From: Paecilomyces variotii
Lineage: Eukaryota
Assembly (NCBI GenBank): GCA_004022145.1
Contig: RCNU01000004.1
DNA: 64,000 nt
Direction: 5' to 3' (one strand)
The notes below the pieces were generated by a model, which searched no databases, was not told the DNA's origin, and was given only the letters and a program-made list of their open reading frames with translations. A program made the position numbers and the translations under genes. This document shows positions 1-64,000 of this stretch, piece by piece; position 1 is the stretch's first letter; each line of letters opens with the position of its first letter.

Positions 1-509
1 GGTGGCCATCTATGAGCAGACGATCAAGGATCCCAAGCGCGAGACTTCTATTGCTCGTAGCAGCCAAGCTAATGCGAACAAGATTGAGATTGAAGCAGAA
101 GATATGCAAACCTTCCTAGCGAGCCAGGCAGAAGTGCTCGAACAGCTGAAGCAGGATGATGAGAAAGATCGTGCAGTTAGGAAAATACCCAAGCTGGAAA
201 TGTCTGCACTTGAAGATAATGGCCGTGTGAACGAACATATTGGACCCGTCCAATTTAACATGGGAGGTATCCAAGTGGATGCTGACGATATGCTCAGAAA
301 GCTCAAGGTGAGCAGGCAAATATCCCTTTCAGTATATGCCCAACAAACTGACATCTATGAAGGAGAGAGAAGCAAGTCGGGCACAGAAGAAAGAAGTACC
401 CGCGACATCAGTTGGTGATGAGAAAGCACACAACCAAGCTCTGGCGAGCTTCTTCGCCGGCCTGGTCAAGAAACCAGGAGGTAGCCCTCGCGGTAGTCCC
501 GCGCCTTGA
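1..509 (+). CDS. Cytoplasmic dynein light intermediate chain, 3' end (5' part outside window)
   Basis: EHIGPVQFNMGGIQVDADDML motif; intron 308-362 (GTGAGC...CTGAC...AAG) joins to last exon EREASR...NQALASFFAGLVKK...SPAP*, which contains the conserved LIC C-terminal amphipathic helix. Confidence 0.85.
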
Positions 510-847
510 TACCAAAATCACCTCTTGTAAATTCGCTTTTATTACTTCTATACCTTTTTTTGGGTACAGTATTTCCGCTATGAGTTGCGGGACCAATCAA
601 CCAACGCTTTCATTGAAACCTATACTCGACCCCATTCGCATCTAACTTTTCATCACTTTTATCTACACTCATATGGCAGAACAACATACATCAACTGCGG
701 GCAAGGCCGTAACTTAGCTGTGAGAATGGAACGCGGGATGAGTGTGAACTATGGCCGGTGGAATAGCGAAACGGAAGAATGAGTACAACGGGAGACAACA
801 GTACAGGAAGTGGGAATCCTTTCTTTTTTCTCTCTCTTTATTTTTCT

Positions 848-892
848 TCCTGAACAGGTCCTGAACAGGTCCTGAACAGGTCCTGAACAGGT
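848..892. repeat. Perfect tandem repeat (TCCTGAACAGG)x4
   Basis: Four exact 11-bp units read directly, between two convergent 3' ends. Confidence 0.95.
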
Positions 893-1294
893 GTCTTTTT
901 ACCCCACACCCTTGTTTTAGAATATTTCACCCACTTCTTGTATGTACGCTTCTGTACAGTATGATACCCTGAGAAGAGAATCTAATCAATCAATTGAAAT
1001 TGATATAATACTTTGTTTTCCGCTTTTCATTTAGTGTAAAGCCAAGTTCTATTCTATATTTAGTACATGATATGAGGGTGATTATGACGAGGCAATAATA
1101 GATGGTAACACAGGTAGTGTAGAAATAGATCGAGTCATTTGTCCACACGAAAAAAATAACATGTCGCGAAGACATAGGTCTGGGGACTCCTTCTTTCCTT
1201 CTCTCTCTTCTTTCGATTCAATCGAATCCAACTTTCTGCTCACGGGAAGATTTCCAGGAGTTCCCATATAACCAAGCGATGCAGAAGAAAGAAA

Positions 1295-3083
1295 TCACCA
1301 ATTCTCCCAGACCGCATCCGGCAGAACCGTTCTCATGATCTTCCAATGACCAATAGCACTCCGATCCTGGAACGCAGCGATATGATCCGTATCACTCGCC
1401 TTGAGGAGGCGTCGTCCTCCCTTCTCGACAGTCGAAAAGGCAGACGCGTCGATCTCATGTTTTGGCATCAGGTACGTCTCGCGGGCCTTGCTGCCTAGGA
1501 AGTCAGCCGACGTGGGGTTGCGGAAACGAATGGGCATGTCGGCGGATTTGGTGCAGAAGATGACCATGTTGGTGAAGTCGACGGCGGGGTGGTTTTCCAT
1601 GGCGGCGTCTTCGCGGAAGATGCGGCATGAGGGGAAGATTTCGTTGATGGTGCGGACGACGAGGCCGGCGGGGTAGAGGGTGAGGTCGCCGGCGAAGTTC
1701 TGTTAGAATTGTAAGTATTGGTTCTGAGGAGGAGAAGTGTTAGGTGGAAGGTGGGGAAACGAACAATGGCAATGACTCCGTTGTCCTTGAGCAAGTCGCT
1801 GAGCTCTTGGAGGAATTCAAGAGTGAAGAGGTTGATGGGTTCAGCGCCGCCGGTGAAGACATCGTGCACGATGTAGTCATATTGGGGCCTCGGTGAGGAT
1901 GCCAGGGACTTCTTGACGAACTTCTCCGCATCCTGGATGACGGCGGTATGGTTGGGCGGCAGGTGGAAGTACTTGTTAGCGAAGTAGTACACGACGGGGT
2001 CAATCTCGACAATCGTTGTGTCGATTCCGTGGCTGATTAGGGAGCCAGGAGTGGTGCCAATTCCGAGTCCACTGGTCCATGTCAGTTCGTTACGCGAAAG
2101 AGGTAATTGGGCGATATGATTTCTTACATCACAAGGGCCTTGCTGTCTCGATCAGCCGGACGTGGAGGCTCAGTCTCCACTAGTCTGACAGCCTCCAGCA
2201 TGGTAAACACTGCATAGATGGGGTCCTTGACCCTGGGGTTGTATTGTCCTGGGAGCTTGGTCCATTCACCACCGAGGAGACTGTGGTCGGCGCGCATGAC
2301 CCTGTAGCCCTCGTTGAGGTTGTCCAGGACGGAAATGTATCCAGTCAGAGAGTCTCTTCTGTCAATGAGATGGAAGCCATATGGCTCAATTCTCTCATTC
2401 AAGACCGCCGTTGTGTGTTTCGTGGGAATGTGCACATTGCTGTTGTAGTTTAACAGCAGCACTGGGATTGTTAGGAGCAGTGACTTGGAGGGAATAGTAA
2501 TAGCATAGAGCGCCGCAATCAGAAGCTGCAGACCGTAGCGGGTCAAGAGGAATCCTGAACCAATGACCTTGGAGATGAAGGTTTCTGATAGCCTCTCTGC
2601 CAAGTTGAAAATGACATAGGAAGCAATCAGCGGTCCATGCTCAGCTAGGGTTTCACCATAACGCTGGATCTCTGTGGCATACTGGATCAGCTTCCCTGAG
2701 GCAGCAACCGAAAGAGCCAGGAGAGGATAGTAGGTAAATGCTTCTGTGATCACGGGGCCAAATGGAGAACCCAACCACGAACTAAGCTTGAAGAGCAGGA
2801 ACTGGACAGCTGCGATTGAAACTGCTAGCACCGGAAGAAGGCGTGCGATCCTTCCGCGGGACATCTCATGGATGCGCTCTTTCAAGAACCATCCGAGGAT
2901 GGCGGTCACCGCCATTCCATAGCGGTGGAAAAGCTTCGTTGCGGCGCCTCCATATACAGGTGCGAGGTTCGCCACAGACACTGGAGAATATGCCGCAGCT
3001 AGAATCAGCAATGATAGTCCTTGGGCCAAAGCCTTCGGATGGGCAAGTATCATTTGCCTCAGAGCGGCGAGGGATATAGCCAT
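1295..3083 (-). CDS. Spermidine/spermine synthase-like SAM-dependent methyltransferase with N-terminal multi-pass membrane region
   Basis: ATG 3083; introns 2072-2127 and 1700-1764; hydrophobic N-terminal half, HSLLGG, SAM-binding IGLGIG, VEIDP, DYIVHDVFTGG motifs; stop at 1295. Confidence 0.85.
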
Positions 3084-3611
3084 AGTAGATGACTGAGGCA
3101 AATAATGTCTGCTACAGCTGCAACTTCCTACCAAGATATTTCTGAAGAAGCTGGCGTAGAAACCTCAGGCTGAAGGATCTGGTGCATTGTTAATTATTGT
3201 TTAGAAAACAATGGAGATGTAGAAAGGTGGCATCATATAAGCAAAATTTTCCAGATGTTGAGCGGCAGTGAAAGCACCAATCCTTGAAGGTAATGCATAA
3301 AGAAAACGATTGCAGAGATAAAAAGAAGAACATAGTGCACATACCTTTGAGAATATAGAATTTAGACGTCCATGTCCCAGCTGAACGTATCTTGGTTGCT
3401 TTTGGCCAAACGGACCAGCATGCTGCGAAAGGAGAGGTCAATTATTCCGCCGACTAGCGTTGTTTCGGCATTATTCTCCAGACTGCGGGCCCGCGTCATC
3501 CGGCTTGCCATCCCCGCCATATCTAATAAGCATTCTCCAGAGCTGAAGCTCGTTGTTGCTTCAGCAATATCAATATCTCCCGCAGGACGCTAACATCTAA
3601 GACGCTTGAAC

Positions 3612-4341
3612 ATGCCTTACTTTCCGATGAATACCGGCAAGAAAATTGAATCAGATGCGCCCAAGGAGGCACTACCTGAGCAGAGATCGGGACATACCAC
3701 GAACCCTCCGGCTTCAGTGATAGTCAAGAACCGCCGCAAGCGCTATCTTGACGCTCACCCGGAGTATTTCTCTGCTGACCTCGAGCTTGCCGGTCCGCTT
3801 GCGCTATCCTGTTTTTCATTGACCCAATATACACGAGTTGGGCTGCTTACTTGAAACAATGAGTGAACTGACACGCAGCTGCGCAGACCCATTATTATAC
3901 GATCGTCTAATCCGTCGATTCCAGACACCGGCAGAGAGGGAAGCCGAAGGTCGTGCCAAAGGATATTCCGGCGTGCTGGAGGCGGATCTGCGGAGGTCGG
4001 AGGCGAAACTGGAAGCTCTGGCTCATCCAGACCCCAATGCCATGCTTAGCTATAGCGTTGGACCTAACGGCGAGATCCTAGCAGAGGACCGAGATGACGT
4101 ACCTGAAGATAAGGAAGAGGGAGAAAAGAGGTGGCGTTGGGAAATGGAGATGCGGTTCTTGAAGGGTGCCGATTACGACTTCGATTATAAGACCGTTGAC
4201 GAAAATGACGAATACGACGACTGGGGTGTAGAGCAAGAACGGTATTTCGATGAGGAAGAGCCTGAGTGGATAGTCGACAAGTCAAATGGAGGCGAACCAA
4301 AGGCTAAACTGCAGGGAGAGACAGGCATACAGGATTTCTGA
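3612..4341 (+). CDS. CCDC97-like (DUF2052) protein
   Basis: VKNRRKRYL..HPEYFS exon, intron 3793-3886, then DPLLYDRLIRRFQ...RFLKGADYDFDYKTVDENDEYDD...QERYFDEE. Confidence 0.8.
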
Positions 4342-5695
4342 GATGCTATTGTTGCACTACGCATACAGCTTTTTGGATACACAGGCTCGCCAATCTAAAA
4401 AGCTCATCATAGAGACCCATTGTCCGCACCAGCCGCTCTACCTGCCGGTTCTGCTTATCGGTTTCGTCCGTTCTTCGGGAACATCTACAGTTTCCAATGT
4501 TCTCTGCCTTTGCTCAACGTGGCCCATGCCACCGGCTTCAACTGACGACCTGGCCACTCTTCATCGAACAGCATTACACAGACATTATCAGAGATCTTGA
4601 ACATCACGGGTGAGTAGGAGAGTGTCGTGGCCCGTGCTCTGACAGCACGGACAAACACGACTAAAATGTTTACAAGGGATTACACCTATTCCAGCGGACA
4701 GAAGTGTCCTCTTGATGCCAACCTGAATAGGGCTGGCTGTCCTCTTGAGGCGGTTCTTGCAACGACGTGGCCACAGATGTACCTCCGTACGGAAAACCCT
4801 ACATACGAACAGCTTTATAATGCTCATATTCTACTGAACTGAAGAAACTAGCATGTGGCTGTACAATAGTCAATCAATACATCCTCGGTATATATGCCGT
4901 GGGTCTAGGCGAAGCAAACTGGTTATACTCGGTGTCCCCTTAAATTATCACGAGTCTTTGCGCATTATTCTTAGCCCCCGCCTCCAGTGACACACGCAGT
5001 CTATCAACACTGTCGCAGCAGCTGGAGTAAGTTACTGTAAGTCATAGATGCGTGGCAGTCCCACGGATCATCCCAAGCTGTCCATGGAATTTGAGCGTCC
5101 CCTCCGTATAGGGTTTAGCAGTCACTATGTCACCGACGACAAAAGGGGAATGGGACATTCGATCAAAGAGGAATAACAATCGATAGATAATTACGAAATC
5201 TTATTAACCATCGAGGCATTATCAACTAGGCTATTTGCCTACCTGCCAGCCTGGTAAGACAACTCAAAGTCTACATGCTGAGAAGGTCGCAACTACCCTC
5301 ACAAGTTCTTTCTATTCAAATGACGCCAACAGGCAATCGCTTGGGCCTGCCTGCTGCCCGTCTCTGATATTCTCGATTCTCAATTTTTATTTGGATGAGT
5401 TGACATTGCACGCTACAGTTGATTTCTGTACATTCTTCCGGCAGAAAGTACGACCCTGAAACGTAGTTTCTTGGAAGAAATGCTTTGATCAAGTTGCAAA
5501 GTCCGTCAGACACTGTACAATTTGTCCTATTCTTGGATATATTCTGCCACACGGACTAAAGACCTCGCGTTGGATAATCACAACTGTCCCTTTTAACAGT
5601 TGAGATACACACAACCGAGCGAGGAGGGAATCCCAGAGACCCACGAGAGCCTGGGAAGTACAAATACTTAACTGTGAAGACTCCTCCATGCTGTG

Positions 5696-7546
5696 ATGTC
5701 GCAGGCCTACATATCTATAAAGGATCCGTTGCAGGACCATGGATTTCCATGTGGCGTGCCGCAAAAGAATCACTTGATATCTACCACTACAATAACAAAG
5801 TCCTTGGATATCCAGTCAGAGGTCCTACCTTATGATACCAAACGCAATCTCGAAGAACGAAGTCCTGGACCAACTGAGAGCATTGCCATGATGGATGAGT
5901 CACGCCCATTGGACATATCCTACTACTCTCCCACGCAAGCCCAGGTGGGTACGACAGATAAACTACAGTTACCGATCAAGCTTGACCAATTCGTGAAAGG
6001 AGGGGAAGGGGATCTTTCTGTCTGGTCAGATACTTCTCCCAGTGGTTGTGAGCAGGAGGAACGGTCACCAGAGGATGGGTCACCTCACTCATCACCGCTG
6101 AAAACCGCGTCGCGTTCTATCAAAGCTCTCTTTCGTCACATAAATCATTCCGCGCTGGACGAACCGTGCAGGGAAATGAGCACAGCATTGTCGCCAAAGG
6201 GTTCTGCTAGTCCGAGAAGATATCAACTGCCGTTTTCATCCCTGCGCCAGAATTCTCCATATGTTGGAGCTTTAAAGACCAGATCTCCCAGCTTAGGAGG
6301 ACCAGGAAATCGACCAGGGCCACCTGACTTTTCAATTCCTGCTGACTCTGGGGTTGGCTTGAAGGCACGTCGGATGAGTGCGAACGTCCCTGACGATTTC
6401 ATCGTAAACACGTGTGACCTTAGTGATGAGTTTACGACGGCCAGCAAAGTTCCAGGACGAAGAGGAAGAGAGATTGCAAAGGGCTCCACAGCTACTGTGA
6501 AGATTGTGTATAGAAAGGACTCTTCCAAGGATGTCCAATACGCTGTCAAAGAATTTCGCAAGTGTGGCAGTCAAGAAGACCAACTTGAATACAAGAAAAA
6601 GGTCAAGTCAGAGTTCAGCATTGCTAACAGTCTACACCACCCAAACATTGTCAAAACTGTACGTCTCTGTTCATATAGAGGCCGGTGGAACCATGTGATG
6701 GAATATTGCTCATATGGAGATCTCTTTTCCCTGGTTCAGAGGAATTATTTGCAGCGAGAAGACAATATGTGTCTGTTTAAACAACTTCTACAGGGCGTTT
6801 CTTACTTACATCGCAACGGAATAGCCCATCGGGATATCAAGCTGGAGAATCTGCTGCTGTCAGGTGAAGGACATCTTAAGATTACAGACTTTGGAGTGTC
6901 AGAAGTTTTCAGCGGCCTCCATCCAGGTCTAAGCGCTGCCGGTGGTCAATGTGGGAAGGAGATGGGCGAAGTGCGAAGATGTCCTCCAGGAATTTGCGGA
7001 AGCTTGCCGTACATTGCTCCCGAAGTTTTGGCAAAAAAAGGTAGGCACGGGCAAAGACCGTGTCACTTTCATGGGTATAACTGAATGCTAACAACCTATA
7101 CAGGAGAATATGATCCTCGACCACTTGATGTTTGGTCCTGCGCCATAGTCTGCCTTGCTCTCTGCTTCCGTGGAACTCCATGGGAGCTTGCAGACCCCAA
7201 AGATCTTAATTATGCTAAATTTCTGAGAGGTTGGGACATATTCATCGAAGCAAAACCGGACGGTATAGTCACAAATATGGAATATCCTTCCTGTGGAAGC
7301 ATGTTCCACGCTCTACACAAAGAATCGCTTAGGCGTCTCCTGTTGCAGATGCTTCATCCGGATCCAGACAGGAGAATCTCAATCCACGAAGCTGTGAAGG
7401 ACCGGTTTGTTAAGGGGATCGACTGCTGTTGCCCAGACTTCAATGATTTTCTCACTGTCACGCATGTCGATGCGGCAGGTAAGAATAGTTGCAGACTCGC
7501 CGGGAAGATGGTAGTACACAAAATGCATAACCACACCCCTCCTTGA
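5696..7546 (+). CDS. Ser/Thr protein kinase, fungal HAL/NPR/HRK type
   Basis: YAVKEFRK, HPNIV, HRDIKLEN, DFG, CGSLPYIAPE, EYDPRPLDVWS motifs; intron 7041-7103; true start uncertain (first in-frame ATG 5696). Confidence 0.88.
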
Positions 7547-7825
7547 GAAGGAGCCAAAGTCTGCAAACAGGGTGAGCAGGGGTGCCTGCCATATATCGTC
7601 TTGTTATAAGACATGCCGTCGCTTCCATATGTAGCTTGCATCGGTGCCTTACGCTTCGCTACTTTTCTCGCTAGTTTTGAGCCTTCATAGAAATGACCAA
7701 GGCCCTCCGAATCCTGTCTCCGCGACGCAGAGCGAAATAATAGCTTTGAATAATTTCCCATTTTTAGTAATTTACTGTTAAAATTTCTGTGTTTCACTCG
7801 CTGATTAAGATCTTAGTTATCCTCG

Positions 7826-10150
7826 CTAAACAGGAGTTGTATATGTTGCCTTTCCGGTTTCTGACCGTTCTTCTCCCCCATTTGAGTTCCTCTCCTTTAA
7901 AGATTGAATAGCCATTTCCTTCAGCTTGAACTTTTGAATCTTCCCACTGGCAGTCTTCGGAATTGCAGTCGGGCCAGGGAGGTAAAAGACATACTTCGGC
8001 ACTGCGTCTACATTAGCAAGTCACCTCTAGGGGACCTGGCTGTCTCTTGCATGAAGATATCCCATGAAGGAAAGATAGAGAAGAGAATCTCGATCGACTC
8101 ACCGAGGTGGTTACTGAGCCTCTCCCGTACCCATTGTTTAATCTCGTCGATAGTTATCGCTCCTTTGCCCTGGTCCTTGGGTACGACAAACGCACCGACC
8201 ACTTCTCCATATCTTTCGTCTGGAACGCCCACAACAGATACATCCAAGATGCCTGGATTTGAAAGAAGGGTGTTTTCAATTTCCAATGGGTGGATATTTT
8301 CTCCGCCACGGATGATCAGATCCTTGATCCGGCCAGTTATTGTAACATACCCATCGGGAGATATTGTTGCCTCATCCCCTGTCTGAGAAATAGGTCAGCT
8401 TAATATATCAATTACCAGGCTATTTAATGAGAAGGCTCACATGCATCCAGACCTTCCCATCTTGGTCTGCAACCATCACTTCGGCAGTTCTCTCCGGGGC
8501 ACCCCAGTACTCTTTCATGACAAGATAGCCGCTTACGACTAACTCACCTTTCGTATTCACAGGCAATATCTCACTGCGATTTGCAGGGTTCACAATCTTG
8601 GCCTCTACATGTGGCATCAGCCTCCCGACGCTCGAGATTCGCTTCTCCATTGGATCATCAGTTGCTGTCATTGCAGACACGGGACTCGTTTCAGTCATGC
8701 CGTAGCAAATTGTTAATTCCGTCAAATTCAGCGTCTTGTGGAGTTTTCTCATTAACTCAGCAGGGACGCTGCTGCCGGCAGCGATTCCTGTCCTAAGGTA
8801 CTGGAATCCTTCATATGGGACCTCGCCTTTCTCCAGGAGACTGAGTTCCTCGATAAACATGGTCGGTACACCATAGAGTGCGGTGCATTTCTCTTCCTGG
8901 ACAGCTTTCAAGGATGCAATGGCGTTAAATGACTCTGATGGAAATACGATGGCGGATCCGTGTGTAGCAGTCGCCATATAGCCTAATATACATCCGAAAC
9001 AGTGAAAGAGCGGTGGGGGACAACAGACCACATCGTTAGGTGTCAAGCGCATCCGATCGCCTATCTGGGCGCCATTGTTCAAGATTGATCGATGGCTTAG
9101 ACAAGCCGCCTTTGGCATTGATGTCGTCCCGGATGTAAACTGGATATTGACAATGTCATGTGGCGAGAGGTCTCGAGGGTCAAGTGGTCTGCCGTCCGAT
9201 GCCAGCTCAGATATAATGGATGAGTATGGTGTTAAGCTTTTATAAGCAGAGAGGTCGACTCGTCCGGACGAGTTATCCACCATTATAACTTGCTTCAATG
9301 ATGGTACCAAGGCTGATTCGATTTTCGGAGTCTCCAAATCGGGGAGAAGGTGTCTGAGAAGTGGGATGTTGTCACGAGGACCACGTCGGGGCAGGTTGGC
9401 TTCGGCACTGATGATCAAATGGCTCGCACTGAGGTGGCTGAGAGCGGCAGCAACTTGGCTGACGTTGAAGGACGGGTTCAAAGGGACCTGGGAATGATTT
9501 AGTCTGATGTTTTCTCAGAACAGATAGACAAGGACCCTCGAACATACCAGTATCGCTCCAAGCTTGAACAGAGCGTATGTAGCCTTTGAAACAAATGAGT
9601 TCCTGCATGGAGTTTCATAGAGAGATGGGTGTCGAATCATACAATTGCATATTCAATTGAATTCCCCAGCATCACCGCCACGCGATCGCCCTTCTGAACA
9701 CCGACGGATTCAAGACCTCGCGCGAGACTGTTGCTTTTGCCATCAAGACCATCGTATGTTAAGCGTGTATTTTGATGCTTTGCTATTACGCTTTGGTGAT
9801 GGGCTGGTCAGTCATATACCTGGGACGCAATTCTGGGGATGCCATAGCTTACGCTGGTCTATCTCCGTATTGATCAACAATTGAAGCGAAATGCTGTCCT
9901 ACTGTCTGTTCAAATAAGGGTGGCTATAAACAATCAAAATTGATGATATATGTCAGTTGACTTTTTTCTTTTGTTTCAGAATCGTCGTATCCATCGAATT
10001 ACTTACTTCTGAAGGACCACGAGCATAGCTCTGTGTTAAGAGACCTCTTCTCCCCGCGTAGATGGCAAAAGACAGGCTACCTGTCCGACAGCTTTTGTGT
10101 ATCCATTGCCGCGGTCCGATTCTACGCGGACGGAGATGGTATGCTCTCAT
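7826..10150 (-). CDS. AMP-dependent acyl-CoA synthetase (ACSF2-like), probably mitochondrial
   Basis: FTSGTTSMPK P-loop, YGMTE, TGD, RIKDLIIRGGENI, catalytic PKTASGKIQK; several GT-AG introns; Arg-rich N-terminus lacking acidic residues; stop at 7826-7828. Confidence 0.9.
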
Positions 10151-10225
10151 CCTTTGTCACCCTTGAATTCCAGCGCCCTGAGTCCCTAAGTTTTCATTAA
10201 GAAGAGGAGTAATCAGTTATCTCTA

Positions 10226-10341
10226 CCGAGGTAGGTGGCTAAGCTACCCCTTCACTCCCTAGTAAGTTGGTAAATAAGAGGAACAAGACAGGCAAATATA
10301 AGGGCCTCCAACGAGCAGGGATTGGTATTTATAGTAGTAAA

Positions 10342-10373
<32 letters not shown>

Positions 10374-10541
10374 ACAGAAACTAAGGAAACCCTGTCAAAG
10401 CAGCCCCTCGTACCTGGAACCCCATCACGCCCTTCGGCTTAGGTGCTCGGTTTCCCTCGGCCGTCACTACCTAGGTATGTATCTCTGCCGGCAAATCTGG
10501 GGTTTCCCCGCATGCAGAGTGGATCGCGCGGGGATCCGAGG
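10226..10541. promoter_or_regulatory. Three CCTCGG/CCGAGG (FarA/FarB-type) sites plus SYGGRG (CreA-type) sites upstream of the acyl-CoA synthetase
   Basis: CCGAGG 10226, CCTCGG 10455, CCGAGG 10536; CTGGGG/GCGGGG matches at about 10497-10533. Confidence 0.55.
10319..10374. repeat. poly(A) run followed by (GAA)n microsatellite
   Basis: A12 followed by repeated GAA units, read directly. Confidence 0.9.
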
Positions 10542-10811
10542 CGGGAATATTGTCTGAGCTCAGCTCGATTGAGGTTAGTCTCTGTGTTATGAATGTGGCC
10601 TTCGCGAATGTCATTCATGATCGGGCGTATTGCAGGGAGGGAGTTTTCTTTGAATGATCTAGAGTTTTTGACTAAGCTGAGTAGTAGGGAACTGATGTCG
10701 TAGATATGACCCGTGTGACTATATAGATCAATAATGAGGTAAACAAACGTCCCATGTGTGAGTGTATGGAAACCCCAAAGAAACTTGACCGGTCCAAAAA
10801 GCTCAAAAATA

Positions 10812-12143
10812 TTAGGGACTGTATATATGTGGTCCGGTAAGTGACTGGTCATTAGGTCCCGTTCGGCTATTATAACGACATGCTGCCGTTTTGCAGAGAC
10901 ACAAAGTATTATTGGCAGCAAAGTAGCCTTCCCCATAGTCTACAGTGATCTCTTCGAAAATGGAGATGTCTCGTATTGCCTCCACCGTCGTACAAATACG
11001 GTCACCAATCGTTCTCCTGCGAAACATTGTGGATGGATCGCATGAGTGGTTGATAAACCGAGTCCAATTGCCGTACTGTTTTGAAGATATAATTACTTCT
11101 CGACCCGGACAATTCACCTTTGGTTGCTGGAGCAGAGAGTAGATGGGGTCGTGCTTGTAATCCCTGGGTCGAAGCTCACCGAGGTATAAACCGAGGATAT
11201 CATCCCTCTTGAAGTTTGCTAATGCGCGAACGCCGATACCCTTCTCGCCGTATTGGACTATTTCCACTAGGTCGCCCGCGAGAGAAGGAACGGTACAATC
11301 GCATATGCTCCTTGAGCAACAGAGATCGCATTCGCCATCCGCTGGGACGCGAGTGGTAGGATCTCTTTTACCAAGTGGCCAATCACTAGAGCGGAATATA
11401 TATCGGTCGATGTGCTCTTGGAGCTTATCCTCATAGGTGGGGCAAGCTACACGACCATCTGTCATCCTGACAAGATGATGAGGATGCCCAATGGCAGTAA
11501 GATCGATGTCAGCGCGAGTGAGCGTTTCGTATATAGAGCGAGTGCGGTGATGCAGGAGCGGTCCACGCCACTCGAGACTCCTCGATCTAGCAAAGATTTC
11601 GAGACTTCGGCCATTCTGCGATATTTCTCCAAGGAGCATAATCCATTGCGTTCTGTCCATCTCCTCGCAAGCCCGTCGAAAAGCCTCCGAGTGTGCGCAT
11701 ATCGCAACTAATTTCCATCCAAGTTGCGTCACGAGTGCAACAGAACGCCGCTCTTTAGACCGACGTACTTGAGTTTCGATTTCACAGTCTAGATCGAAGG
11801 GTTCCAAGCCATGAGCATAAGCCATTTGTCCAACAACACGGTCAATGAAGGAGGCTGCATGGGTACACTCTGATATATATCTGACTATCCCATGGTGAGC
11901 TGCACCGGCTCCTCGTCGTGCTCTGAAGAACCTTCGTAGAATAGAAACATGGTTAATATCGAAGTAAATGGCTGCTAGAACCTTACGTCTTCGCTGCCTC
12001 ATTCTGAAGATCCGATTCTGATACGGTTCGCCGACGGAGTCGTCGCTCCTCGAGTGGTCACCATTAGTAGCGACTGTGAACTCCTGTATAGATGTATCCT
12101 GGAAATCTTCTGTCCCAAGAACGGAGCCTTCATTCGATGACAT
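10812..12143 (-). CDS. SET-domain protein (putative lysine methyltransferase) with Cys-rich pre-SET-like and post-SET motifs
   Basis: Long intronless ORF; CDLCCSRSICDC, KGIGVRAL, GNWTRFINHSCDP, EEITVDYG, post-SET CLCKTAAC; first in-frame ATG at 12143. Confidence 0.85.
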   Translation of the reverse strand: MSSNEGSVLGTEDFQDTSIQEFTVATNGDHSRSDDSVGEPYQNRIFRMRQRRRKVLAAIYFDINHVSILRRFFRARRGAGAAHHGIVRYISECTHAASFIDRVVGQMAYAHGLEPFDLDCEIETQVRRSKERRSVALVTQLGWKLVAICAHSEAFRRACEEMDRTQWIMLLGEISQNGRSLEIFARSRSLEWRGPLLHHRTRSIYETLTRADIDLTAIGHPHHLVRMTDGRVACPTYEDKLQEHIDRYIFRSSDWPLGKRDPTTRVPADGECDLCCSRSICDCTVPSLAGDLVEIVQYGEKGIGVRALANFKRDDILGLYLGELRPRDYKHDPIYSLLQQPKVNCPGREVIISSKQYGNWTRFINHSCDPSTMFRRRTIGDRICTTVEAIRDISIFEEITVDYGEGYFAANNTLCLCKTAACRYNSRTGPNDQSLTGPHIYSP

Positions 12144-12891
12144 TGTTGAAATTGATGCAAGTATGCTAAGATGATGAGAGAACCTCACTGAGTTGTTTGC
12201 CTCAACGACGTGACTGTGCTCTCCCGCTTCTGCTGCAATAACCCAGTTTACTTGAACCACATCTTCCTTTGCCCAGGAAGTTTGCTGGATGTCCCGAGAC
12301 AATAAGTTCACTATACAAAGGCTGGGTTTCTTAGATAGATGGTGATCCTGAATCTTTGTTCCACCCCAGATGCTATCGTCTCGGACATGTTAGTCTGGTA
12401 CTATGTATAGTACAAAGCATCCAAATGGCCACAGGTTCAGTCCAATAAAGTGGTAACTCTTAGAAGTTTCTATGGATAGTATCGATATACAACTGAACAA
12501 AGGGCAGATGCACGCTGTTGTGAGATGATGCAGGCGTTTATTTAGGACAACAGCCACATTGCAGAGCTGCATGCTGATAATAGAAATATGCAAACGTTTG
12601 AACCAGAATTAGCAATGATGGAAGTGATGTTGTTTTCTCTGGGATCCTGGATGGACTTCGGGGCTTGGCAGCCGATGTCACTCTCGATGCGGCGGGGAAG
12701 CTCTGACGGAAGGCGTCAACCAACGCGAGCTTCAGGACTTCCCTATGTCGCGTTGTGCAATACCGGGATCGCCTCCGGATAGTCGCATACTTTCAAAACA
12801 CTCATATATCGCCCTTTCACTACGCTCCGCGAGCTCCTCCCTATCTTCTCGCTTTCCTGACCGGGGTCGTTGAGTGGACAAGGCTCCAAAG

Positions 12892-15579
12892 ATGGCCGAA
12901 CCTTCGGAGGAAGCTATCACGGATTTTGTCAGCTTCACAGGCACCTCGCGCGAGCAAGCTATCAGTTACTTGAAGGTGATTGCGATGTATTTGTTCTTTA
13001 CTTTTAGCCCATACTGACCTTTTTTCCTGCATAGGCGAACGATCTCAATTCCCAAAAAGCCATCAATGCGTACTTCGAGAACCCCGCCGGCCCTCAGCCA
13101 GAGGTGAAGCTCCATGCTATACTTAGTCTTTTGGATTGCCCGAACTGATCAAGAAATGATGTTTGACCGGACTGTAGGCCACGCAGTTCTTCGGTGGTCA
13201 GGATATTCCCTGTAAGTACGGACCGGGTATTTCCACTTCTCAATACCTGACATCTCTAGCTTTCAACATCGAGAATCCCGAGCCTGCTCCTAGCAGCAAC
13301 TATGTAGCACCTCCGTCACGGCCTCCTTCGCGCGTCAATATGCAGCCAACGCCTGATGCGCCTAGATATGGCGAGAAGACAGATCTATCCGCTGCGAATA
13401 CAACGGGTGAGACGACCTCCCACGGATTTAACGAAGTTCTGGTGAATTGACGTCAATTGCTCAAGGAGCAGAAAATAATACGGAAGGGTTGACTCTAGCG
13501 GAGCGAGAAGAGCGCGATCTGCAGCAGGCGATGGCAATGTCTCTGGACCAAAGTTTTGGAGAACAAGAGATAGGGGTTACGAGCAGTGCTGGGCCAAATT
13601 TCGGGCCTGCAACGCGAGATCACTATGACTCGGGAGAGTGGGCCATGACTCTCTTTAACCCCAGCTCCCGTGAAGCGATCATCAGCCCAGATCCTCATGA
13701 CCGCGCACGGGTCAGCGATGAGCCTGCTTTTCTTCGCCCGTCCCAAGAAGGCCTGCATCTGGGAGGTCTCCTCACCATTCTTCATTCCATTCCGCTGGCC
13801 AGGGAAGCGCTTCTGCTCCGGGAGAAGGTCTTGCCGGACTATGGTTATGACCCACAATGGTGGAACGGACAACCTATCAACACCCCCAAGATTGTTTCAC
13901 TTGACGATGTCTATAGCGATGATGATGATTGGGATGACATCCTGTACGAAACTCAGAGATCAATCGCCTTTCTGGATTCCACAGAACGTGCGTTTGGGAG
14001 TGTCGATGCCTTGGCGAGTTTCAGATCAATGTCGACATACGGGCCTGACGCTGCTGTACCTAAATTTCTGGAAACGTGGTCTGCAGCAGCGGAGCGCGCA
14101 TCTCCAGAGAATAAATTAACAACGGTTTTTTCTTCTCACGCAGTCAAGCAGTCACTTTCCGGCACAGATACGCCGATCGAGAGGAGTTTCGTTACGCTCG
14201 AATGTTTTGAAGAGCCGGAACAAGGCCAGACGCTATATGATGTCCTGGATCGTACAGTATGGGCCGACAGGCCGGGTGAAGAGCTTGACTACGTGTGGTT
14301 GGAACGTGTGGCTGATGTCCTCACTATCCGATTGGAGAACCCTAAGCCGTCAGCTACATCGCTTCAAGTGAAAATACCTGCTACGTTTTACCCTGATCGT
14401 TATCTTCGTGCCTGCAGAGACATTGCACGTGAATTCCGCACCAGCCGGCTTGAAGCTTACAAGGAGATTGCCAAGCTGGAAAATGTCATGGACCGATTCA
14501 CTGTCTCCAGGTCACTGGTCAACAAAGGCTTTACGTCGAAAGAGATACTTGAGAAAGCAGCTGCGGCAGCAGTGTTGGCTCTACCTAAAAACCTCGCGAA
14601 TGGCGCCACAGGTGATTCCTTGACACCGGAAGCGGCAAACGCAGAAGGCCAGCGACTTGCTAATGAGCTACGCGCTATATCGGAAAAGATTGAGCAGAAG
14701 CTGAAAGGTAAAAGCCTGAAACCAGCTAGAGGATCATATGGCTAACCTATACTATGATAGAGCTCGAAGTGCGAAGACAAAATGCCTTAGAGACCCTCCG
14801 GGGTTATTCCAAAACCCTTACCGAGCCTTCTGCCTCACCTGACGAACCACCTCATTGTGAGTACACCTTGCGAGGTGTATGCACAGAGCCGCATATAACA
14901 TATGTTCTCAGACGGTGTGCGGAACGCCGTTCTGAGGATCAAATGGATATCGACAAGCCGCAGCAAGGGTGGCAGTGGTGGCGGATCAGCTTTTCTACTG
15001 ACGATGCTAAGACACAACAGTCCGAATCTAGTAAGAGTAATGGCACGGGAAAGTACGTCGCACCGCCAAACACAGACGTTATTGGTTACACCGCTCGCAA
15101 GGTTCGGGAAATCGAGGTTCTCAGAGCAGCACGAGAAGAGTCGAAAAGCGTCTTGCTTGTTTATGCAAACAGTAGCGCTGTCCAATTTGGGGAGAGTCCA
15201 GCTCCAACCCCCCTTCAGGTGAGAATGAAAATTCCTATCTTCTTCGAGACTATTTGTGACATTGTACTAGGAATTCGTCGAAAGGGACAACGAGTCCTTC
15301 GAGTTCGAGCTGAAGGAAGCGGAACGTGAATTACAGGACGAGGGTCCAGAGGATGGGCAACAATCACCATCGCAGGAGCAAACAGGGGAACAAACTAAAG
15401 ATGGACAATCACTGTCCTTGACTCAGCCTGTTCCGGTTGACTCAGCGCCGGCCAACAGCGAGAATTCTGCCGACTACGAGGCACCTATGTCCGACCAGGG
15501 TACAGTTCAGGGACAGGAGATGCAGGAAAAGGGAGGGGTGAGTCTATTCACCCAGTCACTATCCAGTAGTGGGCAGTAG
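12892..15579 (+). CDS. Ubiquitin-interaction-motif protein with N-terminal UBA-like domain
   Basis: MAEPSEEAITDFVSFTGTSREQAISYLK-ANDLNSQKAINAYFE (UBA-like), UIM EERDLQQAMAMSL; about 7 exons joined by canonical introns; stop TAG 15577-15579. Confidence 0.8.
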
Positions 15580-15985
15580 TCCCCTGACTGCGCGGAAACC
15601 AGTAAACAAAACCTCGAAACGAATGATGTAGAACAAATGTGTTAACGTTGAGACGGCCAGTTAGCATAGTTCCCTAGTCAGGAATGCATAAAGTACATAC
15701 CTACAACTTATACCATAGATTCAGATGCACTCCAAACCTCTAGGCATTATTCAGGATGATATAGCGAGTCACAGAGTAGCAAACCAAGTTTGAGTAGATC
15801 AAATTCTACTATAAGCATGCGTATTTGACATGATTGGCCAGTCGGCATCGTATGTGAACCTCCGTTATGTTTGGTTTGTTTGCATTAACTCGACGCTCTC
15901 CGATCTACCAACGATCCGGTCGCAGAAGATGTGAATTGAATCAACCATTTCGAAAGACAAAGCGTTCTCAGTCTTTCATGAAACG

Positions 15986-16721
15986 ATGACGGTTGAAAGC
16001 GATTCGATCGCTGGATCGACGATTGAGCTCCTGGAAGCTCGTCTGCGCCGCCTGGAATATTTGCTTACAGGCGATGTGAACTGGACCGGAGAACCTACAC
16101 CAGCCCCGAGGCCAGACGGTCTTGATGATACAGTTGCGCGTCGGTTGGCGCGTCTAGAGACCGGATTGCAAGCGCTCAGCAAAACAATCCCGGCGGTTCA
16201 TGATGTTCTTCAGCTTCGTTAGTGCTTTCCAGCTGTGTTTTAGAAGGGGGCCCAGATAACCATTGCGAGACCCGGGTTTTGCTGATTTGATTTGATTTGA
16301 TTCAACTACAACAGATGACCGCCATCCGGATCTATTCCGCTCTATCCCACAACAAGAGATCCCGACCAGCTTGACCGTGCAGAATCTCGCGTCGATCGTC
16401 TTGTCGTACGCTTCTGCTTTCCCTGAGACTGCATCCCGCCTCACGTCCCTGAACGACCTTCCCATACCCGACGCGGAAGCGTCTGCATCCCTTGTCGAAC
16501 TCCAGCCCCGTCTGGATCGCCTCGCACAGGTGCAGGAAGAGCAAGCGAAGGAAGTATCCGAATTGAGAACGCGCAGCGCGAGGGTGCTGCAGCGGTGGTA
16601 TGAGATTGGACTTGTTGGTGGCGGGGAGTGCTGGGTCGATTGGGAGGGGAGGTTGGAAGAAGTCGATCGGGAGGTGAGAAGAGAGGAGGTTGTGAGGGAG
16701 AAGAGAGCACGTGAAATCTGA
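15986..16721 (+). CDS. Dynactin p24/DCTN3 (RO10-like nuclear distribution protein)
   Basis: TIELLEARLRRLEYLLTG; intron 16218-16314; TASRLTSLNDLPIP; WYE...ECWVDWEGRL coiled coil. Confidence 0.8.
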
Positions 16722-19085
16722 TCTATATGACATCTGATTCTGTCATTGCACCCCTGTCCCAGCGGAGGCGGGCTTCGTTGAGATGGGGGCCTTTTCCTTG
16801 TCTTCGTTCGTGGCTAGCTGGATAGATACCACCGAGGGGTTCGCTGGAGTTCAAGGGCGTTAAGGTTCAAGACAAGCAACCACAGTCGTTTCAGATTGTG
16901 TATGGAGCATTGTGCATTCCCTGCAAGGGAGATCTGCGCTAAGCCTGGTTTTCTTTTTTTTTTCTCTCTCTTCCTCTTTCTTGCTTCACAGATAGCATAT
17001 GATATCATCTGTTCAATGCTGCTTTCGGTTCGTTACTTCTCCGGTTAGCTTGTTGGTCTTGACCCTGTTGATGTAATACAAAGTGCATTGTGCTTTTGGA
17101 GAACGTAAGGTTTCCTTTCCTCTGTAAGAATGGCGAGCGAATCGCAGTTGACTTGTCCCTTCCTCGCTATAGTCGCCAACTCAGGTAGGGTATTCGTTTG
17201 TGGGACAGAATGGGCTTTGGAATCTGATACCCAGTATGTAGTAGTTAGCTGCTTGCTTATAGTGATGATATCACAAGGCTACTATGAGTCCGACAGCATG
17301 GTTCAGCAATACGCCTAACACCTCGGAGTGAAGTCTAAAATCTCTCGATTCTTTCTCCGACTTCATGCGTAGTCTTTGCTTGCAGCATGGCGGTGTCTCA
17401 TCTAGAGTCGACGCGTCGGGTATCTGAGGTGGCGCTTGTCGTACCTGGCGGTATGAGTCTTGCTCGCATGTGCAGGTTGCCGCCATAATTTCTATCCGAT
17501 CTGCTGCTTCTTCCGGAACTTCTATACGAGTCACACAGAGTACGCTGTACGACTCCACACGGCGGGGTTGCGGTACGTATCCCAGGCTCGGGTCAGAGAA
17601 AGTCTAGAAACACCACGTACTTAGGATTAAAGTCGCAGGGTATTATTGGGGCCATATAGGCACATTCATGCTTGCCAGTAGTATTTTTTGTTTTTTCTCT
17701 TTTTTTTTTTCTTTTCAGAGTTTTCAGTATGCTCCAGGGCTCCCCCACTGTAATGTCCTATTTCTTGGTACGCGGGGAGCAACAGTGGGATCGATCCATG
17801 GGTACCATCTATGATCTGGCATTCTTCCGGATGGTTGAATCGTCGGCTGTAGAGACCTGAGAGAAAAGGCGTATGTATCATAGGGCAGGGCTGTGCCACC
17901 TCATTATTGTCTCTCTGAGCCACTTCGAGTATTCAACAAGAATGCTGATGGCTTCACCGACCAAGCCACTTTCATGCACGTTGCTGGCGCCAAACACTGC
18001 CTTATGGACGGTTCTTGCGGGTGCTGCCGGCGGTGCCTTACTTGGAGACCCATGGGTTTGCTGGAACGCACTGGCCTGGGCCGTTTAGTGTAGATAGAGG
18101 AGAAGTGTTGGATTTTGAAGAAGTTGCAGGGCTGTGTTGCATCATCAAAGTAAGGATTCCCATCGCGCCGAGCCAGCGCGGGCGTGGATTGGCGATGGCA
18201 GCGCTGTCATCTCGAGTCTCGAACCCCGACGGCGCTCGCAACGATGATCCATCGGCCGCAGGGACCATCAAACGGTGAGGACAAGGCGTGCGACTCCATC
18301 TCCACCGGTCATTTCCACTGGTGATCCTGGGGTCCAGGGCCGTCTTGGAGTCCGTGAGAGACGGAGAGTCGACCATCATCCACGTCCGCTGGCCCACTGC
18401 GATCGTGGCCCGCTGCCGGTCTTGAAACGCTAGGCCCGCGAGCCGACCAGCCAGGCGTCTTTCGAACTCCTTTTCGAGCCGCTTGAGACACGACTTGCAC
18501 CTTCAGGCACCTCCAGTCCTTTTGCCCATCCATCCTGAGGTCTCAAGTCCCGTCGTCTATCGACATCCTCTCGTTCATTCATAGTCTATTCTTCTCCGAT
18601 CACGTTTCGTATTTCTTTTTACCCCCTCAGCCTGGTGCTGCCTTCGTGTCCCTGGGGGCTCAACTCTACATCCACACGCTCACTCAACTCCCATCACACT
18701 CGTTTCGCTCCCCTCCCAAAGGTACGAAAGGCCGATCGTGACGCTCCAGTCGATCGCTGCATGACGTTGGTCGACCGATTGACTCTGTGATGCTCATGAT
18801 GGAATTTTTATTTGATCCAAACTCAATACAGCTGTCCTAACTCTATTGCCAGTATTGCCTCACATCTTGCGCGCCGTCAACGTCCCCGTTAGAAGACGTA
18901 TATTCATCTCTCTCTCTCTCTCTCGACGGCTTCATTTTGTTTTCTGAGACTCTCCTAATACACGAGTCCCTATTCAATTCCCATCGACGCAACGAGGGAG
19001 AATTTCCCGGTTCTTCATGGTGACATACTCGGATTCGCAATCTTTTCAAAAGCCCAATCCGTTTTCAGAGAATAAGAGAAGCGGA

Positions 19086-20145
19086 ATGGCGAGGTTCAGA
19101 GTGGCCAACGTCATTGGCGACCCGTTCGCACTCGCGACGATTTCGATATCCATAGTATGTGGTTTGCGCTCTCTGTATTCGACGAAACTCGGGAGTCTGG
19201 ATATGGGATGAACGGGTCCGCTAACAATATTCCGTACAGCTCGCCTGGTTGATCACCTTTGTTGCTTGTATTGTCGCAAACATCCAGTCAGACTTTCCAA
19301 ACTATGCTTGGTGGGCTGTTGCGTACATGCTCTGTATCATTGTCGGGGTCACGGTCGTTATAGGCTCGGATACTAGCTTAGTATATGGTGTTGCGGTATG
19401 ATTGCCATATTGTCCCAGTACCTCGCCCGTTTGGCTATGCGCTGATTCGGTTCGTTCATAGATCGTCGGTTATCTCGCGGCAGGACTGGTATTTACAACA
19501 CTCGGTGTGAACTCGCTTGTCTATCAGTCGCAGTCTTCGAAACAGGCGGCTGCCGCTGGATTTATTCTGCTGTCTATGGTGATTGTGCGTCTTATCACTC
19601 CAGATGTCCGCTCGGGCTAGTTGCTTACGCTGTCACAGATTGTCTGGGTATTCTATTTCGGATCAACGCCACAGGCTGCGCACCGCGAATATATCGACTC
19701 GTTCGCTCTTCACAAGGAACGACAAGGCTCTTACCGCGACAGCAGGCCTATGTCTAACGCCTACGGAGCTCGTCCGGATACATCGAGCCAGACGCCTCAA
19801 ATGTACACTTCTGCCCAACTCAACGGCTTCGAGACATCGACGCCCGTGTCTGGCCATGCGGGTGGTGCCCCCGGTTCGCAAAACCGGAACTCGTCTATGC
19901 CACAGTTTCCCCCGGCTGCCGCTGTTGGAACGACAAGTGGCGAGGAACTAGCTCAACCAACCGAATATCCATACCGGGCAAAGGCCATCTACTCGTATGA
20001 GGCCAATCCTGAAGATGCCAACGAAATCAGCTTTGCCAAGCATGAGATCCTTGAAGTGTCCGATGTCAGCGGGCGATGGTGGCAGGCGAAGAAAGCGACC
20101 GGAGAGACCGGTATCGCTCCGTCCAACTACCTCATCCTGCTCTAA
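19086..20145 (+). CDS. sho1: High-osmolarity signalling membrane sensor Sho1 (4 TM + SH3)
   Basis: [14 protein letters not shown], four TM segments over 4 exons, [10 protein letters not shown]-terminal SH3 [24 protein letters not shown]...[11 protein letters not shown]. Confidence 0.95.
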
Positions 20146-20256
20146 TGGTCAAGCAGGCTATACGACCGTATTCCCTTGGCGTATACTATCCCTACCACCT
20201 CTCCATGATACCCTTGCGATCGTATCTGTCTTGGCGATATTCTGGTTGTAAAATCA

Positions 20257-20291
20257 TGTCACGTCCTGATGGCCATTTCTTGTCTTTTTTT
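20257..20291 (+). repeat. 35-bp dispersed direct repeat, copy 1 (sho1 3' flank)
   Basis: TGTCACGTCCTGATGGCCATTTCTTgTCTTTTTTT; 34/35 identical to 28152-28186. Confidence 0.9.
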
Positions 20292-20723
20292 CTGCAACGT
20301 TCTCCATTTCCCGAGTCATTTATAGCTTACTCGAACCTTTTTTTTTCTTCTTCCTCTTCTTTCTTTTCATTTTGTACTTCACTTTGTTCGTCTGCATCCC
20401 GGAGAGGGATGTTGGACATTGGTTCCGCAAGGAACCGTGGACGGTGGAGATTCTTTTCCTTTGCTCTGGCAATAGGACCTTAAGGTGCTTTCCCTCTTGA
20501 AGCGGCCTTATCTTTTTCCTTCGCTTTCCTTTTGATATTGTCACGACGCGCTTACTGATGGCGTATGTTGAAGTTCGACAGTGTGGATATAGTGTGATCA
20601 GAAGACAGTAACATATAGGCTGCGAGTATGGTGCAGTTCCTCAGCGAATCCTCTTCCCAATGTATTTCCGGTTTGACGTACGGAGTATTAATTCCATCGA
20701 TCTTGTAGCGTACCACTTCTGGT

Positions 20724-20779
20724 CACGTGGAGAATAGATGCACGTGGAATTCCATTTGCGGAACGGATTCTTCCACGTG
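20724..20779. promoter_or_regulatory. Cluster of three CACGTG E-boxes
   Basis: CACGTG at 20724, 20741 and 20774; two in GCACGTGG context. Confidence 0.5.
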
Positions 20780-21955
20780 CCGTCCGTCATTGATTGCCAC
20801 CAGACTCCGATTCAAGCCTTCTCCCACGTATTATTTTACCCACCGTGGTTGATGTGTGTATGGTAAGTAGTTATCAATCGCTATCGGACCGAATTCGAGA
20901 AGATGGCCAGGAACCTCCTACTCGAACTAAATGTAGTGATCAGTACTGGCTGAGCACGGACGGATTTTATTGCTCGATTCGCGATCGTCTTGGGATCTAC
21001 GGCATGGATGATAACGATAAGGTACCACTCTCCTATTGTTATGCCAGTTATTCCAGTTATTTCGATAACTAGTTAATCGATCAAGCATGAGTAAGATGGA
21101 ATCGATAGGCCTAGATGTCCTCGTTGATCGACAACTCAAAAGGCGGAGTAACAACAACTAATTGATAGTTCAGCGCTCTCCATCCGTTAACCTAATCAGT
21201 GAAATAAGCGACATACTTAGCGCCTACAGTGGCAGAAAAGCTCGCCATTCCCCACACTTTTCGAGCAACGGCAACCCAGTTAGCAGCAGAGGATCGATCG
21301 AAGCAAACTGGCAGATAGCGAAAGTCTGGCCAAGCATCTCGTTAGAAACTCAGTTGATTTACCCGCCTCGTCTTAGCCTTCTTCAACTGTTGCGTTTCCT
21401 CCAATGAGGAGTCCCGTTTTCGGTCAAACCGGGTTGTCCAGAAGATGTGTTCATGATGAAGCCAAGCTTTTTTTTCCCTTTTTTTCCTTGTCCCCGACCT
21501 TCCATTACGGGGTTTCTATGAGCCCATAGTCATACTAATTATTTTTCTCTGGGACGTTGCAGCGTTTCGTTCGTTCCGTTTTTACGTAGTGACTTAAAGT
21601 CTTTGTTGGATGCTATATTAATACGAGTCGATTTCCCCCTGTCGCTTCTCTGCCTTTCTAGAGCTGGATTTGGGTTTATACAGCAGTACACCGATCTTTA
21701 ATAGTGTCCGTAGTGACCGACTCGTTGTTGTCGGAAGCCAAAGCGACCAATCACTCACACTATTCGCGCACACTTCTTATTGCCTGGGGACCAGATCTCG
21801 AGTGAATATCATTATCTGATGTCTTGAAGGCACTGCTTCTCTGGTCGCTGCCATACCCGCAACTTTGGTCACGAGCGGCAAGCTCTAGACAACCTTCCAG
21901 GCAGTTAACTTCTTTCGAAGAAGCTCTAAAATTCCTGTTGGACTAGGCTAGAACT

Positions 21956-23295
21956 ATGTCATCAGATGGGAATAATATCCCCGTCGCTTCCACCGTCCTG
22001 GGGACCATTGGGACTGTCTTGTGGTGCGTTCAACTGATACCTCAGATATGGTACAATTGGCGACAAAAGAAGACGGATGGATTACCTCCTGTTATGATGT
22101 TTCTATGGGCAGCTTGTGAGTTCTTCTCTTTTTTCTTTCTTTCTTTCTTTCCCCCCCCAGATACAGATCGTGCTCTAAGAGAAAATCAACTGACTTGATC
22201 CTCTTGAAGGTGCGGTCCCAATGGGAACTTACATGATTCTTCAGGTACGGGTGCTAGTTAGGCCATGGATAGGGTAGGACTCTCCTCGAACAGCCTGCTG
22301 ATTTCGTTACTACAGAAAGTCAACGTCCCGCTGCAAGTGCAGCCGCAGATGTTTTCCTTTTTCTCCCTCATCAGCTGGGGCCAGATCTTATACTATAACC
22401 AGTATGTGTATGAAGCAGCCTAGTCGAGCTGGAAAATGCTAACAAGCTTTGGCGAGCAGTAACTATAGTTTGAGGAGGGCGACTTTAGCAGTTGTGGGCA
22501 CCGGTGTACTTCTCGGCGGTCTGGAGACTATGTTTATTCTCTGTCTTCGCGTACGCAAGCACTCCCTGGTCGAACATCAGGACGACGAAGCTAATCCATC
22601 GCGGTAGATACCCTACAATAAGGGAATTACATGGCCAGATCTGCTATTCGGTGCCATTGCAGCCGTCATGCTCGCACTCGGGCTGATCCCGCCGTATTTT
22701 GAGATCCGGAAGAGGAAGGGTCGAGTAGTCGGAATCAGTAAGTCACAGGGAGCATTTTCAGTGCATTATTGTGCGATTCACTGACGTATTTCAGATTGGT
22801 TCTTCCTGGCAATGGACACTGCAGGTGGTCTGTTCTCCCTGTTTGCCTTGGGTATGCCGTCCCTGGTTCTTGACAAATTGATATAGATTTACTAACAGGT
22901 CGAGAACAGCTGCGCAGGGGTCTTTCGATATACTAGGAGGAATCATGTACATTATTGTGTTCGTGTCCCTCTTCTTCCCCTTGACGATTCTTGTCTGGTA
23001 GCAATGCTAACCTCTCTCTCCGAACTTTAGCGTTGTCCTAGAAGGTGGTATTTACATTAGCCATATCATCTGGCGCATTCGCAATCGCAAGCTGCTCAAG
23101 GAAGCCAAGGCGGCTGGTAAGAGCGTTGACGAGATGCTCGAGTTGCAGAGCAAGGAGAGCGAAGACCACAATGAGAGTGGAGATGGCGTGCTTTCCACTC
23201 GACCGGGCGACCTGGAAAGTCATGGAGCATCGGGACAGCCAGAGAAAGAGCAAGCGCAAGAGCAAGAGCTGTCGATAACCGACGAGAAACAATAA
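21956..23295 (+). CDS. PQ-loop repeat membrane transporter
   Basis: LGTIGTVLWCVQLIPQIWYNWRQKKTDGL; 8 exons / 7 canonical introns; second repeat GLIPPYFEI..RKGRVVGI; stop 23293-23295. Confidence 0.88.
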
Positions 23296-24660
23296 CAACC
23301 AAAGCCAACTTTGTTACCGTGGGCGTTCTCTGTTTGCTGTTTTGTCCTGCATACCTGGTGTTATGGGCTTGATGATGAGTTACGATATCACGGAACTGTG
23401 CATTTTTGCAGGTCAAGGGCTGTTTGCATGTGCATTGATAGAGGAAGGGATAGATTGCTACCGTACATAGATAATTATTGGATTGGACCATAGAACGTTG
23501 TGCTGTCAAGGACTACTGCATACGATTAGTTGTATTTTACTTTTACATGTGCTAAACTAATCATATTGGCTTAATGTCGATTTGGCTCATGGGCGTCGTA
23601 ACTTACTGCTACAAATATTGTAATCTACTGGTTACTGATCTTGCTTGGCAATGCGGCTGTCCTGCAGATAAGTAACGGCTGATTGATGCGTTGAGATGTA
23701 AATAAGCCTGTTTGCTGGCTCAACAAACAGTCTATCTTACCCCAACTAAGTGATAACTAACTAGCTAATTAGTTAGTTAAGTTAGTTATAACTAACCAAC
23801 AGATCTCGCTTTGTCAGACATGTTCTGGTGAAGCTTTCTTTGGTCTTAGATAGTAGTAGCTTACACATCATTATCAACAGATGAGTTCAGGGGGTTAGTT
23901 AGTTAATCGAACAGGAATGGGTAGAGATATGTATATCAAGCGCGCACGAGGGGAGAGACCAGAAAAGAGATTACCATTAAGTAGTTAGTTAGGCTTGTTA
24001 GTTAACAGTAGACGGTCTTGGGCTGGTCTGCGCGCTCGAACGACCATCTCGACTTAGTTAGAACTTCCTCACTAGAGTCGCGCGGCCTGAAGCTCCCCTG
24101 GAAGCTTTCGTTTCCCTGGCCATTTATTTGCTGTTTCCTAACCTTTCCTCGCCTGGGATTGTATGCGAGCTACTGCTTCCAGTAGGTAGTCAAGCTGGTT
24201 GTATAACTAGACGCCCGATCGAAAAGACTGAGAGGGGTAAATCTCGTGGTTGCATCTTCCCCCCTCCGTGGATTGTTCTCTCCCTTTTCTTTCCTGATCG
24301 TCTTTTTCTTATCTTACTATCTATCGCAGCCGGTCTTGGTTTGGTCGATGCGCTTTTCTCTGTAATCAAAGCAGAGCTTCTCTTCCTTCAAACGAAGGGA
24401 GTTCGTGCGACTCTCTTCTTCTTCCAGGAGCTACTGCTTGCAGGACGTGGGGGCAAGGCTTTGTTGCTGGCAGGACTTCTGTGTCCTTTCTTTTCTATCC
24501 CGCCATCACAACGAGCCAGCTAGCTGCGTCGTCTGGCCTTCTACCGCCCATCCTGTCGCCGGTGCTGGACCTGCTTGCTCGTCTGCCCCGAGTCGACGAT
24601 GAAGTGACGAGCGCGCCCGCCCATCAGCCGCCAGAGAAGCTCGCCCTGCTGGTCCTCACG

Positions 24661-27303
24661 ATGCCGGACGGTCGTCTATCGCGGCTGCTGAGGGCGAAGC
24701 TGCTGCGGCGATCGTCGACCTCCGCCGTGACCGAGAGAGCAAATAATGGGGCGGATCCGGACATCGAGCCCGACGGGAACTCGAGTTCCAGCTCGCTCTC
24801 CATCTCCTCTCCGCACTCGCGCCGCCAGGGCTCCCAGAGACCCCGTCCCTTTAGTTGCGCTTCGTCGCTGCCGGTCGATTCTCCTGGCGATACTGACTCT
24901 CCTGCCAGTCCTGCTGTCGACCCGGACGCCACCACCGGGCCGGTGCACGATCCCAGTGCGCACCAGGCAGCGCGCGAGGGGGCACTGGGAGCGCGTGCCG
25001 ACGGCCACGACTCGCACGTCGGCCAGAAAGCGACCAGAAGAAAGAGGTTCAGTCTTCGAGATCAGGTTCGAAGTCCAGGACGAGAAACGACCGGTTCCAC
25101 CGTCCCGCCAGACCGCGCCGGCTCTGCGCCCCGGACGCCCACTACCGATCCAGCTTTTACGCCCTCCTCGACCACGTCCATCTCGCGTCCGGTATCAGGG
25201 CAGTCGGACGCATATTCGACCGTCCAGGGTCGGGAACGAGCTGTCTACACTGGCCAGTCTCAATTGAGCCCTCCTACTGTCTCCGTGTCCGAGGCCCCGT
25301 CTCACTCGCAGTCGACCCCGAGGCCTCCTCTCGCACCCGCCACTCCAGGGAACTTCAAACGCCCCAGCATTGCTGTGCGACGGCAGTCCCTCCTCCCACT
25401 CTCCCAGCAGCATCTGGTCAAGAACCTGCTGGAGCCGGGGCTGCTGTCTCAGCACGGGGATCAGTTCTCGAACCCGTTCGCCACAGCACCGCCCGTGATG
25501 GTCACACGTAAGATATGGGTCAAACGACCCGGTGCGTCTGCGACGTTGGTGACTGTGTCGGAGGAGGACTTGGTAGATGACCTACGTGATAATGTTATGT
25601 GGAAGTATCCCAACTCGCTTGGGAAGAGTGTCGACTCCCCAGACTTGCTGATTAGGATTACACCGCGGGAGGGTTCAAACCGTCATGAACGATTACTGAA
25701 TCCGGAGGAGTCCCTGGTCGCCGTTATCGATACCTACTATCCCGGTGGACAGAGTGTACAAGAAGCACTGATCATTGATACCCCTCAGCGACGGACACCC
25801 AGGCCATCGCCCGGTATTTACTACCATCATTCAGAGCCAGGTGAACATGGGGAGTACTTTCCGCTGATGCCAGTTAATGTCAACGTCGGGACCCCTCCAG
25901 CACACGGATCCAGTGCTGTTTCTACGGGGAGCGGCGTAAGTGGTGTACATCAGACTCCCTCGATATCTGTTCTCACGACCGGAAAGGTGCCTCCACTACC
26001 GTCCCCAGGAGGTCGGTCTCATCGACACCAACGCCGGCCTGGTATTCTTCGTCATCCTACAAACTCCCCTACCCTTATTGCATCGGCAGCCGTGGCAAAA
26101 GGTATATTGATCACCAGGTTGTTTGCGCTTTCGAATATATGCTGATACTTTTTTTTCTTTCCTCTAGATGGCACTCCTAGTGTAAATGGTCAGGCTCCAA
26201 CACCTGCACCATCGATTCCGACACCGCCAGCACCCCCACCAGAGTCTCCTCAAGCTAAGAGTCTTACTCCTCCCGCTCGTGGGCCTTCTCCCCGCCCACC
26301 TCGGAAGCCCAAGAAGAACAACGGTGTAACATCCCCCGGAGCAGCTTTCGGTGGACTTATTGAAGGCACTGTCCCGCCGATTAACGTGCTTATAGTGGAG
26401 GACAATGTCATCAATCAGAAGCTCTTGGAGGCCTTTATGAAACGTCTGAGCGTTCGTTGGCAGTGTGCTCCGAACGGCGAAGTGGCTGTCAAGAAGTGGC
26501 GACAAGGCGGATTTCATCTTGTCTTGATGGATATTCAGCTTCCAGTGATGAACGGTCTGGAGGCAACGAAAGAGATCCGGCGGTTGGAGCGTCTGAACGG
26601 AATAGGAGTGTTCTCGAAGACCGCTTCGGGCCGTTCCAGCGCAGCTAGCACCACCGCAACTTCCCCTTCGGAGAATGGCCTACCTGGTTCCCAGAATCAG
26701 TTGAGGGAAGAAGACGTGCTCGAGGACCTGTCGCTGTTTAAGAGTCCTGTCATCATCGTTGCATTGACAGCCAGCAGCTTGCAGAGCGATAGACATGAAG
26801 CCTTGGCTGCTGGCTGTAACGACTTCTTGACAAAGGTGCGTATCTACCTCTTTACTCATTGCTACGGTCGATGCGGGTCTTGCTAACTGCTCTTCTAGCC
26901 TGTTGGATTCCCATGGTTGGAACAGAAGGTGACGGAATGGGGCTGCATGCAAGCTCTCATTGACTTTGAAGGCTGGAGAAAATGGCGAGGATATGCGGAC
27001 TCTGTCCCGTCAATTGGCGTTGCATCTGGCACCGCGGGCAGTCATATTGACAAGGCCGGCGAGCCCATGGCGAAGGCGATAAGCCCCCCTCCATCGACCA
27101 TAACCTCTCCGACGCGAGTAAGACATCGAGCGGCAAGCAGAAGCGGTACGGACAGTGCTCCTATAAGACCAACTGCGGCAGGACCTGTGCTCTCGTCTAA
27201 TAGTGGCAGTACAGGGACAGATTCGCCGGCCAGCTTTACCACGTCGGTGGAGAAAGGAGCAATGTCGCCCGATATTCAGGAATTGGATCGCGAGGACACA
27301 TGA
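24661..27303 (+). CDS. sskA: Two-component response regulator Ssk1/SskA (HOG pathway)
   Basis: KIWVKRPGASATLV...DLVDDLRD...KYPNSLG domain; receiver INVLIVEDN, LVLMDIQLP (phospho-Asp), IVALTAS, GCNDFLTKP; KVTEWGCMQALIDF; introns 26102-26167 and 26836-26898. Confidence 0.93.
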
Positions 27304-28151
27304 CGTGTCTCATGTGCCGTATAAGGAGTCTTTCTAGTCGTTGGTGGTATCTTTGCTTTCTCTTTTTTCGGTCGCATTTTTTATTTATATTTAGCATCAT
27401 GACCGGATACGATTCCCTTCCGGGGTATGATTTCAGATGCTTCCATCCATTCTGGGATTTTTCTTCCGTCTCCTATTATCTATCAGATACCCAGTACAGC
27501 AACTGTCTTTTCTGATTTTTCTGTTTTGTTGTTTTTTTCCAGTCTTACTCTGCATGGGCATATATATTATGTGGCGTGCATATATGCGCAATACTCACGT
27601 ACACGAAGAAAAAGAGTATTATTCTTGCGTCGCTGACTCAGCCTTTTTTTTTATCAATTGTTGTTTCACTTTTCTCTAGTTGTATGCAACCTATTTGTAG
27701 AGCATGGGATGTGATGGGGTCCGATTTCCGTATATGTAATTATCTGATAAAGATTAGGCATGGTTATAGATTATAGGGGACTATAATAATAGTTCCTACT
27801 GGGAAACAGCATATATGATTAAGCACCTGACTAGAAGCTCTGTATATTGACGAAGTTAGTTATAAATTCTAGTATGGATCTTAGAATAGCAAAACTACAT
27901 ATGTAATCTCTGAGCTATCGAGGCGATAAATCAGGACCTTCCTTCCATGCTACTGTGTAAGTATTGCTATTTATCCCAGAGACACTTCAAAAGACACTAA
28001 CTGCTGTAAAAATAAAATATAATAAATAAAGCATAACACATCGCGCCAGATAAGGCATATAGGTAATAGCACAGCTAACTATGTATGTACGAGTCATGAC
28101 CTATTATGTCGCAGCTTGGTAATAATATTAAGTATTATTAGTTAGTACGGT

Positions 28152-28186
28152 TGTCACGTCCTGATGGCCATTTCTTTTCTTTTTTT
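28152..28186 (+). repeat. 35-bp dispersed direct repeat, copy 2 (downstream of sskA)
   Basis: TGTCACGTCCTGATGGCCATTTCTTtTCTTTTTTT; matches 20257-20291. Confidence 0.9.
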
Positions 28187-30252
28187 TGAGATACCATGGT
28201 ACTAACTACAGTATAAATTTAAAAAAAGTTACTTAAACATGACGTATCTTTGAATAAATAAATAAAATAGATCGATGGACCGTGTAAAGAATAAGAAAAA
28301 AAATAGATAGATAGAAGAGTTAATTGTATAATGCTATAGCATCTGAACCCCCTTCCCCTCTCTCTCTCTCTAAGGATAAATAGAATGAATAGAGGTATGT
28401 AATAGCTTAACAGACTAAGAGGTAAGTTAAGTTCTGAATTTGGAGAATTCCCCTGGCAAGCTAGCTATTCAGCAGGAACTTTTATATTTAAAAAATCTAC
28501 AAGAACTACTCTAGTGGATCTTAATACATACTCCATGCATTTCGATATTAGATCTTCTACTACAACTGGTATATAACACCAATTACGCAAATACTCCACG
28601 GAGCAATTCTAATATGTGCGATCGTTCATATATATATACTCGGAGTCATCCTGATATGATATAATGTAATGTGATATTCATCGCTAAGATCTATCTATAT
28701 CTATCTATGGCTTGTACTTATTACAGCTCGAAAGGACCCAAGTAAACCACCACACACATACACCTAGCATGTTTTCTGACGAGGAATGAATTTATCTACG
28801 CGTCTATCTGGGATGATATCTCGAGAATTATTATACCCCGGCCTTCGTCGTCGGCATAGCTATGGTGGAGATCTCATTCCTCGTCTAGATGGAAGGGGAA
28901 GGGTGATCTTTCCACATTTACCTCATCGTCACGTGGGCGATCATGCTCTTCTCTGTACGATTATGGGCCTTTGGGCGTGGGCATATTGGTTCGGATATTA
29001 AAGTCATTGCAGAAGCAGCGAGGGGTGATACGTGATGATGCTGTGTGATCAGATCCATTAGGAGGTGTGGTTTTTTATTTCAACTTGAATTCAGATTTAT
29101 AGTAGGCTATAGATAATTAACTAATTAATCTATACCTTTTGTAGTGTATAGTAAAACTATATATATGTAATATAAATCAAATATATAAATACACAGGTGT
29201 ATAAGTACATTTCCAAAGCCTCTATCTACATCTCACACTGTGAGCAAGAATATAGCATTGATACTACTACAAACAGCAGCAAACACAACCAATATACACC
29301 ATATATAATACCATAGAGTAGGTATTACTCAAATCAGAGAGTAGTACCTACGCAGTATTCAGTCCCCAGAAATAAATACATACATAGTATCCACTACTGT
29401 TTCCAAATATAGAATCCTCCATAAACACCATAAATAACACCCCCTCATACTCCACTCCAGCCCTATGCAAAGGTAGATAAACTAAGAACGCCCCTCCCCC
29501 CTTCCCAGGAACTCTTTCTACCAGGACATGATGCTAGGGACGATCGACCCACCCTGCCAGGGTGGAAGATATTTCTGCCCCTGAAGTCCCGAGTTTGAGA
29601 CAATGGTAAGAACTGCTGATTTGCATGCCGGATGTATTATCCGCGGTGGGGGAAAGGGTCAAGGGGGCCACCTAATCTGGTGTAAGCTGCAAGGTGGTGT
29701 CTGATCGGGAGAGATGATCGTCGAGATCAGATTCGGATGTGATCCGATTCGGTTGTGGGACTTCGTTTATTCGAACTTCGTGCGACTCCATTTGAAGATG
29801 GATGATGTGTTGATGTTATGATTCTGTCCTCTGGAGTAGATGTCAGTCAATGGTGATGATGGAAGTGCTTGGGGAGGAGAAGGGGGAAACAGTGGTGTGA
29901 CTTCTCAGGTTCTGGATTGGGATGAGTAAATATGTTAGGGAATTGACTACAATTTTGCAGGACATTCAGAGAGAAGGGGATAGAATGAAAGGGCGATAGA
30001 CGCCAGGTCAGCGCGTCCCCACCGAGGCGAAAGACGGCTGCTCCGATGACATTTTGTATTAGGTACTAGACATGTATCTTGCACTAGTTCATAGGTCATT
30101 ACAAACATATAAGCGTAAATTTCCGTGGAGAAATCATAAAAGAAGGCGTTGTACATAAATTCAGATGGCCATAACACCCTTGACAAAGGAAAATCGTAAA
30201 AGCTTTTTTTTGTCTTTGTTTTTTCTTTTTTCTTTTTTTTCTTTTTCAATCC

Positions 30253-31368
30253 TCACGCATCTCGCCTTTTCGAGCTGCGCCAGACATTTCTGGGAAGGAG
30301 GTTATCCTTCAGGCAGGAGAGCTCGTTCTGAAGCATGTACTTCTCGTCCTGGAGCTCCTGGATGTACGCCAGCGCCTTGGTAAGGACCTCGGATTTGTTC
30401 TGCGTCTGCGTGCCATCCTTGAGGTTGGTCTTGATACCCTTGCTGTTCATGGAGCTGTTGGACTTGTTGGCACGCAGACTGGGGATGGCGTTGCCCAGAG
30501 CCATGAACTTGGCGTTCATGTTGGTACGGTACCGCTTCTCGACGGCGTTGTGGGCAGCCTTACGCTTGCTGGCAACAGTGTCCTTGGTGTCATCGGCTGA
30601 GTGGGAAGCACGAGAGGAACGCTGCGACGATTTTGATGATGAAGAGGATTTGGCCGACTGCGTCTGAGCAGGGCCCATCATTGGAGAGGGTAGATCACCG
30701 CACTCAGATATGGCGTGTGGGCTCAAGGTCGTCGGCTGGAGGGCTGGAGAGCCTGCAGTGATCTGCTCTGGCGTGACGGGAACCTCTCGACGCAGAGAAG
30801 TTGGACTAGCGAGAGGGGTGTGATGCGACTGGGAATCGAGATCTGACAGCACGGGTGACAGGCTGTTGCCGCTTTGGATGAGTGATAGCGATCCGCCTTC
30901 GCTGTCGAGGTCCTGTAGAGCGATTGATCGTTAGTAATGCGCGCAGTGCGAATCTCGCTAAAGAGGTGATCCACATACGGAAAAGATCGATCCGCAGGAG
31001 AGGTGACGGTCGTTCAGTTGGTTTTGATAAAAGACGGCCTTCGGGTTGGAAGAAGCAGCAGCAGCAGTGTTGTTCATGGAGGTATCCATGGAAAAGTCGA
31101 ATGCAAATGGGTCTTCAGTCGCATCCCAGCGGAACAGATCAGCGTCGCTCAAGGACTTGTCCGCATCAAGATAGTAAAGATCCGACAGCGTTGGAAAGTC
31201 GACGTCTGCAAGAGACATGCGATCTTCAAAGCACGGAGACATGTCCAGAGAATGTCTGTTTAACTGCATGCCACGAGAATAGTTGTCCTGAGAGACGGTC
31301 AGCACCCGATGTTTTTCTCAGGTAAGGGCGGGTGGCGCTGTAACCCCAGACTCAGGAGCACGTACCAT
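30253..31368 (-). CDS. srbB: SREBP-family bHLH transcription factor lacking a membrane anchor (SrbB/SclR-like)
   Basis: Exon 1 is only ATG (31366-31368); introns 31288-31365 and ~30913-30978; basic region KRKAAHNAVEKRYRTNMNAKF carries the SREBP-diagnostic Tyr; helix 2 KSEVLTKALAYIQEL; ends shortly after the zipper. Orthologue versus paralogue not resolved. Confidence 0.8.
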
Positions 31369-32080
31369 GGTCAAAGATGGTTGGAAATCAATTGATCCGC
31401 GAAAGCTAGGGGTTGAAATGACAAGAGGCGCACAGATCAGATGGAGAGACGTTCTGATTGTCAAGATATATCTGAACGGAGGGACTTTAAAGGGCCTTTG
31501 TGTGTTTGATAATACGAGAGAGAGAGAGTCGTGCTCAGGTCCTGGACTGGGACGGGGTGCAGGCAGGCGCTTCTTAAGTACAGGACGCAACGGAGCATGA
31601 CAGCCGTATCGAAGTCCCGACAGAACGGACGGCTCTGTCTGTCAGAACGGAGAGAGGTTGAGACTAAAGCAAAGCTGCTATCGTTCGGAGGCTGTTTCGA
31701 AAAGGAGCTTCCCCGCTGGATCTTGCCATGAGCGCAGTCTGCGGATTATTTGCTCCATGATCAACTTGTCCGAAGGGATCTAGATCAGCATCGAGGACGA
31801 CAGGGAGCTGGGATTGGAGCAGAACCCCTCCAGACGACTCCGGTCCTACCCGGCGACATCAGAAGTCCAGAGTACAGCATGCTAGTTACTCTACGGGACG
31901 ATACGTATTCGCATGTACGAGTAATCGCCCACAATTGCTGTTATTCGGCCAGCAGACAGGGGAGGAGCTGAATCGGATGTGCCGTGTTTGGAGCCGAGAG
32001 GACGGGGAGAACGAAGAGAGTGGTAACTGACAGAAGCAACGATGCTGTCGCCGTTGGGATCCAATCAGTGTGCAAGCTGG

Positions 32081-32168
32081 GATGCTAACAGAGAAGACTA
32101 AGCGATGCTAGCAGATGCTAAGGGATGCTAACTTGACGGCGAGATGCTAATTATGCTGATTGTGCTAA
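32081..32168. promoter_or_regulatory. Array of GATGCTA motifs upstream of the bHLH gene
   Basis: GATGCTA at 32081, 32104, 32114, 32124, 32143; variants ATGCTGA 32153 and GTGCTAA 32162. Confidence 0.5.
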
Positions 32169-33350
32169 ATCGATAGACTCTGGCGCTGATTATGAAAGCC
32201 AGCACTGGATGACTCAGCTCGTGGCGTGCGGCCGGTGCCGATGGTGGAGATCGGCCAAAGGTCGGCGCGTTGTTTCGCGGAGGGCCGGCTCGGGATCAGG
32301 AGAGCGAGAATCAGGCCAACATTATTCTTTTCCCTTCATTCATTCTCCTTCTGCTTCACCTCATCGGAAGCCACCGATCTCACGGCACTGCGCACCCGGC
32401 CGCCCAAATTGGCAACCTGACCATCATGGCATTGGCGACAGGGGGAACGAACCGACTGACTGGCGAACATCACTGCTGGCCAGGATAGGTGTTGTGCATA
32501 CATACCATATGCCAGATGGCATATCTACTCCATACTCTACACGACGTATACAACCAATCCTCTTTCGGTTGCAAAGAACGCGATGGATCAGTGTTAGACA
32601 TGATTTCCCCTGTCTGTTCGACGTCACGACTCAGGCGGTTCCGCGCGGACTGGCCCTCCGGATAATGACCGCCCTCCTAGATGGCGCCTGTTCTCGTTAA
32701 CCCCCCCGTCCTGTCCTCCTATCTCCAGCATCCCTTCGCATTGTTGGGAGACTCTAAGCTCTCATTAATCAATCAGTATGATCATGTGAGCATCCTGGCA
32801 ATGGTTGACCGTATGGGGATCGCGCGCTTAACGTTACTACAACTATCTACCATACGGTCGTTCGATCTGGACTCCTGTCAAACTGATCGCGGGGGCTTCA
32901 CGGACCACATTGAGGCGCCAACGGTGGAGACCAGGAACTCTGCCATCTCCACGAGGGACGATCAATGTCGCTGATCGGCTTATGTACGCCCCCGGAATAG
33001 CTGAGTCATCGGTTCTAGTCAACTTAGTTATCTCACTAGTTAACTTAATTAACTGGACATTACCGTGGATAGGTATCTATCATGGACATGAAGCTACAGT
33101 ACAGAAGTACGAAGCAGATGATGACTTGCGACGATGGAAGCGACCGGACCCATATGTTACAGTATAGAGTTGCATTATTATCTATGATCACTCGCATTAC
33201 GTGTAAAGACAGACAATTTGACTAGAGACTGAACCCTCTACAAGCCGCCCTGTAGCACGCTATCGGCCACTCCCCCAGACAGCATCCTTGCCCCTGCACA
33301 CCCGATCGCAACTTTGCCTAGGAAGACGGCCCTCATAAAATCCGAGCCGC

Positions 33351-34738
<1,388 letters not shown>

Positions 34739-35941
34739 TTTGTTTGAATTGACACCGGCTAAAGACGGCGAGGGGTTTCGTCACGTATTGTCACGGTAAG
34801 GAGTCGGGGAAAAGTATTCAAGAAGCCAAGGACCACTGAAACAGTGGATAGAGATCTGTGTCTGCAAACTATATGAGAGACGCAAGGTGCATGAGCAGAC
34901 CTACGAAGACAGGTACTGGCATTATCTATATAAGTCCTCGTCGATGAAACTACCCAACGTGATACGATACATTCACTGGTTGCTGCATCCGTCGTCCCAT
35001 TATTCAGGAGGGTGATATGATCACCCAACATCGATGGCAAGGGTCGTGGTGGTGGCTAAAAAGACAGCAGCCATTGCAACTTTCTGGGGGGGCCATGGAT
35101 CCCATCCTTGTGGTCTGACAATCCCAACAGATTTAGGCCCGAGACACGTCGTGTGTGCTTTCGTGTTTATTCTACGGTCTTGTTTGATCGTTCTAACCGG
35201 TCCTATTTGGAGTGACAGCGTGTGGACGCAATAGACTTATCGATCGCATCCTGTAAATAAATCGAATCTGACAGTTCGGTCCCGGCCGCTGCATGTGCGG
35301 AGATGGACAACCGCAAGGGTCTCAGGCGCTTATTTTGTCTAGACCTTGACATTGCAAGGGTCCAGTCTAGTTTGCGGCGTTTTGCCATGCATAAAGGATC
35401 TATGGGAAATAGCGCTTCGGACTTGGCCTACAGCTCGAGCACCTTGTGAGGTATGGTAGGCATTTTTATTATGATCTACCAGGTACATGCATTACTCTAC
35501 GATGGATTAGAAGAGTGTATTAGAGGCGGGGTCTTTTAGGCCCATGACAACTGACGGCTGCATGTTCAAGCGAGAATCAATCGGTCTGCTAAATTTACCA
35601 TCTGTAAAATAAAGCCGATGTTTCTCATTGGATCTCCCTTCACCCAGACACTTACCAACTTATGTTTAGCCAAAGCACACTTTAGCCGGAATTTCTAGGT
35701 ACCACGATCACGATCTCCGGGATGGATGCGATCCTCGATGAAAATCTCCGATACATACTGCACGCCACCTCGGCCGCAAGGAAAGAAAATATCCTAGCTG
35801 CATAGAGTATTACTTAATTGCCTAAAAATCATCCTCATGAGTACTACCATATTTCGCTGGGAGAACGGAAAGAAGACAAGCTAATGATTTTCGGTGTCCG
35901 TTTCATCACTAGTATCGTTCAACACTACTCATAGAGTATAA

Positions 35942-35968
35942 GCTTAGCTAGCTAGCTAGCAATCTAGC
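35942..35968. repeat. (GCTA)n microsatellite
   Basis: GCTTAGCTAGCTAGCTAGCAATCTAGC in the gpd-pdc intergenic region. Confidence 0.8.
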
Positions 35969-36635
35969 TTTGGCTATTAATTACCTACAGTACCATAATT
36001 ATATGCTACCTAGTTATCTATGTATTAGCTTCTCTCGGATCATCTCAACCGAACAGCTCACGCTACAGTACGATCGGGTTTTCCCGGCCCGACTCTGTGC
36101 AACTACGAAACATCCCGATTCCAACACCACAAGGATTTCTTTCCCGAGTCCGTTACGGGATAGATAGATGCCGTGTTTGAGCTGCGGTGAAACCGACGGA
36201 ACTTGCCATGAGGGATGTACCTATGTAAGACGGCAATGAGAGATACGATAGTTACCGCACATCGGAGCATGGACGCAGGAACACCATATGATGCGTACAT
36301 GATCCATGACTGGGCTTGCGTTCAGGATGAGATGATTGGGTGGTATGATTTCCAGGATGCTTAATATAGGCATGATCATGGTGGAGGGGCGCAAACAATT
36401 AGAGGTTGGGAATGGGATATTTAAAAGTAATATATGCTGATGAGGTGGGAATCAGAATTGGATTTGATTCACTACCTAATTCTTTTGATTCACAAAGACA
36501 ACTTCACATTCTAGTGAGATAGCAGTTAAGGAGATAGCGTTTATCTGGTGCTTACTGCTGCTTCGAACTATTCGTTTTTACATCTACTCGAGATCTGAAC
36601 AGACCCTATCTAGCTCTCCCCGCAATAGAAAAAAA

Positions 36636-38684
36636 ATGGCTACAGATATAAGGACCGCGGAGCTAAAGTCTCCAGTGGATATTGCGGAGTATCTTTTCAC
36701 GCGTCTGCGTCAGCTGGGAATCAAGTCGATTCAGGGTGTTCCCGGTAAGTATTCTCTATCATTTACTGAAAGTTCGATTTTATAGACTAGGTAACTAATG
36801 TTACTCTGACAGGCGATTATAACCTGGTTGCTCTGGACTACATCCCCAAATGTGGTTTGAAGTGGGTTGGAAATTGTAATGAATTGAATGCTGGTGAGTG
36901 CTTTTTTAATCGAAAAAAAAAAGCCAGATTCAACACCTCGAAAATGATTGGATTAGAGCTAATTATTACTTCTCTTGCGAACAGGCTACTCCTCAGACGG
37001 TTACGCTCGAATCAACGGTATTTCAGCTATCATCACGGCCTTTGGAGTCGGGGAATTATCCGCCATCAACGGTCTCGCAGGCGCCTATTCAGAGCACGTT
37101 CCTGTCGTCCACATCGTCGGTCAACCAAGCACCGTCTCTCAGAGAGATGCCATGCTCCTTCATCACACGCTTGGCAATGGTGATTTCAACGTCTTTTCTC
37201 AAATGAGCGCAAGCATCTCCTGCGTCGTGGCGAAGATCAAAGACGCATATGAAGCTCCCATCCTGATCGACCATGCGCTCCGCGAGTGCTGGATCCAGAG
37301 TCGACCGGTGTACATTGCTCTCCCGACAGATATGGTCCAGAAGAAAGTCGATGGAGAGCGTCTGAAGACGCCTATTGATTTGAAAGAACCGGAGAATGAT
37401 CCCGAGAACGAGGACTATGCAGTTGATGTCGTACTGAAGTATCTCCACGCGGCAAAGAACCCGGTCATTCTCGTTGATGCCGGTGCTATTCGTCACCGCG
37501 CACTTGACGAAGTGCATCGTCTGATGGAGGTCTCGAATCTACCTACTTTTGTCGCGCCTATGGGCAAGGGTGCCGTTGATGAAACCTTGCCCAACTACGG
37601 CGGTGTCTACGCCGGAGATGGCTCGAATGAGGGTGTGCGGGAACGAGTCGAAGGCGCAGACTTGGTCCTCAGCATTGGAGCACTGAAGTCTGATTTCAAC
37701 ACGGCCGGTTTCACCTACCGCATCAGTCAGTTGAACACCATTGATTTCTACAGTGATCGGATCCAAGTCCGATACTCGCACTACCCGCAAGTCAGGATGA
37801 AGGGTGTGCTCCGTAAGGTGATCGAGCGGATGGGCAAGCTGAACCTCCAACCTGGACCAGTCCCCTCGAACAAGGGACCCAATGGCAACTTGATCCATTC
37901 GAAGGATGTCCCCATCACGCACGTCTGGCTCTGGCCGGCTGTCGGCCGCTGGCTGCGCGAGAACGATATCGTCGTTACAGAAACTGGTACTGCGAACTTC
38001 GGGATCTGGGAGACTAGATTCCCGAAGAACGTTACTGCTATCAGCCAGGTTCTCTGGGGTAGTATCGGTTACTCTGTCGGTGCGACTTTGGGAGCTGCTC
38101 TGGCGGCCAGTGAACAGGGAAAGCACCGAACCATCCTCTTTGTCGGAGATGGCAGTTTCCAGATGACGGCGCAGGAAGTCAGCACCATGATCCGGCAGGA
38201 ATTGAACATTATCATGTGAGTAGTCTCCTATTGTTCCTATTATATCGATATGTGAGATATCCAATGCTGACTGCATAAGCTTCGTCATCTGCAATGACGG
38301 TTACACCATCGAACGCTATATCCACGGCTGGGAGGAACAATACAACGACATTCAACCCTGGAATAACAAGGACCTCGTTCCTGCCTTTGGTGCCAAAAAG
38401 GGCCATTACAAAACATACCAAGTTAGAACAGTCAGGGAGATTGAGGATCTATTCGCCAACGAGGAGTTCTCCTCCGCTCCTTTCTTGCAGGTGAGTTTAT
38501 ACTGCCCATCTTCTTTTCTTCAAGAAAAATAATACAGAATCTGACTGATATCCGGCTCTAGTTCGTGGAACTCTATATGCCCAAAGATGACGCGCCCATG
38601 TCTCTGAAGTATACTGCTGAGGCAGCAGCAAAGAGGAATGCGCAGCCAACGACAGCTATGGATGAAGCTTTGCTTCGGCGATGA
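36636..38684 (+). CDS. pdc: Pyruvate decarboxylase (ThDP-dependent)
   Basis: [45 protein letters not shown], ThDP motif GDGSFQ...NDGYTIER; 4 canonical introns; stop 38682-38684. Confidence 0.95.
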
Positions 38685-40186
38685 TTTGGGGTGATGAAGT
38701 TTCCATTCTTTTCACTAATGATGCCCTTTCTTTCCACCTATACTTCTCTTTCTTCCTTGGATTTTTTCCCGAGAACCAAAACCAAAAAAAGAAGATTCTC
38801 ATGATATGATCTGTATAGATATATAGTTTATGCTTTAAGTGGATAATTCATTTACTTATGTCAATCCATGTCCTCAAAGAAAAGTTAGTAGCTTAGCTGT
38901 TAGTGATGTGGATTAGGGACTAGTCTTCTCTTGAAATATCCACATGGAACAATAAACTATGCGGATTAAGCATATTGACCTAACCACCTCTTCAAATAAA
39001 CAATAGTAGAACATGACGCAATAGCATCACCATACACCGATCGAGATCAGCTATAGGAAATAGATCGCAATGAAAACAAGGTTAGATATGGCGTGCCTAT
39101 ACCGAAATTGGAACTATAACTAAACTCGGCGAACATCCCCTCCCGATCCGCAGAGCTCTCTGGCCGCGGGTTCGGTCTATGAGGGGGATGAGTAGCGTGA
39201 TCGCGATCAATACACAACAAAATTTAAACTATCGGGGTTCTCGTAAATATCTAGGTAGTGTAGTGTATGTAAGTAAGGAGGTACTAGTACTGAGAATACA
39301 CGCAGTGTAGCATACGAGAAGGCAAAAAGAAAGCCTTGGGCTCGTGACGAGAAGAGATTTATAGCTTCAAAGGCATTCTTCTATGATAGCTTTTAATTTT
39401 AGCACTCATGAATTGAAGAGCCGGCAGTAGCCGAGGAATGGGTTCTGTTTGGTTTCGTACTCAATGCTGGGTTGATGCTACTCGATGCCAAGCGCACATC
39501 TCATGCTACCTATCCTTCCTAGCATAAGTAGCATCATCCAGAGAATGGAAAAGCCAAACTAAAGTGACTAAACTAAGTCCACGTGTGATGCTGAAACTAA
39601 AACAAAGCTTCCCCGGTCGAGCAATCCGCGCTATCTTGACTAGCTAGGAAGAAAGCTATCGGGGATAGCTGTCATCGACGTCATCTCATTCGACTCCTTA
39701 ACACGGATCGCATGTTCGAAGCTCATTACCTTTCCTTCGGGTCCAGTCGATGCTCACGGGCGGAACCGAACAGTCCACTTCTGCTCTCTTCACCTACGTC
39801 CTCTCGTAGAATTTCTCTGCTCCTCTTTTTGATCTCATGGTGATTGAGAACCCCCGGCAGAGCTTATGATAACGCCCCCCGCACGAGGTAGCTTTACCTA
39901 GGTACCTACCTATTCCGGTACTTAACGTAGCTCTCCGCGATGATGCGATGCGTCCCTGATGAAGGATCGTGAGTGAGAGGCTTGAGCATGAGTCGTATGC
40001 ATACGTGCATCTTCACCGTTTTCTTCTCCGAACGCCAACAGATGGATGCTAGATATTACGAATTTGACCTATCCAGGAAAAAAAGTATATCTACTTATCA
40101 TTCCTGATTTTGTTGGCGATATTCTAACCACTACCTTCAGCTCTCAGACAGCGCCATAAAAAGAACAGAGCGTCCGTTTTGAATCC

Positions 40187-40872
40187 ATGAACAGCACAAA
40201 TAGCACGTCGTCGATGTCGTCGCAAGACTCCGACCATGGCGGCATCGATCACGTCGGGATGATTGTTTCGTTTTCGGTCTTTTCCTTCTTGGTTCTGGAT
40301 ATTATCGTGTATGTTTTATCTTATTCTGCTTTGTTTCTCTAAATAAAGAGAAGAAAGAAAAAAATGAGATAGAAGTCCAAAACTAATTCGTACCAGAATC
40401 TCCCTCTGGACATGCCACCGCTTCGGCCGACCAGACGTTCTCGCGCGTGAACGTCTCAAGTTCAAAACATCATCCAAGGAATCGCGACTACAGAAACTGC
40501 AAAAGGTTGCACCGAAAGAGTCCTTCGACACATGGTGGAAAACGCTTAAATCCGATCTGCATCTATCGAGCGAGGTGGATGGCACGTATGTGTGGTATGT
40601 ATCGCGTTATATATATATACATGCGATCATCTCACTCGGACAGTAATTTAGCTAATGTTATTCCCCTCTACAGTGCAATATGTCTCGAGGCCGTGTCGAG
40701 AACCCAGACCATTCACGAATTGAAATGCCGTCATGTCTTTCACGATGTATGTCTAGAACGGTGGTTTCTCGAGTGCCATTTCACGTGTCCAATGTGTCAT
40801 GCTGTTTTCTATAAGGATCTCGGTGGGGATCGGGATGAGGGAGAAGAGAGAAGTGTGACCGATATAGTATAA
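40187..40872 (+). CDS. Small single-TM RING-H2 E3 ubiquitin ligase
   Basis: Three exons: MNSTNS...hydrophobic GMIVSFSVFSFLVLDIIVISLW, linker, then CAIC...CRHVFHDVC...CPMC; the first Cys is completed only by splicing (intron ~40594-40673). Confidence 0.8.
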
Positions 40873-43061
40873 CGAAGAGTTTGATGATAATATTACTGCT
40901 GGGTTTGTATAGTATGTACAAATCCTATCTAGCGTCGTTCATGTCTTTATCCCCTCCTTTTGGGATTGCGATATATACCCCTGTGTAATAGTAGGTATGT
41001 TACTGAAACGATGACCTGCGTCAAATGTTATGTATGTACCACATATCTGAGAACCAAGTGAGAATAAAACTGATCCTCGAATAATATTTTATTTCCGAAT
41101 ATTGGGTTCTAGCGATATGCACAGTTGTGACTGCGACCTTTCCCTTCAAAAAGGCATCAGGCAAAGAATCCGATCGGCTTAGCCGGTCGAATACTTACAA
41201 GCGCACTACGAATCACCACGGAGAAAATCGGTTATTAAGAAAAGAAAAAATAACCGAAACTGCGGTCAAAATCTATAGATCTATCTAGTGACCGCGAAAA
41301 ATAAACTAATAACTAAACCAGATACTCCACGAAAACAGAACCGCAACTCCATCCCCGGATCCAAAAACACCGAAGACTTGCCGAGCATGAGGCCACGCCG
41401 GGTGGTGCATCTCCCGGGGAGTCGGTTTCGCAAGTAAACTAGATAGTAGATAACTGAACTAGTCGATAGTAGTTGATCGAACTACCTTCTCCGTACATAG
41501 TAATAATCCAATAGTTAACTTAATACTATTACCCCAAGGAGCTCTCGGCCGCAGCCGCTGTCCGTCCCGGACGACAATTGGAAACGAGCAAAAAGAAACG
41601 AGTGAGCTGTCAAGATCTTCCTTTTGGGTGACCGGCTTTGTCTACTTACCTAGCAGCCGTCATTATTAACTAACTATTATCCCTTTTTACTCCACCCCCG
41701 GAAAGGCAGTCAAAGGTATCTACCGTTGAACTCACGGACCAAGAGTCCACGATAGCTCTCCACTTGATGATCGACAACTCTGGAGTTTGAAAATCCTAAA
41801 ATAGTATCCCTGATGATGCGAAACAGGAGGAGCTGGAGGAGCTTTTCTACATACTTCACATCCATAACTAGTCCAACTTGATTGTTTTGGGTCCAATTTG
41901 GCTACCAAGTCTATTATAGATGCTCCGATGTGATCTTTCGGGCATAGAACGGCAATTCGCAGACCGTTGGACAGAATACACTGGTTCCTCACATTATTCA
42001 CACGTCTCCATCAACTGCCGGCAGGAGCTCCGTGTTACCGCATCGTCTTGATTTCAGGAGAAAGGGCCCAAATCGGGTTGATACATCCGATCACCCTGTT
42101 AGACACTTTACCACTCCAGATGCGACACGATGGCACGAGATAGAGGCCATTTCCGATGCAAGCGATGCGAAAATAGACAAATGTACGAAGTAATCACACC
42201 CCTGTACAGAGTAAGAAAGTCTCGAACAAAAGCTCTTCGGCGGCGGGCGCCGACCGGCTCTTCCGACCAGGGTTCCCACGACGAAATGCATCCCATCCCA
42301 TACCATGCCATGCCATGCCATACCTTACCTACTACTATACCCAGTAATAAGTTAGTAGAACTAAACCAATTTCAACGCAGGAGACAAGATTGGTGGGATG
42401 GAATAATCTTGAGGGTTTTTCTCTTTTCCTTTCTTTTTTCCACTTCTCTCCCTTGGCTTGCTTGATAGCATATGATCGCCGTCTGATCTGACAGGGGGGG
42501 CCACGAGAACTAACTGAACTGCCGGAAACACGAACTACAGCACGATAACGACGAATGGATCCATCAGGTGCTAACTAAGCAGATAAGGAGCTGAATCATC
42601 ACGCTTGACGTTCCATGTGATCGAATCTAGAACTCAGACAGGGGTATATGCATCGGGGATTTGAGGAAAGATGGAAGAAAATGAACGAAGACGAAGAAAA
42701 GAAGGAAGAAAACGTGGGACGCGCGTTGTATGATCATGATGCCTGATGCTGGCTCTAAGGCCAACGTTCGGAGAACGGATGTCGTTATCGAAGCGTAAGG
42801 CATTGATTCTTTTCTGATCGCTTCTTTACGGAGTAGGTGGGGAGTAGATAGAGAGATAGATATAACTATTCCGCAAGACTCCTTGGATGATTCCACTCAG
42901 TCAAGCTAGACTATCATCAAAGGTTTCAGCAAGTGTCAGAATCTCTCATACAAAGCCACATATACATTAGGTATCTACTACTACTCCTACTACTCCTAGT
43001 AGTACACACAAACCAGTTCCCTCCAAAATTACACCTTCCAACCAAAACCACAACCACAACC

Positions 43062-43472
43062 ATGAGAATCCACCGTCTAGCTGCTCTAGGCAGTATCTCT
43101 AGCACCCGAAAGCCTCAACAGCTCAACCCCCAAAAACAACAACAGCAACAACCACAACCACCACAACTTCCAGCGCAAAAACACACCGCAACTCCCGGAC
43201 CACAAGCAACTCCACAAATACCTCGTCTCCCCTACCCACGAACACGACAAGATTTCCTCGCCTACCGACTCAGCGGCATCTCCCGCCACAAGCTTTGTCA
43301 GGAGTCTTCAGATCCCGAACATGACCTGCGTCGCTACGTGGGCAACGCAGCTGTGAATCGCGCTTCGGTGGACTGGGTGCATCACGATCTGATGCGGAGA
43401 GTCGATGAGATCGAGGAGCGTCAGAGACAAGTCATGGCTGGGATAGAAGTTATGCATTTAGAAGCTGTTTGA
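43062..43472 (+). CDS. Small Q/P-rich protein with an ECM13-like motif
   Basis: ATG in ACAACCATG context; YRLSGISRHKLCQESSDPEHDLRRYVGNAAV resembles the fungal ECM13-like AR.KL..EA...DH.LR.LVGHA motif. Confidence 0.55.
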   Translation: MRIHRLAALGSISSTRKPQQLNPQKQQQQQPQPPQLPAQKHTATPGPQATPQIPRLPYPRTRQDFLAYRLSGISRHKLCQESSDPEHDLRRYVGNAAVNRASVDWVHHDLMRRVDEIEERQRQVMAGIEVMHLEAV

Positions 43473-44862
43473 AGTGAGTTCTGGCTGTGATATATTTCCT
43501 TTTGAATGCCATGCTAATACGGCCATGATAGACTGAGATCCGAATGAAAGAATCAAAAGCATCGTGTTTCGTGATCCCTCATACCCGGCAACAACGGCCG
43601 TCTCGAGATCAACTGCATACAATATCAGCGTGGATATGGGAAAGGTCGGATGACGAGGGAAAATATATCCCTTTTTCTACGATGTCTTAATAGCGAAGGT
43701 GTAAAGGCGTCTTTTTTTTTTTACCAGATAGGCGTTCAGCGGACGAATTCTAACAATAGGATCTGGGTTATATGGGATATCTACATTAGTAATACCTATT
43801 CAAATATTTGAGTTCCTCAGCAGAGACGTGACCGATAAATTTGATTTTTTTTTTTTTTTTTTCTTTACACACGCACTTTTACATAGACAGCATCAAGGCA
43901 TTGAGTTTCAAAACAACCAGTTCGATATCGAGATAGGACATCTTGTTCGATTCTCATTCTACGATTTTAAACAATATATCTGACCTAAAGAAAACAAGAA
44001 TGTAAGAAAACGCGTAGACTCGGCTTTTGTTGTGTCACTTTTGTTATCTAGTACTGGACTTCCCAATATATAACGCCATGACGAAGAGACAGACATGAAG
44101 ATCTCCAAAGAACGATCTAGATACAAGCATTAGTTCATTCCACATCCACCAACTAACTCAAGCCACTTCGGCCTTTATCGCAAATCACAGCTCTCGTCGA
44201 CTAAAACCCGAAATCAACGAATCTTCCGATTATGACTCAATACATACGCCTCCCTTTTACGATCCCAAGAAACCCTGATTCATGGCACTGTTCCCGCAGT
44301 ATATGTCCTCACATTACTTTTTATAATTATACACACAAACCCTTCAATCAAAACCCAAACCCTAGACAGGGCCCAGGATCTCCACACCGAATTTAGTTCC
44401 GTTCCACAATGACGGACTAAGCACCTACTCTCTGCCTCCCCCAGATTCAGATCGTGTTTAGACTCTAAAATGTTTATTCGCCACTGCGGCGCTGGGGAAT
44501 CACCCCACTGAATGACTTCGGCTAGAGATGGTGTGTACCTATGGGAGAGTTTTATGACATATGTTAAGATCTAGAGCGAGTCTTGTTTTATTAGCCTGGG
44601 TTTACTTATTGAAATGTTGGATAGAATAGCATAGTGAGTGAGTGAGTCATAGGCCCTTTCTGCGTCGTAGATTGCATTGCCGAGCAGGATGGTTTTTCAT
44701 ATCTTGTTATTTTAGAAAGTAGTAAACATAAAGTACAGTCTTTTGAAATATGTATATTTATACAACCCCCCCTCCCACCTTTTCAAAGCCGTATATTCCG
44801 TCGTACCCCGCAAACAACAACAATCAAACCTTTTTATATTCTATCCTATTTCACAACAAACA

Positions 44863-45408
44863 ATGAAGAGCTCCAAACCCCTCAAACCACACAGAGATAG
44901 AGTTGCCCATCCACCTATGATGATGATGGCAAAACCTCCATCACCACCACACTTCCTTTACGTCCCTGCCAGTTCGATGGCTTCTCGCAGAGATATCGAA
45001 CAATCTTCATACTCTACCACGCCAGCACTTTCTCAAGGCGCACATACGCCTCCGAGCGGACAAATGACTTATTATCTTCCAGAGGAAGAACTAGCCGCTG
45101 TTGATGACGTGTTGAGAGCAAAGTTGTTCAAAGACATGATTCACGGCGGACTTGAACGCGTCGTGTTGCTCGAAGCCAATGAAGCGACGACGACGACAAC
45201 AACAACGAAGGAAATCAACGTCGAGCAGAGCGGTGGTGGTGGTGGTGGTGGTGGTGACATCTCTTCAGAAAACCACAACGATATTATTATACCTACTCAT
45301 CCTTCTCCAAGTCCTAGACCTAGTCAAGGGGAAGTCGAGGCTGAAGCTGAAGCTGATGGGAAGAAGAAGCCAGACACAAAAGAACAGCTCAAGGGAAGCA
45401 AGCATTAG
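44863..45408 (+). CDS. Hypothetical low-complexity protein (orphan)
   Basis: ATG in ACAATG context after an AC-rich leader; 181-codon ORF with poly-M/T/G tracts; no recognisable domain. Confidence 0.45.
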   Translation: MKSSKPLKPHRDRVAHPPMMMMAKPPSPPHFLYVPASSMASRRDIEQSSYSTTPALSQGAHTPPSGQMTYYLPEEELAAVDDVLRAKLFKDMIHGGLERVVLLEANEATTTTTTTKEINVEQSGGGGGGGGDISSENHNDIIIPTHPSPSPRPSQGEVEAEAEADGKKKPDTKEQLKGSKH

Positions 45409-46591
45409 TTAATTCAGTGTGCTCCCTCCCTCCCTCCCATTAGCATCGTATCAGTTCACTTACACAGCCCAGAACTCTCGCTAATGGTCATTTATGAAAA
45501 TTTCTAGACCGGCATTCAAGGCGGAGATCCTAATGTTTTTACATTGGTGCCACTCCTTTGAAAATTGAAACTTCCTTCCTTTGCCTTCCTGATATATTTG
45601 TCAATGGGAGATGATATTCGAAAGTTTGACATTGATCAAGAAGATCTATATAATGGCTCAATGTGTTGGAATGGATGTTGCAGAATGAGTGGGAGTGGTT
45701 TATATGACTCGAATGGCTTCAGAAGAAACTTTTTGCAGAGAGTCAGATATCCGGCTCTCTTTATCTCTCTTCTCTTCTGAATTGGCCGGATGATCACTTC
45801 ATGCATTAATGAAAGGAATTATGTGAGTAGATCGATTGAGAACTTGGTGATTATCAGAGATGGTCGTTGAATTTCATGACTCTTTTCTCCTAGGTTTGCA
45901 GAATCAGCGCATCGGTTAACCGATTGGAAGATCGAGTTGGTAAAGATATGTGATGGAGTATCTCGAAGTCTGTCTCTATAGTTCGCAATTGACCGGCGAC
46001 CCGAGCAAAACAACGCATTGCACTCTTAATCGTTTATCAGTCGATCTTTAGTTGGCCTATCCAACAGTTTACCTAGTTAGAGTCGGTGACTGACCACTCA
46101 GTATCTGTGGTTTCACCTGGTATCATCCAAGTTAACCAAGTATGAATTACGATATAAAGGTCACATACGATGTCCACTCGTGTCTCGGATATACCCTGCC
46201 AATATAAAAGTGACAGTATTCTGCCCCGATCATTGGATGTAGCGAGATTCTACGGCGTCCACGAGTTGATAGTCCTCTGCGGACGGTTTTGAGAACTCCA
46301 GTCTTTACAGCAAATTTGGTAGAGATCAGGACTTTTAATATTCAGGTTCATGCACTTGACGTTCGTTAATATTGAATTATTGATTGTTCAAGACCTTTCA
46401 TGGCTCATGCTGGAGGACTCCCGGATACAAACACAGTATAGCTAGCCCTAACAACCAAGACAGGAGGTATATGTACAGTTCATCTAGAGTTACACGAGGA
46501 AAACGAAGTCTAAATCCGATATCGGTATCCTCAAATCGTCAAAAAAAGATTTGACCGCATGAAATTCGTGGTATACATGCTGAAAAGCAGT

Positions 46592-48059
46592 TTAGACCTC
46601 CACTTTCGTGGGAATCTTGACCATACCCTTCTTTCGGTCATAGGATGGCACACCATATCTGCGACCGGGTGCAGCAGAGCCGCGTCCATCCACACCGGTG
46701 GTCTCGCGGCTGACAACAACATCCTTGAAACGGAACTCAAACCGCGATGAGTCTGGTTCCACATGTGTGATTCGTTTCTCGCGGCGCTCTTGCGCTAGCT
46801 GCTTGCGCTCCTGTTCTGCGGCCTCTTCCTCCTTGAGGCGCTGCTCGTAGCGCTTCATCCGCTCTCTGTGCTCAGAAGGATTGGCCCGACGGTCACGCTC
46901 GAATGAGATCAGGTGTGGGTGCGGGATGCGCACATCAGCAGGTTGCAGGACTTCAATCTCATCTGCGCCCTTGCCGACACGTTCGACCTCTTCAGGATGA
47001 CGGGTAAGCTGGCTGGTGATATCAGCTGGGTCAGCGTTTCTGAGCTCTGCTTCTCGACTATGCTCAAGGGCAGGAGCGCCAGAGAATACACGACCAGCAT
47101 CAATACGGGTGAACTGTCTTGATTCAGAGACGGGATAGAATATTTGTGGGTCGGTAAGTCGGTGGACAGGCAGGTCGTTGATAGATTCATGAGGAACCTG
47201 AGGTTGGCCCTTCTCAGCTAGTGGCGTGGTAGGGACCATCTCTCGTACGGCACGCGCGTAAGGCAGAGCCAGAGGTTTTCCCTAGACAATATTGTCAGTC
47301 TCAGAGTATGGCAGATCTGAACGTATTGAGTTTGGAGAATAGATAATGCAAGTTTCAGAGAGTTGTAATTCTAGGTAAACATCCTCCAGCTGGGAATGCA
47401 GGAGTCTTAAAGACTAATCGATTTTGGTTTTGCTCATCATTGCAGAAGGGCAGAGGACTGTGTTGATATTGTGAAGAGGATTGGATACATACCTCTCGCT
47501 TCCATCTCTTCTCCAACTCGACTAGTCGTACTACAGCACCGACTCTCCTCATATCAACACCCAGCTCCACACTAACGGCACGCACGCTCCTCTTCTGCAC
47601 CACGACCCGCTGGTAAATCTCGTTACGGAGTTCTTCACTCAGTATAGGCTCGCTAACGAACGAGGGGTTCAAGGGGAAAGGTCGCGGAGCTCGTGATCGC
47701 TCTTCAGGAGCGCTTGCTCCGGACGCCGCACCCTCCGCCGAGGCACTGCCATCGGCCGACTGCTCGCTAGGCTTCTCCTGGGACTTGGCCTTGCGGTCTT
47801 TGATATCCGTGAGGTAGTTTGTAGTTCCGGGGATGTGATGCTTCAGAGCAGCTCCCTCGGTGTTCAACCACTCAAACATTTGGTTGCGGAGGCGGGTTTG
47901 AGAAGAGAGTGTGGATGAGAAGGGGCGGCATGTTGAGGGAGTTGAGGTATATGTGGGTACTGAGAGGAGAGAGGAGGAGGATGAGGGACATGTCGACTGT
48001 GAAGAAAGGTAGGGTAGTAGCGAGTTCGAGACTCGCAAGCTGGATATCCGGGGAGGCAT
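46592..48059 (-). CDS. Mitochondrial ribosomal small subunit protein mS45 (MRPS35/Bot1 family)
   Basis: Ser/Arg-rich presequence; RPFPLNPSFVSEPILSEELRNEIY...SVRAVSVELGVDMRRVGAVVRL; intron 47282-47492; FYPVSESRQFTRIDA; RYGVPSYDRKKGMVKIPT. Confidence 0.88.
47347..47444 (-). ncRNA. Intronic box C/D snoRNA with two LSU rRNA antisense elements
   Basis: Box C ATGATGA (47434-47440), box D CTGA (47355-47358), terminal stem TGCAA/TTGCA; guides antisense to LSU rRNA AAAGACTAATCGA (47409-47421) and GAGTTGTAATT (47360-47370). Confidence 0.85.
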
Positions 48060-49729
48060 GGTGGCAGATATGTAGTGTCAGTGATTGAGTGATGACACAA
48101 ATGGAATAAACACTGCAATTGACACTCCCCCTGCCTTATGAGGAGGGTGGAATGAGGATGTTCTGTTATATGCTCCTCTCGAAGAGGATGTTGTGAGTAG
48201 AGAGAATCGGACAACCGCGCGGAAAGTTTTTCTGCAGGGGTGGTGGTCCGTGCGGACACACACGTGACTTACTATGTGGCCCACTCTGGCTCAACCAGTA
48301 CCTAGGTAGGTAGTAATTCAGTGTTATTCATATTTTTATACCAAATGACAAGTGCATATTCAAGAAATAGGTTTGGAAATAGAGCTTCAAATCTGAGTGA
48401 CTCCAGTCCAACTGCTGAGACAGACGGCTACTATCTATAGAGGATCCCTACTGCACACATGCTTCTACAAGAGTTGTACCAACTGCTCTGCTAACATTCT
48501 TTTTTCTTTTTTGTTCTTGAGCCCGACGTATCATCAAGATCAAGTAATGTGAGATGAGCTAAGCTAGCAGAATAAGCAAATGTCTGACAAAGGAGAAAAA
48601 GTAGAAAGCAAAAGGTAAGCTACTAGCAGACAAAACGCCCCTCAGAGAGAGGCCGAGCGACGAAGTGGAAATACAAGTGGGGAAGGCTCCATGCTGGAGA
48701 ACCTGCTCCACCAGAAGAGCAGCAGTGCCGCAATGAAAGAGATGTATCATGTAAAATAGCGCGCCTCTTTTCCCATGTCCTATCCCGATTCCTTTAAAGG
48801 GTAAACCGCTGAAGCGACAGAAGATTGCACATAGAGTCAAACAACAAATCAAAAGCGATCCGATCCGAGATGATAAACAATGCAAACATAGGATTAGAAG
48901 CCAGAATGCAAAATGCTGCAAGATCCATAGGCCAACAACAGCCAGACGCCCTTTCCCAGGTCCGAGGACTCATCAAGGCCTCGGATATGTGTATTCGTAT
49001 ATGCGTGTAGTGTGAACGCCTTCACAATGTTTCTCAGGATAGATATCTCATCCTGTATATTGCATGCATCATACCGTATCGAAGGGAGAATAGAGAACGA
49101 GGTGCTGCCTGATGGAGGTCACAGCAGAATACAAAGAAAACACATCAGGGTAAAACGAGAACCGCACAATAGCAACCCCCCCCAATGACTCGCTCTTCTT
49201 CCTACACACCTGCGACACTTTCATCCAGGAAAACACTCAGACGCCGTAAAATGGACGCTTGCAAAGGGGGAATCATTCTTTTCCAGCATGATCAAACGAA
49301 CAAGGCCAAGAGAAACGAACAGGAAGAAATGTTCAAGAAAAGAGAAAAGGGAAACGGCATGGTGCTAACTGAAATGACAATCTTCCTTTTCTCACAAGAA
49401 TCTGAGAGAACGAAATGCAGGTGAGAAGACCGAGATATTGCTGCTGACCGACCAACTCGAAAGTTTGGAGGCCATATGGTGCGTAAGCTGCGAGTGTCTC
49501 TAGGCAACGCCATTATGGAAGAGAAAATATATAGCGCCGGATTTGCCGCAGTGCGAAGAGGAAAGATTCGAATAAGAGGAAATTATCTTTGATCAACATC
49601 TCTTGGGACTCGTGGAGACTCCCAAATTGCTGCTTGGGCTCGCTAAAGCCAGGCAACCCCAGTACGCCGCTTATGACCCAGTCGTCATCAAACATGCCGG
49701 ACATTATGGAATATGCAATTTGCCGTAAT

Positions 49730-51535
49730 CTATCGGCCCATCATGTAATCAGGGTAAAGGTTGTTGAAGCTTCCTAAAGGATGTCCCGCGGAAGCGCCAG
49801 TAATCCCTCCCGCTAGAGTTGAAGCTGACATAGGATTCATGCCATTGGTTCTGATGCCAAGTCCAGTGTTCGGACCGAACGAAGCATTCGGCACCAGCGA
49901 GTGCGGATTTCCAGGAGGGATAGGAACATTCCTCACGCCGACTGGAACACCAAGACCGGGAGGCGCAGAAAGCCCTGGAGGCGGCCCAGTCGCAGTCGAA
50001 AACATCGGATTTGGCACACCAGCCAGGCCGTTGGCACTGTGATTACCACCGGGCGGGGTGAGAGGGGTTGATGAATTCATACTACCGGGCTGACCGTTGC
50101 GGACTCCAAGAGGGTTCTTCGAGAAACTGAGACGAATGCCGGTCTTGACACTGTTGGAAAGCTTGTAACCGTAGAGCTCGTTGAGCGCTTTGCTCGCCAT
50201 GGCGATTTCATCAAACTCCACAAAGCACATCGGTCCATTCTGCTTGTTTCGGAAACAAAGACGCTTATAACCCCGCTGCTTCGAAAAGAGAGACTTAAGC
50301 TCTTCCTCGGATGTATCGGCGGGTAAGTTGCCGACGTAGAGCGTATTGCAAGGTGGGTTGAGGTCGTTGGGATTGGCAGCTGGCAGGCTGTGGCGCGGGG
50401 TATGTTGGTTCGGATAATGGAAGCCATGATTTCCTGGTACATTATTAGGGGCCAATGTCGATGAGGGCGTCTGAACACCCATGCGCGCCGAACCCGGTCC
50501 GTAGCTCTGGATGGGAGAAGTCATATTGGACGTCGTCAGAGACAAATTGGCAAAGCGGTTAGTCGGAATCTGAGGGTTGGTGGACCTTCTAGGCATCGAA
50601 ACAGAGCCGGCATGTCCGTTCTGAGCATAGCCAACGGGGTCTTTGAGCAATTCTCCCGTTTCCTCGTCCAAATCTTGGTCGATCACAGACTTGCCACTGA
50701 CACGAGGAAGATCACTGATTCCATTTCCGATAGGAGACTGCGGGGAGAAAAGGCTGTGCAGTCGGGAGTTCGTATCTGGAGTGGGGAGTGGATCGCCATT
50801 GGTCTGAGATAGACCGTTCGTGGTGTTGAGACGCTCCAGACTCTGGAATGTGCCGTTAAAACGAGAAGACTGACGGCCTAGTGGACCTCCGGATGGCATA
50901 CCACCGGACATGCCGCGCGCAGGGGTGTGGTCGACAGTATTGCGTCTGCCAGTTAGTGCGATCGTAGAAGGTCCCGGATACATCTCCACGATCATGTTGG
51001 CTTCGTTCTTCGAGTTTGGCTTTCCATCCAGTAGCGCCCTTGCTTCTTCTGCTGCTCCTAACGTGTTGAAACGGGCAATAGCACTCAAAAATCCGTTGTC
51101 TTCAGGGAGATCTGAAGCGACAAAATCCGCATCAATGAAATCTTTGGCGAACAAGAGCATGCTTCGCAGAGCCTCGCGGCTTGTGTTTCGCGGGAGCTTG
51201 CGCATCAGGATAGCGCCGCTATGGCCCATCCTGCCAAAGCCGTTCATGCCTTGCGCAGTTCGATCGGAGTCGGCTAGACGCATGGCGGTTGAAACACTGT
51301 CGAGGGAACTGGCGGCACCGATCGGGAACGGGTATCCAAGGGATGTTTGTGCTTGCGACACAGTGGGATTATAGACGTCGCTGGTCGACATCGCATTGTG
51401 AGCCGTCGAGGACGCCTGAGAGAAGGGGACAGACTGGCTAGGAGGCGAAGAGCCAGAGGATAAGGAAGCAGTGCGTTGTGCCGTGGTATAGGACCCGGGG
51501 CTCGTGCGGTTAGACTGGTTCGAACTCCCACCCAT
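49730..51535 (-). CDS. RRM RNA-binding protein, Whi3/Scw1-like
   Basis: [18 protein letters not shown]...[25 protein letters not shown]...[17 protein letters not shown] plus degenerate N-terminal RRM; first ATG 51535; an upstream coding exon cannot be excluded. Confidence 0.88.
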
Positions 51536-52687
51536 GCCTCGCAGGTTACTCAGCGTAGAGCTCGTCACCGGATCTAATACTGCCAGTCACAGTCTCTGGG
51601 AGACCTGACAAGCTGCACAGGCAGACGGTCAGGAATGCGCGCGAAACGATCTGGAAGCCGTTGATATGGGGAACTAAGAGGCCGCGGCCGCCGAGTAGTG
51701 CTGAGATCGCGAAAAACAGGATGCAGATCCAAAGGAAGAGAGTAAGTGACGCCTGACAAAAGTCGCGAGGTTATAATGCGACAGAGAAAGCCAAGGTTCG
51801 TATGCGAGTCGAATGGATCCGTATCACACCAGTCTCATCTAGATATCCCCGTCGTTTCCGTATCACCGTACGACGCGACAGCGAGGTTTTTGGCAGCCGG
51901 AGAAGCCAAGAAATAGGGCGACGCGCAAAGCCCAACGGATCGCGTAATGATGGCAGGCAGATGGAGGGCGGTGGTTGTTCGCAGGAGAGCGCGGACGGGA
52001 CTAGAGGTCGATGAGGTATTAGGTGGGATGCGGAAGATCGAGGCAGAAGCGGGCGTGGGAAGTGTCTGTCGGAAGCCTGGGTTTGGGGGCGTGCGGGAGG
52101 TTTGGGTGTTCGACGGCGAGAGGATCTGACTGGAGAAGACGACGGAGAGAATGTTTGGGACGGCCAGTCGAGGCCGGAACGGTCTGAGAGGGCCGACTGG
52201 GATATGCTGGGTCGGAGGGGGGGGGATGCGAGCTTCGAGTCAAGCCGACGGAGGATCGAGTCAAGGGCGAAAGCGAAACGGGAGAGAGACCCAGGCCCTG
52301 GAAGGAACGCACGCCGCCAGCCCAAGGGACAGGAAAAGCGCGACCCAAGCGACAAGGCACGACGAGCTCTCGACGGGGATTCGCGCTGGTCGATCCCAGG
52401 AGAAGAAGATGCACTGGACGAGAGACTAATGTAGCCTGCGCTAGCCGTCGACGAGCCGCCAGTCAGTCCAGAAGGCTTCCGGATCCGAACGTGGAGTGCG
52501 TGCCCCGTGGGAAGAGGTGGATGCCAGTAAGTGCGCCGCGCGGTCACGGTGGGCGACGGTGCGGGTGGATGCCGCGGCTTGAGGAGACAAGGGGAGATAA
52601 GTTAACAGACAGCAGTCTAGGATGAAGAACTGCGCGTGGAGTAGATAGTAGTAGTAGATAAATCGAGGGTTTATAGTCTTCTCAGAC

Positions 52688-52722
52688 GACGATGATGGTG
52701 ATGATGGTGATGGTGATGATGA
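52688..52722. repeat. (GAT/GGT)n microsatellite
   Basis: GACGATGATGGTGATGATGGTGATGGTGATGATGA read directly. Confidence 0.8.
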
Positions 52723-55700
52723 GGAGAGTAGGACGATGGCCGTGGAATAATAGACGTTGGGACCAAGTGTTGCGGTGGGGAGAAAGTTAGGAGCGAGCTC
52801 GCTAGGGTCCTTGCAGTAGTAGTAGTAGTAGCATAGAGAAGTTAGAAGACAAGCAGTGGACTCGAGGTTAACGGCGTATCTAACTAACTAGACACGGACC
52901 TCAGAAGCACAAGCGGGTCCTGCCGGGAAGCTGATGATAGCACGGAGATGGGAAATGATAAATGTGGTGGAATGGAGTCCATAATAATACTACTAACTCA
53001 ATAGTAATAATGGACGACGATCGTGGCTGGTTCCTGAGCGAGCGATGCAGGAGAAACACGACCGTCCCAAACGCGGCTTGGTTCGAGCGCCGTCCGAACT
53101 ACGAGACTCTTAAGTTTCCAGACGCCACGCACCGGGCCTTGTGCTCGTGTGAACAATGAACAAGAGCGACTCGAGCGCACCCTGGAATGCCTGAGGATGG
53201 GAATATAACAATGCGTTCTGTGGAACGCCCGCTGGACCAGGATGGAACGGCCCAGAGGACAGCCCTCTCTATCTATCCGCTGAAGTTAGACAATAATACA
53301 ACAATGGAAGCATCCAAGACACTCACATCAAACGCTCTCTCTCTTTCCTAGTACGGTCCTACTTGCAGAGCAGCCAGTTCGTCTCTTTTCTTGTCCATAC
53401 GCTGCAGTTCGGGAATCTAACCCGGGTTATGAGTTATGCAGGAAGTAGTAGAAATGCCACTGGCGATGATGGTGGGCACGAAGGTTGGTTAGCAGCGGTG
53501 GCCGTCCGGCGGTACAGCTGCTGCGTTAGGTGACCCTGAAGGTGTCGTGCCTGCTTGCTTGTGCCACTGACAACGGAACCTGCGCTCAGAATCCTACCTG
53601 TTGCTGCAAAATGACACTTCCACAAGAGGACTGAAGTATGAAGGGTGTGGAGGGGTAATTCTTGTAGAGCCGCCGTGTGGGAGAGCCGTTATCTGACAGC
53701 CCGATCGAACTGAATCCGGAACGGAGATGCTTCAATAAGTTTAGGAGACTGCAACAGACTCTTTCAAATGGTCCTGAAGGATATCAAAAGGGTAGCGAGA
53801 TCTCAAGACAACGGCGTGATGGTGGGAAAGGGGAACAATTCGACATGCTAATGGAATGTCGACTCGACTCACTCCAAGGATCTCCTTCGTGATGGGAAAG
53901 GAAGACATTGTCATAAATAATACCAAGTACAAGTACAGTATCTAGATGAATAGTGATGGAAACAATATACGGACTAGGCGCCAAAACACGCGCTGCGCTG
54001 AAACTGTGGTGACCTCCCCTCCTCTCTTCCACGGTCGACTATCATCAGCCAGGCAACGACCTCATCTCGTGCTTTAGGAGCGGAGTTACGAACTGCGATT
54101 GATAGAGACCGCTTCCCGATAGGATCGGAGCATTGAAGAAACCGTCATCGATATCGATGTCCTTCGCCCCGAACTGCCATTTGAACCGCGGATAATACAT
54201 AACGAGCAAGCGTCCGTCCTCTGACTTCTGAGGCGGACAGGCCGCTATCGTTGAGGCGCCGCCCAGGTTAAGTTTCATGTTTGTACCATGGCCCCCTGCT
54301 CAAGCAATGAGGAACGATTTGGTTGTGAAGGAAAATGGCGCAACGCCTGTAGTATACTTAGGCGTTCATGTATAATGTATATAGACATCGAAACCATGAC
54401 TTTGTTGCCTTGGCGCTGTCTAGTCCACATTGTCGTGCCGTAGTAGACGTACATTCCGTGGCGTACGTCAATCCCAGTAGGAGACCATAGACAAGGACGA
54501 CTAGAATAATCGCCAGATACCTCTTACTTCTATCCATCCTTGCTTGTGCCGTGTCAACTCAACATATAGCGATACATCCCATAGTATCAGCGAAGAGGAA
54601 ACGCGTCTAGAGGGCGTAGATAGCATTGTTCGACCAGGAGATCCATATTCAACGAACCGCCAAGCCACACAAATTGCTGCATACATGGATATCCGCCTAC
54701 CGATACGAGCTTCACGATGGTTTGGATGACGTCCCTGTGGCTCATACTCGTTGTCTGCCCTACTCCGTAGAGCTCGCCGCGAAAACAGCTGCAGGAGAGT
54801 TTCTTGTGAACAGAGAAGTGTTTTGCTGTAGGGAGAACTGGCTCCAGTGTCAGACGACCTCTCATAGCATTCCAACACCGCTTGGGATTATCAGTAGCCA
54901 ATAGCATCAACCCAGTACAGATAGGTCCTTTAGGGCCAGCGACTCACGCCGCTTGATGCAATCATCCTTGATCGTGTCTCCTATTGCCACATGTTTAGAT
55001 TGTGACTGCAAATGTTCTGGATTTACTCAATAGTGAACGACAGTCGATCATTGGTTAGGATCGGTCTTGAAATCCAAAAACTCCATCTTGATGGAAATAA
55101 TCCGTGACACAGCGCTGAGTCGCTGGTGCCAGAAGCGGTCGTAACGACGTATGTACTGTCTGTACCCCACCCTCTTTAACACCAGCATTGTTCACCTGTG
55201 GTCTATTGAACTGGATATCGGTCAAGAACCTGACTGGCTACTGTAATGCTCATTCACCTTGAAGTTATCCAAAGCATATTGTCGTACTCGGATCGAACCC
55301 TTACAGCGGAACAGAGCTTCGGTATCCACTCAGGAATCCTATCAGAAGGGGTGTTCCGTGATGGGAGCGAAAGAAGGACAAAAGCCGGATCTATGGGAAA
55401 CTTTCCTAGTGGACGAAAGTGCTCTTATGGCGCAGCTTTCTGCAAGCCACAATCGATCACGGACCACATACATCGTGGGATTCTCATGGCTGGTCCTTGC
55501 TAGACATCTTTTCAGTATGAAGGATCCCTGCAAGCCCTGCGTCAAAGGCTGTACTCTCTCTCTCTCTCTGATGGATGTGTTAGACTCACCTTGCCGTGTC
55601 GTAAGGGCCCATCTTTGTCTTTCGTCAGTAACTACCACGGCCCCTGGATAGGATATCGAACCTGCTCTGAAGATCAAGTTTCCTACAAGGCTCTCGGTTG

Positions 55701-58293
55701 ATAGCCTGCCCTTCGCTCCCAAGATATTTCCACTGCGCGTTCCCTTTGTCCTTTTGCGCTTTCCACTTCAAGTCATCGCATGCTGGACAGACAATACCCG
55801 GGAGCTTTTACCGCTTATGCGATCGTCACCACGGCCGTGGCTTGTTTTGCAGGATATACGATCCACGCCCAATTACCAGGGGATCCCGCTGGAGCCAGTA
55901 GTGAGGATGGATGTCCTCTAGTCTTGCCCAATAGCAACCAACATCTTCAGACCAACAGTGGTGCCCGAGTCGGGAAAAGGTGTGGATAATACTGCACTTA
56001 AGCATCCGCCAACAGACTGGGCCACTTGATTGGTAACTAGAATGGGAGCCTTTCCAATTGTTAGTAGGAGATTAAGGCATATTGTCTCCAGGGATTCCAC
56101 TTTCCTCCTCAAGTCACCGGACTTCGTCATTGTTGAGACAAAAGATCATTTTTACCGTGCAAACCTCATCCGACTATCGCTATCCGGAGTCGAGATACGC
56201 AATTAAAATGTAGCACTACCGTCCCTATTCCATTGTTGGCAGAAATTGTCTACATGATTCGATCATCGAAAATGCGAGCGAGCGCCGTTTTGGATCTCAA
56301 GAGGATTTGGTGAACCCGACGTAGCACGTCTATACTTATCGCCCCGCACCTTCGCGAATGTTTTGGGTTCTCAGGGCAACAAGAAGATAGCACACAGTAT
56401 CTCTTTGATGCCCACGGTCCACAACAATATCACGAAATCAATAACTAATCAGACTTATTACTTACTCCTTGCAATAAACAGGACATTCCTCAGGGTAGAG
56501 TATGACAGCGGAAAGTCCTGTCGAGAATTCCGTGGCCAGTGACATACGAGTAATCGCCGAGTGGGGGGACCAACACGATCGCGCCCCATAACGATCTGCC
56601 GCTATTCTGCTGGCGTCACGGCCCTATCTAAATTAACTGATTCTCAAGAAGATATCATATCTGCGCAACTCATCTACCGTGGAATCTGAGACGGTTCAAT
56701 TTGTGCCCGTTTCACATACAATTACGGGTTGTTGCCAATTTCGTAGCCGGCCTGACATAGCACGATGCGAACATCTACAGTAAGTACCAGTATGGTCTGC
56801 TCTTCCGCTCATAAGCAAAGGAATTGTGCCAATCCCTCTCTTGGTTACACCGAGCTTCCAACTCGCATAGTACGTTAGTTGATCTATCCAATAGAAGGAA
56901 AGGTCTTATATGCTTGATTTTCCTTCCCAGGACGCATGATCTTACTATAGCGAATCATTGAATATTCCCAGCAGCCATCGTAAGCATTACGCGTGTCTCT
57001 GAACCGTGAACGCTTCTCGTCTAATATCCCATATTGCATCGAACCTTCTAGAGATTCTTTTTCTTGTTCTAATAAGCCTGGGGTACTAGTCACGCGCTTG
57101 AAGGCAGGAAATATCACAATTGGACCGGTCAGTTAAGTAGTCCCTAAGAGTAGTAGCATCAAATCTCCAGTGTTCCCCACGAAGAGGGCCTTTTCCATAG
57201 TTCCAGATCCGCTTCCTCAAAGTTAGAGCAGCGTAAAGTCCATGACTTGAGGAGGCCAATTATAATGAGAATTTACTGTAACGCCTTTCTCATACTTAAT
57301 AGAAATTTCAATGAATTTAAAGACTGTTAGTCAGTAAACATATACCTATCGATCACGCAGTCTTATTTCTGGAAGGATAACGACCCATCGAACTTCAAAC
57401 ATCAAATTTCACAGATCTGGTCTAGATCATTTCGTGTCATTCTCATTCTCAATCTTAAGATGCACGTAAGGAACCGGGCACTTCGCAATACGGAAACGGG
57501 AGACCATCTTTCCCGCATCTTAAATGCATTCCATGGGGGTGTTTTTGGATTTCGAGCAGAGAGAATTCTTGCTACTACTGTAGCTTTTGCAGTCTTTGCG
57601 TCGCGTAGACCAATATGCCCCGTTTCGGAGCTAATATACCTAACATGCTCAGGTCCACGGGTTAGCTAAGCTCGCTGGGGTCTAGTATTATTGACCAACT
57701 TAGTAGTCTACAGTTCTCTTCATTTGTCATTCTCTAATCCTCAAATTAGCTCACTATATATACTAGGAGATTGGCCCGGTCGATGAGGCTTGTCTGGTCA
57801 AAGATGGATAGATGTATGCTAGTGCTTTTTTGCTGCTCACTGGTGCGCGGCACAACCAAGGAGAAAGGGTATCCGGCAGCCGATATCAATACGACTTTCA
57901 TTCGTCGATGAACCCGTTGCGGTTTTTCTGCGACTGGTGACTTATATATTCGTTTTAGATGCAGTGAAGATATCAAAAGGAACATATTTTCAATATAATA
58001 TACAGGAACCCAATAAGGCAGGGTAATCTTTCATCCGAGAGCTATCGGGAATAACTAGCTCTTGATAACGCCGTTAAAATAATGCCAGGAGAGGCTGTCA
58101 TGATCAAAGACTTGGAAGAAGTTCAACAGGACGATCTTCATCCTGTTTCCGGATTTGCCGGTGTGTATAGCCCGAAGCAAAGCGGCTCTCAAACTTTGCA
58201 CTTAGGCGGTCGCATTCATTTGCAAGAACACGTATGAAACGCTCATAACCCAATCGATAGTGTGTCAATCCTTCGCAGATATCATCCATCCAT

Positions 58294-58916
58294 CTAGTTC
58301 TTCTGTGCCTTTTGCTCAAGTCTCGGTTCGACGAGTCCGATCTATATCGATCAGGCTTGTTAGTGAAGGATCTAGAGTGAAAGAACTTGTGTGTATTGGT
58401 AAAATCAAATGAATAGGGAAAGACTAAAGGACCAGATCTTCATTTGGTCCCCGTCTTTAACCATTCAGGCTGATCGGAGTAGAAAGACATTGTCAACATA
58501 CCATGCTCAATAACCGCCAGACAGGCTCACTAGGCTGTGCACCAACACCGAGCCAGTACTTCGCTCTTGACCTATCGAGAGCAATTTCTTTGTACGCCTT
58601 GGCCGTTCTGGCTTCCTCGTCCGTCAAGTTGGTCGGGCGCTGAGGGATAGGGTTATAGGTTCCGATGACTTCGAGAGGCTTCGAGTCGCGAGCAGATCTG
58701 CACCAGGATCATGAGTTAACACCCAGGAAACGAAAAAAAAATCTGTTTGATACTGGCACTTGACAACAAACGGCACAAAAGCAGCCTTGGTCACTTCTGC
58801 GCGCTGCTTTCGGAGACCCGATGGAGAAGAAATACGTACCGTGCCTGCGCGACCACAATGTTGTAAAAAGGCGAATGCTTGTTGCCGAAGCGGGAGAGAC
58901 GAAGCTTGACCACCAT
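58294..58916 (-). CDS. mrps16: Mitochondrial ribosomal protein bS16m
   Basis: MVVKLRLSRFGNKHSPFYNIVVAQAR / SARDSKPLEVIGTYNPIP...AKYWLGVGAQPSEPVWRLLSM / IGLVEPRLEQKAQKN*; introns 58698-58839 and 58342-58501. Confidence 0.93.
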
Positions 58917-59320
58917 CTTGATAAGCTCTAGGCAGTTCGACGGGAATATGTTGGATGATATTGATGGGCGACTCTCAAAGCACTTTTTCCCATAGCCCCG
59001 ATTCAACTCCGCGGAAGCTGCAGAACTCCGGCGTCTCGGGAAATCAGTTGTTCCGACAGAACGTTGGCGCTCGGATCAGGAGAGGGGATCCGGCGGGCGG
59101 TCTGATACTCACGTAGAGTAAGCTTATGATGCAATAAATAGGTGGGCAAGAAGCTCTGGATCAATTGTTGTAAATTGCATGATCTGGGACTATTCTCATC
59201 TCTTCAACTGTAACTTACCAAACACAATCTATTCCCATAAAACCTGAAAACCTAAAAAGGTCGAATTCCATCTGATTCCACGTACGGAGTACTTAGTAGC
59301 GCCAACAATCGTAGCGCTAC

Positions 59321-60388
59321 ATGCTCCGTTCAACATTCGCAGGAAGAAATCCGTTGTTCAGATTCTGTAGACAATACAGTAGAACAGCCAGAATGTCGCT
59401 CAAGGTATGGAATTGATACCGCTAGATCTCGAGATATCAAACTAAACCTTTGAGCAGGCCATCTCTGCGCAGGATGCTGCATCCTTGGATAAGGACCTCA
59501 TGGAAATCGGAGGTTGGTCGCTTGACCAACTAATGGAACTTGCAGGACTTTCAGTCTCACAAGCCGGTAAGCTCTATAGCCCTATAATAGCATCTATTCT
59601 TCGATGTGTGAAAGAGGACTTCCGAGAAGCTGACCTGGTCAATTTCACACTTAGTCTATCGCATGCACCCACCGAGCTCTGGGAAGAATATCCTTGTTGT
59701 TTGCGGTCCTGGCAACAATGGTAATGATATGGAAAGCTATAAACTGAAGTCTTGTGAGATGAGCAGAAAGCTGACATGTATCTCATCTGATAGGAGGTGA
59801 TGGCTTAGTTGCAGCTCGCCATCTTTCCCAGTATGGATACAACCCATCCGTCTACTACCCCAAGCAAGGAAAGAATGAGCTCTACGAGGTTAGTTATTTA
59901 TATGGTCATAGCATATGCGAGCAGCCATAGCAATCATGATCTGACCTTTATTGCAGCGCCTCAAAATTCAACTTAAGAACCTCGACGTTCCCTTTGTGCC
60001 TGACTTCACCGACGCTCTGAAGTCCACCCACTTCATCGTGGACGCCATATTTGGCTTTTCGTTCGGTGGTCCTCTGCGTGATCCATTCCCCTCTATCATC
60101 TCACAGATGGAATCTGCGTCCGTGCCAATTCTCAGTGTTGACGCTCCCAGCTCCTGGGATATCTCCGGCGGTCCACCCAAGGAAGGCCCAGGATCGAAGT
60201 TTATGCCGCAGGCGCTGATCAGCCTGACAGCTCCTAAGCCCTGCGTCAAATACTACAAAGGCAGACACTTTGTTGGCGGAAGGTTCTTGACCAAGTCAAT
60301 CGTCGAGAAGTATAAACTCGACTTCCCGGACTATCAGGGAATCGACCAGATCGTGGAAGTCGGCGTTGATGCAGAAGGGCGGCTTTAA
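59321..60388 (+). CDS. nnr1: NAD(P)H-hydrate epimerase (YjeF N-terminal domain, NAXE/Nnr1)
   Basis: [55 protein letters not shown]; 4 introns; two in-frame ATGs (59321, 59393). Confidence 0.92.
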
Positions 60389-60575
60389 TATAATACGAAA
60401 GACTTATATCCTGTGTATATTAATACATGAAATGGCAAAGAACCTCTGCTCAACTACGAGCATTTATGTCCACTCCAGTGGTTCTTTTCTTTTCATTTGC
60501 TTGGCGTAAGACTCATCATTTGTTCAAAAACAGGATGTGAGGAAAGCATGTCTATGATAGCTACATTGCCTTCCT

Positions 60576-63074
60576 CTATTGCAAGAGGCCCTTGATCTCG
60601 CCCACAATACTCTTAATTCTGGGTTCCTTCCCAAGGCCTGCCGCAAGCACCTTATTTAGCAACCCCTGAATATCATAAATTTCCCTAGCCGCAGTCTTAA
60701 CCTCCTCGCCAAGAGAATTGACCAGGGTTCCTGCAGCAACGAGGCCACGGTAGACGGCTTCAGAGTCCTTCTCGTTCGACAGGAGCTTGGTGAGCTCGTC
60801 GAGCAACACGAGCGCCCGTTCTGAGGACTCGGGTGAAGTGTGACGTCCACCAGTGGTTAGGTAAACCGAGTAGTTAATGTAAAGAGTCGTGGCGGCAATG
60901 GTTAGGTTGCGATTTGATGTGTTTCCAGGAGCGGTCGTGACAGACTGCACGATAGAAGTAATTTGATCGAACTTGCCTGCTGTCAAGCTGCGACCCTCTT
61001 CCGTCTCAAAGAGATTGGCGAACATTCGAACAGCGAGCATAACGTTATTCACGTTGAATGGAGGTTCAAAAATACCGCTCGATTGTATAGCCGATATGAG
61101 GTCTTGGCCGTTATAGTCGAGCTTTGCTGTAAGCGGCGTTGCAGCAGCGAGCAACCTGAGAAGATCAAGTCCAGGAAGTCGATTGGCAGCTGGCCAAGCT
61201 GTGGCGACCTTGAACACCAAGCCGACTCCAGTCTCCACGGTAGCCGACTCTTTTAGTCTCTCAGAAGACTCCATTTGTGCGCATAATGCCTGAACTGTCT
61301 CAACTTCGGAAGGACTCAGGGAGACCTCTTTCGAGCCAGAAGATACTAGCTGCTGGTTGACCTCTGCAAGCTTTTTTGAAATCACTTTGAGGTTAGCGGA
61401 TCTAATGGAGAGGTATGATGTCTGAGGTAGCACTTTTGGCCGCTGCGCTGGTACGGAGGTTGCTTGGCTAGCAGCGGTGGCATCTCCTGGACGATAACGG
61501 TGTTCTTGGCCCCATGGATCGGCCCCTGTAGGTTGCTGTTCTGTTGTTTCACCGATGGTAGTTCCTTGAGTGTTTTCCGTGATGAATCTTGCGACTTGGT
61601 CCAGATATCCGATAGGAAGTTCGTTGTCTTGGATAAACTTGGTAGCTGCTTCATAAGGATTCTGGGATACATTATATGGCAGCTTCAGCGGAGGTTTGCC
61701 GTCCTCGATATCCACATCGAAGACATAGTCGTACTCTTGACCAAGATATTCGATTTTCCTCCCACCGCTACCGGCGGCATCCACAACAGTTCCTACAGCG
61801 ATCCACTCTTGTGTAGCTGATGACCACGTGTGAGCGGTGATGCTACCATTTTCCTCTCGAATCATCTGCACCTGCCCTTCCTTTGTGCCAGACTTCTGTT
61901 TGAGGAACTCAGGACCAGGGAGCTTTTCCTTGTTGATATTTCCGACTTGCTGTTGAGGAATCGCAGACTCCTTGACGGCGTTGTCGAACTGCTGTATGAG
62001 GCTCTCGTCTCCTTGGCGCTCCTTTTCTCGACTGAATACTCTCGTGACCCGATCACTAGCACCTGTGACGATGTCGCCAGTCTCCTGACAAGCAGCCACA
62101 CTCCATACTGAAATGGCAGGGTGTGTGATCGTCTGGACACATTGTGTGCCGTTCCAGATTCTGACAGTTCGATCCTCGCCTGAGCTGACCAGTTCACCGG
62201 TAGGCAGCGATGCCAAACAGTATATGAAACTTTCGTGTCCATGCAATTCACCTACTATCTGACCTTGCAAGGTGAACAGTCGGATTATGCCATCGTTGCT
62301 AGCAGACGCAAATTGGGCGCCCGTGGGGTTGGACGAAGGAACCTTGCAGAGAGCTCTTATGACCTCGGGCGAGTCCTTGATGCTCCGTAGAAGCTTTCCA
62401 GAGGTATTAAATACACGAATTATCTTGTCCGCGCATCCTAAATAGATGTAAGTAAGTTAAGCAGGGCGTAGACTGCTTCGCCGCCACGTACCGGTGATAA
62501 CGGTGTCCTTATCGTAAGCTAGGACAGCCCAGACACTGCCCTGATGTCCCTCAAATACCACTTCAGCTTCCCAGTTACCAAGCCTCCATAGTCTTGCTGA
62601 AGTATCCCAGCTTCCGCTCACAATCCAACCGCCCTCCGGGCAGACATCCAAGGCACAGACATTGTGAGCATGACCAAGTAGCATAGCATCCGCATTGTCT
62701 CCAACGGCCTTTCCAGGTTGTTTGGCTTCTATTATAGTATCTTGTCCACCAGAGAAGATAAGTCCTTCCGGGAACTCGGGGGTGGGTGGATAGTACGCCA
62801 GGGAGTTCCTGAAAGCCGATCCAGAAGAGGAGATGGTATAGTCATAGGCGGGGGGCGGGGTAGACACAAGCTTCCAGATACGAACTGTTGTATCGCGGGA
62901 GGCAGACAAAACGACATTGGGGTTTGGAAATGCCACCGCGCGAACCTATATGGACAGTAATCGATCAGCATCCAACAGCCCTCAATCCCATCGCGAATAG
63001 TGTTATCGAGCAGGAGGGGCCCTTACATCATCGCTGTGGCCCTCTAGGGCCGCAGAGATCTTGAAGTCAGGCAT
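60576..63074 (-). CDS. doa1: Polyubiquitin-binding Cdc48 cofactor Doa1/Ufd3/PLAA (WD40-PFU-PUL)
   Basis: MPDFKISAALEGHSDD/VRAV, WD40 repeats, PFU YDYVFDVDIEDGKPPLKLPYN..NPYEAA, PUL WP...RLPGLDLLRL; two introns. Confidence 0.93.
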
Positions 63075-64000
63075 GCATAAAACGCTGCTCCAGCTTCTTG
63101 TATGACGAGGTATATGGGCCTGTAGGATAGACCCGGAGAAACAATAGCTAATGTAAGCTCGAAATCAGAAGAGAGCTTTGTCACCAAGTGATAACGCTTG
63201 CTGTCAACATGGACTGTACAGTAATCGGCCACTAAACGGACACCGCCTTAATGATCTAATCAATCACGTGGGCGGTGAGCTCTTCTAATCGCGTCTTTTA
63301 GAATCCATGAGGACATTCCATGATACTAATAATAATGTCAACTTAAGCTCCAAGTAGTGTAGTCGCATAAGATATGCATCCTAGATCATCAAATTTGACT
63401 TCAATATAACTATATACTCCCCGGGTATGAAACGACATTACGTTCCATGTTTCAAGGCCACTGAAACAGACCCATTATTCCACCCATGGTGTATTTTCGA
63501 CTCTCGATTCTACACCGTCGTTTGGCATATTCTCCCAGCGTTTTGCGAAAACCAGGACTGGAGCAAATCCGATATAGTTCATTATTACTCCGTACTCTAG
63601 CGCTCTTCACTGAATGTGGATCTCCATTGTGTGGAACGCCTGACCGCTGGAAATGGGCGGTGAGACAGTTTCGATGCGACGCGTTTCACGATGCTCGAGA
63701 TGCTGTATGGAATCGCGTAACATGCAAGTTTGAGTCGACAATTGCGGAGACATTCAAGGACAGAAATATAAGAGATTAGGAGGAGCAAGCCAAGTTGAGG
63801 TCGGCAAGCGCCTCAGCAAACCAGGATAATATGGTAATTATTATTATTATTGACGGGCGGACGACCAACTACAGAGCTCACGTGCAGTCGCACTGTTCCC
63901 CACACCGGCTAGTGTCAGGGATCGGACATTTTCTCCAACTCAAGCCACTTCGGGCTATCGAGTGCTGGCGATACTTCACTTCACCTTTCCTTGGACGTGC

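Follow-up and report, generated by a model that had tools for sequence, protein, structure and literature searches.

The 64-kb window of Paecilomyces variotii DNA (the whole stretch analysed) carries an SREBP-type bHLH gene, a GAPDH gene and a pyruvate decarboxylase (PDC) gene in succession, all of them intact, spliced and transcribed (Table 1). Gene models were spliced by hand and then checked; every intron is GT..AG and every frame is closed. The presence of the three genes, reported at nearly the same coordinates in an earlier note on this DNA, was confirmed by splice models, protein identity, RNA joints and Pfam domains, as was the divergent, head-to-head arrangement of GAPDH and PDC, which are separated by 1897 bp from ATG to ATG. 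A Pfam scan of seven ORF pieces of the locus returned hits on four, and hits among the 73 further ORFs scanned in the window were limited to 17, all of housekeeping type. An alcohol dehydrogenase domain was absent from every ORF scanned across the 64 kb, in agreement with the earlier note. Its description of the surroundings as gene-sparse was roughly right, as ORFs of at least 110 aa are lacking from 27.3-30.2 kb and 38.7-40.4 kb, with a GC fraction of 0.39 at 28-30 kb.

Table 1. Features of the regulator-GAPDH-PDC locus, in window positions.
Feature	Position	Strand	Structure and basis
SrbB/SclR-family SREBP-type bHLH-zipper gene	30253..31368	minus	3 exons, 323 aa; HLH domain, tree, RNA joints
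bHLH upstream / GAPDH downstream region	31369..33350		RNA contig pieces, ORF check
Divergent GAPDH paralogue (GAPDH-B)	33351..34738	minus	7 exons, 337 aa; Pfam, RNA introns, tree
Divergent 1.9-kb promoter common to GAPDH and PDC	34739..36635		RNA depth, contig ends
Non-canonical pyruvate decarboxylase paralogue (PDC-B)	36636..38684	plus	5 exons, 584 aa; Pfam, RNA introns, tree, AU test

The bHLH gene comprises exons at 30253-30912, 30979-31287 and 31366-31368, the first consisting of the ATG alone, and its product matches the P. variotii annotation (protein P0121) at 323 of 323 residues. The ORF piece matched Pfam HLH (E 1e-11), and the basic region reads HNAVEKRYRTNMN, including the Tyr. The highest 19-residue Kyte-Doolittle mean was only 0.53, and the protein therefore has no membrane span; both features had been read correctly before. 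In a family tree of 39 rows the bHLH tracks the species tree, with support of 99, 98 and 99 for the Thermoascaceae, Trichocomaceae and Aspergillaceae clades, respectively. Species outside Paecilomyces, Aspergillus included, have one copy each, while Paecilomyces holds additional paralogues (P0134, and P0126 in strain No. 5). The A. fumigatus family member, P0345, has the Tyr and lacks anchor-length sequence, and its cluster mates share a product name with AFUB_099590 (SrbB) or the label 'sre2'. The family thus probably includes A. fumigatus SrbB, P0345 being equated with it by names and features, not by accession match, and the tree supports an SrbB/SclR-like identity for the P. variotii protein.

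The predicted GAPDH-B product is identical to P0001 at 335 of 337 residues. Its ORF pieces matched Pfam Gp_dh_N and Gp_dh_C, the catalytic Cys motif is SMASCTTNC, and all six introns, which flank among others a 14-nt micro-exon at 34554-34567, were confirmed by RNA contigs. Identity to canonical GAPDHs is 73-75% over the full alignment. Outside Paecilomyces and four near-relatives, the best of the 120 matches listed was 79% identical and the others 75-79%. A long stem places GAPDH-B outside the canonical GAPDHs, which were drawn from four classes (split support 93). It carries changes at nine sites that do not vary among 20 canonical GAPDHs, one of them N148M, which lies two residues ahead of the catalytic Cys. 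It retains NDPF, which we take to be a stretch of the NAD site. GAPDH-B is a divergent lineage, found almost exclusively in Paecilomyces, and the earlier description of the enzyme as divergent was accurate.

The PDC-B product is identical to P0174 at 583 of 584 residues; its ORF piece matched the N, M and C domains of Pfam TPP_enzyme, and its four introns, the third with an AAG acceptor, were confirmed by RNA contigs. Its 409-aa exon shares 72-76% of residues with canonical fungal PDCs. The PDCs linked to the bHLH in P. lecythidis, strain No. 5, Thermoascus crustaceus and Rasamsonia byssochlamydoides, and a PDC of A. nomiae, form one group with PDC-B (SH-aLRT 100), outside the canonical PDC clade (100) that holds a second P. 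variotii PDC. Placement in one clade with canonical Eurotiales PDCs was rejected by the AU test (p 0.005). Both PDCs are present in the same strains, the canonical one elsewhere in the genome, and PDC-B is patchy, occurring in few genera among the 120 matches listed. By these trees PDC-B is an additional paralogue that does not belong to the canonical PdcA clade. The suspicion that the enzymes were extra paralogues is borne out, the PDC as an extra copy beside the canonical one and the GAPDH as a divergent copy.

The bHLH, GAPDH-B and PDC-B are all expressed. Exact splice joints of all three genes were seen in contigs of three of the four RNA runs (X5, X6 and X13, from three studies), and locus transcripts were found in food-fermentation metatranscriptomes. 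The remaining run (X1) gave a single unspliced 12.8-kb contig and therefore reflects DNA in the RNA library. The region between the bHLH and GAPDH-B contains the long 5' leader of the bHLH mRNA, which extends at least to 31946, and the GAPDH 3' UTR with a poly-A site near 33150, where loose poly-T ends of RNA contigs lie at 33149-33155. A low-level spliced plus-strand transcript also covers 32370-33073 and beyond (GT..AG joint 32983>33073), in which an ORF check found no convincing ORF. RNA cover is absent from 35047 to 36478 within the GAPDH/PDC promoter, and a motif search of that promoter returned repeated k-mers only. The SrbA SRE consensus RTCABSCCACY and the CACGTG motif both occur zero times in the two promoters of the locus, and once and 26 times, respectively, in the whole window.

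Linkage in relatives was judged by consecutive accessions or locus tags. The trio occurs in order in many P. variotii strains (e.g. KAJ9220261/62/63) and in P. lecythidis (KAL1878916/17/18). In R. byssochlamydoides the bHLH and PDC genes are direct neighbours (_2881, _2882), and in T. crustaceus they are three genes apart (_6057, _6060); neither the Rasamsonia nor the Thermoascus locus yielded a GAPDH of the GAPDH-B kind. PDC-B lies at most three genes from the bHLH in three of the four named genera having PDC-B, the A. nomiae context not being among the three. Linkage of the trio, which the earlier note suggested testing across Eurotiales, therefore holds within the genus and is reduced to the bHLH-PDC pair in two other genera; the three-gene unit is Paecilomyces-specific. 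The locus is a real, partly conserved neighbourhood of a regulator and enzyme paralogues, with a plausible function.

In the available part of the A. fumigatus RNA-seq study (Chung 2014), SrbB activates pdcA, pdcC, alcC and ldh in hypoxia. Log2 changes in delta-srbB relative to wild type after 30 and 120 min of hypoxia were -3.3 and -6.8 for pdcA and -9.7 and -11.7 for pdcC, with -12.6 for alcC at 120 min, consistent with the tie between SrbB and ethanol fermentation cited in the earlier note. The same portion of the data has gpdA hardly SrbB-dependent (+0.56 and -0.91), and A. fumigatus srbB is flanked by a tannase gene and a hypothetical gene. Since srbB is unlinked to PDC and gpdA barely responds to it, the family needs no linkage to function, and a role in driving GAPDH is not known for it. 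Published identities to A. nidulans PdcA are 39% for pdcB and 33% for pdcC; because PDC-B, at 73-74%, is far closer than pdcC to canonical PDCs, the window PDC is not an orthologue of the SrbB-dependent pdcC.

A regulator beside extra or divergent copies of fermentation enzymes, in an arrangement partly common to related heat-loving moulds, suggests a small self-regulated fermentation gene cluster. We tentatively favour, at just under an even chance, a conserved gene neighbourhood that pairs a regulator with its likely target and responds to hypoxia. A soluble SrbB/SclR-family bHLH would have been linked to PDC-B since before the split of Paecilomyces, Thermoascus and Rasamsonia, and the Paecilomyces locus additionally holds GAPDH-B, which shares the divergent promoter with PDC-B. 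Low oxygen or otherwise impaired respiration would induce the bHLH, which would activate neighbouring GAPDH-B and PDC-B together with fermentation genes scattered elsewhere (canonical pdcA, an alcC-type ADH); NAD+ regeneration would thereby gain capacity in glycolysis and in the pyruvate-to-acetaldehyde step. Control of the neighbours by the bHLH, hypoxia as trigger, and normal GAPDH and PDC reactions are elements that we infer. The zero counts of SRE and CACGTG in the two promoters speak against this sequence of events, as do the unlinked srbB and nearly SrbB-independent gpdA of A. fumigatus and the lack of orthology between PDC-B and pdcC, and adjacency kept among related genera can be simple inherited synteny. 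The earlier note's fermentation-module interpretation is supported in part, by the SrbB/SclR-like bHLH, the extra or divergent enzymes, linkage within the genus, expression and the published SrbB dependence of PDC genes and alcC in A. fumigatus; it is weakened by the missing SRE motif and by the restriction of the three-gene unit to Paecilomyces.

It is possible, if doubtful, that the genes are neutral neighbours, the bHLH acting as a general genome-wide SrbB-type regulator next to spare paralogues whose microsynteny has not decayed. The independence of A. fumigatus srbB from a linked PDC, the missing SRE motif, the missing GAPDH at the locus in Thermoascus and Rasamsonia, and linkage confined to Thermoascaceae and one Rasamsonia species all fit such an account. 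It is opposed by two non-housekeeping enzymes of the same pathway on a common divergent promoter, by the proximity to the bHLH of a PDC that is otherwise patchy, and by the PDC genes in what is available of the family's known regulon.

An unlikely explanation is that GAPDH-B, and perhaps PDC-B, replace housekeeping enzymes under nitrosative, oxidative or heat damage, with the bHLH optional. The changes at invariant GAPDH sites and the food-fermentation transcripts are in keeping with it, and the species carrying the locus are presumably heat-tolerant moulds; the apparent retention of the NAD-site stretch argues against it. As described in the accessible text of PMC11502334, A. nidulans GpdC keeps glycolysis and ethanol fermentation going under reactive-nitrogen stress, with pdcA and alcC, but it is only 47% identical to GpdA, and GAPDH-B, closer to canonical enzymes, therefore belongs to a different lineage.

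We consider it very improbable that PDC-B is a broader 2-oxo-acid decarboxylase (Ehrlich-type, yielding fusel or aromatic alcohols) at a locus serving amino-acid catabolism. Indolepyruvate and branched-chain keto-acid decarboxylases also belong to the ThDP decarboxylase fold family, one chain named branched-chain 2-oxoacid decarboxylase scores level with yeast PDCs, and pdcB and pdcC are published as adding little to A. fumigatus ethanol production; against this stand the identity of PDC-B to canonical PDCs and its best solved relatives, yeast PDCs at 400-440 bits compared with about 230 for indolepyruvate decarboxylases. A self-resistance GAPDH of a hidden cluster making a GAPDH inhibitor, like HepG of the heptelidic acid cluster, is largely refuted and scarcely credible: additional GAPDH copies that share about 72% identity with the housekeeping enzyme are known to confer resistance (PMC8162069, as far as its available text goes), but terpene cyclase, P450, PKS and NRPS domains are absent from all ORFs scanned in the 64 kb, GAPDH-B reads MTTVH and GMAFRVP in place of HepG-type changes, and the solved HepG chain 6m5x scores 349 bits, below ordinary GAPDHs at up to 381.

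Among known systems, A. fumigatus SrbB (AFUB_099590) and A. oryzae SclR resemble the bHLH in being small soluble SREBP-type proteins of the same tree family, with a basic-region Tyr and a C-terminal bHLH-zipper and without a membrane span. The identity reaches only 44-50%, across roughly half of a 219-aa last-exon query, Paecilomyces has its extra paralogues, and A. fumigatus SrbB is linked to neither PDC nor GAPDH, whereas the P. variotii protein, whose function is putative, is linked to both. Canonical PdcA (A. nidulans AN4888, A. fumigatus AFUB_038070; yeast Pdc1 structures) shares three ThDP-enzyme domains with PDC-B, which differs in its separate, patchy clade coexisting with the canonical gene; by published identities PDC-B is of neither the pdcB nor the pdcC type. 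A. nidulans GpdC, as presumably GAPDH-B, accompanies a housekeeping GAPDH, and the available text of PMC11502334 ties it to ethanol fermentation under stress; it prefers NADP, and GAPDH-B is the closer to canonical GAPDHs (about 75%). HepG/GpdB is likewise a clustered extra copy (available text of PMC8162069), but GAPDH-B lacks its signature changes and, in the ORFs scanned, biosynthetic neighbours.

Adjacent pyruvate-metabolism genes are also found at A. fumigatus AFUB_062460-062480 (PEP synthase, lactate dehydrogenase and pdcC), all down in delta-srbB (log2 -4.5 to -11.7; available data of Chung 2014). The regulator lies outside this group of genes, pdcC belongs to a distant type of PDC and GAPDH is missing, in contrast to the P. 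variotii locus. Regulator-containing primary-metabolism clusters exist in fungi, among them the A. nidulans alcR-alcA ethanol cluster, qut/qa and prn, each with a pathway-specific transcription factor physically linked to the enzyme genes of a single primary pathway. With these precedents the organisation is less novel than the earlier note, which was aware of no such description, supposed. The known clusters serve catabolism, and their co-regulation has been shown by experiment, whereas the P. variotii locus joins paralogues of central glycolysis and fermentation to an SREBP-type bHLH, with putative co-regulation.

The three genes were spliced by hand from the window sequence and the resulting models were then checked. 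Single-exon queries gave 100% matches to annotated P. variotii proteins for the divergent GAPDH (GAPDH-B; P0001, DTO027B5_1224), the bHLH factor (P0121) and the non-canonical PDC paralogue (PDC-B; P0174, DTO027B5_1223), and all introns of the trio are of the GT..AG type. Logan contigs of four sequencing runs were aligned to 30100-38800. All 12 introns were removed in three of these runs, derived from three studies: X5, which carries a pure-culture label and was guessed to be RNA, and X6 and X13, both food-fermentation metatranscriptomes. The trio is thus real, intact and transcribed, with all three mRNAs present in each of the runs with spliced contigs, although such contigs show presence and not expression level. 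The RNA contigs of all three spliced runs contain the GAPDH-B micro-exon, seen as 14 letters inside a 136-nt skip. The fourth run, X1, contained a single unspliced 12.8-kb contig representing DNA within an RNA library. Contigs of GAPDH-B and the bHLH were similar in depth, a measure that does not rank genes and from which nothing is drawn. Runs X20-X24 (same species label, RNA guessed) contained almost none of the window's words, which could mean that the trio is silent there and is not counted as evidence.

Features of the trio and its surroundings (window positions)
Feature	Position	Strand	Description
Response-regulator receiver protein	26146-26883		Flanking gene; ordinary housekeeping content
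AT-rich segment	27800-30250		3' of bHLH; ORF-poor; GC 0.39 at 28-30 kb
A-rich run	30203-30252		Within AT-rich segment; treated as a repeat in the run alignment
bHLH	30253-30912, 30979-31287, 31366-31368	-	323 aa; 323/323 identical to P0121
bHLH first coding exon	31366-31368	-	ATG alone, then directly a 78-nt intron
bHLH 5' leader	31369-31946	-	Extends at least to 31946
Intergenic transcript	32370-33073		Between bHLH and GAPDH; low-depth RNA contig pieces; plus-strand GT..AG joint 32983>33073 in X5 only
CTACAGTAC	33094, 35985, 36063		Three copies, confined to two promoter regions
GAPDH-B	33351-34738	-	7 exons; 337 aa; 335/337 identical to P0001 (other strain)
GAPDH-B micro-exon	34554-34567	-	14 nt, between 62- and 60-nt introns
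GACCCTTGC	35037, 35313, 35354		Three times in GAPDH-PDC promoter
Insertions in X1 contig	35545-35612		Variant strain; small insertions in divergent promoter (region 35425-35615)
(AGCT)n-like run	35945-35960		Short run in promoter
PDC-B	36636-38684	+	5 exons; 584 aa; 583/584 identical to P0174
Deletion in X1 contig	36919		Variant strain; 6 bases, PDC intron 2 (region 36919-36976)
PDC-B intron 3	38216-38279	+	Rare AAG acceptor, seen spliced in contigs of three runs
Doa1/PLAA-like WD40-PFU-PUL protein	60579-62945		Flanking gene; ordinary housekeeping content

The arrangement described in the earlier note, three consecutive genes with GAPDH and PDC head-to-head, was borne out. Consecutive accessions and the ORF scan of the window place no other annotated gene between them, and GAPDH-B and PDC-B are divergent with 1897 bp from ATG to ATG, of which 35047-36478 lacks RNA cover in the Logan contigs. 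The bHLH leader, of about 580 nt or more, might hold upstream ORFs or other translational control. A convincing ORF was looked for in the intergenic transcript and none was found; the transcript may be non-coding and antisense into the GAPDH-B 3' end.

Across the whole 64 kb, 17 of 73 further ORFs of at least 110 aa had a Pfam match. These encode a spermidine-synthase-like protein, a protein kinase, an AMP-binding enzyme, proteins with SET, SH3, response-regulator and RING domains, Bot1p, RRM and YjeF_N proteins, and the PLAA/Doa1-like protein. The stretches at 27.3-30.2 kb and 38.7-40.4 kb are without an ORF of at least 110 aa. By ORF scan and GC content the trio occupies 13 kb that are moderately poor in genes and bordered by ordinary ones, in agreement with the gene-sparse setting noted earlier. 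The absence of an alcohol dehydrogenase, also noted earlier, likewise held among the ORFs scanned by Pfam in the 64 kb, and no terpene cyclase, P450, PKS or NRPS was seen among them either.

The regulator contains a bHLH DNA-binding domain (Pfam PF00010, E 1e-11, 44.9 bits against a cut-off of 20.7), and its basic region reads HNAVEKRYRTNMN, with Tyr in place of Arg, a hallmark of SREBPs in the account of Chung et al. 2014 (PMC4223079). Unlike the membrane-anchored SrbA, it has no transmembrane segment, the highest 19-residue Kyte-Doolittle mean being 0.53 over 323 aa; the initial description of an SREBP-type bHLH with the Tyr and without a membrane domain therefore stands. A search returned 53 relatives from 249 candidates, and a tree of 39 rows was built from 37 of these and two cluster mates; short or unnamed fragments, along with near-duplicates, made up the 16 omitted. 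Its topology agrees with the species tree (Paecilomyces with Thermoascus, 99; Rasamsonia with Talaromyces, 98; Aspergillus with Penicillium, 99), and within the 39 rows every named species not belonging to Paecilomyces has a single copy. Paecilomyces itself carries one or two extra SrbB-like bHLHs (P0134/P0128/P0129, 300 aa; P0126, 279 aa, strain No. 5), which fall with the window bHLH inside the Thermoascaceae clade; by this placement the extra copies arose within Thermoascaceae. The A. fumigatus row, P0345 (KAH1344840, 300 aa), also has the Tyr, and its A. udagawae cluster mate is labelled 'sre2'. Similarity between SrbB and the A. oryzae factor SclR is remarked on in PMC4223079. The family is probably SrbB/SclR, P0345 being the presumed SrbB on product names and features rather than accession.

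PDC-B contains the N-terminal, central and C-terminal domains of ThDP enzymes (PF02776, PF00205, PF02775), and among solved structures it comes closest to yeast PDCs (K. lactis and S. cerevisiae chains, 426-442 bits). Its 409-aa exon is 85% identical to T. crustaceus VTN00DRAFT_6060, 84% to a Logan protein and 81% to R. byssochlamydoides VTN77DRAFT_2882, with 72-76% to the remaining matches listed, all canonical enzymes from many classes; identity to a second P. variotii PDC (P0243, DTO021D3_4484) is 73%. A PDC tree of 35 rows (33 of 120 listed matches and two cluster mates) was unrooted and without an outgroup. In it the window PDC, P. lecythidis _4213, strain No. 5, T. crustaceus, one Logan row, R. 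byssochlamydoides and A. nomiae P0272 form a clade with SH-aLRT 100, outside a canonical PDC clade (100) that tracks class phylogeny and holds P0243. An AU test rejected PDC-B and the canonical Eurotiales PDCs as one clade (log-likelihood difference 24.6, p 0.0049), with the group defined after the tree was seen and long branches involved. Both PDC types occur within the same strains (DTO166G4_262 and _6517; DTO164E3_6269 and _7974). PDC-B is thus not a canonical PdcA orthologue, given its separate clade and the canonical copy in the same strains, and its status as an extra paralogue, which the earlier note suggested checking, is upheld. It is also of neither the pdcB nor the pdcC type of A. 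fumigatus by published identities, 39% and 33%, respectively, to A. nidulans PdcA in Grahl et al. 2011 (PMC3141044).

The window GAPDH has both Gp_dh_N and Gp_dh_C domains (Pfam E 6.6e-21 and 1.3e-52) and the catalytic Cys motif SMASCTTNC. Among the matches listed outside P. variotii, its 228-aa exon is 88-91% identical to four proteins, 79% to the JGI protein P0007 and 75-79% to canonical GAPDHs of many classes. In a tree of 37 rows (34 of 120 listed matches and three cluster mates), the window, P. lecythidis and No. 5 GAPDHs and one Logan row branch off a long stem outside a 32-row canonical clade (support 93), which spans Eurotio-, Dothideo-, Lecanoro- and Sordariomycetes and includes Thermoascus, of Paecilomyces' own family. 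Another long branch, P0007, falls on the GAPDH-B side of this split. Nine sites invariant in 20 canonical GAPDHs are altered in at least three of the four Paecilomyces-clade rows, and two of the changes, T102K and N148M (the latter two residues before the catalytic Cys), are found in P0007 too.

GAPDH-B could, less probably, be an accelerated orthologue of the housekeeping GpdA, and no canonical gpdA from P. variotii appeared in the 120 matches listed of 8000. The part of the extra-paralogue proposal that held for GAPDH is therefore its position outside the canonical Eurotiales GpdA clade, of which it is not a member by tree; the expected second copy was not seen among those matches. Identity of GAPDH-B to the T. 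aurantiacus GAPDH is 73.9%, while that enzyme is 80.4% identical to an Aspergillus GpdA. Judged from the tree and not by counting copies, GAPDH-B would be an extra copy. The NADP-preferring GpdC type is set apart by published identity: PMC11502334 gives 47% between A. nidulans GpdC and GpdA, whereas GAPDH-B is 73-75% identical to canonical GAPDHs over the full alignment, which places GAPDH-B in a different lineage. A self-resistance enzyme of the HepG type is rejected, as the Thr-to-Ala change two residues before the catalytic His and the active-site AF-to-SV change (described for HepG in PMC8162069) are absent, the window reading MTTVH and GMAFRVP, biosynthetic neighbours are lacking, with no terpene cyclase or P450 among the ORFs scanned, and HepG structure 6m5x scores below ordinary GAPDHs.

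Linkage in relatives was read from consecutive GenBank accessions or locus tags. The bHLH-GAPDH-PDC order was found in many P. variotii strains (e.g. KAJ9220261/62/63, KAJ9196065/64/63 and KAJ9218398/97/96) and in P. lecythidis (KAL1878916/17/18; Plec18167_004211 is the bHLH and _004213 the PDC), while in strain No. 5 the GAPDH (GAD97609) and PDC (GAD97608) are consecutive and the bHLH lies on an equally long contig. In R. byssochlamydoides the bHLH (_2881) adjoins PDC-B (_2882), and in T. crustaceus two genes separate the bHLH (_6057) from PDC-B (_6060). No GAPDH-B-type GAPDH was found at the Thermoascus locus among proteins of 125-399 aa; all Thermoascus GAPDHs found are of canonical type and are located away from it (VTN00DRAFT_3318, carried by another contig; T. 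aurantiacus KAL2220448, the bHLH there being KAL2220007). The linkage that the earlier note suggested following across relatives was thus seen as a trio in P. variotii, P. lecythidis and No. 5, and as the bHLH-PDC pair alone in R. byssochlamydoides and T. crustaceus. The presence of the pair in the latter two species indicates that it is older than the trio as seen. On gene order, Paecilomyces may have gained the GAPDH; the gene may instead have been lost elsewhere if the bHLH P0144 and the divergent GAPDH P0007, each from a 124,889-bp JGI contig, possibly one and the same, share that contig, which would make them a possible fourth instance of the linkage. A metagenome scan for P0144 returned a sole locus, which was unrelated and 1.5 kb long. 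The structure, expression, paralogy and linkage of the trio are solid.

A precedent for regulation comes from A. fumigatus, where SrbB is induced within 15 min of hypoxia and is the main activator of alcC, according to the sections of PMC4223079 available. In its Table S4, log2 changes in delta-srbB relative to wild type under hypoxia at 30 and 120 min were -3.3 and -6.8 for pdcA, -9.7 and -11.7 for pdcC, -4.5 and -6.9 for lactate dehydrogenase, and +0.56 and -0.91 for gpdA, with -6.6 for PEP synthase at 30 min; the same paper gives -12.6 for alcC at 120 min. By these values, control of PDC genes by the SrbB family is established and control of a GAPDH is not. The supplement of that paper also places the adjacent genes AFUB_062460-062480 (PEP synthase, lactate dehydrogenase and pdcC) among those most SrbB-dependent in hypoxia and records an SrbA ChIP peak at the PEP synthase gene. 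AFUB_062460-062480 is possibly an unremarked pyruvate-metabolism cluster.

By analogy with this system, the locus could function as a fermentation module, in which the P. variotii bHLH would activate both neighbours from their shared promoter under oxygen limitation. The transcripts of the trio in food-fermentation metatranscriptomes fit a low-oxygen niche, although these runs were found using the window sequence. Against such activation, neither the SrbA SRE consensus, which occurs once in the window, nor CACGTG occurs in the two promoters, and no enrichment of the SRE or of E-boxes was observed. An SrbB-specific binding site is only raised as a possibility in PMC4223079. A few 8-9-mers are common to the two promoter regions, e.g. 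CTACAGTAC and GACCCTTGC, each with three of three window copies there; they come from one species and no meaning is drawn from them.

It is conceivable, if rather doubtful, that an ancestral srbB-PDC-B pair grew in Paecilomyces into a self-contained 'fermentation island' with its own transcription factor, composed entirely of spare central-carbon paralogues (an N148M GAPDH isozyme and a second PDC on one divergent promoter), which would offer a switchable, stress-proof route from glycolysis to acetaldehyde in heat-tolerant food-spoilage and fermentation moulds. If true, no glycolysis/fermentation cluster before it would have carried an SREBP-type regulator of its own; the literature covered, mostly outside subscription journals, yielded no account of an srbB-PDC or GAPDH-PDC cluster. 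If the trio is not co-regulated, the locus would merely be retained synteny among paralogues.

Little is yet settled about which genes SrbB-type factors target directly and which site they bind, and a regulator whose two candidate targets lie next to it and share a compact promoter of 1.9 kb would suit tests of SrbB DNA recognition. The locus would also serve the study of how spare central-metabolism isozymes are recruited under low oxygen or stress, and offers a case of the birth of a primary-metabolism cluster, with a conserved pair joined by a third gene in one genus. P. variotii, a heat-resistant mould that spoils food, is also used for mycoprotein and in ethanol-related bioprocesses, so dedicated fermentation isozymes would be of practical interest. 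Glycolytic and fermentation genes are normally dispersed across fungal genomes. Fungal primary-metabolism clusters with a regulator are represented by alc, qut/qa and prn, and extra GAPDH isozymes by GpdC and HepG; since these are already known, the locus is a variation on known kinds and not a new category.
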